Source: Octopus bimaculoides
Lineage: Eukaryota
Direction: 5' to 3'
Assembly (NCBI RefSeq): GCF_001194135.2
Contig: NC_068981.1
Location: 130,255,691 to 130,319,690, forward strand
Length of the DNA: 64,000 nt
The notes below the pieces were generated by a model. The model made no database searches. It was not told where the DNA came from and saw only the letters and a list, made by a program, of their open reading frames with translations. This document shows positions 1 through 64,000 of the stretch, one piece after another (the stretch's first letter is position 1; the number at the start of each line of letters is the position of its first letter). Both the position numbers and the translations under genes were made by a program.

Positions 1-207
1 GTTTAAAAATATAGCTGTATAATATGAACATGTCAATTTGATTCAGATATCCATGTGACAGGCAGGTTTCCACAAAGTTTCCATCTATCAAATTCACTCA
101 TAAGGCATTGGTCAGTCTGAGGCCATAGCAGAAGACACTTGCCCATTGCTGAAACAGTATTTATAGTCATGTTCAAAATATCAGAAAGTATCCAATAGAG
201 ATTCAAG

Positions 208-615
208 GCATAGCTGTGTGGTAAGAAGCGTGCTTCCCAACCACATAGTCCCGAGTTCAGTACCACTGTGTGGCACCTTGGGTAACTGACTTCTACTATA
301 GCCTCAGGCCAACCAAAGCCTTGTGAGTGGATTTGGTAGATGGAAGGTGAAAGAAGCCCGTCATGTGTGCACGCGTGTGTATATATATATATATATGTTT
401 GTGTGTCTATGTTTGTCCCCCCCATTATCACTTGACAACTGGTGTTGGTATGTTTACATCCCCATAACTTAGCAGTTCAGCAAAGAGACGAATAGAAAAA
501 GTACTAGGCTTAAATATAAGTCCTTGGATCGAATTGTTTGACAAAAACACTTCAATATTGTGCTCCAGTATGGCCACATCCAAATGACTGAAACAAGTAA
601 AAGAATAAAAGAATA
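208..615 (+). mobile_element. SINE family 3 (internal (TA)n/(TG)n, AAAAGA tail); further copies ~6100-6485(-), 12740-13025(-), 13305-13685(-), 16600-16975(-), 31140-31495(+), 49068-49312(+), 52615-52970(-), 54925-55280(-), 61230-61805(-), 62028-62415(+)
   Basis: GCTGTGTGGTAAGAAG head, GGTTCAGTCC B-box-like motif, conserved body. Confidence 0.88.
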
Positions 616-914
616 ACAAAACAAAATTTAACCTTTTTGTGGCCATATTTCTGATGAAGTAAAATACACTACTTATGTGTTTCAATTTAGCTTTAAAATA
701 ATCCAGAACTTGTAAGGTTTAGTCAAATAACTGTTATTATTTAGCTAATGTTTGAAAGGACAAAAAATTACCCCCTTAAATTATTATAGAATGTTTTTAA
801 TTGATTATAAACATTTTAAAAATGAGATGTTTTCGATCATAGAATCAGGGAAGTTAGGTTGATTTCAACAAAATTTACACAAAAGTTCATGCTAGAAAAG
901 AAAAATGTTCTTAC

Positions 915-1027
915 TCGTCTCCGTGGAATTGGACATCTAATGTCAGGCTGATCTCCAAAGTTCTTATATGTGATATAGTTTTCAGAACAAATTAAGCAAC
1001 CACTTGGACCATCACTGCCTCCAGGTA
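915..1027 (-). CDS. SF3B3: SF3B3 coding exon 6 (113 nt; (V)[37 protein letters not shown])
   Basis: Manual translation nearly identical to metazoan SF3B3; AG acceptor at 1029-1028, GTAAG donor at 914; phase 1 to 0. Confidence 0.96.
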
Positions 1028-3574
1028 CTGTTGTTGTTAATAATAATAATAATGATGATGATGATGATAATCATAATAATAATACTAATGATAAATAATA
1101 ATAATAATAATAATCCTTTCTGCTGTAAGCACAAGGCCTGAATTTGATGGGTGAGGGCTGGTCAATTACATCGACCCCAGTGTTCGACTGGTACTTATTT
1201 TACTGACCTCAAAAGGATGAATGGCAAAGTTGACCTTGGCAGGGTTTGAACTCAGAGTATAAAGACAGACAAAATACCACTAAGCATTTTGCCCAGCATG
1301 CTAACGATTCTGCCAGCCCACCACCTTAATAATGATAATAATAAAATAATAGTTTCAAATTTTGGTACAATGCCAGTAATTTCAAGGGAAAGGTAAGCCA
1401 ATAACATTGACCCCAGTGTCCAACTCATAATTAATTCATCAACCCAGAAAGGATGAAAGATGAATTTGAACTCAGAACATAAAGACAGACAAAATGTTAA
1501 GCATTTTGCCTGATGTGCTAACGATTCTGCCAGCTTGCCACCTTAATAAAAATAATAATAATAATCCTTTCTACTAAAGGCACAAGGCCTGAAATTTGGT
1601 GGGAGGGGACTAGTTGATTACATCAACCTCAGTGTTTCACTGGTACTTAATTTATTGACCCCGAAAGGATGAAAGGCAAAGTCGACCTCAGTAGAATTTG
1701 AACTCAAAATGTAGCAGCAGACGGAATACTGATAAGCATTTCACCCAGCATGCTAACGATTCTGCCAACTCACTGCTTTAGTANNNNNNNNNNGATTCTG
1801 CCAACTCACTGCTTTAGTAATAATAATAATAATAATAATCATCATCATCATCATCGTCGTTTAACGTCCACTTTCCATGCTAGCATGGGTTGGACGATTT
1901 GACTGAGGACTGACGAACCAGATGGCTGCACCAGGCTCCAAACAATAATAATCCTTTCTAATATATGCACAAGGCCTGAAATTTGGTGCAGGAAGCCAGT
2001 TGAATACATCAACCCTCTCTTTAACTTTTTCTTTATCCTTATTTGTTAATCTACAAAGGTGAAATACTGACATAAACTTTTAGACAATGCTACCAAGGTC
2101 TTTCTTCTCTATAAAGACATCATCCCTGAAGATGTTGCAGTTTCCAATCAACTTTATAGAGATGAAATTTGAGGTAGGAAAATAGTCAATATTTTGTAAA
2201 TGTTATATATAATCAAGGATCATCTGAAATTATTCTAACATCAAGACATAAATGATTTGATCTGATAGTAAAGTTTGATTGTACCAGCCTACTTAAAAAA
2301 AAAATCTACATAATAATCTACTTGCTTGTTCACCCGTTATACTTTAGTTAATTAGAGAAGTAGAGAGAAATTTGAGTAGAGAAGAGTATAACATACTAAG
2401 GCCAAATACATCACACGGTTAGTTGAAAGGAGAATTGAAGAGCAAGAAAAAACGACGGTGAGAGACAAGTGGGAGAGAGAAGTGTTAATGACGGACTGCA
2501 GGGCGGGGAGGGAAAGGTGAAGAGAAAGAGAGAAATATTAAAGACATGAAGAGAGGAATTACATGGTTAAGAAGTTTGTGGAAGGGATAGAGAGAAAGAG
2601 AGAAATGTAAAGTGCTTAGCTGAGGGAAATTTTAAAACCATATAATATATAATTGTGATTAGAAATGAAATAACTCAGCAAAATAAAAATCATCCTTTCT
2701 TTCTTAAATAACTTCTCTTAATCTTTTTTGTTGTGGAATTATCACAGGTCCTACTAGTAAAACATAAATTCATCAAAAACCAGCAGCGATATATGACATA
2801 GCTACCACTTCTTCATCATCAACAATACAAGCTTTTCTACTTGTAGAGAATAACTTCTGCATTAATGAATTTTTTTTTTTAGGCCTATCCAACCGACTTA
2901 TTCTAAGGCTTTGGTTTACTTTTAACTTACATAGCTTCTGAATGGGTGTATCTGCTGGGTCTCGGTTTAAAATAACACAGTCAGAAAATGGAGGAAATGA
3001 TGTGAGGAAATATATAAAAATGAAAGCCATATTTGATGGCACAGGCATATTAAATGCACTCCAAGTTCAGTAGCACATATTCAGGATTACTCTATCAAAT
3101 GTAATGATTATTTATATTGCTTTGAATTAATCATGCAATATCTTATAGGTTTGAGATTTTCCTAATGTGATTGCTAATTTTCAGGACATTGTAGGGTAAG
3201 TGTGAAAAGCTGATTCTGGCTGGTTTGAACATAAAATAGGTAGAATATTTAGACCAGATATGCCCAGTTTGAATACTAAAGGGTTAAAACGTAATATAGA
3301 CCCAACTTTGCATATAGGACCTGAGGTGAGGTTTTGAGACACTTTTGTTGGGGAGAAAAGTACCATCAAATACTGTAAATTAAAGACGCCAAGATTCATG
3401 GCAATAAAAAGGAGATCTTGGAGCAGTATTTATTTTTTAAACTGGAAAATGATAATCCTATATTGATGATTACAATGTAAGAAACAAAAAATGTCAAGTT
3501 AGATGTTTATTTTTCAAATCACAGCTAAAAGAAACAGTATAATATACGAATATGAAGGACTTTGAAATATTTAC

Positions 3575-3716
3575 CAGCAATCAGAGAATTAGCATGTTCT
3601 TCAAGTTGTTCAGAATATTTCCTTACAACATGGTTGAGACCAAGATCCAATTCATAATAAGTAAGCATCTGATGAGTCTGGAGTGCAGCTTCCCCTGTTG
3701 GGTCATAGTCAGCTTC
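3575..3716 (-). CDS. SF3B3: SF3B3 coding exon 5 (142 nt; EADYDPTGEAALQTHQMLTYYELDLGLNHVVRKYSEQLEEHANSLIA)
   Basis: Contains YELDLGLNHVVRK motif; TTTTAG acceptor, GTAAAT donor; frame continuous. Confidence 0.97.
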
Positions 3717-4700
3717 CTAAAATACAATTCACTTCATTAATATTTATTTTGATAAACACATTTGTGTTTATCGTTTTGATAAACATGATACATTTTTTTA
3801 AAATAAACAAAAAGAAAAAAAAATGACATGAAAAAATATGGAAATTATTATTTTTTTAATGTATATAATGCAGTCTGTCCCATCTTAGCACTGGAGGAAG
3901 AGCTAACTGTAAAGAGTTCATGCAAATTATATTTAGTTTGAACTCTTGCAGATTAGTGATTTGAAGGGAACTCTTAACACAGTTAAGTTCTATTAGTAAT
4001 GAGAGATAGAAAGATTTCATACAGGAAAAGGAAAAAGACAAGTACATAATTGGGTGTGTGTGGGGAGTGAGGATGATCTTACACATGCTCATTTGTTTTC
4101 CTACATGTGTCTTAAAATATCATAGATCTCTTTCTTACTTCCAAACCTAGATGATACTCAAAACATAAGACGCCTAATCACTGAAGTCTTATAACCCTTT
4201 AGCATGCAGATTATTCTGTCAAATGTAATGTTGTTTTGAATAAACCATGCATTATCTTGTAGCATCACAATTTCAATGATGTGAATGATAGAAAGAACCA
4301 TCTAAGATGTGTAGCCTTCCTAGCAAGAGATGATGCTGCATTGGACTGGCAAAAAATAATACAGTTGCAATACACAAGTTTGTGATTGATGACATCTGTA
4401 ACAATGACACACATAGGGAAACAGCTTTGTCGGATAATTCTCAGGTGAGTCAATCTCTGACTTTACTAATATCAATGATAACAGCTTTATTTTTTTTCAA
4501 AGTTTTCAGAGGTAAGAGATTACCAGTTTGTAGAAAAGATAGCTTCCAGTAAATGCAATTTCAACAGAAATCATAATGGTGATCACTAGAGAGAGAAATA
4601 CATTCAAGATAGTACAGATACTTATTGTGTATGATCATCTCCCATAACCTTATTATAATAATGCTTTGCCTGTAACAAAAATAAAGAAATATAATCTTAC

Positions 4701-4873
4701 TTCATAATCTATCTCAAGACAAGCAAATGTTGGATTTTCAAATCCTACATCAACTCCAACCATGTGGTAGACGAGTGTGCTGGATTTGTGGGCTTCAAGA
4801 GGAGAAGAAATTGTTAGTCGAGCTTGAGCATCTCTGTTCAGGATATATACTAACTTCTGTTTCTCCACAGCAC
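4701..4873 (-). CDS. SF3B3: SF3B3 coding exon 4 (173 nt; (G)[29 protein letters not shown]...FACLEIDYE)
   Basis: ORF 4653-4868 matches SF3B3; TACAG acceptor, GTAAGA donor. Confidence 0.97.
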
Positions 4874-6896
4874 CTGTAAATGAAATGCGAACAATTATAT
4901 CAGATTAAATAGTCTTCAAAACATCAACTGCTCAACTTTGAAGTAAAAATGATATCTACAGTATCTTTCTTTAGCATCAAAATTTCCAGCATAATAGAAA
5001 CACAAGCTACTACATCTGAGAAAGGCTTTTGCATACTCTGTTGTAACTTCTTAAAATCATTGGTTTCACATTTTGGTACAAGGCCAGTAATTTCAGGGGA
5101 GAAGGAAAGTTGATCACATCGACCCCAGTGCTCAACTGGTATTTATTTTATTGACCTCAAAAGGATGAAAGGCAAAGTTGATCTCAGAACACAAAGACAA
5201 ATGAAATGCTGCTGAACATTTCACCCGGTGTGCTAAAGATTCTGCTAGCTCACCACCTTACTCCTTAAAATTATCAGAAATAAAATAAGACTGTGTAAAA
5301 CAACTAGGAACATTGTATTGATCAATGCAGAGAAAATAAAACAGCAGTTGATAATTTTCTTTAAATCCTTTAACCCTTTTGTTACCAAACCGCCCAAAGC
5401 CGCCGAAAAAAATTTTGGTTCATGTGACCAAGCCACCCAAAACTGCCCATAATCACATATTCATATTTAAATGAGAATATCAGAGCAAATCTCGTTAGTA
5501 CATTCGTGAAAACACGTGATTATACTGCGTAAACAGTTCAGCTACAAAAACAGCCTTTCCACATCTAACACTTTTTGCTGGTTCACTAAACTGACTGATT
5601 AAAGCGTCATAAAGTTAATCTCTTCTGCCAACTCTCATTACTCTCCGTCTTTGTCACTCCAGGCAATGTGATAAACATACTTCCATTTTACTTCCACTGT
5701 CACTGACTTTCCATTTGTCATTTACATCTCCTACTTCCCTTTGTCATTTACATCTCCTACTTCCCTTCCACATTATCTTGTTGGTGTGACAGTAAATATA
5801 TACACACAACGCTAATTATTATATGTAGATCTTCAAGTAAATAAAATTACATAGCTATGGAGTTTTTTTTTTATATTTGCTAATGTCTTAAAAATCTGAA
5901 CAAGAAAAGTGAAAGAGACATGGGCATGCGGTTAAAAGACTTGCTTAGCAACCACACAGTTATGGGTTTAGTACTTCTGTGTGGCAGATTGGACAAATGA
6001 CTTCTACTATAGCCATAGGCCAACTAAAGCCTTGTGAATGGATCTGATAGACGAAAACTGTTGTTGTGTGTGTGTTTGTGTAAGTGTGTATATACATTCT
6101 TTTATTCTTTTACTTGTTCCAGTCATTAGAATGCAGCCATACCAGGGCACCACGTCGACGTTTTAGTTGAATGAATCAACCCCAGTACTTTTTTTTTTAA
6201 GCCTGATACTTATTCTACTAGTCTCTTTTAATGAATCGCTAAGTTCTGGGGATGCAAACACACCAACACTGGTTGTCAAGTGGAGGTGGGGGGGACAAAC
6301 ACAGACACAAAAATACACACACACATGTAGATATACATACATACATACAACAGGCTTCTTTCAGTTTCTCACAAGGCTTTGGTTGGTCCAAGGCTATAGA
6401 AGATACTTGCCAAAGGTGCCACACAGTGGGACTGAACCTGGAACCATGTGGTTGGGAAGCAAGCTTCTTACCACACAGTCACACCTATATATTTTATGTA
6501 TTTTTGTGTGTATATAGTGTGTATGTGTGCACACGCGTCCTTGTATTGGCCTCATGTGAGTTGTAAATGTCACTGTCATGCAAGCAATGTTCTTCATTTC
6601 CAGTCTTCCATGAAAACATGTTTAGTCATGTGGAAATACTACCTTGCATGGAAAAAGGTGAGGGTTGGTGACAAGAAGGGCATCAGACTGTAGAAAATCT
6701 GCCTCAATAAACTCCATCTGACCCATGCAGTGATGGAAAAGTGGATATTAAAACAATGATTTAGGCTTGCAGGAGTTGCAAGGAGAAATAATTCATAGGT
6801 CATGAATAGTTAATGTTCTGTCTTTTTTTTTAATTTCAACTTTCTCAGAAGAAAAGCAGACAAAATGGAATCAAAAAGTAAATATTTTTTTGTTAC

Positions 6897-6990
6897 CTGT
6901 CATTACTGCACGTCCCTTTGGATCAACAGCCAAGAACTGACCAGGGACAATCCTCCGACAACCACTCTTGCCAAATGTCTCTTGGTGGAT
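6897..6990 (-). CDS. SF3B3: SF3B3 coding exon 3 (94 nt; [31 protein letters not shown])
   Basis: [16 protein letters not shown] signature; TTTTAG acceptor, GTAACA donor. Confidence 0.97.
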
Positions 6991-7816
6991 CTAAAATAAG
7001 AAACAATAATCAGTTACTTGTACTGAATAAATATAAGCTTTAAAAATAAAAAATAGAAGTTGAAGAATAAAATTATGAGAAACAATACACAAGTGTGCAA
7101 AACACTAGTATATGTATACTTCAAGAACAAAATTATATATAGATGGAAGAAAAATTAAATGCAGACATAAGTTAAATTACTTATATAATAAGTTTAGCTA
7201 ATTTGTGTATTTATATAAACCCTATTTTATGTTACTAATTGTTGTAGTTATGATTTGTAATAGTAGAATGTGTATAAATTAGCATGAGATTATAAAGGAT
7301 ATATTACATATTTAGAATAAGATGTTTATAAAATAAATAAATAAATTAATTAATTAATGAAAATAGATTAAATTATTGTAATTTAACTTCATTTATATAT
7401 ATTATATATTTTAAGTATTTTAGATTTAAGTTATTTAGACTTTAGAATTTTCAAGTAAATGATATACTACAGTTAATTTTTTTCTTATTCTCACATCTAA
7501 AATACATTATGTCATCTTAATGGTCTAAATATATATTTCTATCTCATTATTCCATAATTTTTTTATTTACACTGTATTTTCACGTGATATATTTCTTATA
7601 AACGCTAAGTTCTACGTATTACATTTACAATTTTAGTTTAACAGTAATTCTTCGATAAGTTATGATTTTATTTTAAGAAATATTGTTAAATGTTTCTCGA
7701 TTATTTATTTATTTATTGTTAAAACAAGTATTTTTTAAATATATTTATTTGATATTTATTATAAGTTACAATACGTACATTGATTTTTTAATTATTATTA
7801 TTTTTATTTTATTTTA

Positions 7817-7932
7817 GACCTGATGAGTGACTATATTTTTGAACAGATTTAATTGTAGATCAATTTGATTATTAATCGAATTGGTTTTATTAGTTATCTG
7901 TTTGAAAATATAGCCATGAAACGTGTGTAGTC
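7817..7932 (+). ncRNA. Type I hammerhead ribozyme-like motif with 22-bp stem II, in a Penelope-like remnant (~7050-8119)
   Basis: GAC-CTGATGA-[7827-7848 pairs 7896-7917]-GAAA-C(GTGT)GT-A-GTC; stem I GAC/GTC. Confidence 0.65.
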
Positions 7933-8510
7933 ATTTTTATACCATTTACTAGTTATTCTTTTATGTACATTATTGATTTTTAGAATAGGGTTTTTACGAT
8001 ATATTTATTTTCTAGAGGGTATGAATTACATTCTTCATTATTGAATTATTTAATAGTGGTTTTTCTCTAAATTATATACATATTTTATATTGGGAAATTT
8101 GATTTAGTATTGCTAAATTNNNNNNNNNNNNNNNNNNNNNNNNNNNNNNNNNNNNNNNNNNNNNNNNNNNNNNNNNNNNNNNNNNNNNNNNNNNNNNNNN
8201 NNNNNNNNNNNNNNNNNNNNNNNNNNNNNNNNNNNNNNNNNNNNNNNNNNNNNNNNNCAGGGATATTCAGCGTGACACAGTGTGACAAGGCTGACCCTTT
8301 GAATTACAGGCACAACAGAAACAGGAAGTAAGAGTGAGAGAAAGTTGTGGTGAAAGTACAGCAGGGTTCGCCACCATTCCCTGCCGGAGCCTCGTGGAGC
8401 TTTAGGTGTTTTCGCTCAATAAACACTCACAACGCCCGGTCTGGGAATCGAAACTGATCCTATGACCACGAGTTCGCTGCCCTAACCACTGGGCCATTGC
8501 GCCTCCACAC

Positions 8511-8546
<36 letters not shown>

Positions 8547-8984
8547 CTCACTCATTTCACATTGCTCCAGTCCACTCAGCAGTAAATGAGCAATCCTGTG
8601 ATGCGCTGGCGCAATATTCAGTGAGAATATTATGATTTCAGTCACTTATATGCCATGGAAACTGGGTAACAAACCCAATGAGTCTTAGAAATCAAGATAG
8701 CACTTTCCTATAGTATCTTTACTATATATGTGTTTGGTTGCTCCACTTATTAGAATAAGCAGCCAAGTAACCCTTAAACTATCCTCTTCAGTCTTTAAAA
8801 AAAATAAGAGTTCAACTGATCTTATAACAAATAAAATCTAACTTCTTTTTAATGTAATTGCATAACTGGATGACAGAAACCAAGAGCAATACATAAGGGT
8901 GAAATAACCTCAATTAGAATGTTCAAAGCAAATAAGCAATTTCAATAATGGATAGCAAAAAGGAAGGCACTTGTGCCGTGGCAC

Positions 8985-9300
8985 GTGAAAAGACATTCGA
9001 GCAAGGTCGTTGCCAGTGCTGCTGGACTGGCTCCTGTGCAGGTGGCACATAAAATACACCATTTTGAGCGTGGCCGTTGCTAGTACTGCCTGACTGGCCA
9101 TCGTGCCGGTGGCACGTAAAAGCACCCACTACACTCTCGGAGTGGTTGGCGTTAGAAAGGGCATCCAGTTGTAGAAACTCTGCCAAATCAGATTGGAGCC
9201 TGGTGTAGCCATGTGATTCGCCAGTCCTCAGTCAAATCGTCCAACCCATGCTAGCATGGAAAGCAGACGTTAAACGATGATGATGATGATGATGATGATG
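8985..9300 (+). mobile_element. RTE-LINE 3'-UTR-type short repeat; other copies ~12110-12420(+), 22045-22600(-), 24876-25168(-), 43025-43480(-), 44325-44500(+), 45728-46040(-), 63755-64000(-)
   Basis: Shared ...CCATGCTAGCATGGAAAGCGGACGTTAAACGATGATGATG end, matching the 31.9 kb LINE 3' end. Confidence 0.85.
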
Positions 9301-9308
9301 AATATTAC

Positions 9309-9385
9309 CTTTTCAAATGCATTTTTAGATGGAAGATATTCAAGGATGACAATCCTTCCAGAATCAGATCCAACAATAATATAAT
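9309..9385 (-). CDS. SF3B3: SF3B3 coding exon 2 (77 nt; (D)[25 protein letters not shown])
   Basis: [13 protein letters not shown] signature; TTTCAG acceptor, GTAATA donor. Confidence 0.97.
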
Positions 9386-10497
9386 CTGAAAAGAAACAGA
9401 TTTTGAAATTAGAGAGTGGAAAATTTTAGATAAAGAAAAGGTGTACAAATGGAGTGGAAAATATTAACAGTGAAAAACAATAGTTCTTTCATTTCACACA
9501 CTATCTATGTCCAAATCACAAATCACACACGATATCAAAACATGCTTTCTCTAAGGGTTTGTAAATATACATACGGAAATCCTTACAAAAGTTTATAAAA
9601 AAAGTGAAATAGAAGACTCATTATTCTGTGGAGAAACTAATATTCTTTTACCAGTTTCACCTCTATCAATTATTAAAACTGTTTGTGTTTTATGCACGAG
9701 AGAAAGAGAAAAGGAGGCAGTGACCAACAAGAAAAGGAGGCAGGACCTCTATCAGTCCAAGCTGACTGAATCTACACATATCTGTACAAGCCTGAACTAG
9801 ATTTTTTTGTAAGAAGACTGACACTTGTCCATGCAGATAAGTCTCTCATCTCCATGACACCAATGTTTATCCAAGGGAAAGGCTGCCAACTTTATCCAAT
9901 ACAGCTTGGCATTGCTTCCAGCACACAAAATGTTGGAACAGCTACTACTAAGTAATTTGCTAGATCCTCTAACGCCACCAAATCTTATGCTGGATTGGTA
10001 ATTTTTTAATGACTCAAAAAGGGTGACAAAGATAAGAACTCAGAACACAGACAGTACTGTGAGGCATAATAACAATTCCAATTCACCACTTTCAAGACGA
10101 GGTAATTAACACAAGAGAAGCAAACTCAATTTTTACATCGGGTGATTTACTCTATAGCAAGCATTCAGATCAGGTTTCTATTCTAAGGATAAATTCTTCC
10201 TTAGATGCCCTAAAATGAGGTTATAGATGCTATCCTTCCTCATATGATTAACATTGAGAAAAATACAAAACAAAGCAAATTATTTTGGGGTCATTACCAA
10301 CAAGTGTGTATAGAAATCCTATCACACTTGTCAAAAGGAAAATGAAGTTAGTTAAAGCTATATAAAGGAAAGTAATTGTTCTACCAACAATAAAATGTTA
10401 TAGTTTCAGGTTCTCAACAGTTGCACTTTAATAAAATCATAATTAGAGTTAGCTATTGATAAAAGTCTGAAAAAAAAAAGAAAAAAAATTAACTTAC

Positions 10498-10723
10498 CTT
10501 TAGTTCCACCTGTAAGTCGAAAAGGTAACAAAGCTCTTATCACACCAAATATCTCAACAGTTAAAATAGTGTAGACTTTCCCTGTGTTAGGGTCAGGGCG
10601 CAAAAGCTCTAAGATTTTGCCCCTCGATACAATAACTTCCTGCTGTTTAGTTCCAGAGAAATTACCATGGACAGCTTGAGTTATTCCTGTTGCTCGTTGT
10701 AATGTCAAATTGTACAGAAACAT
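10498..10723 (-). CDS. SF3B3: SF3B3 first coding exon (226 coding nt; MFLYNLTLQRATG...FRLTGGTK); exon begins at acceptor 10731, so an upstream non-coding exon is required
   Basis: N-terminus nearly identical to SF3B3/SAP130/Rse1; TTCAG acceptor 8 nt before the ATG; AAG|GTAAGT donor. Confidence 0.98.
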
Positions 10724-13700
10724 GGTGATGCCTGAAGTAAAATGAAAATGGAAAACATGAGTATATAGCAGGAAAAAATTTCAGTGTAGATGAAGCAATG
10801 ATAGGTTAAGGGTAGGATACATTTCTGGCAATACATGCCTATTAAACCCACCAATTGCTGCTTCAAGATGTGGGAGGTTTGTGAATTGGATATGGGCTAG
10901 AATGCAGACTTTAATATTTACGTGGGATAAAAACATAATAGATGAAGACAAAATGGATTAGGACATGATGTTGAATTGTCTTTAACTGACCCCTTTCATC
11001 AACACAGGCCAATTCTATTTTAACTGTTTTTCTGAAGTGATTCTGACAGAATAACTTGCTTTAAAGAACATGTATACCTACAGTACAATAAGGGGCAATT
11101 ACAAAGGGCTACCTCAAGAAACAAAATTTACTAAGTTGATGGCACATTTTCCAGATGTAAAAGGGAAACATGCTAACCACCTTATACAAGGACAAATGTA
11201 TATTTCTGTGAGGCTAGTGCTACTGATCATCAACATCATCATTATTTAACACCTATATTCCATGCTGGCATGGGTTGGACAGTTTGACAGGATCCAATCT
11301 GTTCAAGGATCATATTGAGCTCCTGGTTTTTGTCATCTCTGTCAGGCTTAGGATCCTGAGGTCAGCATTCACCAGTTCATACCATGACTATCTGGACTTC
11401 ACCTCTTCCACAACTTACAGCTACATTAAGCAAATGGCACTTCTTTATACAGCTGTCCTCATCCATATGCATTTCATGTCCATACCACATGTTGATGCTG
11501 AAGGTAAGCAAGCCTACTATAAATATTGCATATAATAAACACATGTTATTGATAATCCAACCAATATCAAGCTTGTTACCTATTTGGAAAGCCTGGAAAG
11601 AAATGGTGGGATACATTTCGTAGCTTTTAGCCAATTTAACTATAGTGAATTCTTTTATTGCATGCATGAAAAGTTATATGGTACCACTACCACCAAAAGA
11701 CTACCATCACATGAAATTTTGTGTTGATTTTGCATCTTAGTTACACAGAGGCTACTCTTCCCAAATGCAAAGGGCTAGAAAAAAAGTAAAATTGACTGAT
11801 GTGGATATAAACAGAGAATAATGATTTCTGTAAGATTGAGAAAAAAATGATAGGAATGAAGTGTGTAGAATGTGTTCATTGTAAAAGAGAAAAACTGCTA
11901 AAGACTATCAAGTTGAAACCTCTTTTAGAGATTTGTTTTGTGAAGTGCCAATGTGTAAAATGGGCTTTGGATTAATTTCATGGCAGAAATACAACATGAA
12001 AATATTTTATTAAATCTGTAGTTTGAGAGAAATGCAATTATCATATAATTCTTACATTTGAACACAATGTATGAAAATGGGAGATCTCTATATGTGCCAA
12101 TCCCTAACTGTGGAGGGAACCAGTAGAAGAGGTAGAGCCAGGAAGACATGGGACGAGGTGGTGAAGCATGATCTTCGGGTGTTGGATCTCACAGAGGCGA
12201 TGACAAGTGATTGAGACTTTTGGCAATTTGCTGTGCTTGAGAAGACTTGTCAAGCCAAGTGAGATCGTAGTCATGGCCAGTGCCAGTGACATGTAAAAAG
12301 GCACTCACTACACTCTTGCAGTAGGAAGGGCGTCCAGCTGTAGAAACCAAGCCAAATCAGACTGGAGCTTAGTGCAGTTCCAGTCAAACCATCTAACTCA
12401 TGCCAGCATGGAAAACAGATGCTAATTGATATTAACTTTCATTATGTACACACCTATACTAATTCATGTTTCCTGTTAATAAGCTTTTTTATTGGACACA
12501 GTTTACTAAGTAAATTATCTGAGTAGACTACCATTAGTATATTGACTAATAAAAGAGTTTTGTACTTTCTTTTAAATGGAAATGTTTGAATGAAATATAG
12601 AGAAAGAATGAAATTTTGTATTGATTATACCTACTCTCAAGATGAGACAAAATTGCTGGAGGTCAACATTTGGGTCGTTGTTGGGTAATTTTAATAACAA
12701 AACGAAACATGTACGAGAGATAAAGATTCAATTTTATTGTTTACTCTTTTACTTGTTTCAGCCATTTGACTGCGGCCATGCCTTTAGTCGAGCAAATCAA
12801 CCCCAGGACTTATTCTTTGGAAGCGTAGTACTTATTCTATCGGTCTCTTTTGCTGAACCGCTAAGTTACAGGGACGTAAACACACCACCATCGGTTGTCA
12901 AGCGATGCTGGGGGGACAAACACAGACACACAAACATACACACTTGCCCAAGGTGCCACACAGTGGGAATGAACCCGGAACCATGTGGTTGGTAAGCAAG
13001 CTACTTACCACACAGCCACTCCTGTTCGTTCATAAAGTCATTGCTTTTACACCTATTAACTAATTTCACCTGTTCATATAAAGCAAATTTAACAAAAAAA
13101 AAAACATCAGGTAAAAATACATAACCATAAATCACTGGTATTTAAACACCTACGCACAAAATATCAAGTCTGTATGTAACAAAATTAACAAGGTTACAAG
13201 CAATTATTGTTGATCCCTGTTTTGAGTATGATTAACACAAAATAGTGTGAATAAGCATTATGCTTGACAGAGTAAGCTAAATGCTCAAGGGTTAAAAGTA
13301 TCTTTTATCTTTTACTCATTTCAGTCATTAGACTGTGGCCATGCTGGGGCACCACCTTAAAGAATTTTAAGTCAAATGTATTGACCCCAGTACTTATCTT
13401 TTTCAAGCCTAGTACTTTGATACATATTTTATCAGTCTCTTTCACTAAACAACTAAGTTATGGGACATAAGCATACCGACACTGGTTGTCAAGTGGTGGC
13501 AGTCAGACACACACACATATATATAATACAATGGGATTCTTTCAATTTTTGTCTACCATATCCACTCACAAGACTTTGGTTGGCCCAGGGCTGTAGATGA
13601 CACTTGCCTAAGGTTCCACGCAGTGGGACAGAACCTGGAACCATGTGGCTGGAAATTCAAGGCTTCTTACCATACAGCCATGCCTCAATATATAAAGGTT

Positions 13701-13800
13701 TTTTGATACACATCTAAGTTGCATATTTTTGAGTTAACAGACAATCCTCACTTAAGAATACTCTTTAGTCTATCAACTGATGAACAAATAAATGCATTAA

Positions 13801-14018
13801 CCCTTTTCTTACCAACCTGGCTGAAACAGGCTCTGGCTCTATAGTACAAATGCCTTGTTTTCAAAAGTTCTGAATTAAAACCTGCCAAACCTTAGTCACA
13901 ATTTATGTTCCTAACACTAGCTTAATGATAACTAAGTCATTTTACTAAATTCTTTGTTATATCAAAAATAATTGAAAGAAAAACAGAGCATCTCAAAATA
14001 AATACAGTAATGGAAGGG
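13801..14018. mobile_element. piggyBac-like MITE
   Basis: TTAA|CCCTT...AAGGG|TTAA. Confidence 0.8.
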
Positions 14019-14354
14019 TTAATAACTATGTCAAATGGAACTTCAGCACCAATTTGGCATTGATGTAGAAGAAATGAAGAACCACAAGCTAAATTTAAAT
14101 CTCAGGCAGAAAATAATGTAGCTATGGTTCTTAATGGTGAACACAATAATATGAGCAGATCAAACAAAGACACAAGTATTGATAATGAAGAAAATGCAGA
14201 ATCAGTCCCTCTAGCTTTGGATGATATTCCAGACTCAATAAAGATTGTGATTTGACAATACAAGAACAAACATTCCAAACAGTTAGACACAATTCTTGGA
14301 ATAATGACAGGAATTAAACCAATTCTGTTCTGAGAAATATGTTAACATTACTGA

Positions 14355-15015
14355 AGGTGGCGAGCTGGCAGAATCGTTAGCATGCTGGGCGAAATGCTTA
14401 GCGGTATTTCATCTGCCGCTATATTCTGAGTTCAAATTCTGCTGAGGTCGACTTTGCCTTTCATCCTTTCGGGGTCGATAAATTAAGTACCAGTTACGCA
14501 CTGGGGTCGATGTGATCGACTTAATCCCTTTGTTTGTCCTTGTTTGTCCCCTCTATGTTTAGCCCCTTGTGGGCAATAAAGAAATAAGAAACATTAGCAC
14601 TCCGGGCAAAATGCTTATTGATATTTCATGTCTTTACGTTCTGAGTTCAAATTCCGCCAAGATTGACTTTGCCTTTCATCCTTTTGGGGTTGATAAATTA
14701 AGTAACAGTTGCATGCTGGGGTCAATCTAATTGACTGCCCCCTCCCCCAAAATTTCGGGCCTTGTGCCTGGAGTAGAAAAGAACATTACTGTATAAGGCA
14801 GTGAGCTGGCAGAATCGTTAGCACACTAGGCAAAATGCTTAACAGCTTTTCATCCATCTTTACATTCTGAGTTCAAATTTTGCTGAGGTCAACTTTGCCT
14901 TTCATCCTTCCAGGGTGAATAAAATAAGTACCAGTTGAGGACTGGGGGTTGATGTAATCAACTTATCCCTTTTCCCAAACTCACTGGCCTTGAGCCAAGA
15001 TTTGAAACCAATATT
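14355..15015 (+). mobile_element. Three tandem copies of SINE family 2; other clusters ~1110-1760(-) and 20755-21280(-)
   Basis: GGCGAGCTGGCAGAATCGTTAG head, GAGTTCAAATT B box, shared GCCTTTCATCCTTTCGGGGTCGATAAA core. Confidence 0.88.
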
Positions 15016-15723
15016 ACTGTATGCATTTTACATATCCACATGTGACTGGATTTATCTAATGTAGCTAATAGTTTGATATAACAGCTTGGATATTCTGACG
15101 AATAAAACTTCTGAATGTAAATAATCACATCTCAATTGTGACTGTATTTAGATAAATGCTGTATGACATGACAGGTAGGCAGTGATGAACAAATGACTTC
15201 AGCTGGTTGCAAGAATGAACCAGAAAATATATATAGCCGACCTAAGCATGTTTTTCAGTTTGCTGAGTTGAGACAAGGTTGTGCTGAAGTGGATGATTCA
15301 TCCACTTAATTGGCTTGTAATATTTTGAGAATTATCTTGCAGCTCATACTGGATTCTGTGATTTGATGCTTTGGTAATGAATTTTGGAAATGCAATTTCA
15401 TGAGACTAGATAGGCTGCATTATGTAACTACAATCAGAATTTGCATAGCTGATTGCAACACACAAGCACAATGGCAAGTCTTTAGCTTCTTATGCATAAA
15501 GGAACCTATCTTTTGTGATAAGGGTTTACTTTACAGAAAATGTCAGAAGCAATTCACATAGTGTAATGTGGCTTTATCTGAAATAGTGTTAAGTCATGAC
15601 GGTAAGTGTCTGATAAATGTTACTATAGAAATGAGTTTAGTTACCTTTAAATGTGGAATGAATTCCAAACCTTAATATGAGTGTTTGTAGTAGTTAATAG
15701 AGCTGCAATACACAAACTAAAAA

Positions 15724-16332
15724 CATTATTTACATTTGACAGATATTTGTCATCATGTTTGTTGTTAACACAACGTTTCGGCTGATGTACTCTCCAGCCT
15801 TCATCAGGTATCCTGGGGGAATTTCAAGCCTGGGTTCTCATTCCTAAAGTATTTTCCCAATGTTCTTATTATTATTCAGGTCACTGCTTGGAATCGAACT
15901 TAGAATCTTGGGGTTAGTAGTCCGCGCTCTTAACCACTATGCCATATGGAGTGAATTTTAGGGCTTATAAATCTAATATTTTCCTATCCTTCCTTAATAC
16001 CGGTTCCCATATGCTACTCATATCTGCACTAGGTCTGCTTAAGAGGTTATTATGTCCTAGCATATGTGCTGCCTCTTTTAGTTTTTGTATTTTCCAGTGG
16101 TGTTCTCTGTCTATTATTTTAACTTCATCCCACCTGAATAATAATAATAATAAGAATAACATTGGGAAAATACCTTAGGAATGAGAACCTAGGTTCGAAT
16201 GTCCCCCAGGACACCTGATGAAGGCTGGAGAATACATCAACCGAAACGTGTTAACAACAAACAAGATGAGGACAAATATCCATCGAATGTAAATAATGTA
16301 CATAATTCCTCATCTCTCAAATATAGAATTGT
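15724..16332. mobile_element. Palindromic (head-to-head) tRNA-head + hammerhead element, copy A
   Basis: Inverted arms ~15724-15948 and ~16131-16300 plus unpaired tail; TSD ACAAACTAAAAA at 15712-15723 and 16333-16344. Confidence 0.85.
15767..15812 (-). ncRNA. Minimal type I hammerhead (palindromic ACGT stem III), intact core
   Basis: GATAC-CTGATGA-A-GGCTGG(AGAGTACA)TCAGCC-GAAACGT-T-GTGTT. Confidence 0.7.
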
Positions 16333-19300
16333 ACAAACTAAAAATATTGGTAGAATTGATTTACTATGACATTTGCTGCAGAGATGATAATCAGTTATTC
16401 TGGTGTCCAACCGAGGAAACCAAGAAGTAAACAGACAATTCAAAATGTCTTTGATTAATTATTATTGCTCTGAGTGTACCAAACATTAACACTCGGTTTT
16501 AAACATAAACAATGATGAGTGCTCTACAGTGATGCTGGGCAAAGATGAGTGAAACCAGTAAAAGAACAATATAATTAATAATATTATCCTTTTTCTTTTA
16601 CTTGTTTCAGTCATTGGACTGTGGCCATGCTGGGCACCGCCTTGAAGAATCTTAAATTGAATGAATCAACTGTAGAACTCTTTTTTTAAACCTGGTACTT
16701 ATTCTATTAATCTCTCTTGCCAAACTGTTAAGTTACAGGGAGGTAAACAGGCCAACACCGGTTGTCAAGAGGTGACGAGGGAGAGGCAAACAGACACAAT
16801 GACACACACACATATACAACAGGCTTCTTTCAGTTTCCATCAACCAAATCCACTCACAAGGCTTTGGTTGGCCCAAGGCTATAGTAGAAAACACTTGCCC
16901 AAGGTGCCACACAATGGAACTGAATCTGGAACTACGTGGTTGGGAAGCAATCTTCTTACCACACAACCACATTCTTAATATATATATTCTGACAGATCTG
17001 AGTGTGAATACGTGATTGCTGTTCTTTATCAAAAAACACACCTTCCTTTAGATAATGTGTGTTTATAACATTCATATAACAATATAACGAGTGCAAGGAC
17101 ACTGAGACACTGTGATGTTTTGCCCTTGTGTGTCTCCTCAGACAAAGCTGCCCTGCTATTGTTTGAATTCTTGCTGTTCTGAGTGCACCCCATAAATGAT
17201 TATCTGTTTGGCAGACAAGAGCACATATCAGTAAATAATTTGTTTGCTGAGTTTTATAAACAAAAGCTTGTGCTCTTGTTAGATTCATCAATCTGGCAAG
17301 ATAGATTTGACTGAGGAGACACACAATAAGGTCAAAACACCAGTATCTTTAAGTCCCCTTAACCCATTAGCCTTTAAACTGGCCACATCCATCCCAAATA
17401 TTCTACCTGTTATATGTTCAAACTAGCCAGATCTAGCTTCTCACACATATCCTGCAATGTCATTCTAAGAATAAGCAATCACATCATCAAATGTCAATGC
17501 TACAAGATGATGCAGAACTAATTGAAAATGGTGTGAATAGATAAGCATTACATTTGACACAGTAATCCGGATGATAAAGGGTTGAACCAATGAATTGCTT
17601 GTGTTACGAATATGCACCGTCTGAAGGGAGGTGCTTCCTGATCACAAACAACAACAGCAATCAAGTATTTACATTTGAATCTGCCAGAACATATTAAGAA
17701 TGAAAAGATACATTACTCTTTGGATTCTCTCTGTTCTGCATGCATCCCAGGAATCATTAACAAAGCGAAGATATGGCTGTGTGGTTTAAGAAGCTTGTTT
17801 GCCAACTGTGTGGTCTTAGGTGAGTCCCACTGCATGGCACCTAGGGCAAGAGTCTTCCACTATAGCTTCAAATTGACCAAAGCCTTGTAAGTGGATATGA
17901 TAGTTAGAAACTGACAGAAGTTCATCATGTGTATATGTGTGTGTATATATGTGCATGTATGTGTGTTTCTGTGGTTGGGTACCCTTGTCCAGATATATGA
18001 TGGTTGTAAACTAGTGTCATTATCATACAAACAAGGTTGTTCATTTCCAGTCTTCTGTGAAAAGCATGTCTAGCTATGGATATAGATGAAGGTTGGCAAC
18101 AGGAAGGGCATCCAACCAAAGAAAATCTGCTCCAACAAATTCCATTTGACTCTTGTAAACGGGACGTTATGACCCAAAGAGAATGGCAAATGACAATTTA
18201 GGCATATCAGCAGGTAATTTTTTCCCTTTTTTCCCCTACGTCAGAGCAGGAAAGGCAATCTTTTTCAGGTCTTCTGTGACTGGTGGATGGAAAGAATGTT
18301 ATCTTCAGATAGGAGACCTTGCTCAAATGTTTGTAATAAAGTGGACTCGACTTAAGGCACTCAGTGGCTAAGTGAATGGTGTGTTTTACCACTCAAAAAC
18401 AGAAACGGTATCGACAGGTATTATAATTTCCATCTACCAAATTTCATTCACAAGACCAAGGCTTTATTTGACACCAGACTATATTAACTAATCAACACAT
18501 ACACAAGTAGATACAGAAATATAATGCAATGCAACAATAAATGAAAACAGTCAGTAACAATGGCAAAAGAAACCCAAAAAACACGGATGATGGTAAATCA
18601 TCGCCATTTTACGTTTGTTTTACGTACCGGTACGAACCGGACAGTTCGGAGGGCCACGTTACGCTCGTGCGTTTCATTTTGGGCTGGTTTCTACGGTTGA
18701 ACGCCCTGCCTAAAACCAACCACTCTGCAACGTTTGCTGGGTGCATTTCATTGTCACCCAAAGGATCCTTTCGGCCCTACGTTGTCTCCGCTAGTTCGCA
18801 AATCACAACATCGGCAGAATGTATTAAACGTTAAGTTCCCAATATCTCAATCACAAATCGGTGCACATTGGGATTAGACACTGAGGGAAAATGGCTGTAA
18901 CTTTTTTTATTACCCACACATCTATTATAGGAAAACAAAAGAATCCCATAGACACAACCTGAATATTTTGAACATATTTTCTAGCTAGACCAGAAAATGC
19001 AGCAATTCAATCAACATATTCCCGTGCTTTCAGAATGGACAAGGGCACTATTCATCTGAGTATTGCAGTGCGAAGTGGAATCGTTGAATCAAGTTATGCA
19101 ACTTCGAATTGCGAAGTGGTGCAATCGATGATGATGAATTATTTTCCCTCGGGGTATAGCTAATTTTGTAAGGAAAACTTTTAATCGATCCAATCGTCTT
19201 CTATATAAAATATGAAATTTAGCCGAATGCCCTTTTGTTGTTACTAATTTTAACGACGAATTAAGCACATCATGATAAACAATAGAATGCGGTTCGTATT

Positions 19301-20085
19301 CATATACCGGAAAGGAGTGTTGTGATAATTTCATTTTTACCCTTTACATGGACACTAATTTGTTAAAATAACATAGCGAACGATCCATTTAGCAAATTGA
19401 GTCGCAACCAATTTAACTGATAAACAAAGAAACAAGCATTTCTCATTACCAAAACAACATATAAGTTGGTCTTTAATATTCACTTATAGAAAATGTTTCA
19501 AAAGTTGCAAAAGAAAACCGATCACAATACAAATAATCGGAGATACTGAAGTTACATTACAAGAACTATTGATGTAAATAAAAGTGTGTCTGGCCATGTG
19601 CTAATAATGTGCTTCACCTTCCTCTATATTTTGTTTGTGTTTAGATGCCGGAATTAATGCCTGTGTCATTGTACGTGTATTCTCTATTTATGATTAACAT
19701 TTGTATACGTGAAATGCATAACTTTGAAAATGAAACAAATAATTAAGCATTAAAACTTATTCTATATACAAAAATGAGCTTATTTAACCGAGATTCATCT
19801 ACTATAGGATGTAACACGTAATCAATGCGATAGTACTGATGCAAAATATTAAGCCCTAAACAATTATTAATATACGTATCAAGATAATTTTTTTGTTATT
19901 CATTAAAAACAATTAAAAGTTGAAGCTGTTACACGGTATTATAATATAGTATATAGTTGATCAGTTTACGTATCATGCTTTCGACGACCATGTTAGAAAA
20001 AAATGGTTGTATGCATATACAACCGGCAATTACAGTTTTAAGACAGACAAAGGATGCAAAATTAAGACAAAATAAGTCCTCTTAC

Positions 20086-20300
20086 CTTGTTAGATAACAA
20101 TGCTATTCATGGGGTAAATTAAAATATGATACCATATAAACAATTAGAGGATTTTAACAGATTATTTGAAAAATTTTGATACATTGGATTGATATATCCG
20201 GGAAAATATGCAATTTTCAAACGATGAAGAGTGACAAGCAGCTTAACTCCCCTTTTTCATGGCGCGAATACGGGTTTGATTTCTTTGAGTCTTCAAAAAA
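20086..20300 (-). promoter_or_regulatory. Candidate SF3B3 non-coding first exon/TSS region; 5' boundary uncertain
   Basis: AAG|GTAAGA donor at 20086/20085 near the upstream edge of a CpG-retaining domain (~18.55-21.3 kb); E2F-like TTCGCGCC at ~20260-20268. Confidence 0.4.
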
Positions 20301-22911
20301 TAATCATGTATGATCAATGTAATCAGCCAATTGTTATGAATGCATCATTCCTTTTGAATGCATTTGGATTTCCATGCAAATCCTTATTAAACTAATTTAA
20401 GTCGTCGATTTCAATTCAGAAATAACCAGGAACTAATATAAAGTACAACTCCAAATAAAATTCAATTATAAACTGAAAACTGGAGCTAGTTGTTTAGCTT
20501 CCAGTTAGCTTTCTTTGAATAGACCTATATTCTAAGTCGCTCCAGTCATGTCCCGCCTGTCTTTTCAGATGTAGCTAGCAAAACTTTATTCAGTCTCTTT
20601 CCCTTTTCATAATGTGATGAGGGAGATTTGGCTGCTCTTTCTAACAGATCGAGTGACTTTATAGAGGCTGCGTAAAAAGTTTAAATTTTGATGAAACACA
20701 AAACATGGCACTGATATTAGGACATTAATTAAATATTACCCAAAGAAATTATATTGGTTTCAAATTTTGGCACAATCCCAGCAATTTCGGGGGAGGAGGT
20801 AAATCGATTACATTGACCGCCGTGCTCAACTAGTACTTATTTTATCGATCCCGAAGGCTTGAAAGGCAAAGTCGACCTCAGCGGAATTTGAACTCAGAAA
20901 GTAAAGTCGGACGAAATACCGCAAAGCACTTTGCCCAACGTGCTTACGATCCTGTCTGCTTGCCGCTTTAATCGTAAGAAATTATATTGGCTTCAAATTT
21001 CGATACAAAGCCAGCACTTTGCTCAGCGTGTTTACGATCCTGTCTGCTTGCCGCTTTAATCGTAAGGAATTATTTTATATTGGCTTCAAATTTCGATACA
21101 AAGCCAGCAGTTTCGTGGAAGGGGTATAGTTGCTTACATCGACCTCAGTGTTTCATTGCTACTTATTTTATCGACCCAAAATAACATGAAAGACAAAGTT
21201 GGCCTCGGCGGAATTCGAACTCGGAACGTAAAGTTGGACGAAATGCCGGCGTGCTATCGATTCTGCCAGCTCGTTGCTTTGTCCCAAGAAATTGTTTTAA
21301 AAAACAAAAGCAAATTAATGCAGTCCTCAATGTTATTACAAGAGAATATTGCTAGGAATGAGTAAGTTAAATGTTTATTTACACTAGTGTCCAAAGAAGT
21401 ATTTTGAGTAAAAGGTTTTCTTTGTGACATTGAGTTCTTGCTAGCTCTTTGAAATATCTCATGCTATCTTCTATAGTATTGTGTGACACAATTCTTGGAA
21501 GTGTTATAAGGCAGGACTCAGAGAACAATGTATAGAACCAAAATGTAAACAGTGCATTTATTCACTTGTATAATATATGTCATTTACTCCCTATTCTTCT
21601 GAAGGCTTGATTATGGAAATATTTGAGAATGTTTGACAAAGTTTCCTCAACTTTGAACTTGAATGTCATATAAGATGTCTCATAGAATAATTGAACCCTT
21701 TTGCTACCATATTTCTCTTGGAATGCACCACCTTTGTTTCAATTAATTTTGAAAATAATGAAGAATTTAATAAAATACATTTGTCATTATTAAACTGATT
21801 TTTGGAACATGAATTAACATGAAATGTTATGAGAAATTTTAATTTAAATCATTTTTAAACAGGAAGTTGCTATCAAGCAGGTGATTTGCTATGGGAAGAC
21901 TTAAGGTAGTGAGTGATATGTTGCTGGTTGTTTATTAAGCTCTGGCCTTAATATGCCTGACACTTGCCCAAGGTGCCACACAGTGTGACTAAACTTGCAA
22001 ACATACTTAGGGAAGCAAACGTCTTAACCACACAGCCTTAAATATCATCATCATCATCATCATTTAACTTCTGCTTTATATGCTGGCATGAGTTAGACGG
22101 TTTGAATGAAACTGGTAAGCTATGGGGCTACACTAGGTTTCAATCTAATTTGGCATGGTTTCTATGGCTGGATGCCCTTCCTAACGCCAACCACTCCAAG
22201 AATGTAACAAGTGCATTTTACATGACACCGGCATCGGCCATGACTACAATTTCACTTGGCTTGACGGGTCTTCTCAAGCGCAGCATATTGCCAAAGGTTT
22301 GGTCACTTATTGCCTCCATGAGGCCCAATGTTTGAAGGGTGCTTAAAACATCCCAGTTACATGACACTGGCATCAGCCATGATTATAATTTCACTTGGGT
22401 TGATGGGTCTTCTCAAGCATGGCATATCGCCAAAGGTCTCAGTAACTTGTCATCGCCTTCATGTGTTTGTGTGGTCTCGGTAACATGTCATCGCCTTCTT
22501 GTGTTCAAATGAAGATCATGCGTCACCACTTTGTCCCATGACTTCCTGAGTCTACACCTTCCACAGGTTCCCTCCATGGTTAGAGATCAGTACTTATGTG
22601 AGTGTGTGTAAACTAATACATCTGTTTGTTGTTTACACACTCATCTTCGTCTTTTGTTTTTTTTTTGTAAATTCTCACTATATATATTGCCATCTAAGAA
22701 TACACAAGTCAGGAAAAAATGCAAATGTATATACATATACAGTCGGAGGCAAGGATGTTTAGTAAGAAGTTTGCTTCCCAACCATATAGTTCCAGGTCCA
22801 GTTCCATTAGGTGGCACCTTGGACTTCTGCCATAGCCTTAGGCCAACTAAGGCCTTGTAAGTGTATTTGGTTGATGGAAATATACATCATATGTATGTGT
22901 GTGTGTGTATA

Positions 22912-23372
22912 NNNNNNNNNNNNNNNNNNNNNNNNNNNNNNNNNNNNNNNNNNNNNNNNNNNNNNNNNNNNNNNNNNNNNNNNNNNNNNNNNNNNNNNNN
23001 NNNNNNNNNNNNNNNNNNNNNNNNNNNNNNNNNNNNNNNNNNNNNNNNNNNNNNNNNNNNNNNNNNNNNNNNNNNNNNNNNNNNNNNNNNNNNNNNNNNN
23101 NNNNNNNNNNNNNNNNNNNNNNNNNNNNNNNNNNNNNNNNNNNNNNNNNNNNNNNNNNNNNNNNNNNNNNNNNNNNNNNNNNNNNNNNNNNNNNNNNNNN
23201 NNNNNNNNNNNNNNNNNNNNNNNNNNNNNNNNNNNNNNNNNNNNNNNNNNNNNNNNNNNNNNNNNNNNNNNNNNNNNNNNNNNNNNNNNNNNNNNNNNNN
23301 NNNNNNNNNNNNNNNNNNNNNNNNNNNNNNNNNNNNNNNNNNNNNNNNNNNNNNNNNNNNNNNNNNNNNNNN
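22912..23372. other. Assembly gap; other N-runs at 1784-1793, 8120-8257, 25169-25968, 44532-44541, 49313-49524, 51564-51573, 61512-61611
   Basis: N characters, mostly adjacent to young repeats or microsatellites. Confidence 0.99.
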
Positions 23373-24317
23373 AGCCAGGCCCTGGAAGACCTGTAGAGCT
23401 CAACAAGAATGTCCTGCAAATCCTGGTGGAACAAAATCCCATCGTAACTGTTGAGGAACTTGCAAAGAAGCTTGGATTTGGTCATTCAACCATTCATCAA
23501 CACCTGTGCGCCATCAGAAAAGTCAGCAAATTGGGTCAATGGGTTCTTCACAAACTTTCTGAGTCTAATCACGTGCAGAGAGTAAATGTGTGCTCTTCTT
23601 TGCTGTCACATCTCACAAATGAACCTTTTTGGGACCGAATAGTGACTGGTGATGAGAAATGGGTTCTCTATAAAAACGTCAAGTGCCCAAGACAGTGGGT
23701 AGGTAAAGGAGAAATACCAGCACCCCAGACCAAAGAAGGTCTTCATCCATGTAAGGTGTTGTTATCTGTTTTGTGGGATATAAAAGGTTTAGTCCACTTT
23801 GAACTTTTAAATCCAAACCAAACGATAACAAAGAAGATCTACTGTGAGCAGCTTAAGTCAGCGCTAAAAGAAAAACGATCATCTTTTGTTTCAAGACAAA
23901 AGGTGTTCTTTCATCAGGATAATGTTCAGCCACATACAGCGAGGATGACATTCCAGAGGCTGGAGTAGTTTGTATGGGAAATGATATTCCACCCATCATA
24001 TTCGGTGGACATTGCTCCATCATTTATCCTTTATCATTATCATTTATCACTATCATTTATTCCACAGTCTTGAAAATCATTTGGATGAAATAAATATGAA
24101 TTGTGTAGATGAGGTCAAAACAGTACTGGAAGAGTATTTTTTGTCAAGGATAAGTGAATTTTGGAAGAGGGGCCTTGCAAGTCTACCAGATATATGGAAG
24201 AGCAGTGTAGAAAATGAAGGAGAGTATATTTTAGATTAAAAAAGAACTTTGTTTATCTTAATTTTGAAAAATAAAAGAAGTATAACAAAACAGCATTATT
24301 TATGGGATGACCCAATA
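23373..24317 (+). mobile_element. Degenerate mariner (Tc1/mariner) transposon; 5' part in assembly gap
   Basis: HTH, WVxH, TGDEKW, HQDN and YSxDIAP motifs with stop/frameshift; 3' TIR ...TTATGGGATGACCCAA followed by TA. Confidence 0.93.
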
Positions 24318-24652
24318 TATATATGATGATGAATGTATGTATGTATGTATAACTTGTTTTAAATCTCTCAGCGAGAGACATACAGTAACAATACCTTATC
24401 AGTCATTAGATAAGTGCTTCCCCATGGCTAACAGTTGTCCTGACTCTTATTTCTAGCAATGCTGGTACTGACTAAAACCGTTAGTCACCTTGGTGATGTC
24501 TATACTTGTGGCTTTTGATTGTAAATTGCAAATAAGCCACACTAATAATTTATTATTTTCCCTTTTACCATTTATGGAATCAACCTCTGATTGCTACGGT
24601 ATTCTCTATAAACTGACAAGGTAAGTTAGCGTTAACCCTTGGCAACCAGGTG

Positions 24653-24704
24653 AGAGTCACTGATGAGGATTAATCAAATCTGAAATCATCAATGATTTGG
24701 CTCT
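24653..24704 (+). ncRNA. Type I hammerhead ribozyme (three stems; G10.1-U11.1 wobble; AUU cleavage triplet)
   Basis: AGAGTCA-CTGATGA-GGATT(AATCA)AATCT-GAA-ATCA(TCAA)TGAT-T-TGGCTCT; stems I/II/III = 7/5/4 bp. Confidence 0.75.
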
Positions 24705-27221
24705 GTCTCGCTCACTGTAGGGAGCTTGTTTCCTTTGTCAGTCATTAGGTAAGTGTTTCCCCATTGCTAAGAGTTGTTCTGATTCTTATTTCTAGCAATG
24801 CTGGTGATACTAGCACCCTTAGTCACCTTAGTGACGTCTATACATACATACATACATACATATATATATATATATCATCGTCATCGTTTAACGTCCGCCT
24901 CCTATGCTAACATGGGTTGGACGATTTGACTGAGGACTGGCAAACCAGAAGGCTGCACCAGGCTCCAATCTGATTTGGCAGAGTTTCTACAGCTGGATGC
25001 CCTTCCTAACGCCAACCACTCCGAGAGTGTAGTGGGTGCTTTTACATGCCACCGGCTTGAGGGCCAGTCAGATGGTACTGGCAATGGCCACGCTCAAAAT
25101 GGTGTTTTTTACGTGCCACCTGCACAGGAGCCAGTCCAGCGGCACTGGCAACGACCTTGCTCAAATGTNNNNNNNNNNNNNNNNNNNNNNNNNNNNNNNN
25201 NNNNNNNNNNNNNNNNNNNNNNNNNNNNNNNNNNNNNNNNNNNNNNNNNNNNNNNNNNNNNNNNNNNNNNNNNNNNNNNNNNNNNNNNNNNNNNNNNNNN
25301 NNNNNNNNNNNNNNNNNNNNNNNNNNNNNNNNNNNNNNNNNNNNNNNNNNNNNNNNNNNNNNNNNNNNNNNNNNNNNNNNNNNNNNNNNNNNNNNNNNNN
25401 NNNNNNNNNNNNNNNNNNNNNNNNNNNNNNNNNNNNNNNNNNNNNNNNNNNNNNNNNNNNNNNNNNNNNNNNNNNNNNNNNNNNNNNNNNNNNNNNNNNN
25501 NNNNNNNNNNNNNNNNNNNNNNNNNNNNNNNNNNNNNNNNNNNNNNNNNNNNNNNNNNNNNNNNNNNNNNNNNNNNNNNNNNNNNNNNNNNNNNNNNNNN
25601 NNNNNNNNNNNNNNNNNNNNNNNNNNNNNNNNNNNNNNNNNNNNNNNNNNNNNNNNNNNNNNNNNNNNNNNNNNNNNNNNNNNNNNNNNNNNNNNNNNNN
25701 NNNNNNNNNNNNNNNNNNNNNNNNNNNNNNNNNNNNNNNNNNNNNNNNNNNNNNNNNNNNNNNNNNNNNNNNNNNNNNNNNNNNNNNNNNNNNNNNNNNN
25801 NNNNNNNNNNNNNNNNNNNNNNNNNNNNNNNNNNNNNNNNNNNNNNNNNNNNNNNNNNNNNNNNNNNNNNNNNNNNNNNNNNNNNNNNNNNNNNNNNNNN
25901 NNNNNNNNNNNNNNNNNNNNNNNNNNNNNNNNNNNNNNNNNNNNNNNNNNNNNNNNNNNNNNNNNNNNATTGTTACTATACTGTCAGTGATATAACTGTG
26001 AATAATATAACTTTAATGTTACTTTAGTTTAAAAGATTTAGCAAAAATAAATTACTCACCAATATAAATTTGTCTCAGATCATGTTAAAAAATACTACTG
26101 GTTTAACAACATATCTCTGGATTAAAGGATATTTCTATACAATAAAAGATGTCTTCACACTATCCCCCTCTCACTCTCTGGGAGAGAGGCACAAGCACAT
26201 ACACAGACATATGCACACACGGCAGTAACAACTGCCTACCAAATTCAATCACAAAGCTTCGGTCAGCTCGGGGCTATAGCAGAAGACACTTGCCCAAGGT
26301 GCCACGCGGTGGGACTGAACCCGAAACCATATAACTGGGAAGCAAGCTTCCTAACCACACTATGATTTTAATAACACACACACACACACACATTATAAAA
26401 CAATATATATACATAACTAAAACTATACAAATTTTAACCATACCCCATTTGAATTACATTTGTTTCCACACAGAATATCCTTCAATTGAAAACTCATACT
26501 ATAATTTGGACCAATTCTGTGTCCAAGACATTCAAAATAATTTAGTACTGCTAACATTTGAAAGAGTGTGTACATGTAATATTCTCATGCTAGAAAGAAT
26601 AACAAAGCAGAAAAACAAAATACTGTGCTCCAAGTTGCTAAATAACAATTATTTCCATGTCAAAGGAAAGGCATGAAAAATTATTTTAGGTTACATGTCA
26701 AAGATAAATGAGTTCTAATTTCTCTGGGAGTCAATGTACTGTTATGATATTCCTTCATGTTGCCACACACATTTCTTCAGATATTGGTTTCAAATTTTGG
26801 TACAAAGCCAGCAATTTTGAGGGAAGGGGTTAGTCAATTACATCATCCCTAGTGTTCAACTGGTACTTATTTTATTGAGCCCCAAAATGATGAAAGGCAA
26901 AGTTGACCTTGCCAGAATTGAACTCAAAACATAAAGACATGTTGCTAAGTATTTTGCCCAGCATGCTAATGATCTGCCAGCTTGCTACATTACATATTCT
27001 TCAGATATTAGAAACTAATAACATAACTAGACAACTTTTGTTGGTATAACTCTCAATTAATAATAGATGATACAAAGGAACAATTAAATGAGCAATTTGT
27101 TAAACTATGATGCACTTTAGAATGTGGATAAGCCATTCTATAGTGTATAACACTATACAATAATGGGACAAGATTCATGATGGACATTTTTCACAAAGTT
27201 CCTTTTCAGTACTATTTAGGT

Positions 27222-27480
27222 CAGTGTTTCTCAACCATTTTTTACCTATGGACTCCTTTTTATTCCTGTTTTACACAAGTGGGCCCTCGTAACCAATCGA
27301 TATTTTAGAAATCCTATTATATTTTTATTATTGAATATTATTAGGAAGTGGATTAAAAATCATTGAAATATTTTGTGTATTGTAGGAGTATAATCAATTT
27401 ATAGTACATACATTTTAACAACAAAATAGTCTATGGCTCCACCCACTAGGGTCATTATAAATCCTAGTTGAGAACGACTG
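27222..27480. mobile_element. hAT (Charlie-like) MITE
   Basis: TIR CAGTGTTTCTCAACC / AGTTGAGAACGACTG (12/15 match); 8-bp flanks ATTTAGGT / ATTTAGAC. Confidence 0.7.
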
Positions 27481-28099
27481 ATTTAGACTCAAACATAATT
27501 ATTACTTTGAGACATTCATATTTGCTTTCTTTCATTTCTACAGTGAATATTTCAGCTCATTGATTTTATTAAAGGACTGAGAAAGTATACATATTAAAAT
27601 TGCAGTTTGATTCATTCTTTACTCATCTTGATTTTCTTGTTAATTCATATTTATTTGACAATGTACATATATATCTTTTCATTCTGGAGAAAAAATTTTT
27701 TCATATCAAATTTTGATTTATTTTAGACTTATGTATAGTGTATATTAATTTATGGCACATTTAGATTTTCAGTTGTCATTAGGAATAAAAATCCTGTCCA
27801 ACTTAATTTTCAGTCATGCAGATGGAGTGAGCCAATAACTGTCACTGAGAGTTTTGTTCTTATCTGCCTTTGGCAATCCAATGTAGTTGTGGCAAAGATT
27901 TACGCATAACTGAATGAGCCCACCAAGTTTTAATGATGTCCTGCATATTAGTTGTTAGTAAAAGTAACTATCGCATGCATCAGTCATACTGCAGATTTGA
28001 TGAGTGATTTCTTCATTTACAAAGTTGAATTCAGTTCCTCTCTAGGACAGAGGTTGGACACTAGCTGAAACACTACTTCTCTCCTTTTCTTACTGACAA

Positions 28100-30350
28100 A
28101 TTAACATATTCTACTTTGGGAACCATTATACAAATCATTTGCTTAACACTTCAGATACCCGATTCGAGTGGTTTGATAATACAGGGAAATCTGTAAAGAT
28201 ACATAAAAGAATTAAAATAAATGTACGAGGAAATTTATTTAGGATCTGTTAATCCCAAAAATTATACCATTGTTTTAGATTATAACGTTGAAGTTATTCT
28301 AGGAATATAAGTTTAAAAGGTTAAAAAGCATTTACCAACAGATTATACCTATTTCCCCCCTCCCCCAAACTAGGTTAAATTCTCTCGACCATTTCCCTCT
28401 ACAGGTTAGAGGTGTGTCTTGGAAGGGAGATAACTACTGTTCAAAGTCCCATAAACCTTAGCATAACTCAACATGGCGGGTTCGAAAGTTGATGCCACGT
28501 CCTCTGATATTTTAGAGGCGGCTGACAAATTAACAGATATAGACAAGATGAAAGAAGCTTTGGATAGACTTTGTCATGAAGAGGTTAGTAAAATAACCCT
28601 GTTTGCATCCATATCTATGTTTGCTTTGATATATGCCAGACTACATATAATATATAAGAACAATTGACAATTAGGTGACTCGATAATTGAATACAGTGCA
28701 CATGTAAAAATTACCTTAGCAACATATATGACTTACCTGTATTTGTTAGTTGACGAGATCGTGAACATTTCTGTCATTAGTATGTAGTGTATGTTTAATA
28801 TTGGATTAATCGGTTGTCAGTTGACGAGTTGTACATTTAATTTCCACTAGTGTTTTACTCGTACACTTGTGTATACATAAACACTGACATAATTTATTGA
28901 AAGTCTCGTCACCAGCTATCTTTGCTTTGTTTAAACCAAAATAATACACCTCACGTTACTATTTTACACGCCAATGTGTAATGCAACTTACATAAATTCA
29001 AATACAAAAGTATTAAAGTTTGAAGAATTGTTTGTTTACATCATTATGACCAGTAATGATGTATAGTTACAGTAATAAACCACTCGATTTCAACCAAGAC
29101 AGAAGTAGTTTTAACCTCAACATACATTTATAGATGATATCTTTATAAATATATAAACAAATAGTTTCAGATATTGTTAAAGATTGCACCTATTTCATTA
29201 GTTCTATTTATACTTTTAATCATTTTTTTCACGGTCAATTTACCTCTCACCTTTGTCAAGCTTTTCTTCTTTATTATTATTAATTTTTTTTATTAATGTT
29301 TCTTTCCCTATACATAACACCGGATATTACAAACCTCCGATTTATTTTCTGTGCAATATAATTAAATGTTTATGATCAATAAATATTTTTTTGCTGAACA
29401 GTATCAAAATCTTCCAGAATATGTTTATTAAGAGTAATTATCCCGTGTCATTCCTCGATAATCTGTCTTTAACGAAGGATGTTCGGACGTAACACGTTTA
29501 TCATGGTCAATTTTATCATTTTGTTTTATATACTACTGGTACTTTAATTAACCTGGAAAGACGAGAAAACTTTAATAGGACTCCATCATAAGAGCCGTTG
29601 TCTGTTTTATTCCTACCATGTCTTCAATTAACCCATTAATGCATAGTGTCTCGAAAACGGGACAAACAGAACATTAATACGAAGTATTTATTTCAGTTAT
29701 CTGCTGTTCACACATTAACATTTCACAAATCAAAAATACTGTATAATCATCTTTTTATAACTTAAAACAAAAAAAAAAAATTCATATGATTTCCTTGTTA
29801 CTTATTTGTAATTGTAGAATGAAAATGAAATGTTATGGACTGTTGGGTTATTATCTATCATTTATGTTGTACTTGTTTCAGTCGTTGGACAAATCGATCC
29901 CGGTACTCATTTTTAAAAAAGTCTGGTACTTATTCTATGTCTTTTATGCCGAACCGCTAAGTTACGGGGATGTAAACAAACCAAAAATAGGTGTCAAGCA
30001 GTGAACACACACACACACACACATATACGATGGGCTTCCACACAATTTTTCCGTTCACCAAATTCACTTACAAGGCATTAGTTGGCCCAGGGCTGTAGTA
30101 GAAGACACTTGTGCAAGCTGCCCTGCAGTGGGGCTGAATCCGAGCTTCTTAACCACACAGCTGTAGCCACACCTATTAGTTAAAACAAGCTGAATTAAAG
30201 TCAGTCGTATTGCTATTAAGTTTCTTTACTTACCAAATGTATTTAGTTTGTCTATATAGATTGTTTTTTCTGTCTGGTTTTAATGATGTTACCATCAGGG
30301 AGCGGGGTGGAGGTATTGAACTTTTTAAACCTCCTTCCTAATAGATCTGA
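28100..30350. promoter_or_regulatory. CpG-retaining (putatively unmethylated) COG4 promoter/first-intron domain
   Basis: Visibly more CG dinucleotides than in the CpG-depleted gene bodies; YY1-like AACATGGCGG over the start codon; judged by eye. Confidence 0.55.
28473..28583 (+). CDS. COG4: COG4 exon 1 (111 nt; MAGSKVDATSS...LDRLCHEE)
   Basis: AACATGGCGG start context; LCHEE aligns to COG4 LCGEE; GAG|GTTAGT donor; CpG-retaining flank. Confidence 0.88.
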
Positions 30351-31907
30351 CTCGTATATGATATAAAAATAATTATGTGACTGATGGGCCATAGTTAGTT
30401 GGGCAGATCTGCCTATCAAGACAGGCAGACTTGTCTACCACAGAAAATACATCTCTGCCATCCCAGACAGATCTGACTTCTTTCTGAAGCAGATCTGTCA
30501 TGCTTGAAAGAACTTATTCAATCGTAATATTGTTGTTACAACAACTATAACTAGCTATCTGTGCTCAGTTCAACTGACATTGTGATCTGGCACTCACTCT
30601 GTTGCTTGCGACAACAAGGGCTCCAGTTGATCCGATCAATGAAACAGCCTGCTTATGAAATTAACGTGCAAGTGGCCTTGAACTTCACAGATATGTTTGC
30701 TGTTGACATAGTTCTCAGGGAGATTCAGCGTGACACAGTATATAATACAAGTACTACTCGTATTTGCCAGCTGAGTGGACTACTGGAGCAACATGAAATA
30801 AAGCATCTTACTCAAGGACACAATGTGCCACTCAGAATTGAACACATGGCCTTATGATTATGAGGTGAATGCCCCTAACCACTAAGGCATGTGCCTTCAC
30901 AACATTAAGATCAGCAATAGGTAATAGGATAGGTACATCAACATCATGACATTCACATGCTAGCATTGCATGTTTCACATAATTTATTTGCTTACCATAT
31001 CAACCCAATGGTCAAGTTTTCTGTGCTATTTAGCAGAAGATTTTTGGAGGTAAAGGACCATTTATAACTATAGCCTTGTTTTAAATAAATACCTGACAGT
31101 CAACCTAATGGTTTCAGGATCATTCCATTGTGCAGCATCTTAGACAAATGTCTTCTACTCTAGCTCCAGGTTGACCAATACCTTGTAGATGAATTTGGTC
31201 GATGGAAACTGTTCGAAGCTCATCATACATACATACAGACAAGTCATTCATACATATATAGATATGTTTATATGTATGTTTTGTGTTTGTTCCTCCCACA
31301 ACCATCACGTGACAACTGCTGTTCATTTGCTTTAGATCTCCCTAACTTAGTGGTTCAACAAAAGAGGACAATAGAATGAGTACCAGACTTAAAAAATAAT
31401 TACTGGGGGTTGATTTGTTTGACTAAACACTTCCAAGACAATGCCCCAGCATGTCCACAGTCCAATGACTGAAACGAGTAAAAGATAAAAGATACATTAA
31501 ATGACTGCAAAGTAGCTTATGCCAGTGCAAAGGACTTACTGTGTCAGTTGGAAAATTTCAGGAAATCATTTACAGTTTTTCAAATCTGAACCAAACATGA
31601 GTAATGTCACAGTTGATATTCTACTGTATGGCATATGAAAACAGACCTAAACATGACACTAAATCAGTGTTTAATGTCCTTGTATAATAATCCTTTCTAC
31701 TGAAGGCACAAGGCCTGAAATTTGGGGAGAGGGGACTAGTTGATTACATTGACCCAGTGTTTCACTGGTACTTAATTTATTGATCCTGAAAGGATGAAGG
31801 GTAAAGTTGACCTCTGTGGAATTTGAATTCAGAGCATAGCGATAGGCAAAATATCACTAAGCATTTCATCCAGCTTGCTAACAATTCTGCCAGCTTGCTG
31901 CCTTAGA

Positions 31908-33505
31908 CATCATCATCATCATTTAGCATCCTTTGTCCATGTTGGTATGGGTTGGACGGTTTAACAGGGCTGGAAGGCTGTACCAGACTCCAGTCTGATT
32001 TGGCATGGTTTCTACGGTTGGATACCCTTCCTAACACCAACCACTCCGAGAGTGTAATGGCATGGGTGTCATTTGCATGACACTGGTATCTGCCATGGCT
32101 GTGATTTTACTTGGCTTGATGGGTCTTCTTCTCAAGCACGACATGATGCCAAAGGTCTTGGTCATTGCCTCCATGAGGACCAACACTTGAAAGGAGCTCA
32201 GCCACTTTACATCCATGAGGTCCAACATTCGTGCCAGTTATGTGACACCAGTATCAACCATGACAATGATTTCACTTGGCTTGACGGGTCTTCTCAAGCA
32301 CAGCATATCAGCAAAGGTCTCGGTCACTAGTCATTGCTTCTGTGAGGCCCAAAGTTCAAAGATCCTGCTTCACCACCTTGTCCCATGTCTTCCTGGATCT
32401 ACCTCTACCACAGGTTCCCTCCACAGTTAGAGATCAGCACTTCTTTACACAGCTGTCCTCGTCCATCCACATCACATGACCATACCATTGCATTCGTCTC
32501 TCTTACACACTATCTGATGCCTCTTATGCCCAATTTTTCTCTCAAGATGCTTACACTTTGTCGAACATGTACACTGACATTGCACGTCCAGCGAAGCATA
32601 CTGGCTTCATTTCTTTCAAGCCTACGCATGTCCTCGGCTGTTACAGCCCAAGTTTCACTGCTGTGCATACAGCATAGCTGTTTACATACAGGTATCATAC
32701 AATCTGCCTTTCACTCTGAGAGAGGGGCCCTTTGTTGCCAGCGGAAGTAGGAGCTCTCTGAACTTAGCCCAGCCTAATCTTATTCTCACAGCTATGCTCA
32801 TGGAACATCCACCTCTGCTACAAACTTAGTCATCTAGATGATGGAAGCTATCTACTACCTCTAGCTTACTCCACTGGACTCTATTTTCTGTACATTTTCA
32901 GTGTTTATTGTACCTGTGCATCTTTCACACACAAAAGCTATCTTCCCTGTTAACCTTGATATTGCTACACCTCTTATGTGTCCAAAGCTTAGACCAGGTG
33001 CATCTTATGGAGTTTCTACCTATGCCTTTTCTACAGATCGAGCAGGGCCATTGACCTGAAGGGATTTGTGATTTGTCTGCCTTTCTACTTAGGAAGACTT
33101 TGGTTTGTGCTAGGTTAACTCTAAGGCCCTTTGATTCTAGACCTTGTTTCCATACCTGGAACTTCTTCTCCAGTTCTGGTAGTGGTTCAGCTATAAGAAC
33201 AAACACATCAGCATAGAGGAGCTCCCAGGAGCAGCCTGTCTTATATTCCACTGTTATTGCCTGGACAACTATAATGTACAAGAAGGGGCTGAGTACCAAT
33301 CCTTGGTGAACCCCTACTTGTACCCTGAATTCTTTACTGTACTTGTTGCCAACCCTCACCTTACTGGTAGTGTCCCTATACATGGCTTGTACAGCTCTCC
33401 AACCACTTGTCTATCCCTAGTTTCCGCATTGACCACTAGATAAGGGATTAGAGGACCCTGTCAAAAGCTTTCTCCAAGTCAGCAAAAGACAAGTACAGAA
33501 GTTTA
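31908..33505 (-). pseudogene. 5'-truncated RTE-clade LINE (RT core to 3' UTR and (GAT)n tail), disrupted
   Basis: DLEKAFD, GVHQGxVLSP, LLYAD, SETW, WYGHV and GRxRKTW motifs with stops; Cys-rich WPCSIC...WTHKRC insert. Confidence 0.9.
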
Positions 33506-34104
33506 TCTTTGGCTATGTATTTCTCATGCAGCTGCCTTACCAGAAATATAGCACCAGAGGTGCTTCTCCCTGAATGCTCTTATATGTGTTGATGCCAGTC
33601 CTGTTGGATTGGGTGCCAGAGTTGTAGTTATCTGAAGCTTGAAAAGGTGTATAAGGATGATCTTCAATCACCAGTAGCTATTGGCAGGGGTGTAATAGGA
33701 TTATTTAGTTCCTGGATGCATTGTGAACCTTCACTGTTTGGGTTATCAGAAGGGCAATATCATTTGTTTAAGCTGAGCACACAGATTAATGGTAGAAATA
33801 TTAAATGTGTTCTATCTTTGCTTTAGACTGTTTCTTTTGTTTTTGACACAATCTATTAGCCATGAAGTGGTAGTAGATGGCTTATATAGTTAATTTGAAT
33901 GATAGAATGTGTCTAGATTAGTGGTGTAGTAAGATTTTAATGTCAAGGCATTTTAATTTCTTAACCATTACTATACTTAATCACATAAAAGACATACAAG
34001 CATATTAGATACACCCTATTTTCAATAGTACATATTTAGGAAAAAAATCCTTGTTCTATGAAATATGAAATTAATAATGATAAAGTCTTCATTTTTCATT
34101 TCAG

Positions 34105-34187
34105 GAAATTGTCAATGAAGAATTGAACAACCTGTTAGAGCATCAGTCTTTATTGGAGAATAAAATGTTTGCTCTTCATAAAATGCT
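34105..34187 (+). CDS. COG4: COG4 exon 2 (83 nt; EIVNEELNNLLEHQSLLENKMFALHKM(L))
   Basis: TTTCAG acceptor, GTGAGT donor; homologous to COG4 N-terminal coiled coil. Confidence 0.93.
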
Positions 34188-35778
34188 GTGAGTTAGATTT
34201 ATATGTTGTTTCTCTTAAGACGGAATTCTGGTTTAAGCACCCCATATAAACTTTTTTTATATTTTGGAATTTTCAGAAAAGTTTTGCAAATTTGTTCTAC
34301 ATAAGGGAATTCATATGATTATGCAAAAAAAAAAAAAAAAACCCCAATATTTTTTTGTGTGATTTAAGGATGTTTTAGCTGTTCTTATTAATAACTCTCA
34401 CAACCACCTGATACGTTCTTCGTTTTTTTGTCACTCTGACATGTATTGATGTTTTTCAATATTTTTCTCCCCATAAACACATTTAATAGAATGATGATGC
34501 ACCCAAGGATGATCCATTGCTGGGATTTAAGCAAAAATTTCAGACTGTCCATATTTTAAATACTGATTTTTAAAAAAATTGATAAAAAGTGGAACTTTTA
34601 GGATTTATGGGGAGAAGGGGGTCAAAAAATTAAAAACAAATTTTTTTTCATAATCATATGACTTACCATGTATAGGACATAAATTCCCAAAAATTTTCTA
34701 AAAATTCCCTAAAATAAAAGTAAAGAGGAGTTATATAGAGTGCCTAAACCAGAGTTCCACCTCTTTTAATTCTTTTAAATAGTCTAACCATTTAAACCTG
34801 TCAATATGGCTCTATTGTAGTTGCTACTTCTTGACTACTACTACTGCTACTACATAATTAGTTAATTCTCAGTGCTGTTAATTTTTTGTCCCATTGAAAC
34901 TATAAACCTGGTTAGATGCAGTTTTAATAAAATTATACCTTTGAGGCAAAGATATTTTATATGTAATTCTGTTTTATGGTTCTCAATTACAGTTGTCTTT
35001 GATCATTTGTTTCTTGTAGTATTAATTAAATACATGCTGAATCAGTGTTTCTAGTCGGTTTATTGGTACAAATTTTTACAAACCTAAGGTTTAATCCTTT
35101 TAAGTCCATGCCTGTTCTATTATATCTTCATCATTATGCTTGTTTTCCATGCTGGCATGGGTTGGATGATTTGACTGGAGCTGGTAAGGCTGGGGGCTGC
35201 ACTAGGCCCCATTGTCTGTTCTGGCATGGTTTCTATGGCTGGATACCCTTCCTAATGTCAACCACTCCACAGAGTGTACTGGGTGCTTTTTATGTTACCA
35301 GCACCAATGCTTTTAGCATTGCATCAGCATGAGTGCTTTTTATATGGTACCAGCACTGATATCAATTCTTCTTGATGGGTCTCCTTGAGTACAGCAATGC
35401 ACCAGATATCTTGGTCCTTGGTCTTCTCCTTCATAAGGCAGAATGTCTTACGAAGGAAATGAGACACTGAGCCTTATAAAGGAGATGACTGAGGACCAAG
35501 ATATCTGGTGTATTGCTGTACTCAAGATATGTATAATATTAAGGATCAGTGAGGGAACCTATATGTTATTTGTGAATGAACTACAAATATTAACTAAATC
35601 TTTCTCAGATCACACTATCTAGTCAACACTAACTAGTCTTACAAAAGCAAGTATACACTGGATAATGTAGCCCTTGATATATTATTTGAAAAAAGAAAAA
35701 ACAGAGATTGTTCATAACTGGAATACTTTGCTGTTAAGTTGGCTTAAGTAAGGACTGATCTAAGACTAAACAACATGT

Positions 35779-36160
35779 TGTTGGCACTCCGTCGCTTACG
35801 ACGTCGAAGGTTTCAGTTGATCCGATCAATGGAACAGCCTGCTTGTGAAATTAACGTGCAAGTGGCTGAGCACTCCACAGACACGCGTATCCTTAACGTA
35901 GTTCTCGGAGATATTCAGTGTAACACAGTGTGACAAAGCTGACCCTTTGAATTACAGGCACAACAGAAACAGGAAGTAAGAGTGAGAGAAAGTTGTGGTG
36001 AAAGAGTACAGCAGGGTTCGCCACCATCCCCTGCTGGAGCCTTGTGGAGCTTTAGGTATTTTCACTCAATAAACTCTCACAACGCCCGGTCTGGGAATCG
36101 AAACCACGATCCTATGACTGCGAGTCCGCTGCCCTAACCACTGGGCCATTGCGCCTCCAC
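35779..36160 (-). mobile_element. Full-length tRNA-derived SINE (family 1)
   Basis: A box TGGCCCAGTGG and B box GTTTCGATTCC; (CAA)n tail; TSD AAACAACATGT at 35768-35778 and 36161-36171. Confidence 0.92.
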
Positions 36161-36545
36161 AAACAACATGTAATGCTGTGATAATAAGGTGGTAAGAGAG
36201 CTAAGCTTGATACTTTATACTATATTATTTATTGCCTAAGATTCTGAGTTCAAATCTTTCTATCCATGCTGGACTCACAAAATAAATAGCAGCAAGGCTA
36301 AAGAGATTTGATAATTTGACATGACAATAATTTTATTTTTTACAAAATTAATTTTATAGCTTTAGAAGTCAATATGACTCTATTATAGTTGCTACTTCTT
36401 GACTACTACTACTACTACTGCTACTACATAATTAGTTAATTCTCAGTGCTGTTAATTTTTTGTCCCATTGAAACTATAAAACCTGTGTTAGGTACATAAT
36501 GATTTGTTTTGTTACAATTTTAAGTATACCTTTGATCTGTTTCAG

Positions 36546-36660
36546 TCCTAACTTACATGTTCTCGACTCAGATGCCAAGCAACTTTCTACTATGATATCA
36601 TTCACATCAACTTTAGCTGAAAATGTAAGCAGCAAAGTAAGACAGCTGGATGTAGCCAAG
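36546..36660 (+). CDS. COG4: COG4 exon 3 (115 nt; [38 protein letters not shown])
   Basis: [13 protein letters not shown] signature; TTTCAG/GTGAGT. Confidence 0.96.
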
Positions 36661-36791
36661 GTGAGTTGAAGTGATGTTTATTGTAAACTGAAGATTTTGT
36701 CAATGTTTATGATGATGATCATCATTATTTAATGTCTGTTTTCCATGCTAGCATAGTTGGATGATTTGATATATATATATATATATATATA

Positions 36792-37810
36792 CTAGCAGAG
36801 GCACCCGGCATTGCCCGGGAATTAAATTTTTCCTTACATATTGGAAGAAAAAAGCAAAATATGTTGTATAGAAATTTGTTATTCTAAATTCAAATTATTC
36901 TTTAATTGGGAAATCAATTCTGAATTCATAATACAAAATAATAGTAATAAACGAAAATACAAAATTTTCCACTTTTATGAAAGGAGATAAATTCTACTAC
37001 ATATGTTGAAGGAAATTATGTAAGAGCTTCTGGGTAAACAACATTCTTTGTTTACTGGTTTGGAGCATAGACAAATAAGTCTTGTAAACTACTACTTATC
37101 CTGGAACAACCAACATAAAGTCGACAATGAAAAACGCAAGCAAGTAGATTTCAAAGGCTGACCTTGAGCTTTATTAATAGACATTGCAAAGCAAAGTTGC
37201 ACTGGGAATTGTGTTTGTTTAAACTCAAATGGCATATCTGTTGGTTTGATTGGAATTCTTGGAATGAAAACCTCTTCTCCAGAGACACATCCAGTGATGA
37301 TGGTAGCTTCTGTCACATTAGGTGATTATGTCTTCACAATCAACCTTGTTCTATTGCATAATTTAGGAGGATCTAAATTTCTTAGAAGCATTATTGAGAC
37401 TCCAACTTTCAGAAAAAGTTTATGTGGTGGAATTCCAGGTGGCTCAAGAGAATTAAGGAACTCTATTGGGTAATGGACAGCTTGATTTTCATTAAGGACT
37501 GAATCAACTGATTTGTACTTCTTAATGACTGTTGGAATCTTATTTATTAATTCATAGGTAATCCTTGCTACTGTCTCATTTTTTGGAGTAAGAACTGCCC
37601 TTTTACACAACCATTTATGTGGATTATAATTATTACATAAGTCTGGCAATACCCTGTTCTTCAATTCAGCTGGGGAATTCATCATGATAGCAATATGAGC
37701 CAAACTGATATCACCATTCCCATCAAATGGTACTTCTCTATTTCCTAGTTTATAACAAATTAAAAACAGAACACAAAGGATATCTCGGTACACGTGTTTC
37801 AAGCTTTATA
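36792..37810 (-). mobile_element. Helitron 3' fragment (PIF1 helicase C-terminus, frameshifted) with intact 3' end
   Basis: EFLNSLEPPGIPPH, MLLRNL, IPRIP, FAMSINKAQGQ motifs; hairpin CCCGG-6nt-CCGGG (36804-36819) then CTAG|T. Confidence 0.93.
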
Positions 37811-38758
37811 AACAATCTGTTATTACATCAGCATAGGTATATTATTGATATAAAAGAGGGTTTAAAGCTCTCCTCAGCTGCAAACATTGTTAGTCCAAAG
37901 ATTACATCACAAAAGAAAAAGTACACATAGTATTACCCATTATAATAGGTTTATCACATCCCTTTGGAAAGGTATATTTGTATAAAGGTTCATTGGATTT
38001 CAAAAATCTGCCCATACTGTATCACTATTCAGCATAGAGTGAATGATAGATAGATTGGATTGAGTTTATATTTAACTAGCCATGTATAAGATAGAAAGAA
38101 AAGATAAAAGATAAAATAAAAAGTAAAAAATAAAATATAGATAATAGAAGTAAAAACAAGAGTAATAAAAGTAAAAATAAGAATAATAAAGTTAGATACA
38201 TATATTAATAAGATTTAGCAAAATTGGAATAAAGTAACAAAAGAAATAAAAACATAAAATAAAATGAGATAAAGGGATAAAATAATATAGAGCTGAGAAC
38301 AGGATGTTGGCTTGGATGAGATGTTAGGGGTCATAAATAATTTCCTAGCTTGACCACTTGGTTGAATTAGAGATTAAGGTTGTAACATGATATCATTGTG
38401 ATGAATGGTCAGTTTACCCAAATACACCACTAAAAATTACTAGCTTTATAAACTTATCTATTACATGGGTACATACACATACATAGAAGTCATAGTATAT
38501 GTATCTGTATGAGTGCGTGTGTATACACACATATACATATACTATGACTTCTATGTATGTGTATGTACCCATGTAATAGATAAATTATATGGTGCAGCTC
38601 TCTTTGGTCTTGGCTAGTTCTGAAACATTTTCATTACATTACAAAATAGATTTCTTTTGAAATGTTTTTTTTTTTTTTAAGTAGAAGGATATTTGATTGA
38701 ACTGACCCCAGCATTTTACTGGCACTTTTGATTTCTATTTCATTGTTTTCACTTTCAG

Positions 38759-38860
38759 AGTCATGTAAGTGATTCGATCCAACGTGTTGAAGATGTGCTG
38801 GACCTTAAATTTTGCACTGATGGTGTGCAGTCAGCACTGCAGAATGAAGATTATGAAAAG
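38759..38860 (+). CDS. COG4: COG4 exon 4 (102 nt; [34 protein letters not shown])
   Basis: DLKFCxDGVQ signature; TTTCAG/GTATGA. Confidence 0.96.
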
Positions 38861-41096
38861 GTATGACCTCTGATATTTTTCCTATATGTCTGTTTCTTTA
38901 TGCATACTAGGATAGTCTGTTTCAGTATAGTGTCTTGCCACTTGTTACAGTCTTTTGGAGTCTAATACACAGAGTAATAGAGAAAACCACCAATCTTTGT
39001 GGTTGTTCTTGTCATTTCCCTTTTTGAAATGTTTTTTTCTGATTGGATGCCCTTCCTATCGCCAACCCCCTTCAGCATAGGCTTTACCACCAGCAATAGA
39101 AAGGTTGTCTACCAAAACTAATATTCTGTCATAACATGACTTCAAACCTTGTTGTGGACAATTTCTTGGCTGCTGTGTTAAATGAATGCAATCTTTTCCT
39201 CAGCACATCAAGTGTTCATTGTTGATCTATTTGTTTCCATGTATATTTTGGATTCATTTATATATGAGTGTGGTATCTAAATGTGATAACTATTTTGATT
39301 GTGTATGTGTGCCTGTGTGATCACCATCATTATCATTTGCATTTGCTTTTCCATTTCCATGCTGGATTTAATTGAAATTTCATCCTGAACTGAGTCAGTT
39401 TTTCTTTGGAGCTTCTACTCTCTTAGGCATGAAGAAACTCATATCTCACTCATGTTTTATTTTTGCCATGGTTTTTTTACAACTGGATGCCCTTCATGTC
39501 TTTAGTCATTCATTCACTGGAATCAGAAAAAGTATCCCATACCTGACATGGCTTTCTCTGATCTATCTCTATTTGTTCCTTTCCTTTCCACAGAACTGGG
39601 TATATAATAATAGAGTTAATTTTTATAAATGTCTCTAGTATCAAATAAATAGCTTGAGATGAGGCCATAGAGAGTTCTCTCAATTCTACATGATATTCAT
39701 TATTACTGATAATAGGTCAACATGTTAGGCTTGTTTAGCTCTCTGGAGTTTCATGGCAGCAGTAAAGTCTGTTGGGTATAAAGGTCCTCTATTCTAGTCC
39801 ATAGTAGCAAGCTGATATGATAGTGTGTTTTATAAACAGATAGTCTTGTATCCTCTCTAATACCATGCCTATGTAATTAGTATGTTGATATTAGGGTCCA
39901 TAGTAAGGCAGCAAGCTAGCAGAGTTGCTAGCATGCCAGGCAAAGTTCTTAGTGACATTTCATCTGTCTTTACATTCTGAGTTCAAATTCTACTGAAGTC
40001 AACTTTACCATTCATCCTTTCAGGAGTCAATAAAATAAATACTAATTGAACACTGGAGTTGATGAACGCTGGAGTTACCCCTTCCCCAAAACTGCTGGCC
40101 TTGTGCCAAAAGCTGAAGCTGATGTCAGGGTTCATAGTGTCAGTGAAGGCCAGTAACTATAAAAGTTGCCCTAGTTGTTGATATCTCCATGCATAACTTA
40201 GTATATCTGTATCATAGGTTATCAAAGGAAAGCCCTTATTGGGATGTAATAGCAAATGTGCAGATAGTTATCCCAAGTGTTATCTGTCAAAGCGTTAAGG
40301 ATATATCTCTCTCTACACTACATGAACATTTGTTGTGAGTGTAATGATAAATGGTATAAAGATGTTAATGACAGACAGGCCGATACTGTCTTCAAAGTAC
40401 AAGGTAGTTCAAGGAAAGGAGAAAGATGGTGGACTCATCATGTTGGTGCTCAGGCTAATAGATCAATAACTGCTAGGCCGACATCATTAGAATTTGTAAT
40501 GACAATGAAATGGATAGAATGGACTAGCTGTTGGGTGGGGTTTTTAGGTATGCATTGTTATTTCCTGTCATGTAAGATAGTGGTGGGAGAAAGAGGGAGT
40601 TGTAGAAAAGAAGCAGAGTGACAGGAATCAGAGTAAGATGATGATGTAGTAGAGAGTAATAAAATAGACCCACTAAGGGGAGTGATGGGAACAGAGAGTG
40701 TGAAAGACAGCTACATGATGGTTGTTGGTAAGGAGAATGAATAGAAACAACATGAGTGGTAATGATTTAAGTATAAATAACAAACACCCAACTTCCCTGG
40801 ATATGTTTGACAATTGTTTGTTTGACTCAGAATTTGAAAAAATTCTGAATCAAACAGACAAGTGGTGTGATAGGGGCAAAGAAAAAGTGGTAGAAAAGAG
40901 ACTGGGTGAAGGAAGAGAGAGAGTAATAAAAGAAAATGTGGGACAGGAGAGAGAATGAGGGAGACAGCATTATATCATATGCATGTCACCAACATCATCA
41001 TCATCATGTGTATATAAATTTATGTGTGTGTTTTACATATTTACTCACAATTATATATGTTTGTATAATATACTTTTATATTTAAAACTGTTTTAG

Positions 41097-41169
41097 GCTG
41101 CTGGTCATGTCCACCGGTTCCTAAGTCTGGATGAAAATGTTCTCAGAATGGCTGGTGATGCCAGTGAAG
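41097..41169 (+). CDS. COG4: COG4 exon 5 (73 nt; AAGHVHRFLSLDENVLRMAGDASE)
   Basis: AAxHxHRxLxLD motif; TTTTAG/GTAAGG. Confidence 0.95.
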
Positions 41170-42709
41170 GTAAGGGCTTTAACATTTGGCACATCACTCC
41201 CTGATGTTTATTCTCATTGTTCAGCTGCTGGTAAAATTTTCATTCATTTTTTCTGAAGAGTCTGTTCTGCTGGAATTGTTTATTCTTTGTTGCTATCTGG
41301 TTTTAAAAAAATTTTTACCTGATATTACCTTAATTTTTTTGTTTTATCTTTTCTTTAGCTACATGTGATCCTCTGTGGATAATATTGCACTGTCTTTGGA
41401 ACTTATTCCTGTGGCTTCCCATCACCATCTTCTTTTCAATCATTGCATTTATCCTTCCAAGATTTCTTTTGAGCTCTTCAACTTGATTTTCATATCTCCA
41501 TTTTCATCATAGGCCTTTCATCCTTGCCTTTCCTTGACTTACAGCCCCCAAGAATTTCTATAGCAACAGAAGCTGTGCAGTATATGAGGTCATTTAATTC
41601 TGTTATATTTTCAATATAGAAAAGTTAACAAGTTGTCCAGCTTCTTTACTATTTCACATAGTTTTTCTGTTTTAATTCCTTTCAACGATAGTAGTCTTTT
41701 TCTTTCACTACTCCATGTCTCATTTAGCCATTAAGTAGGCTCCTTTTCTCCTCTGTAGCATCCTTTCCTTCTAAAATTTGTTTTCATCCTGGCTATTATT
41801 TCTCCCCTCAGGATTTCTTGGATTCTTTGTTATTTCTTGTTTAATCTCCTTTTCTTCTACATAGCCATGTTCTTTATCTTCAACTATTCTGGAGATCTCT
41901 TCCAGCACCAACTCAGGATAGCCACTGTCTTTTCAAAATTAAATTTTTCTAGTCTAAAAGTCTTTGTTATGTTATTGGAACATGTCATTCTCTAACCATA
42001 TTTTACCCACCCTTTTCCTGTATCCTATTTTAGCAGGCTCACTTCCAATAACATTTCATTACAGTTCTTTTGTCATTCTGAGACCATCTTCTCTTAATCT
42101 TTGCAGAAGAAGTTAAATAATAACCAGGCTCATTCTGCTGTGTAGTGGAACATTTGCTGTGTGAGAGTCCTATACTTGGGATCTGGTCACATTAATTCAG
42201 TTGTGATAATATTCAGTTGTTATTGGGATAGGATAGTAGTGTTAAAGTGTCACAACCATCTGTACTTTTAATTGAGATGTCATTTTTAGAGGGTTGCCAG
42301 CCAAAGCTAAAGAAACTCTCTGCCCTTTGCGGTAGACCTAGCTCTGAAAAGATGACTGTCATTTTTTTTTATCTGAGGGTACATTATTGCTACTATCACG
42401 AGCTAATAGTACAGTGTACAGAGGTTAATCATGATAATAAAACAGGGTTCATCAGCAACAATACTAATTGCTTGCGCCAAAATTTGAAACCATTAGGTGC
42501 ATTGTTAGCACACTGGGCAAATGGCTTTGGCATTTTGTCTGTCTTCGCATTCTGAGTTCAAATTTCACTGAGGTTGACTACCTTTCATCCTTTTTTTTTA
42601 AATATTGCTATTCAGATGCTGTAATTTATCTGTGTAGGACTGCAAAATATTTCCATATAAAAACTGTTGTTGACATATATACCAGAGACATCTTGCATTA
42701 TATTTTCAG

Positions 42710-42903
42710 GTAGTCCATTGGATACGTCATTTAAAATGTTACACGAGGCTGAAGAAAAATTGAAGACCATTGTGCGCAATAAATTTGATGCTTCTGTTCA
42801 TTCAGGTGATGTTGCATCTGTTGAACGATTCTTCAAAATTTTCCCTCTTCTACGTTTACATGAAGAAGGTTTAACCAAATTTGGAAAATACTTAGCTGCC
42901 CAG
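42710..42903 (+). CDS. COG4: COG4 exon 6 (194 nt; (G)SPLDTSFKML...VERFFKIFPLLRLHEEGLTKFGKYLAAQ)
   Basis: VERFFKIFPLL signature; TTTCAG/GTGAGT. Confidence 0.97.
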
Positions 42904-44570
42904 GTGAGTGATTACTGTTATTATTTAGCACAAAACGAAGTTTCATGTTAAATGTGAACAGCTGAAGAATATATGACTGCTGGAATATGTATAAATTCTT
43001 CCATAGACTATTTCAGTATGTCATTATCATCATCATTTAATGTCTGCTTTCCATGCTGGCTTGAGTTAGATGGTTTGAATGGAACTGGTAAGCTGGAGAG
43101 CTGCACCATGTTCTAGTCTGATTTGGCATGGTTTCTACAGCCAGATGCCCTTCCTAACACCAACCAGTCCAAGAGTGTAATGGGTACTTTTTATGTGCCA
43201 CAGTCATGGGTGCCATTTACATGATACCAGCAATGCCACAACTATGATTTCACAGGTGCCATTTACATGACACTGCCATTTACATGACACTGCCATTTAC
43301 ATGACACTGCCATTACTAGGGTTTCTCTTGGCTTGACGAGACTTCTCAAGCGCAGCATATCGCCAAGGTTTCAGTTACTTGTCATCACCTCCATGAAGCT
43401 CAGCATTCGAAGATCATGTTCCTGGCAACTTCCATGATTACAATTTCATGGGTGCCATTCACATGACACCAGTAATGGTCATGGTACCTGTTTAACCCTT
43501 TAGCATTCTGGTTACTCAACCAAAAGTAATGCTTATTTATTCACATTGTTTTGAATTAATCATACATTATCTTGTAGCTTTACAATTTTGATGATGTGAT
43601 CTTTGGATGTTGAGTCTCATTGAGGCAATGATAAATGATTGAAACTTTGGGCAATTTGCTGTGTTTGAGAAGACACGCCAAGCTAAGTAAAATTGTAGTC
43701 ATGGTCAGTGCTGGTGACACGCAAAAGGCACCCATGCCAGTGACATGTAAAAGGCACCTGTGCCAGTGACACATAAAGGGTACTTGTACTGGTGGCATGT
43801 AAAAGGCACCCAGTATACTCTGTGGTGTGGATGGTGTTAGGAAAGGCATCCAGCTATAGAAACCTAACCAGAACAGACTGGAGCCTTCACTGCTCCTGAA
43901 TGAATAGCCAGAGGAGCAGCCAACAAACAAAATTTATGGGAGAGTATATGACTTTAGCACAAAATCATTCCAACTATAATGGAAGTATCAGGTTATTAAA
44001 AATAAACACTAACACTAAATCACAGTAAGTCACTAGTAAATAATTGATATAGGTGATCAGAAGAGGATGGTAGATGTCATTTTGATTCACACTGTTATTT
44101 TCCTTATTTTTCTGGGTGTAAATTTTAACTCTTTAGTATTTAAACTGGCCATACCTGACCAGTTTTGTGCTCAAACCAGTCAGATTTGGTTTTACACACC
44201 TACCCTACAATGTCATTCTAAAAATGAACTATCAGATCATGAAAATCCCAAAGCGATCAGATGATGCATATTTATTTCAAAACAATGTGAATAAATAAGC
44301 ATTACATTTGACAGAGTAAAAAGCACCCACTACACTCTCTGAGTGGTTGGTGTTAGGAAGGGCATCCAGCTGTAGAAACTCTGCCAAATCAGATTGGAGC
44401 CTGGTGTAGCCATCTGGTTTCACCAGTCCTCAGTCAAATCGTCCAACCCATGCTAGCATGGAAAGCGGACGTTAAACGACGATGATGATGATGATGATTA
44501 TTATTATTATTTTTTTTTTTTTCAAGAAAATNNNNNNNNNNATTTTTTTTTTTTTTTTTGTATATTCCAG

Positions 44571-44727
44571 TTTTCAGAACCAGTTGGTAAAACTTTGTCT
44601 GAAAATCTAAAAATTACTGATGATGATAAGAGATCAAATATCCTGTTTGCTGATGTTATAACTACCATGTTTGAAAGAATTGCTCGTATTGTTGAAACAC
44701 ACCAGCCTCTAGTTGAAACTTTCTATG
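44571..44727 (+). CDS. COG4: COG4 exon 7 (157 nt; FSEPVGKTLSENLK...IARIVETHQPLVETFY(G))
   Basis: IARIVETHQP signature; only the TTCCAG acceptor at 44570 keeps frame; GTCAGT donor. Confidence 0.93.
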
Positions 44728-46355
44728 GTCAGTACACAATTTACACTATCATTATCATCATCACTGTTCTATTTATGTCTCCTTTTCCATTCTAGCATAG
44801 CTGTGTAGTTAAGAAGTTTGCTTTGCAACTCTGTAGTTCTGGATTGAATCAAACTGGGAGGCACATTGGGTAAATGTCTTTCACAGTAGCTTTGGGTTGG
44901 TCAGTGTCTTTCGAGTGAAATTTGGTAGACAAAAACTATGTGGAAACCTATATGATACATGTATTGAATAATACAGTTATGGGACTCACATACAGGACTT
45001 CAAGTTTCTGCATCAATGACACAATGATCACTACACCTCTTTAGCTGTTGTAAGTCCAGTGTCTGTAGCATCATAAATTACAAACATCTGTAATTAATGG
45101 TGCTATGGGCACCAGACTAACAACAGCTGAAGAGGCGCAAGGATCATAATATCATTGACACAGAAATTTCATGTCCTGTATGTTAGTCTCCATAATTGTA
45201 TCATTCAATAAATATAGTCTTCTGTTTCCAATTATATTGATGTCTACTTCTTTTGTCATCACACACGATTTGTCAATATATATATATATATATATATATA
45301 TCTATATATATATATATATTTATTTATTTATTTATTTATGTGTTTCAACCAAGTGGCTGCGGTCATGCTGGTGCAATATAATAAATCTGTAATTGTGTGA
45401 TGGTGCTATCTTTTTTGACATTAACTCTTGTTACATTATGCAGAATATCTTTCATTTTTTTAAAGATAGAAGAGTCTGATTCGAGAGAAATTTAGCTGCT
45501 ATTTCTCTAAGTTGAGTGTCCATGTAGTGGTTCCCTCCATTAGTAATGTTTGTTTTGCTCTCCTGGTATGGGTTTGATAGGTCAGCATGTTTTTGTGGAT
45601 CTTGATGCTATATCATCTCATCAAAGAAGAGTAGAAGCTCCATACTACTACACTCTTCCTACCTTTTGTTTCAGTGACCTTGGCAACCTGGCAGAAATGT
45701 TTAGCAGCATTTTTTTGGGGTTGTCATCATCATTGTTTAACGTCTGCTTTCCATGCTAGCATGGGTTGGACGATTTGACTGAGGACTGGCAAACCAGATG
45801 GCTACGCCAGGCTCCAATCTGATTTGGCAGAGTTTCTACAGCCCTTCCTAACGCCAACCACTCTGAGAGTGTAGTGGGTGCTTTTACGTGCCACCGGCAC
45901 GAAGGCCAGTCAGGCGGTACTGGCAACGGCCACACTCAAAATGGTGTATTTTATGTGCCACCTGCACAGGAGCCAGTCCGGCGGCACTAGCAACGACCTC
46001 GCTCGAATGTCTTTTCACGTGCCACCAGCACAAGTGCCGGTGAACATTCTAAATTCAGATTCTGTTAAAGTCACTCAACTTCAACTTTCATCCTTTTGGA
46101 ATTGATAAAATAAAGTACCAGTCAAGTACTGGATTAATGTAATTGATTACTCTCTCTCTCCTATAAACTGCTTGCCTTGTGCCGCAGTTAGAAAGACTTC
46201 TTATCTCATGATTCACTATATGGAAATGCTCACGTTTTGGTTATGTAAACATTATTTCAGATTTTTATTTTGAAGTAGCAACAGGTAGTTTCTAATCATT
46301 ACTGGTATATTCAGTAAGTTTTATGTTGCATTATTTCCACTCATATTTCCTACAG

Positions 46356-46462
46356 GACCCGGGAAACTTGATATCATACTGATGCTGTTACAAAAAGAAT
46401 GTGATCGACAAGCAAGAACGACCATCAAAGAATTCAAAAAGCGGCGGGATTTTGACTATAAG
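46356..46462 (+). CDS. COG4: COG4 exon 8 (107 nt; PGKLDIILMLLQKECDRQARTTIKEFKKRRDFDYK)
   Basis: LQxECDRQ motif; CTACAG/GTTAAT. Confidence 0.94.
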
Positions 46463-48151
46463 GTTAATTCAGTTTAAATCAATCAATGTGTTGCATCTAA
46501 ATGACTGTTATTTTATTATAGGTACAGATGTGTCTGTGTGGTTAAGAAGCTTGCTTCTCAGCCACAAGGGCTTGGGTTTGGTCTCACTGTGCAACATCTT
46601 GTGCAAATATTTTCTACTGCTGCTCCAGGCTGGCCAAGGCCTTGTGAGTGGATTTGATTGATGGAAACTGAAAAGAGCCTGTCATATATCCATCAAATAT
46701 GTGTATGTATGTATATATATGTATATATTTATATATATATACACACATATACACACATATATATGTGATGGATATATGATGACAGGCTCTTTAAATATAT
46801 TGTGAAGGTACATGGCTCAGTGGTTAGAACTTCAGGCTCACAGTCATGAGGTAGTTTGTTCGATTCCTGGACTGGGTTGTGTGTTGTGTTCCTGTGCGAG
46901 ATACTTTATTTCATGTTGCTCCAGTTCACTCAGCTGTAGAAATGAGTTGTGATGTCACTGGTGCCAAGCTGTATTGGACTTTACCTTTTCCTTGGATAAC
47001 ATCAGTGGTATGGAGAGGGAAGGCTGGTATGCATAGGCAACTGCTGGTCTTCCATAAATGACCTTGCCCAGACTTGTACAATCCCATGGCCATTCATGAC
47101 CAAAGGGGTTCTTTACCCTTTATTTATATATAATTCATTTTCACTTTATCAGCAGATACTTGCTGAAATATTATATAATCACAACATTGACAAGGCCATC
47201 AATTGCTGTTATACACTGCTGGTCACAATGCACTTCTAGTTCTTTCTTGATTGATCGATTCTTTTCCACCTTGACCCATATTGCTTGACTAAATTGGCCT
47301 TCTCATCATCATGGAGATTATAGAGGCCTTTTCTGATCTCTTGAATGCAACATAGCAACTGCATGGGTTCACCTGTTGTCTGAACCCTTTGACATGTCTG
47401 ACCCAGCAGAATTTATGCTTTTGGTACTCTGTGCTCACAGTGTTTACTCCACTCCATTCTTGAATTATCTCATTTCGAATGTGCTCTGACAGCTTTGAAA
47501 TCACGTGACCTAGCACTTCTGGCACCAATGTCAGATAGTTCTTATCTGCTAACAGTATATCTGTACTCTTAGCACTGTATGTCTATATGAGAAGATCTCT
47601 CAAGGCAAACTCTGCTGTAAAAGCTAATATTAATATTTCTGATAATACATTCACGTTAAGTTGCTCTGCAATCATTTCATCATCTGACATGTGGCACGTT
47701 GTGCACCTGCACAGGTAATGTCGATTTGATGGAGGGAGTGAGCTTATGTGAACACAGACATTTGATCACTATAAACAAACCGTCTGTGTGTTTGTTCGGC
47801 AAGAAATTGCAGAATCCTTATACGTCATCTAACAACAGGAGACTCTATGATATACATTTATATGTGTATGTGTGATTACGGGGGTGAATACAAAATTTGC
47901 ATACCAAACAAAATATACTTTGTAGTATTTAGTTTGGATCAAATTATTTTTCTTAATGTCAAGAGCGTCTTGCTTTTTGTTTCTTATGAGATTCATAAAG
48001 TCAGTACTACAAACAAGTATGAATATGAATAGCTAAGACTCCAGAAAGTTGGTGCTCCAGCACACTTAAAAGAAGATAAAAATTTAATTTAACGAAAGCA
48101 GTGATAAGTATTTTATTTTATTTTTTAACTTCTGTCTTATTTCTTCTTCAG

Positions 48152-48201
48152 GTCCAACAAGTTCAACAAAGCATGTTGTTCTCTAAAAGTTCCAATGAGA
48201 A
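48152..48201 (+). CDS. COG4: COG4 exon 9 (50 nt; VQQVQQSMLFSKSSNE(K))
   Basis: Strong pyrimidine tract + CAG, GTAAGT donor; phases fit exons 8 and 10. Confidence 0.88.
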
Positions 48202-49615
48202 GTAAGTATCTGTTGTTGATTCCTTGTTTTCTTTTACCATATTTCCTTCTATACCACCTCCTAACGTCATCATAAAATAGATTTCTTATATTTTGTGGGG
48301 ATGGTGTTTATTAGTTAGAATAAAGGAAACAGTTGCAAATGACCTTTGTATGCCATTCCAGATTGGTGAAATCAATGTATTTTATAGTCATATATGCTCT
48401 TGCTTTTCATAAATTACATGTTCAGTTACCGTCAAGTACTTAGACATCTTAAAAACACCTCAAAAGTACTACAACAGCATTTTACATTCATTGTCTCCCT
48501 CATCAGATGTTTGAAAATTCAGGGTATACTCAATGAAATAGCTGCTTCATCGATTTCTTTTCTATGCAGAATTAGAAGCTCCTTTAAATATATCTTGAGG
48601 TATATGCTGAAACCAGCTTATTTGTCACCGATACATATTCCCAAGTTTTCTGAATTTATAAAAAAAGTAATCAAGCAAATTAAGTTTATTCTTTCAGTTT
48701 GAAGGTTATTTAATGTAACAATGAATCTATATTGATAAGTCCATTGATTGTCTGTGTTGTCAATCTACTCATCAAAGTGTCTATGATATTTATAATAAAC
48801 AAATCCTTTCCTCATTGTTCTAAATCTTTGAGCATCATGTCCTCAGTAAGGTTGAGATGGTTGTAGCTAGATATTCTGATTAATTAGTTTGGCATATTCA
48901 GCTGCCTCCATACAATTTCATAATATTTCATGATGAAATGAGTGATTGGCCAACTATTTCTACGCTGTCAATTTGCTGAAGCCATTCAACAAAAATAACT
49001 TTAGTATTTGTTTCTTGTAAGTAGCTTGCTTACCAACCACATGGTCCCAGGTTCAGTCCATAGGCGTAGGAGTGGCTGTGTGGTAAGTAGCTTGCTTACC
49101 AACCACATGGTCCCGGGTTCAGTCCCACTGCGTGGCATCTTGGGCAAGTGTCTTCTACTATAGCCTCGGGCCGACCAAAGCCTTGTGAGTGGATTTGGTA
49201 GACGGAAGCTGAAAGAAGCCTGTCGTATATATGTATATATATATATGTATGTGTTTGTATGTCTGTGTTTGTCCCCCCCAACATCACTTGACAACCGATG
49301 CTGGTGTGTTTANNNNNNNNNNNNNNNNNNNNNNNNNNNNNNNNNNNNNNNNNNNNNNNNNNNNNNNNNNNNNNNNNNNNNNNNNNNNNNNNNNNNNNNN
49401 NNNNNNNNNNNNNNNNNNNNNNNNNNNNNNNNNNNNNNNNNNNNNNNNNNNNNNNNNNNNNNNNNNNNNNNNNNNNNNNNNNNNNNNNNNNNNNNNNNNN
49501 NNNNNNNNNNNNNNNNNNNNNNNNATTGGTTATGTATGTCTTGAATGTTTTACATTACTATACTACAAAATAAACAAGGTTAAACTGAACTGTTTTTACT
49601 GGATTATTTTTTTAG

Positions 49616-49712
49616 GCTGGATTTCAAACAGTTAGATGTGTTATTATCAGAACTGGTCTTACTGAACACCCGTGCTGAACTTTATATTCGCTTTATGAAG
49701 AAGAGATCATTG
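49616..49712 (+). CDS. COG4: COG4 exon 10 (97 nt; LDFKQLDVLLSELVLLNTRAELYIRFMKKRSL)
   Basis: LNxRxELYxRF motif; TTTTAG/GTGAGT. Confidence 0.95.
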
Positions 49713-49830
49713 GTGAGTTGTACCTTATTCTCAGCAAGCTTCTTGACTACGCAATGTTGCCTGCATCTATGCTGTGAATAATGTGATTCAGAAATAATAA
49801 CAAAAGAAAAACATATTATTTTCATTTCAG

Positions 49831-49873
49831 AATGACATTGATGTTGGCATCCAGGATGCAGAGCTAAAAAAAG
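49831..49873 (+). CDS. COG4: COG4 exon 11 (43 nt; NDIDVGIQDAELKK(E))
   Basis: TTTCAG/GTGAGA; required for frame continuity to exon 12. Confidence 0.88.
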
Positions 49874-51283
49874 GTGAGAGTACATTTATACTGAATGAAA
49901 TTAGTTTATTATTCATAAAAGGAATGATTTCTGTTTTATATATTGGTTTTAGATTTTGGCACAGGACCAGCAATTTCGGGGGAGGGGGTAAGTCGATTAC
50001 ATCAACCCCAGTGCTCAACTGGTACCTATTTTATCTGCCTCAAAAGGATGAAGGGCAAAGCTAACTTCAGTGGAATTTGAAGTCAGAATGTGAAGATGAA
50101 CGAAATGCTACTAAGCATTTTGCTTGACATGCTGATGGTTCTGCCAGCTCATCACCTTTTCTGTCTCATATATTAAACACTAACATTCTTTTTGCTAAAA
50201 AAAAAAAAATTGAATTTACATGGGATTGCAATGCATGCAGACAGCTCCATACCATGTCATCATCATCATCATCATTTCACCATCCACTTTCCCATGCTTG
50301 CATGGACTGGATGACCTTTGTAGAGGTGGATTTTCTATGGCTGGATGTTCTTGTTGCCAATGCTCACCTTTTTCCAAATAAGGTAATATTCCCCCTATGG
50401 CCAGACATGTTTTCGTGGAAGTTTGGAAACAAAGAACACTGTTTGTATGATGATGGCACTTGTTTATAGCTGTCACACAAAATCAAGGCAAAGTGGTAGT
50501 AACACACACACACACACATATACACATCATATACAACTACAACAGAGTTCTTTAGTTTCCTTCTACCTGGGGTTGTAGTGGAAAACATTTGCCCAATGTT
50601 AACATTCTTTTTTGTTAAAAATATTGAGCCTGGCAGAAATTTACTTGGGATTGCAATGCATACTGACAGCTCCAAACCATGTATTTAAAGAAATTGCTCA
50701 ACCCATAGTAACAGTCCTAAAAGGATAAATATTTACAAGGAATATGCAAAATGTAAACTGAATGAAGAAAAAAAAAAAGTGGAAGCAAACAAACTAGAAC
50801 TAATATAATTGAGATACATTTGATTGATGGTAAAACATCATCATAGCAATCTGAACTTGTTAACTTGCTCTCGGTAGTTTATAACTTGCCAACAGTAGTT
50901 CAGAACTTTTCCAAGATTCTCAATCAACAATGCATTCCATATTATCTTTGTTGTAGAATTAGAGGATGAGTATTTTACAATTATAGTAATTTTGAGTAGT
51001 ATTTTTTTTAATATCAAATTGATTACATTAAATATTTTTATACACTTAATGTATCTACTCGTGTATAAGGTGTATCCTAATTTAGTTAAATCTTGGTACA
51101 AAATATTTTTCTGTTCATAGTTTTAGCTTTGCCTCATATATAAGTCACACTTCAGTTTTTTTCATTTAAAATCAAGTATAGAATAGTATAACTGTACATG
51201 AGCAAATACAATAAATCAGAAAGCTTATAATCATAAATTTCACCATCATCATCATGTTTTCCATACTGGTATGGGTTAGATGG

Positions 51284-51828
51284 GAGGCGCAATGGCCCAG
51301 TGGTTAGGGCAGCGGACTCGCGGTCATAGGATCACGGTTTCGATTCCCAGACCGGACGTTGTGAGTGTTTATTGAGCGAAAACACCTAAAGCTCCACGAA
51401 GCTCCGGCAGGGAATGGTGGCGAACCCTGCTGTACTCTTCCACCACAACTTTCTCTCACTCTTACTTCCTATTTCTGTTGTGCCTGTAATTCAAAGGGTC
51501 AGCCTTGTCACACTGTGTCACGCTGAATATCCCCGAGAACTACGTTAAGGGTACACGTATCTGNNNNNNNNNNATGGTGGCGAACCCTGTTGTACTCTTC
51601 CACCACAACTTTCTCTCACTCTTACTTCCTATTTCTGTTGTGCCTGTAATTCAAAGGGTCAGCCTTGTCACACTGTGTCACGCTGAATATCCCCGAGAAC
51701 TACGTTAAGGGTACACGTATCTGTGGAGTACTCAGCCACTTGCACGTTAATTTCACGAACAGGCTGTTCCGTTGATCAGATCAACTGGAACCCTCGACGT
51801 CGTAAGCGATGGAGTGCCAACAACAACA
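51284..51828 (+). mobile_element. tRNA-derived SINE family 1, with a gap-associated duplicated segment; further copies 8258-8508(-) and ~30580-30900(-)
   Basis: Same head and body; TSD ATGGGTTAGATGG at 51271-51283 and 51829-51841. Confidence 0.9.
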
Positions 51829-52024
51829 ATGGGTTAGATGGTTTGATTGAAACTGGTAAGCTGGAGAGCTGCACCAAGCTACTGTTTGTTTTGGCTTGGT
51901 TTCTATGGCTGGATGCCCTTCCTAACATCAACCACTCCACAGAATGGAAAAAAACCCTGGCTAAACCAAAATTGAAATTCACTAAAACTGTTTAGCTTTT
52001 TAAAGAATTATGATTCTAGTTTAA

Positions 52025-52240
52025 CCCTTTAGTATTCAGATTACTCTGTCAAATGTAAGGCTTATTTATTCACATTGTTCTGTATTAATCATGTATTATA
52101 TCATAACTTTGAGATTTTGATATGATTGTTTATTTCTAGAATTATATTGTAGGGCAAGTGTGAGAGGTTGGATCTATCCAGTTTGAACATAAAACAGAAA
52201 TAATATTTTGGCCAGATATGGCCCATTTAAATGCTAAGGG
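52025..52240. mobile_element. piggyBac-like MITE (second family; related copy 17363-17581)
   Basis: TTAA|CCCTTTAG...CTAAGGG|TTAA. Confidence 0.8.
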
Positions 52241-52401
52241 TTAAAATGATTTCTAGATCACCATTCTTGATTTTTATTTTGAAAAACTTCTTAGTTTTAT
52301 TGATTTGAAATTGAAAAAGAAAACTTGAATTGAAACTTCTATTCATAGTTTTTGTGCCAAATGCTGTTATTAGCTAATTTTGTGTTATGCAATTTCAATA
52401 G

Positions 52402-52520
52402 AAAAACATGCCATTGTTGAAAGGAACTTTAATAACTGTGATCTTAGTCGCCTAATGCAAGACTTAATTGGTAATTATATACTAATGGAAGAATATTTCA
52501 TGCGAGAAATGGTCTTGAAG
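52402..52520 (+). CDS. COG4: COG4 exon 12 (119 nt; KHAIVERNFNNCDLSRLMQDLIGNYILMEEYFMREMVLK)
   Basis: MEEYFMRE signature; CAATAG/GTAAGT. Confidence 0.96.
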
Positions 52521-52787
52521 GTAAGTCAAGTCATATGTTCTTTTTATTTCTCTCCTTACATATGTTCAGGAATGCTGATGAATTTTTGGTTTTTCTTCTG
52601 TTAACTATTTTTATCTTTTACTTGTTTCAGTCATTAGATTGAGTCCATGCTGGGACACTTATTTTTTAAAGCCTCATGCTTATTCTATCGGTCTCTTTTA
52701 CCGAACCACTAATTTATGGAGATACAAACACATCAGCAGTAGTTGGGGGACAAATACAGACATAAAGACACACGCACATAGATACAT

Positions 52788-52833
<46 letters not shown>

Positions 52834-54836
52834 CGGGCTTCTTTCAAATCCACTCACAAAGCTTTGGTCAGCTCAAGGCTATAATAAAAGGCACTTGCCC
52901 AAAATGCTACACAGTGGGACTGAGCCCGGAACTTTGTTGGGATGCAAGCTTCTTACCACACAACCACGCGGATATTAAGAGTTGTACTTGTTACCATTTA
53001 GACTAAACTAATGAAAGCAGAGTAATGTACCTTGACTTGTGACTAATTATGTCTGAAATTAAAGTAGTTGTAGTCCAGCTACTGAATTTCATCATTTTTG
53101 CATATCTTGTATGTTTTTGTACCATGAGGTGGAGATGGTAACAATTAGAAAGTTTGAATTTATGTCAAAGTAGTATTGCTATGTGTAGATGAGTGTATCA
53201 TCAGCATAGCTTTGACCCAGGTCAACCTTCATCTAGCAGGCCTATGATCAGACATATTCCAGTCATGACTATCTCATCTTTATTCCCAAACATAGTGTAT
53301 CTAGGACTATTTACCTAATGAGTTTTTCCAATTTTATGACTATGGTAGCATTTCTCAAATTGATAAATCTCAGCACTCCACCCTTTCCTCAAAAAGGAAA
53401 ACACTAGTGAAAAAAGTGTTGCTCTCTTGTTATTACTGAGATAATAAATAGATTTTGCATCTGTATATTTCATACTTCACTGTGGTATTGACAAATTTAA
53501 AACATTTAAAACCATCTTAATTCTGTTAAGCATGTCTGTTTTCTCACTCATTTTTTCTATTCCTTCCCTATGACAAACACTGCTGTAAGGTATGATTTGA
53601 GAGAAATTTGGTTGCTATTTCTTGCAGGCTGTAGAAATTCCCTGTTGGCTTTGGTAGAATATTAGTGTAGAAATGTCTGGGGGAATTATGGAAAAGTCAT
53701 TGACGATGGGTTGATTTAAGAGGAACACTGGAATTGTTGAAGTGGGAAACTTAGAGGACACTAATGAATTCTACAAAGTTACAAAGCCAGGTGTTAAATT
53801 CCAAATAGGGGCTGTTTGGTTATGAGCTTTGCATATTACACTGTCAAATAACTTTGCAAATAATACTGAGTGCAGCATTTTTAGTTTCACCATGAATTTA
53901 TAAAGCAAAAGTAGATATTAGCATTCTTATCCTCTGTGATTATGTTTATATTTTTCTTGATGATTTTGCCAGCAGAAAGGCAGTGCCTATGACTTTTTTC
54001 AAAGACATTGAAGAGAGGAAATGGTTAGGTATAATGACAGTAGATGTGAGTTGCATGTCTCTTGTAGTACTTAATTTTGCATATCACTGTCATCACAAAT
54101 GAGACTCAGTTTATGCCACTTCACCACATATCTTCCTGGATCTTCTTCCACAAGCTTCATCTACCTTAAGTGATCGTTACTTCTTTATACAGCTGTTCTC
54201 TCTTCTCATCCATATACATCACATGAACATACCAGCAGAGTCTTCTCTCTTGGACACTCCATCTGATTTCTCTTGTGTCCAGTTTTTTCTCTCAACACAT
54301 TAGCACTTTGTTGATCAGGCACACTGACTCCACATATCTGATGGAGCATGTTAACTTCATTTCTTTCTTTCTACATATGCATATATATATATATATATTA
54401 TATGACAAGCTTGTTACAGTTTCCATCTACTGAATCCACTAACAAGGTACTGATTGCTTTGGGATGGTTGTTGAAGATTCAAAGTAGAAGACTTTGGAGA
54501 AGACACAGATATGCCTTGCGATTGAACCTGAAACCATGTTTTTTAATCACACAACTATGTGACCTCCCCTCTCTCTTTGTCTCTCTTTCTCTCTCTCTAG
54601 GTTGGGCCAAAAGTCACGCACCAAAACATTTGCCATTTTATTTATGTTATATTATTATTTGTTTTGTTCATATACAAGAATGTGTGCATTCATTTTATTT
54701 TATTTTATTTATTCTATTCAGTTTTAGGAAAATTGAAGCATGTCTTTGACAACTCCATAGCAATATATATATTAAATGAATTTTAATCTTGGTGCGTAAC
54801 TTTTAGTTATTATGGAATGAAATATCTCTGTTTCAG

Positions 54837-54922
54837 GCTGTCAGTATGGATTTGGCTGAAGAGAATTCCCTTTATTCAAGTATGGTTGATGATTCCTTTT
54901 TCATTGTAAAAAAGTCTGTGAG
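54837..54922 (+). CDS. COG4: COG4 exon 13 (86 nt; AVSMDLAEENSLYSSMVDDSFFIVKKSV(R))
   Basis: SSMVDDxFxIVKK signature; TTTCAG/GTAATT. Confidence 0.96.
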
Positions 54923-55869
54923 GTAATTCTTTTATCTTTTACTTGTTTCAGTCATTTGACTGTGGCCATGCTGGGGGGCACGTTTTGAAGGGTTTTAGTT
55001 GAACAAATTGACCCCAGGACTTATTTTTTTAAGTTCTGTTTTGCTGAACTGCTAAGTTACGGGGTTGTAAATACACCAATACCAGTTGTCGAACAGTGGT
55101 GGGAGACAAAACAGACACAAAGACACACACACACATATATACAAACATGATGAGCTTTTCCCAGTTTAGTTTACTAAATCCACTCACAAGGCTTTGGTTG
55201 GCTTGAGGCTATAGTAGAAGACACTTGCCCAAGGTGCTACACAGTGTGACAAAACTTGGAACTAATTGATTGGGAAGCAAACTCCTTACTACACAGCTAA
55301 TTAGAAAAATATATTTAATCAATGAAAAGTGCTTTAACTTAGCACATCCACACCAACACAAACAAAGGGGACAGCAGACATGACGGGCTGAATGAAAGTT
55401 TGTGAATTGGTGGTGAAAGATAGACAAAGTAGGGGTGAATATTTGAACTGGTGTTGTATCAAGAATCATAGGTATTGTGTGCAGAGATGGTGATGTTGGT
55501 GATCCTAGTTTGTGTAACTAAGAACAACCAGGTAGAGTGAACTAAGAAAGTGATTACATTTTCAATAAATTCATTAGCTGAAGAGATGAATATAATGACA
55601 TGGGCAAGAGATGTGCACTGATATTTGCAGATAATAGATGGCAGACAGAAGGAGGTTGATATTGGTTGAGTTAGGAGGGAGTTATTATATTAGGTGTTCA
55701 TGTGTTAGGTCTTATAAATGGAAGTTTAAAAACAGAAAAAGAATCTGATGTAAAAATTATATAAGGAAGTTTTTATGAGTTAGTCATAGGAAGAGGATCA
55801 GTGCTCTTGACTTTTTTTTAGTTGCTGCTATAGGGGAAAGAGCATGAAAATATCAAATTATCCTCAAAA

Positions 55870-56150
55870 AATAACATCCAAGAACAATGCCAGCAGCAGC
55901 TGACCATTGAAGAGCAAGTCTGGCAGCACTAGCTACAGTAGTTTGACCACATCTGCAGGATGAGTACCAAAAGACTACCACATCAGCATTTGTGGTAGCA
56001 GCGACCAGCATACTGGCGAATCCAGTGCAGCACACCAAAGAAGATATGGGTGAAAGAAATTGAGGAAGACCTAAAGTTACAGTGCTCCAACCTTGAGCGT
56101 GCTAAGGCCACTGCCATGGATCAGAAAGTGTGGAATAACATTCTCACCAG
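55870..56150 (+). mobile_element. Old non-LTR retrotransposon RT C-terminal remnant
   Basis: Reads FDHICRMSTKRLPHQ...PKKIWVKEIEEDLK with stops, like the RTE WFGH...W...D region. Confidence 0.6.
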
Positions 56151-56994
56151 ACTGTGTCATTTAGTGCTACCTACAGCAGCATATTGGTTGAGAGGACAGC
56201 CTCCCACTCTGGGTTACCAGCTTGGACTCCACTTAAGAAAAATGAGTGGCAATTGGTGATATTAAATTGGAGAATCGAGTTAGTTGACCAATCAAAAACA
56301 TTCATTTCATCCAGCAGGCTTCTGCATCATTTCCATCTACGTAATTTCACTCACAAGATTTTTGCTGACCAGAGTCATTGCAGATGATTCGGTGCCATGC
56401 GGGGGGATTAAAAGTGGATTCCTCTGATTGCAAACAAACTGCTTAACCATGTAGCCACATGAACATGCCTGCAGTATTTTGATGTTGTTCTGAGTTCAAA
56501 TTCCGCCAAGGTTGACTTTGCCTTTCATCCTTTTGGGGTCAATAAATTAAGTACCAGTTGCATAGTGGGGTCGATCTAATCGACTGGCCCCCTCCCCAAA
56601 AATTTCGGGCCTTGTGCCTAGAGTAGAAAAGAATATTTTGTTGATGTATCCAGCCTGTGGCAGCTGGTAAAACAGATGTTAAACTGGTGGTGATGAAGGG
56701 AAGAAAGGATGTGATAAAAAAAGGTGTTAACATCAAGAGTGACAGACTATAAGTTTGTATGCTATAGATTGTACTATTTTACCTTTTGGCAATATGCTGA
56801 ACTATTCTTGCTTCAGATGACTCTAGGGTTGATAAGGAAAAATTCTAGTGTAACAGTCTAACTAGAAATTGAGTTTATAATAGGGCTGAGAATATCCAGT
56901 TGCCTATCTGAAAGAATGATAGAAAGGGCATTGTTGGGACTGGTCTCCTTCTTTTGATTGGAATGATCAGAGGAGTTTCTGTATGTAGTGACTG

Positions 56995-57190
56995 TATGAG
57001 GGGGTGCTGAAAAGTTCTTGGCTTTGGGTAAAAAAAAAAATACAGGAGGATCAGTTAATTATGATTTTATTCAACATATTCCCCTCCCAGTTTCACACAC
57101 TTATTGCAGCAGTCTTTCAGTTTTTCTAAGCCTTGTAAAAGAACTCAGAAGGTTGGGCCTCCAACCAGGCCTTTCGTGATACCTTTTAGC
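56995..57190. mobile_element. Tc1/mariner-type non-autonomous end fragment; second copy ~60775-60890
   Basis: TATGAGGGGTGCTGAAAAGTTC start; two ~120-bp similar copies. Confidence 0.5.
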
Positions 57191-57536
57191 AGTAAGACAT
57201 GGTGATTGGGAGTTTAAGAAGATTTTTTTTTGAGAGCATATAACATAGATCTGGAGGCAAGGTAAACAACAAATGTACATGCTTTTCCAACAAGCATGCT
57301 GCTAACTAAAGCTGTCTTGCTGTCTAATCTGAAAGAGTTTTGTCTATCATTTCTAAGACCATAGATAAACCTTTTCATTAATGACAGTTATAGTTTAACA
57401 AAGAATTTAGTTTTAATCAAAATAACCATTTCATCTCAGCATTCTGACATTGCTGTGCTGTCTTAATCACTTTGATCGGTTATTTACAAGATTTTTTTCT
57501 TTCATTGCAATTAAGTTATTTTCTCCTTTATTGCAG

Positions 57537-57753
57537 ACGAGCTATTTCTAGTTCTAGTGTTGATGGTGTTTGTGCCATGTTGAATCATGCCTGCACTATA
57601 TTGGAGCAAGACTTCCGAGAAACTCTTTATTCAAAATTACGACCTGGATTTCCTTCAGGTTTTGATTTTAGCCAAGCTTACAATTTAATGCAGTCAAGTT
57701 TTCAACAAGGCAAGTTGAGTTCAGACACTGAAAAGGCTAAAACAGTTTTCTTG
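57537..57753 (+). CDS. COG4: COG4 exon 14 (217 nt; RAISSSSVDGVCAMLNHA...QQGKLSSDTEKAKTVFL)
   Basis: RAxSSSSxDxxCAM motif; TTGCAG/GTAAAT. Confidence 0.96.
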
Positions 57754-58008
57754 GTAAATATTCTTTATGGAATTATATATTAATGTCATTTCATTCCATT
57801 TTTTCCTAAGGAAAGGATTTTTACACCTGTTTTGCTAAAAAATTTTTTATTTATTACTAGCAGAGATACCTGGCATTACTCTGGATTAAAATGGCATAGT
57901 TTTTATATATATTACAGTTATGTTGAAATGGGTGATATGGGAAAGTGCAGCATTGATGACAAAGCATTTGTGGAGTAAATGACAGGCTAATTCGGCTAAG
58001 CGACATGT

Positions 58009-58581
58009 ACATTATTTACATTTGACGGATATTTGTGCTCATCTTGTTTGTTGCTAACACGTTTCAGCTGATATACCCTCCAGCCTTCATCAAGTGTCTT
58101 GTGAAAATTTCGAACTTGGGTTCTCATTCCTAAGGTATTTTTCGATGTTATTATTATTCAGGTCACAGCCTGGAATCGAACTCGGAATCTTGGGGTTAGT
58201 AGCTCGCACTCTTAACCACTACGCCATATGCTAGTGGGCATATTACGTAGTGGTTAAGGCTACTATGCCATATGCTAGTGGGCATATTACGTAGTGGTTA
58301 AGGCTACTATGCCATATGCCAGTGGGCATATGATGTAGTGGTTAAGGCTACTAACCCCAAGATTCCGAGTTCGATTCCAGGCAGTGACCTGAATAATAAT
58401 AATAACATTGAAAAATACCTTAGGAATGAGAACCCAGGTTTGAAATTTCCCCAAGATACCTGATGAAGGCTGGAAGGTATATCAGCCGAAACGTTGTGTT
58501 AGTAACAAACAAGATGAGGACAAATATCAGTCAAATGTAAACAATGTACATAATTCATCATCTCTTAAATATAGAACTGTA
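58009..58581. mobile_element. Palindromic (head-to-head) tRNA-head + hammerhead element, copy B
   Basis: Inverted arms ~58006-58230 and ~58325-58550; central 44-bp tandem units; TSD TAAGCGACATGT at 57997-58008 and 58582-58593. Confidence 0.9.
58455..58500 (+). ncRNA. Minimal type I hammerhead (palindromic ACGT stem III), intact core
   Basis: GATAC-CTGATGA-A-GGCTGG(AAGGTATA)TCAGCC-GAAACGT-T-GTGTT. Confidence 0.7.
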
Positions 58582-59562
58582 TAAGCGACATGTCATGTGT
58601 CTGTTTGGAGTATTCCAGGCCCTAACCTGTCATGGAAAATTGGGAGTGGAGTGTATGTGATTTTTGAACACATCGCAAATCTGTCAGTGGATGTACTCTC
58701 CTTTGCGGTGGTCGGTGCTGTGTCTTACACAACACATCATCTGAAGTTTTGACACCTCCTTTGGGTATGATGTCCTACATCACTCATAACATAAATTTGG
58801 AGGAACTATGGTTTCTTTATGGGTAACAAGGAAGCAATGAGGTGATAGACTTGCCCTTGAACTTTGAATGTCAGTGCAAATCCATGTTCAACTATCTCCT
58901 TAGATGCACCAAATAATGTCATTTGAAATGCAGACTTGTATTGTCTGATATCATTCAGAAAATTCTTTGACTGGATGGAAGTGCCTTCCAGAAGATCCAT
59001 AAAAGGTTGAGGAGGAGCTGGGAGTGCTGGCAAGCTTACTTACCACCTGAGCAGCACATGCCATTAGTTTCATTTGGAAATTTTAAAGCTTTACAGAAAC
59101 AACAATTTGAGTTTAGCACACCTCTTTCTTATAAAAATTACCATTTTTATAAGAAAGAGATGGATCATATCTGAAAGCAGCTCCAGGAGTTGTGAAGAAC
59201 GAATTTGTACGTAGTCTGTTTCTGAGAGCTATTCTATTGGACCTCTGTCTAATCATTAAAACATTGTTGTAATGATTCAGCATTAAGTGCTGCAGCATGC
59301 CTTTGCTGATTTTGGAAAAGTCACATTTCTCTTCTCTTTTGAGACTCCATTTGACATTCTGCAGCATTCATTTGCTGATCTGAAAAAAGTCGCATCTTCC
59401 TTCTGTATTGAGACTCTCACTTTCGGTTTTCCACAATCCTACTTGTTTCTGGAAAAATTATGTTGTTTGTTTGGCAGCATATTTTTTTCAATATTGTAAA
59501 CAAAAAATTATGAACATTAATCTCTATTCTTGCATACTGAAATTATTGTTTTAACTTTACAG

Positions 59563-59625
59563 ATAACTCTGAACAATGCAGAAGCCAGTTGTGATTACAT
59601 AAAATCTCTTCACAACAGTTTAGAG
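59563..59625 (+). CDS. COG4: COG4 exon 15 (63 nt; ITLNNAEASCDYIKSLHNSLE)
   Basis: TLNN motif; TTACAG/GTCAGT. Confidence 0.93.
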
Positions 59626-59700
59626 GTCAGTATTTATAACAAGACATTCTACATTATATCCTTGCTACAATGATGTGACTAGGTCATTTATATGTATATA

Positions 59701-60200
59701 TATCAGGTCATCCCATAAGTTCTGTCTGAATTTTGAATAAAGAAAACAAGTGATCAAATGTTATATTTAATTGAAATTTAATCATCAATGTACTTTCCCT
59801 GGTTATCTATGTCTTCCTTCCATCTATTTACAAGCTTTTTAATCCCATTAATATAAAACTCTTTTTGCTTTCAAAGTGAAGAACTCTGAAATGTCAGTTT
59901 CGACCTCCTCCAAATGATTCTGTGAAAGATGAAACAAATGGTAGTCTGAAGTAGCAAGGTCGGGAGAATAAGGTGGATGAGGAATTTTTTCCCAACCAAG
60001 CTCTTCGATCTTCTGTGATGTGGGGTCGCATGTTGTCCTGATGAAACATCACTCCTTTTTGATTCACTAAAGCGGGTCTTTTTTTCTTCAAAGTTTGGTT
60101 CAAATGCTCTAATTGCTGACAGTAGACTTGAGCATTGATTGTTGCATTAGGTGGTAACAATTCAAAGTGAATTACTCCTTTGCAATCCCACATATGCTGG
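59701..60200 (-). mobile_element. Mariner transposon 3' fragment
   Basis: WDCKGVIHFELL, FHQDN and HPPYSPDLATSDYHLF motifs; TIR TATCAGGTCATCCCATAA resembles the 24.3 kb TIR. Confidence 0.9.
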
Positions 60201-61473
60201 TAAAGTGACGCTGGCAACGATCATGCTCGAAAAGTGCTTTTCATATGTCACTGGCACTGGAGCCAATCCGCGGCCCTGGCAACTATCATGCTCGGATGTG
60301 CTTTTAACATTCCACTGGCACGAGTGCCAATCAGGCAGTACTACAAACACATGTATATAAATGATTCTTTGTACTATCTTACAAGTGTGATAGCCTAGTT
60401 AATTTATAACAAGCTTTTTTATATAGTGTATTAATCCATGTATAATTGGTACTGATGTATAATTTGCTGATCTAATTTGAGCCAATGAAATCCTCAAAAA
60501 ATGTCTTGTGTATAATGTGCGCTGATTTGTTTTTAGTACATCTTCATTTTTACCTTGCATTTCGCATTGAAGCAAAATGAATGGAAAATGATATGTAATT
60601 ATATAATATATATATATAATGCAAGAGAGTTAGGGGTTGAGGATTCAACCCACTAAGGGATAGTATCTATCCAATATACTGCTGGGAGGGTACTCAGTTA
60701 TTGTTACACTAGTGTTATACCAAGTGGGAGCGGGTAAAAGGTTTTTTTTTTACCCTAAATTTATATATCAATTAGAAAGTGCTGAAAAGTTCCTGGTTTT
60801 GGATAAAAGAAAATACAGGAGGATCAGTTAATTATGATTTTATACAACATATTCTCCTCTCAGATTTACACACTTATTGCAGTGGTCCTCAAGCAACTGA
60901 AACGAGTAAAAGATTCCATTTTATTAACCATTATTACTGATTAGAAAAAAACATCTTTTATTTCAGTTTCATTTTATTGTCGATTGTTACCAATTACCAA
61001 CTCTTTCATTTTCTCTGTTTACTGAAAACCATTTTATTTTCTGGTTGAATTAGTGATGAAGCCAGTGAAAGTGCACAAGATTAAAAATAAAAAGCAGCGG
61101 AATTTACCACCCAGCTTCAAATTTTAATTCTCAGTTTTATTCCAGTCATGTTACTAATGTTTCTCAGAAAAGCTTTATCTTCATCACGTTTTTCTCATTT
61201 TTCTAAATATTTGAAGATTTTCGCATTTATCATTTTTATTTTGTACTTGATTCAGTCATTATTAGACTACAGCTATGCTGGGGTTCCACCTTTAGGAATT
61301 TTAGTTGATCTAATTGATCCCAGTATTTATTTTCTTTTTAAGTTTGGTACTTATTGTATCAGTGATTTTTGTTGAACCATTAAGTTACAGACACATAAAC
61401 ATACCTACACCAGTTGTCAAGCAGTGATGGGGTACAAACACAGTCACAAAGACACACACACATACACACACAA

Positions 61474-61511
<38 letters not shown>

Positions 61512-61611
61512 NNNNNNNNNNNNNNNNNNNNNNNNNNNNNNNNNNNNNNNNNNNNNNNNNNNNNNNNNNNNNNNNNNNNNNNNNNNNNNNNNNNNNNNNN
61601 NNNNNNNNNNN

Positions 61612-61655
<44 letters not shown>

Positions 61656-62590
61656 CACACACATGATGGGCTTCATCATGATTCATTCACAGGTTTTGGT
61701 CAGCCCAAGGCTAGAGTAGAAGACACTTGTGCAAGGTACCACACAGTGGGACTGAATCCAGAACTGTTTGGTTGGGAAGCAAACTTCTTACCACACAGCC
61801 ACGTCTGTGTCTATATTACTGAAGGACATTATCAACATAACTTTTTTTGCATGATTATCTTCCTGCTTTTCATGAGAACGCACAACATTTAGAATGTTTT
61901 ATCCTTGTATTGTACATAAAATTATTTTAACCGTAGATGTAAATATATAAGAACAACTTACAAGGTTTGTGTGTTTGTATGTATGCATGCATGTAGTTAG
62001 AAAAAAAATCTGGTATATATTATAGGCACTGGCGTGGCTGTGTGGTAAGAAGCAAGTTTTTTAGCCACACGGCTACGGGTTCAGTCTCACTGTGTGGCAC
62101 CTTGGGCAAGTGTCTTCTGCTATAGCCGTGGACCAACCAAAGCTTTGTGAGTAGATTTGGTAGACAGAAACCGAAAGAAGCCTGTCCTATACATGTATAT
62201 GTATGTGTGTTTCTCCTCCACCACTGCTTGACAACTGGTGTTGGTTTTTTTACATCCCTGTAACTTAGTGGTTCAACAAAAACACTGATAATATGTGTAT
62301 CAGGCTCAAAAAAAAAAACAAGGTCTGGGGGTCGATTCATTTGGCTAAAAATTCTTCAAGGCAGTGCCCCATCATGACCACAGTCTAATGACTAAAACAA
62401 GTAAAAGATAAAAGATATTGCAAACAATGAAAAACTTACTAAAGTTAATGAAAACAGGACAGATTACATTATGCAACTCCGACTGTTTCTTTTTATTTTA
62501 AAGTTACTTTTCTGTATCTAATCTGCTTATATCTACTTGATTTGTTATGCTGTTGACCTAATGTCTTTATCATTAATATCTTTTGACTAG

Positions 62591-62647
62591 GCTGAGGTTT
62601 CACAACTTTTCAGACAGTGTAGTGAACAGAACAAAGCTAAGTTGGAG
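62591..62647 (+). CDS. COG4: COG4 exon 16 (57 nt; AEVSQLFRQCSEQNKAKLE); gene continues beyond the window
   Basis: GACTAG/GTAAGT; aligns to the COG4 LF...EQxxAKxx segment. Confidence 0.88.
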
Positions 62648-62893
62648 GTAAGTATTCTTTAATTAGCAGCAGTCAACCATTGCTAGTGTGAGATTACAAC
62701 AGTAGAATGTTGCAACGTAATAAAAACACCAATCCCCTAATGTGCATTTTCACTTGGTTGTCCTTTCTCTTGTTTTAATTTTATCATCCTTCTAATTACA
62801 AAAAAAGAATGGAAATTTAATCAGAATGTAAATACTATTGTAAGGTTTTTTTTTCTTTACTGTTCTACTTATTCTTATCCCTTTCTGATATAT

Positions 62894-62941
<48 letters not shown>

Positions 62942-64000
62942 AATCATAATAATAATAATATTAGGGATAAAATCCAAAATTACAGGTAAAAACTCAGTTA
63001 AAATCAATTTATTGAAAATTAAAATTAAATTAAGTTTCACAGTATAAAATATATATAAATATATAGTTTTAGGGAAAAGAACCAAGGTTCATGAACTCGT
63101 CGATGAAAATCCACTGTCACATATAGAAAAAAATTAGTAATTAAAAGACTACATGTAGTCATTTTATTATCTTGATCTTATGATATTTACTTTGTATTAT
63201 ATTATACTTATTTATTATGCTTTTAATTATTAATTTTTTCTATATGTGACAGTGGATTTTCATCAATGAGTTCATGAACTTTGGTTCTTTTCTCTAAAAC
63301 TATATATATATATAAAAGCAAAAAGTTAAATTCTGGTCATAGAGTTACCAAATGTTTCATATCACTGGAAGCCGCAGCCTTGTGGGCAGCTCGTCAGACT
63401 CTATACAAATGTCCACAAGGCTGTGGCTTTCATGGATACGAAACTTTTGGTAACTCTATGATCAGAATTTAAAATTTTGTTTTAATTACTGCTCTATTCT
63501 TTAGAGTGTGCTCCTTTTCTGATATATGTTTTATTGACTGTATATATATCATCATCATTTAGCATCCACTTTCCCTACTGTCAGAATTCAACAAGATCTG
63601 ACAAGTTGGAAAACTACATTGTGCTCTAGTTACTGTTTTGGCATGATTTGTATAGCTGGATGTCCTCCTTTATAGAGTGTACTGGGTGCTATTTTTCATG
63701 GCACCAGTAACTCATAAAACAATAGGGCCTAAAATGACTTATATATATATATATCATCATCATCGTCGTTTAACGTCCGCTTTCCATGCTAGCATGGGTT
63801 GGACGATTTGACTGAAGACTGGTGAAACCAGATGGCTACACCAGGCTCCAATCTGATTTGGCAGAGTTTCTATAGCTGGATGCCCTTCTTAACGCCAACC
63901 ACTCAGAGAGTATAGTGGGTGCTTTTACGTGCCACCGGCATGAAGGCCAGTCAGGCGGTACTGGCAATGGCCACGCTCAAAATGGTGTATTTTATGTGCC

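What the first reader, a model, noticed from the sequence alone, without database searches (positions are those of the whole stretch)
57997..58593. Palindromic mobile element: two divergent tRNA-like Pol III heads, each arm with a hammerhead, inserted as one unit with a 12-bp TSD (copy B, COG4 intron 14)
Seen: two ~220-bp arms in head-to-head orientation. Each has a tRNA-like head (TAGTGGTTAAG A box, GTTCGATTCC B box; the right head lacks 7 nt), an (AAT)n linker and a minimal type I HHR (GAYAC-CTGATGA-A-6-bp stem II-GAAACGT-T-GTGTT). Only the right arm carries the tail TAATTC..CATCTCTTAAATATAGAACTGTA. TAAGCGACATGT flanks the whole palindrome, and the centre holds a 44-bp unit (58223-58266, 58267-58310, then partial). 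Established: minimal HHRs with a palindromic stem III occur in Penelope-like element (PLE) repeats and cleave as dimers. Inference: a non-autonomous SINE/PLE chimera whose mobile unit is the inverted dimer. It could give divergent self-cleaving transcripts and a long dsRNA hairpin in host pre-mRNA, a likely ADAR substrate if the host is a cephalopod. I do not recognise this architecture as described. Caveats: one extra A between A9 and stem II, and a GUU cleavage triplet.
Basis: partly seen in the sequence, partly recalled or inferred. Interest (0 to 1): 0.9.

Follow-up and report, generated by a model that had tools for sequence, protein, structure and literature searches.

The report
Penelope-type inverted insertion of a ribozyme-bearing SINE
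This is a short non-coding jumping element, probably in an octopus genome, with a tRNA-like promoter and a small hammerhead ribozyme; its mirror-image double structure is most likely the known scar of insertion by a Penelope-like retrotransposon enzyme rather than a new palindromic mobile unit.

Summary
The sequence features are real. Two ~225-270 bp arms lie head-to-head at 58009-58581. An exact 12-bp target duplication flanks them, a 34-nt tail sits on the right end only, and a 44-bp x3 palindromic junction fills the centre. A second copy at 15712-16344 has the same outer architecture.

Only one arm per copy keeps an intact minimal hammerhead (B right, A left). No tRNA model recognises the heads; they show only tRNA-spaced A/B boxes.

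Published work on Penelope-like elements (PLEs) accounts for every odd feature. It describes head-to-head inverted copies with palindromic junctions, an optional 30-40 bp tail on one outer end, TSDs around the whole insert, and min-HHRs with a bulged nucleotide. A PLE protein was shown in vitro to cut and extend both DNA strands from two adjacent internal RT start sites.

Related copies from other assemblies include one more inverted dimer and three monomers, so the dimer is not the obligate mobile unit. The family occurs in Octopus bimaculoides.

Best reading: a tRNA-headed, HHR-bearing SINE or retrozyme-like element mobilised by a PLE, with the palindrome made at insertion. I found no autonomous partner, and cleavage, Pol III transcription and RNA editing are untested. 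The new element is a Pol III-type head joined to a PLE-type 3' module.

The parts
57997..58008 (.). Left target-site duplication, copy B (TAAGCGACATGT). Its last 4 nt (ATGT) are also complementary to the first 4 nt of the tail (ACAT), giving microhomology at the left junction.
58009..58235 (-). Left arm of copy B, a full-length monomer without tail. The complete A/B-box head lies at ~58164-58235, the (AAT)n linker at ~58148-58163, and a decayed hammerhead at ~58058-58098 (TTGATGA, 3-nt deletion). The outer end falls at the proximal 3' terminus ...AATAATGT.
58218..58353 (.). Head-to-head junction. It is a 44-bp unit x3.1, and each unit is itself a mini-palindrome made of the two 5' head ends around a 6-nt spacer (TAGTGG).
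58311..58581 (+). Right arm of copy B. Its head lacks 7 nt between the A and B boxes. It then has (AAT)n, the body, an intact min-HHR, an AC-rich stretch and the tail.
58455..58500 (+). Intact minimal type I hammerhead. Helix I is 58455-59 / 58496-500. CUGAUGA is at 58460-66, with a bulged A at 58467. Stem II is 58468-73 / 58482-87. GAAA is at 58488-91, and the palindromic A-CG-U is at 58491-94. U17 is at 58495, and the predicted cut lies between 58495 and 58496.
58548..58581 (+). 34-nt tail ACATAATTCATCATCTCTTAAATATAGAACTGTA, present on one outer end only. I interpret it as the stretch between the two PLE RT start sites.
   Evidence: PMC11167929
58582..58593 (.). Right target-site duplication, copy B.
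15712..15723 (.). Left TSD of copy A, ACAAACTAAAAA (11-12 bp; the first A is ambiguous).
15724..15948 (-). Left arm of copy A, with a complete head, no tail, and an intact min-HHR. CUGAUGA is at 15807-15801, and the predicted cut lies between 15772 and 15771 on the minus strand.
15949..16145 (.). Centre of copy A. This is ~197 bp of sequence unique in the window, in place of a recognisable right head. It holds two 10-11 nt matches to the element's 5' terminus in opposite orientations (~16008 and ~16057).
16146..16333 (+). Right arm of copy A. It runs from (AAT)n through the body, a decayed HHR (3-nt deletion, stem II C.A mismatch) and the 34-nt tail at 16300-16333.
16334..16344 (.). Right TSD of copy A.

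Best explanation
The repeat unit is a ~265-nt non-autonomous retroelement. It has a tRNA-like A/B-box head (a probable Pol III promoter), an (AAT)n linker, and a ~150-nt 3' module. That module holds a Penelope-type minimal hammerhead, an AC-rich stretch, and two alternative 3' termini 34 nt apart. I infer that a Penelope-like element's RT/GIY-YIG protein copies it into the genome.

The palindrome is not the transposing unit; it is made at insertion. The proposed steps are:
1. The PLE protein cuts both target strands with a ~12-bp stagger.
2. It primes reverse transcription from both 3' ends.
3. On one strand it starts at the distal RT site, which leaves the tail. On the other it starts at the proximal site, which leaves no tail. 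In copy B a 4-nt microhomology helps this second start.
4. Both cDNAs run to the 5' end of the short RNA.
5. The two heads are joined in the middle with a variable, palindrome-prone junction.

Shown here: the anatomy, its recurrence in three independent dimers, the existence of monomers, the 3' ends at two positions (proximal or distal), and the intact min-HHR in the family consensus.

Inferred: the PLE partner, Pol III transcription, ribozyme activity, and the twin-priming order of events.
For: 1. Both window copies have one TSD around the whole inverted pair, and the same asymmetric ends. The right end carries a 34-nt tail, and the left arm ends exactly at the tail's first base.
2. PLE literature describes this structure. 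PMC3846280 reports an inverted pLTR completing the insert, an 8-10 bp TSD around it, a 31-bp tail on one of the inverted pLTRs, palindromes at head-to-head junctions, and trans-mobilisation through terminal repeats. PMC8557442 reports a 30-40 bp tail, often at only one end.
3. PMC11167929 shows that a purified PLE protein cleaves and extends both strands. [quoted passage not shown]
4. The HHR has the PLE min-HHR hallmarks: a 5-bp helix I, an extra nucleotide between A9 and G10.1, a G10.1-C11.1 pair, and palindromic 15.2-16.2. Dual motifs 100-700 bp apart on opposite strands are also reported. My descriptor finds 2 hits in the window against 0 of 200 random sequences. The 12-sequence family consensus keeps an intact core.
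5. 3' ends fall at two positions across independent copies. B_R, A_R, L016 and L017 have the tail. B_L, A_L, L006_L, L011, L014 and L019 end at or within ~7 nt of the proximal site.
6. Dimers (A, B, L006) and monomers (L016, L017, L019) coexist.
7. The centres differ between copies. Six sites support within-copy grouping of arms and none supports left-versus-right lineages.
8. Three arms share the same 5' end a few nt upstream of the A box, as expected for run-off on a short Pol III transcript.
9. Octopus genomes hold active PLEs and abundant unclassified SINEs (PMC13282606). The family occurs in O. bimaculoides.
Against: - No autonomous PLE sharing the 3' module was found. The profile search of 1.84 billion proteins returned only short ORFs and no RT-length protein. 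The window holds no PLE ORF.
- The head is not recognised as tRNA by Rfam or by ARAGORN at default settings, so Pol III transcription rests on A/B-box motifs and spacing alone.
- The covariation test of the HHR helices is inconclusive, and the monomer fold is not better than shuffles (z = -1.3).
- The 12-bp TSD is a little longer than the 8-10 bp reported for rotifer PLEs.
- Only 6 copies with both flanks visible were available, and no clear TSDs were seen on the monomers.
Confidence: 0.68

Rival explanations
1. The inverted dimer itself is the master or mobile unit. It is transcribed divergently from two Pol III heads and re-inserted as a palindrome.
For: Two of two window copies and one Logan copy are dimers with the same outer ends, and TSDs surround the whole pair.
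Against: - Monomers with head and tail exist.
- The centres of A and B are unrelated.
- No left-versus-right arm lineages appear.
- A divergent pair of Pol III transcripts cannot yield one RNA that holds both arms.
- The PLE mechanism already explains de novo inverted copies.
Confidence: 0.08
2. An ordinary LINE-dependent tRNA-SINE (partner RTE, CR1, L2 or similar). The inverted pairs would arise by L1-style twin priming, and the hammerhead-like motif would be incidental.
For: - Octopus genomes are rich in SINEs and in RTE/CR1/Dong LINEs.
- An RVT_1 fragment lies in the window.
- No PLE partner was found.
Against: - Classical twin priming inverts a more 5' segment of the same RNA and does not duplicate the same segment.
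- Two fixed 3' termini 34 nt apart, with the tail on one side only, are reported as unique to PLEs.
- The motif carries four PLE-specific min-HHR traits and does not arise by chance.
Confidence: 0.14
3. The arms are simply solo inverted pLTRs of an autonomous PLE left by heavily 5'-truncated insertions. On this view there is no SINE, and the A/B boxes are fortuitous.
For: - Inverted solo pLTR pairs with TSDs are known.
- The reading frame MRTQVRNF...KYRT stays open through the tail in all arms and in many relatives. This resembles pLTRs that contain the first codons of the PLE ORF.
Against: - Three arms stop at the same 5' position just upstream of the A box rather than at random truncation points.
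- Monomers are bounded by unrelated DNA right upstream of the head.
- L019 joins the same 3' module to a different tRNA-like head.
- No long ORF continues from the module in any hit.
Confidence: 0.07
4. A MITE or foldback DNA transposon with long terminal inverted repeats.
For: The structure is palindromic and flanked by a TSD.
Against: - The two termini are not inverted copies of each other. One end carries 34 extra nt in both copies.
- Monomers exist.
- To my knowledge a 12-bp TSD is atypical for known DNA transposon superfamilies.
Confidence: 0.03

Closest known systems
Penelope-like element insertion structures: inverted pLTR pairs with a one-sided tail (Arkhipova et al. 2013, PMC3846280; Craig et al. 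2021, PMC8557442; Frangieh et al. 2024, PMC11167929)
   Same: - Head-to-head inverted copies with palindromic junctions.
- One TSD around the whole insert.
- An optional 30-40 bp tail on one outer end.
- A min-HHR upstream of the RT start sites.
- An AC-rich stretch before the 3' end.
   Different: - No RT/GIY-YIG ORF is present.
- The unit is only ~265 nt and begins with a tRNA-like A/B-box head.
- The TSD is 12 bp, against 8-10 bp in rotifer examples.
Metazoan non-LTR retrozymes, proposed to be non-autonomous PLE derivatives (Cervera & de la Pena 2020, PMC7229834; Li et al. 2026 bioRxiv 10.64898/2026.07.22.740005)
   Same: - Short, non-coding, low-GC elements carrying a type I HHR.
- Thought to use PLE machinery.
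- Distant relatives of this module occur as ~129-nt tandem arrays (group-2 hits).
   Different: - Retrozymes are defined by tandem arrays and circRNA intermediates. The copies here are dispersed monomers or inverted pairs.
- These copies have a Pol III-type head.
- Retrozymes were reported as excluded from introns, whereas copy B is intronic.
Schistosoma SMalpha/Sjalpha SINE-like elements with a hammerhead (Ferbeyre 1998 and Laha 2000, as summarised in PMC6765202)
   Same: A Pol III promoter plus a type I hammerhead in a short dispersed non-autonomous retroposon.
   Different: - SMalpha carries a canonical, active HHR and occurs largely in tandem.
- Here the HHR is the minimal PLE type with a 1-bp / palindromic helix III.
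- The PLE tail and inverted-pair signature is present here.
- No sequence relationship was tested.
Classical tRNA-derived SINEs of octopus (OR1, OR2, OK; tRNA-Core and tRNA-Deu families)
   Same: A tRNA-like head with A/B boxes, a body and a partner-specific 3' end. They are abundant in octopus genomes.
   Different: - Those share 3' tails with LINEs.
- This one has PLE-type termini and an HHR.
- A different, classical SINE head sits at 46813 in this window.

Membership tests
Hammerhead ribozyme, minimal type I (PLE min-HHR) | Conserved core CUGANGA ... GAAA with a U16.1-H17 cleavage site. | tested here: met
   B right arm and A left arm have CUGAUGA, GAAA and U-U17. B left arm (UUGAUGA, 3-nt deletion) and A right arm (3-nt deletion) fail.
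Hammerhead ribozyme, minimal type I (PLE min-HHR) | Extra nucleotide between A9 and G10.1, a G10.1-C11.1 pair, a long stem II, a short helix I (4-5 bp), and palindromic 15.2-16.2 (PMC4209133). | tested here: met
   Bulged A at 58467. G58468-C58487 pair. Stem II of 5-6 bp. Helix I of 5 bp with 2 G.U pairs. Palindromic ACGU at 58491-94.
Hammerhead ribozyme, minimal type I (PLE min-HHR) | Helices supported by covariation across family members. | tested here: inconclusive
   78% of cells are paired, against 17-52% in slid registers, but this does not exceed the shuffles. Most copies are decayed.
Hammerhead ribozyme, minimal type I (PLE min-HHR) | Self-cleavage, as a dimer or with protein help. | not testable with these tools
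   Needs in vitro transcription of monomer and tandem-dimer constructs, with and without PLE protein.
Hammerhead ribozyme (Rfam families) | Match to an Rfam hammerhead covariance model. | tested here: not met
   No hammerhead hit at the gathering score or at E<=10. I would expect this for motifs without a helix III hairpin.
tRNA-derived SINE | 5' head with Pol III A and B boxes at tRNA spacing. | tested here: met
   TGGCGTAGTGG ... GAGTTCGATTCC, with the B box starting 43 nt after the start of the A box, in B_L and A_L. Random expectation is 0.24 per 64 kb. The right head of B has a 7-nt deletion and a degraded A box.
tRNA-derived SINE | Head recognisably homologous to a tRNA (cloverleaf). | tested here: not met
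   ARAGORN finds none at default settings, and only tRNA-??? at -ps80. The Rfam tRNA model gives no hit at E<=10.
tRNA-derived SINE | 3' end shared with an autonomous partner element. | tested here: inconclusive
   No partner sequence was available. The peptide-profile search found only short ORFs.
PLE-mobilised insertion | Optional 30-40 bp tail on one end, corresponding to two RT start sites. | tested here: met
   A 34-nt tail on the right end only in copies A and B. 3' ends fall at the proximal or the distal site across 11 copies.
PLE-mobilised insertion | Adjacent inverted copy, head-to-head, with a TSD around the whole. | tested here: met
   Copies A and B have TSDs of 11-12 bp. L006 is a third dimer, but its TSD is not visible.
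PLE-mobilised insertion | Presence of a PLE RT/GIY-YIG source with a matching cis sequence. | not testable with these tools
   No eukaryotic genome or Repbase/Dfam library was on hand. Active PLEs in O. vulgaris are reported.
Non-LTR retrozyme | Tandem head-to-tail repeats of the HHR-bearing unit. | tested here: not met
   No tandem copies of the unit occur in the window or the loci. Only distant group-2 relatives are tandem.
MITE / TIR DNA transposon | Both termini are inverted copies of each other. | tested here: not met
   The right end carries 34 extra nt in both copies, and the terminal sequences are unrelated.

The most novel reading that the evidence does not exclude
This may be an octopus SINE family or superfamily in which tRNA-type Pol III heads (at least two different heads share the module) were fused to a Penelope-like 3' recognition module. 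That would be a SINE-PLE partnership not described in the literature I could search. PLE-style priming on both strands would give many insertions a built-in perfect hairpin. Such elements could then be a systematic source of the unusually abundant long dsRNA and ADAR hyper-editing reported for octopus.
Probability: 0.3. Interest if true: 0.65.

Novelty: new variant of a known kind. Interest (0 to 1): 0.5.

Why it matters
SINEs are defined by their dependence on LINEs. PLEs have been credited only with trans-mobilising pLTR-flanked cargo and, recently, retrozymes. A Pol III-headed element bearing the PLE-unique tail signature would extend SINE biology to a third retroelement class. It would also offer a compact natural substrate (~150 nt) for studying PLE RNA recognition and internal RT initiation.

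In octopuses, SINEs make up more than 10% of the genome and are mostly unclassified. A family that inserts as ready-made hairpins inside introns could help explain the exceptional dsRNA load and hyper-editing. It would also explain assembly breaks and mis-annotation of these repeats.

Tried and rejected
- Rfam at gathering score and at E<=10 on both copies: no hammerhead or tRNA, only chance miRNA/snoRNA-like hits from the palindrome.
- ARAGORN: nothing at default settings.
- Antisense ORF of the arm against the 5.8-billion-protein index: no hit.
- Exact-pattern scan of JGI metagenome contigs for the body plus HHR: 0 loci.
- COG4 exon search, aimed at finding the host or an orthologous empty site. 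The best hit was 83% identical, on unidentified ENA/TARA invertebrate contigs with no copy of the element.
- Look-up of the O. bimaculoides ORF P0059: not on record.
- The dystrobrevin locus in GCA_001194135.2 was too long to fetch.
- Peptide-profile search for a partner PLE ORF: only short ORFs that translate the HHR itself. The conserved 'PDEGW..QPKRC' peptide is therefore best read as an RNA-level constraint, not as coding.
- TSD search on the monomers L016 and L017: none found.
- Similarity of the copy A centre to the head: not significant beyond two 10-11 nt matches.
- Identification of the organism behind SRR11869384-94 through the literature: failed.
- Rejected models: MITE, nested independent insertions, and the obligate-palindrome unit (see rivals).
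Full report
**1. Observation**

- The repeat finder reports three contiguous inverted-repeat blocks (58005-58203 against 58347-58551) at 91-98% complementarity. It also reports an exact 12-bp direct repeat TAAGCGACATGT at both outer edges.
- TRF finds a 44-bp unit x3.1 at 58218-58353. Each unit is a mini-palindrome of the two 5' head ends around TAGTGG.
- BLAST of the right arm against the window finds only four arms: two here and two at 15723-15948 (minus) and 16146-16333 (plus).
- This second copy (A) is flanked by (A)CAAACTAAAAA on both sides.
- In both copies only the right arm carries the 34-nt tail ACATAATTC..ATATAGAAYTGTA. In both, the left arm stops at the very base that precedes the tail.

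**2. The hammerhead**

Rfam finds no hammerhead at its gathering score or at E<=10. I therefore wrote a descriptor for the minimal type I motif: CUGANGA, an optional bulge, a 5-8 bp stem II closed by G-C, GAAA, a palindromic insert, U-H, and a helix I of at least 4 bp.
- It hits exactly twice in 64 kb, at the B right arm (58460, +) and the A left arm (15807, -). It never hits in 200 composition-matched random sequences.
- The B left arm has UUGAUGA, a G.U closing pair, and lacks 3 nt after ACGU. The A right arm lacks the same 3 nt and has a C.A mismatch in stem II.
- So each copy has one intact and one dead motif.
These are an extra nucleotide between A9 and G10.1, the G10.1-C11.1 pair, a short helix I, and palindromic 15.2-16.2. 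They also report dual motifs 100-700 bp apart on opposite strands (PMC4209133).
- A majority consensus of 12 family members keeps an intact core.
- The formal covariation count is inconclusive.
- The monomer fold is not better than shuffles. That is expected for a motif said to work only as a dimer or with protein help.

**3. The head**

- B_L and A_L carry TGGCGTAGTGG ... GAGTTCGATTCC, with the B box 43 nt after the A box, which is tRNA spacing. A generic A/B-box regex finds them plus one unrelated SINE head at 46813. The random expectation is 0.24 per window.
- No tRNA model recognises a cloverleaf.
- Three arms (B_L, B_R, A_L) and both arms of L006 end at the same place, a few nt upstream of the A box. 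This is what run-off reverse transcription of a short Pol III transcript would give.
- The Pol III claim remains an inference.

**4. Relatives elsewhere**

- One frame (MRTQVRNF..PDEGW..QPKRC..NNKQDEDKYPSNVNNVHNSSSLKYRT) is open through the tail in all arms.
- A profile of it against 1.84 billion representative proteins gave 34 hits, all short ORFs.
- One hit is UniRef A0A0L8FV75 of Octopus bimaculoides. Another forms the N-terminus of an NCBI 'dystrobrevin beta isoform X1' model of O. bimaculoides. So the family lives in octopus, and the window, a gap-rich draft at ~35% GC, is probably octopus.
- The conserved peptide is simply the translation of the HHR core, so I read it as an RNA-level constraint. 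No RT-length protein shares it, so no autonomous partner was found.
- A second group of hits are tandem ~43-aa repeats translating the same core, which look like retrozyme arrays.

DNA for several hits came from Logan contigs of runs SRR11869384-94, whose organism I could not identify.
- L006/L009 is a third head-to-head dimer, with arms at 1-218 (minus) and 227-443 (plus).
- L016, L017 and L019 are monomers with at least 230 bp of unrelated DNA upstream of the head.
- L016 and L017 carry the tail.
- L019 joins the same 3' module to a different tRNA-like head.
- Four other contigs start inside the element and are uninformative.

**5. Mechanism**

The PLE literature explains the anatomy point by point.
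[quoted passage not shown] A 31-bp tail is optionally present on one of the inverted pLTRs, and palindromes mark head-to-head junctions. Terminal repeats suffice for mobilisation in trans (PMC3846280).
- Craig et al. describe the 30-40 bp tail as often present at only one end (PMC8557442).
- Frangieh et al. purified a Poseidon protein. It cleaves and extends both target strands. [quoted passage not shown]

Applied here, both strands of a 12-bp staggered cut primed cDNA synthesis on this short RNA.
- One cDNA started at the distal site, giving the right arm with the tail.
- The other started at the proximal site, giving the left arm.
- In copy B the target's ...ATGT-3' is complementary to the ACAU that begins the tail, a 4-nt microhomology at exactly that start.
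- Both cDNAs ran to the RNA 5' end and were joined.
- The junction is variable: a 6-nt spacer with a 44-bp triplication in B, ~197 bp of filler in A, and 9 nt in L006. This fits de novo formation.

Arm comparison agrees with this.
- B arms are 91-96% identical, against 82-87% between copies.
- Six sites group arms by copy, none groups them by side, and 2-3 homoplasy-prone sites cross-group them.
- Copy A's arms are no closer to each other than to copy B's, and they differ in the 5' region. This fits two separate template RNAs.

**6. What is not supported or not tested**

- Divergent self-cleaving transcripts are unlikely to matter. The two HHRs are on opposite strands, so they cannot dimerise within one transcript, and only one is intact.
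- Cleavage at U17 would separate the head from the RT start sites, so full-length copies must descend from uncleaved RNA.
- In the PLE studied in vitro, HHR activity was protein-assisted and dispensable for insertion.
- The hairpin potential is real (-385 kcal/mol, z = -34).
- Copy B lies downstream of a COG4_m exon on the + strand.
- Porath et al. report exceptional dsRNA potential and hyper-editing in O. bimaculoides, and heavy editing of Penelope in lizard (PMC5625713). Editing of this locus was not tested.

**7. Novelty**

- The inverted-pair, tail, TSD and HHR architecture is already described for PLEs.
- Non-autonomous PLE-dependent HHR elements (retrozymes) and Pol III/HHR SINE-like elements (SMalpha) are also described.
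- In the searchable literature I did not find a dispersed element that joins a tRNA-type Pol III head to a PLE 3' module, nor any HHR-bearing SINE in cephalopods.
- Repbase and Dfam could not be consulted.
- I rate it a new variant of a known kind, of moderate interest.

Noticed in passing
window 46805-47120 (+): A different, classical tRNA-derived SINE. It has an A/B-box head (TGGCTCAGTGGTTAGAAC...GTTCGATTCC) and a ~250-nt body. Translated fragments of what looks like the same abundant family recur in many window ORFs (for example the ...ALPNANHSES... peptides).
   Followed up: partly
P0061 (NCBI dystrobrevin beta isoform X1, O. bimaculoides, GCA_001194135.2): The first ~33 residues of this gene model (…GEGWRVYQPKCCVNNKQDEDKYPSK) translate the HHR/AC-rich module of this element family. 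This points to an exonised copy or an annotation artefact at an alternative first exon.
   Followed up: partly
P0072, P0073, P0076, P0077, P0081, P0082, P0085: ORFs made of tandem ~43-aa repeats (QTPEEGRRTYRPKRCGNNNKDEDNSPK..ASSQKFRQ) that translate the same hammerhead core. They probably come from ~129-nt tandem retrozyme-like arrays in some other organism. Their DNA was not retrieved.
   Followed up: no
P0065: A single 156-aa ORF reads first through an antisense arm (…ILFVVNKTFPLIYLPAFF…) and then a sense arm with the tail (…GWRVYQLK…HNSSSFKYRTE). This implies another inverted pair whose inner ends are truncated just upstream of the HHR.
   Followed up: no
window 10406-10720 (-) and 4653-4868 (-): Exons of an SF3B3-like gene (RSE1/DDB1/CPSF1 beta-propeller, N-terminus MFLYNLTLQRATG...) on the minus strand. 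Copy A (15.7-16.3 kb) therefore sits between divergently oriented SF3B3 and COG4, possibly in their shared upstream region.
   Followed up: partly
window 22811-24239, 59894-60214, 37326-37799, 32925-33380: Other mobile-element debris: mariner-type transposase fragments, a Pif1 2B-domain (Helitron-like) fragment, and an RVT_1 reverse-transcriptase fragment with a C-terminal Cys-rich motif. Several runs of N (assembly gaps) lie next to repeats.
   Followed up: partly
L019 230-345: The same HHR/AC-rich 3' module is joined to a different tRNA-like head (TTAGCAGTGGCTAAAC...GAGTTCAGTCTC). This suggests repeated head swapping on a shared PLE-type module.
   Followed up: partly
L001/L002 (ENA ERZ25073285/ERZ25073280): Megabase-scale contigs in 'metagenome' assemblies carry a compact COG4 orthologue (78% identity in the exon) next to MFS transporter genes. 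This is an unidentified invertebrate genome inside metagenome data.
   Followed up: no
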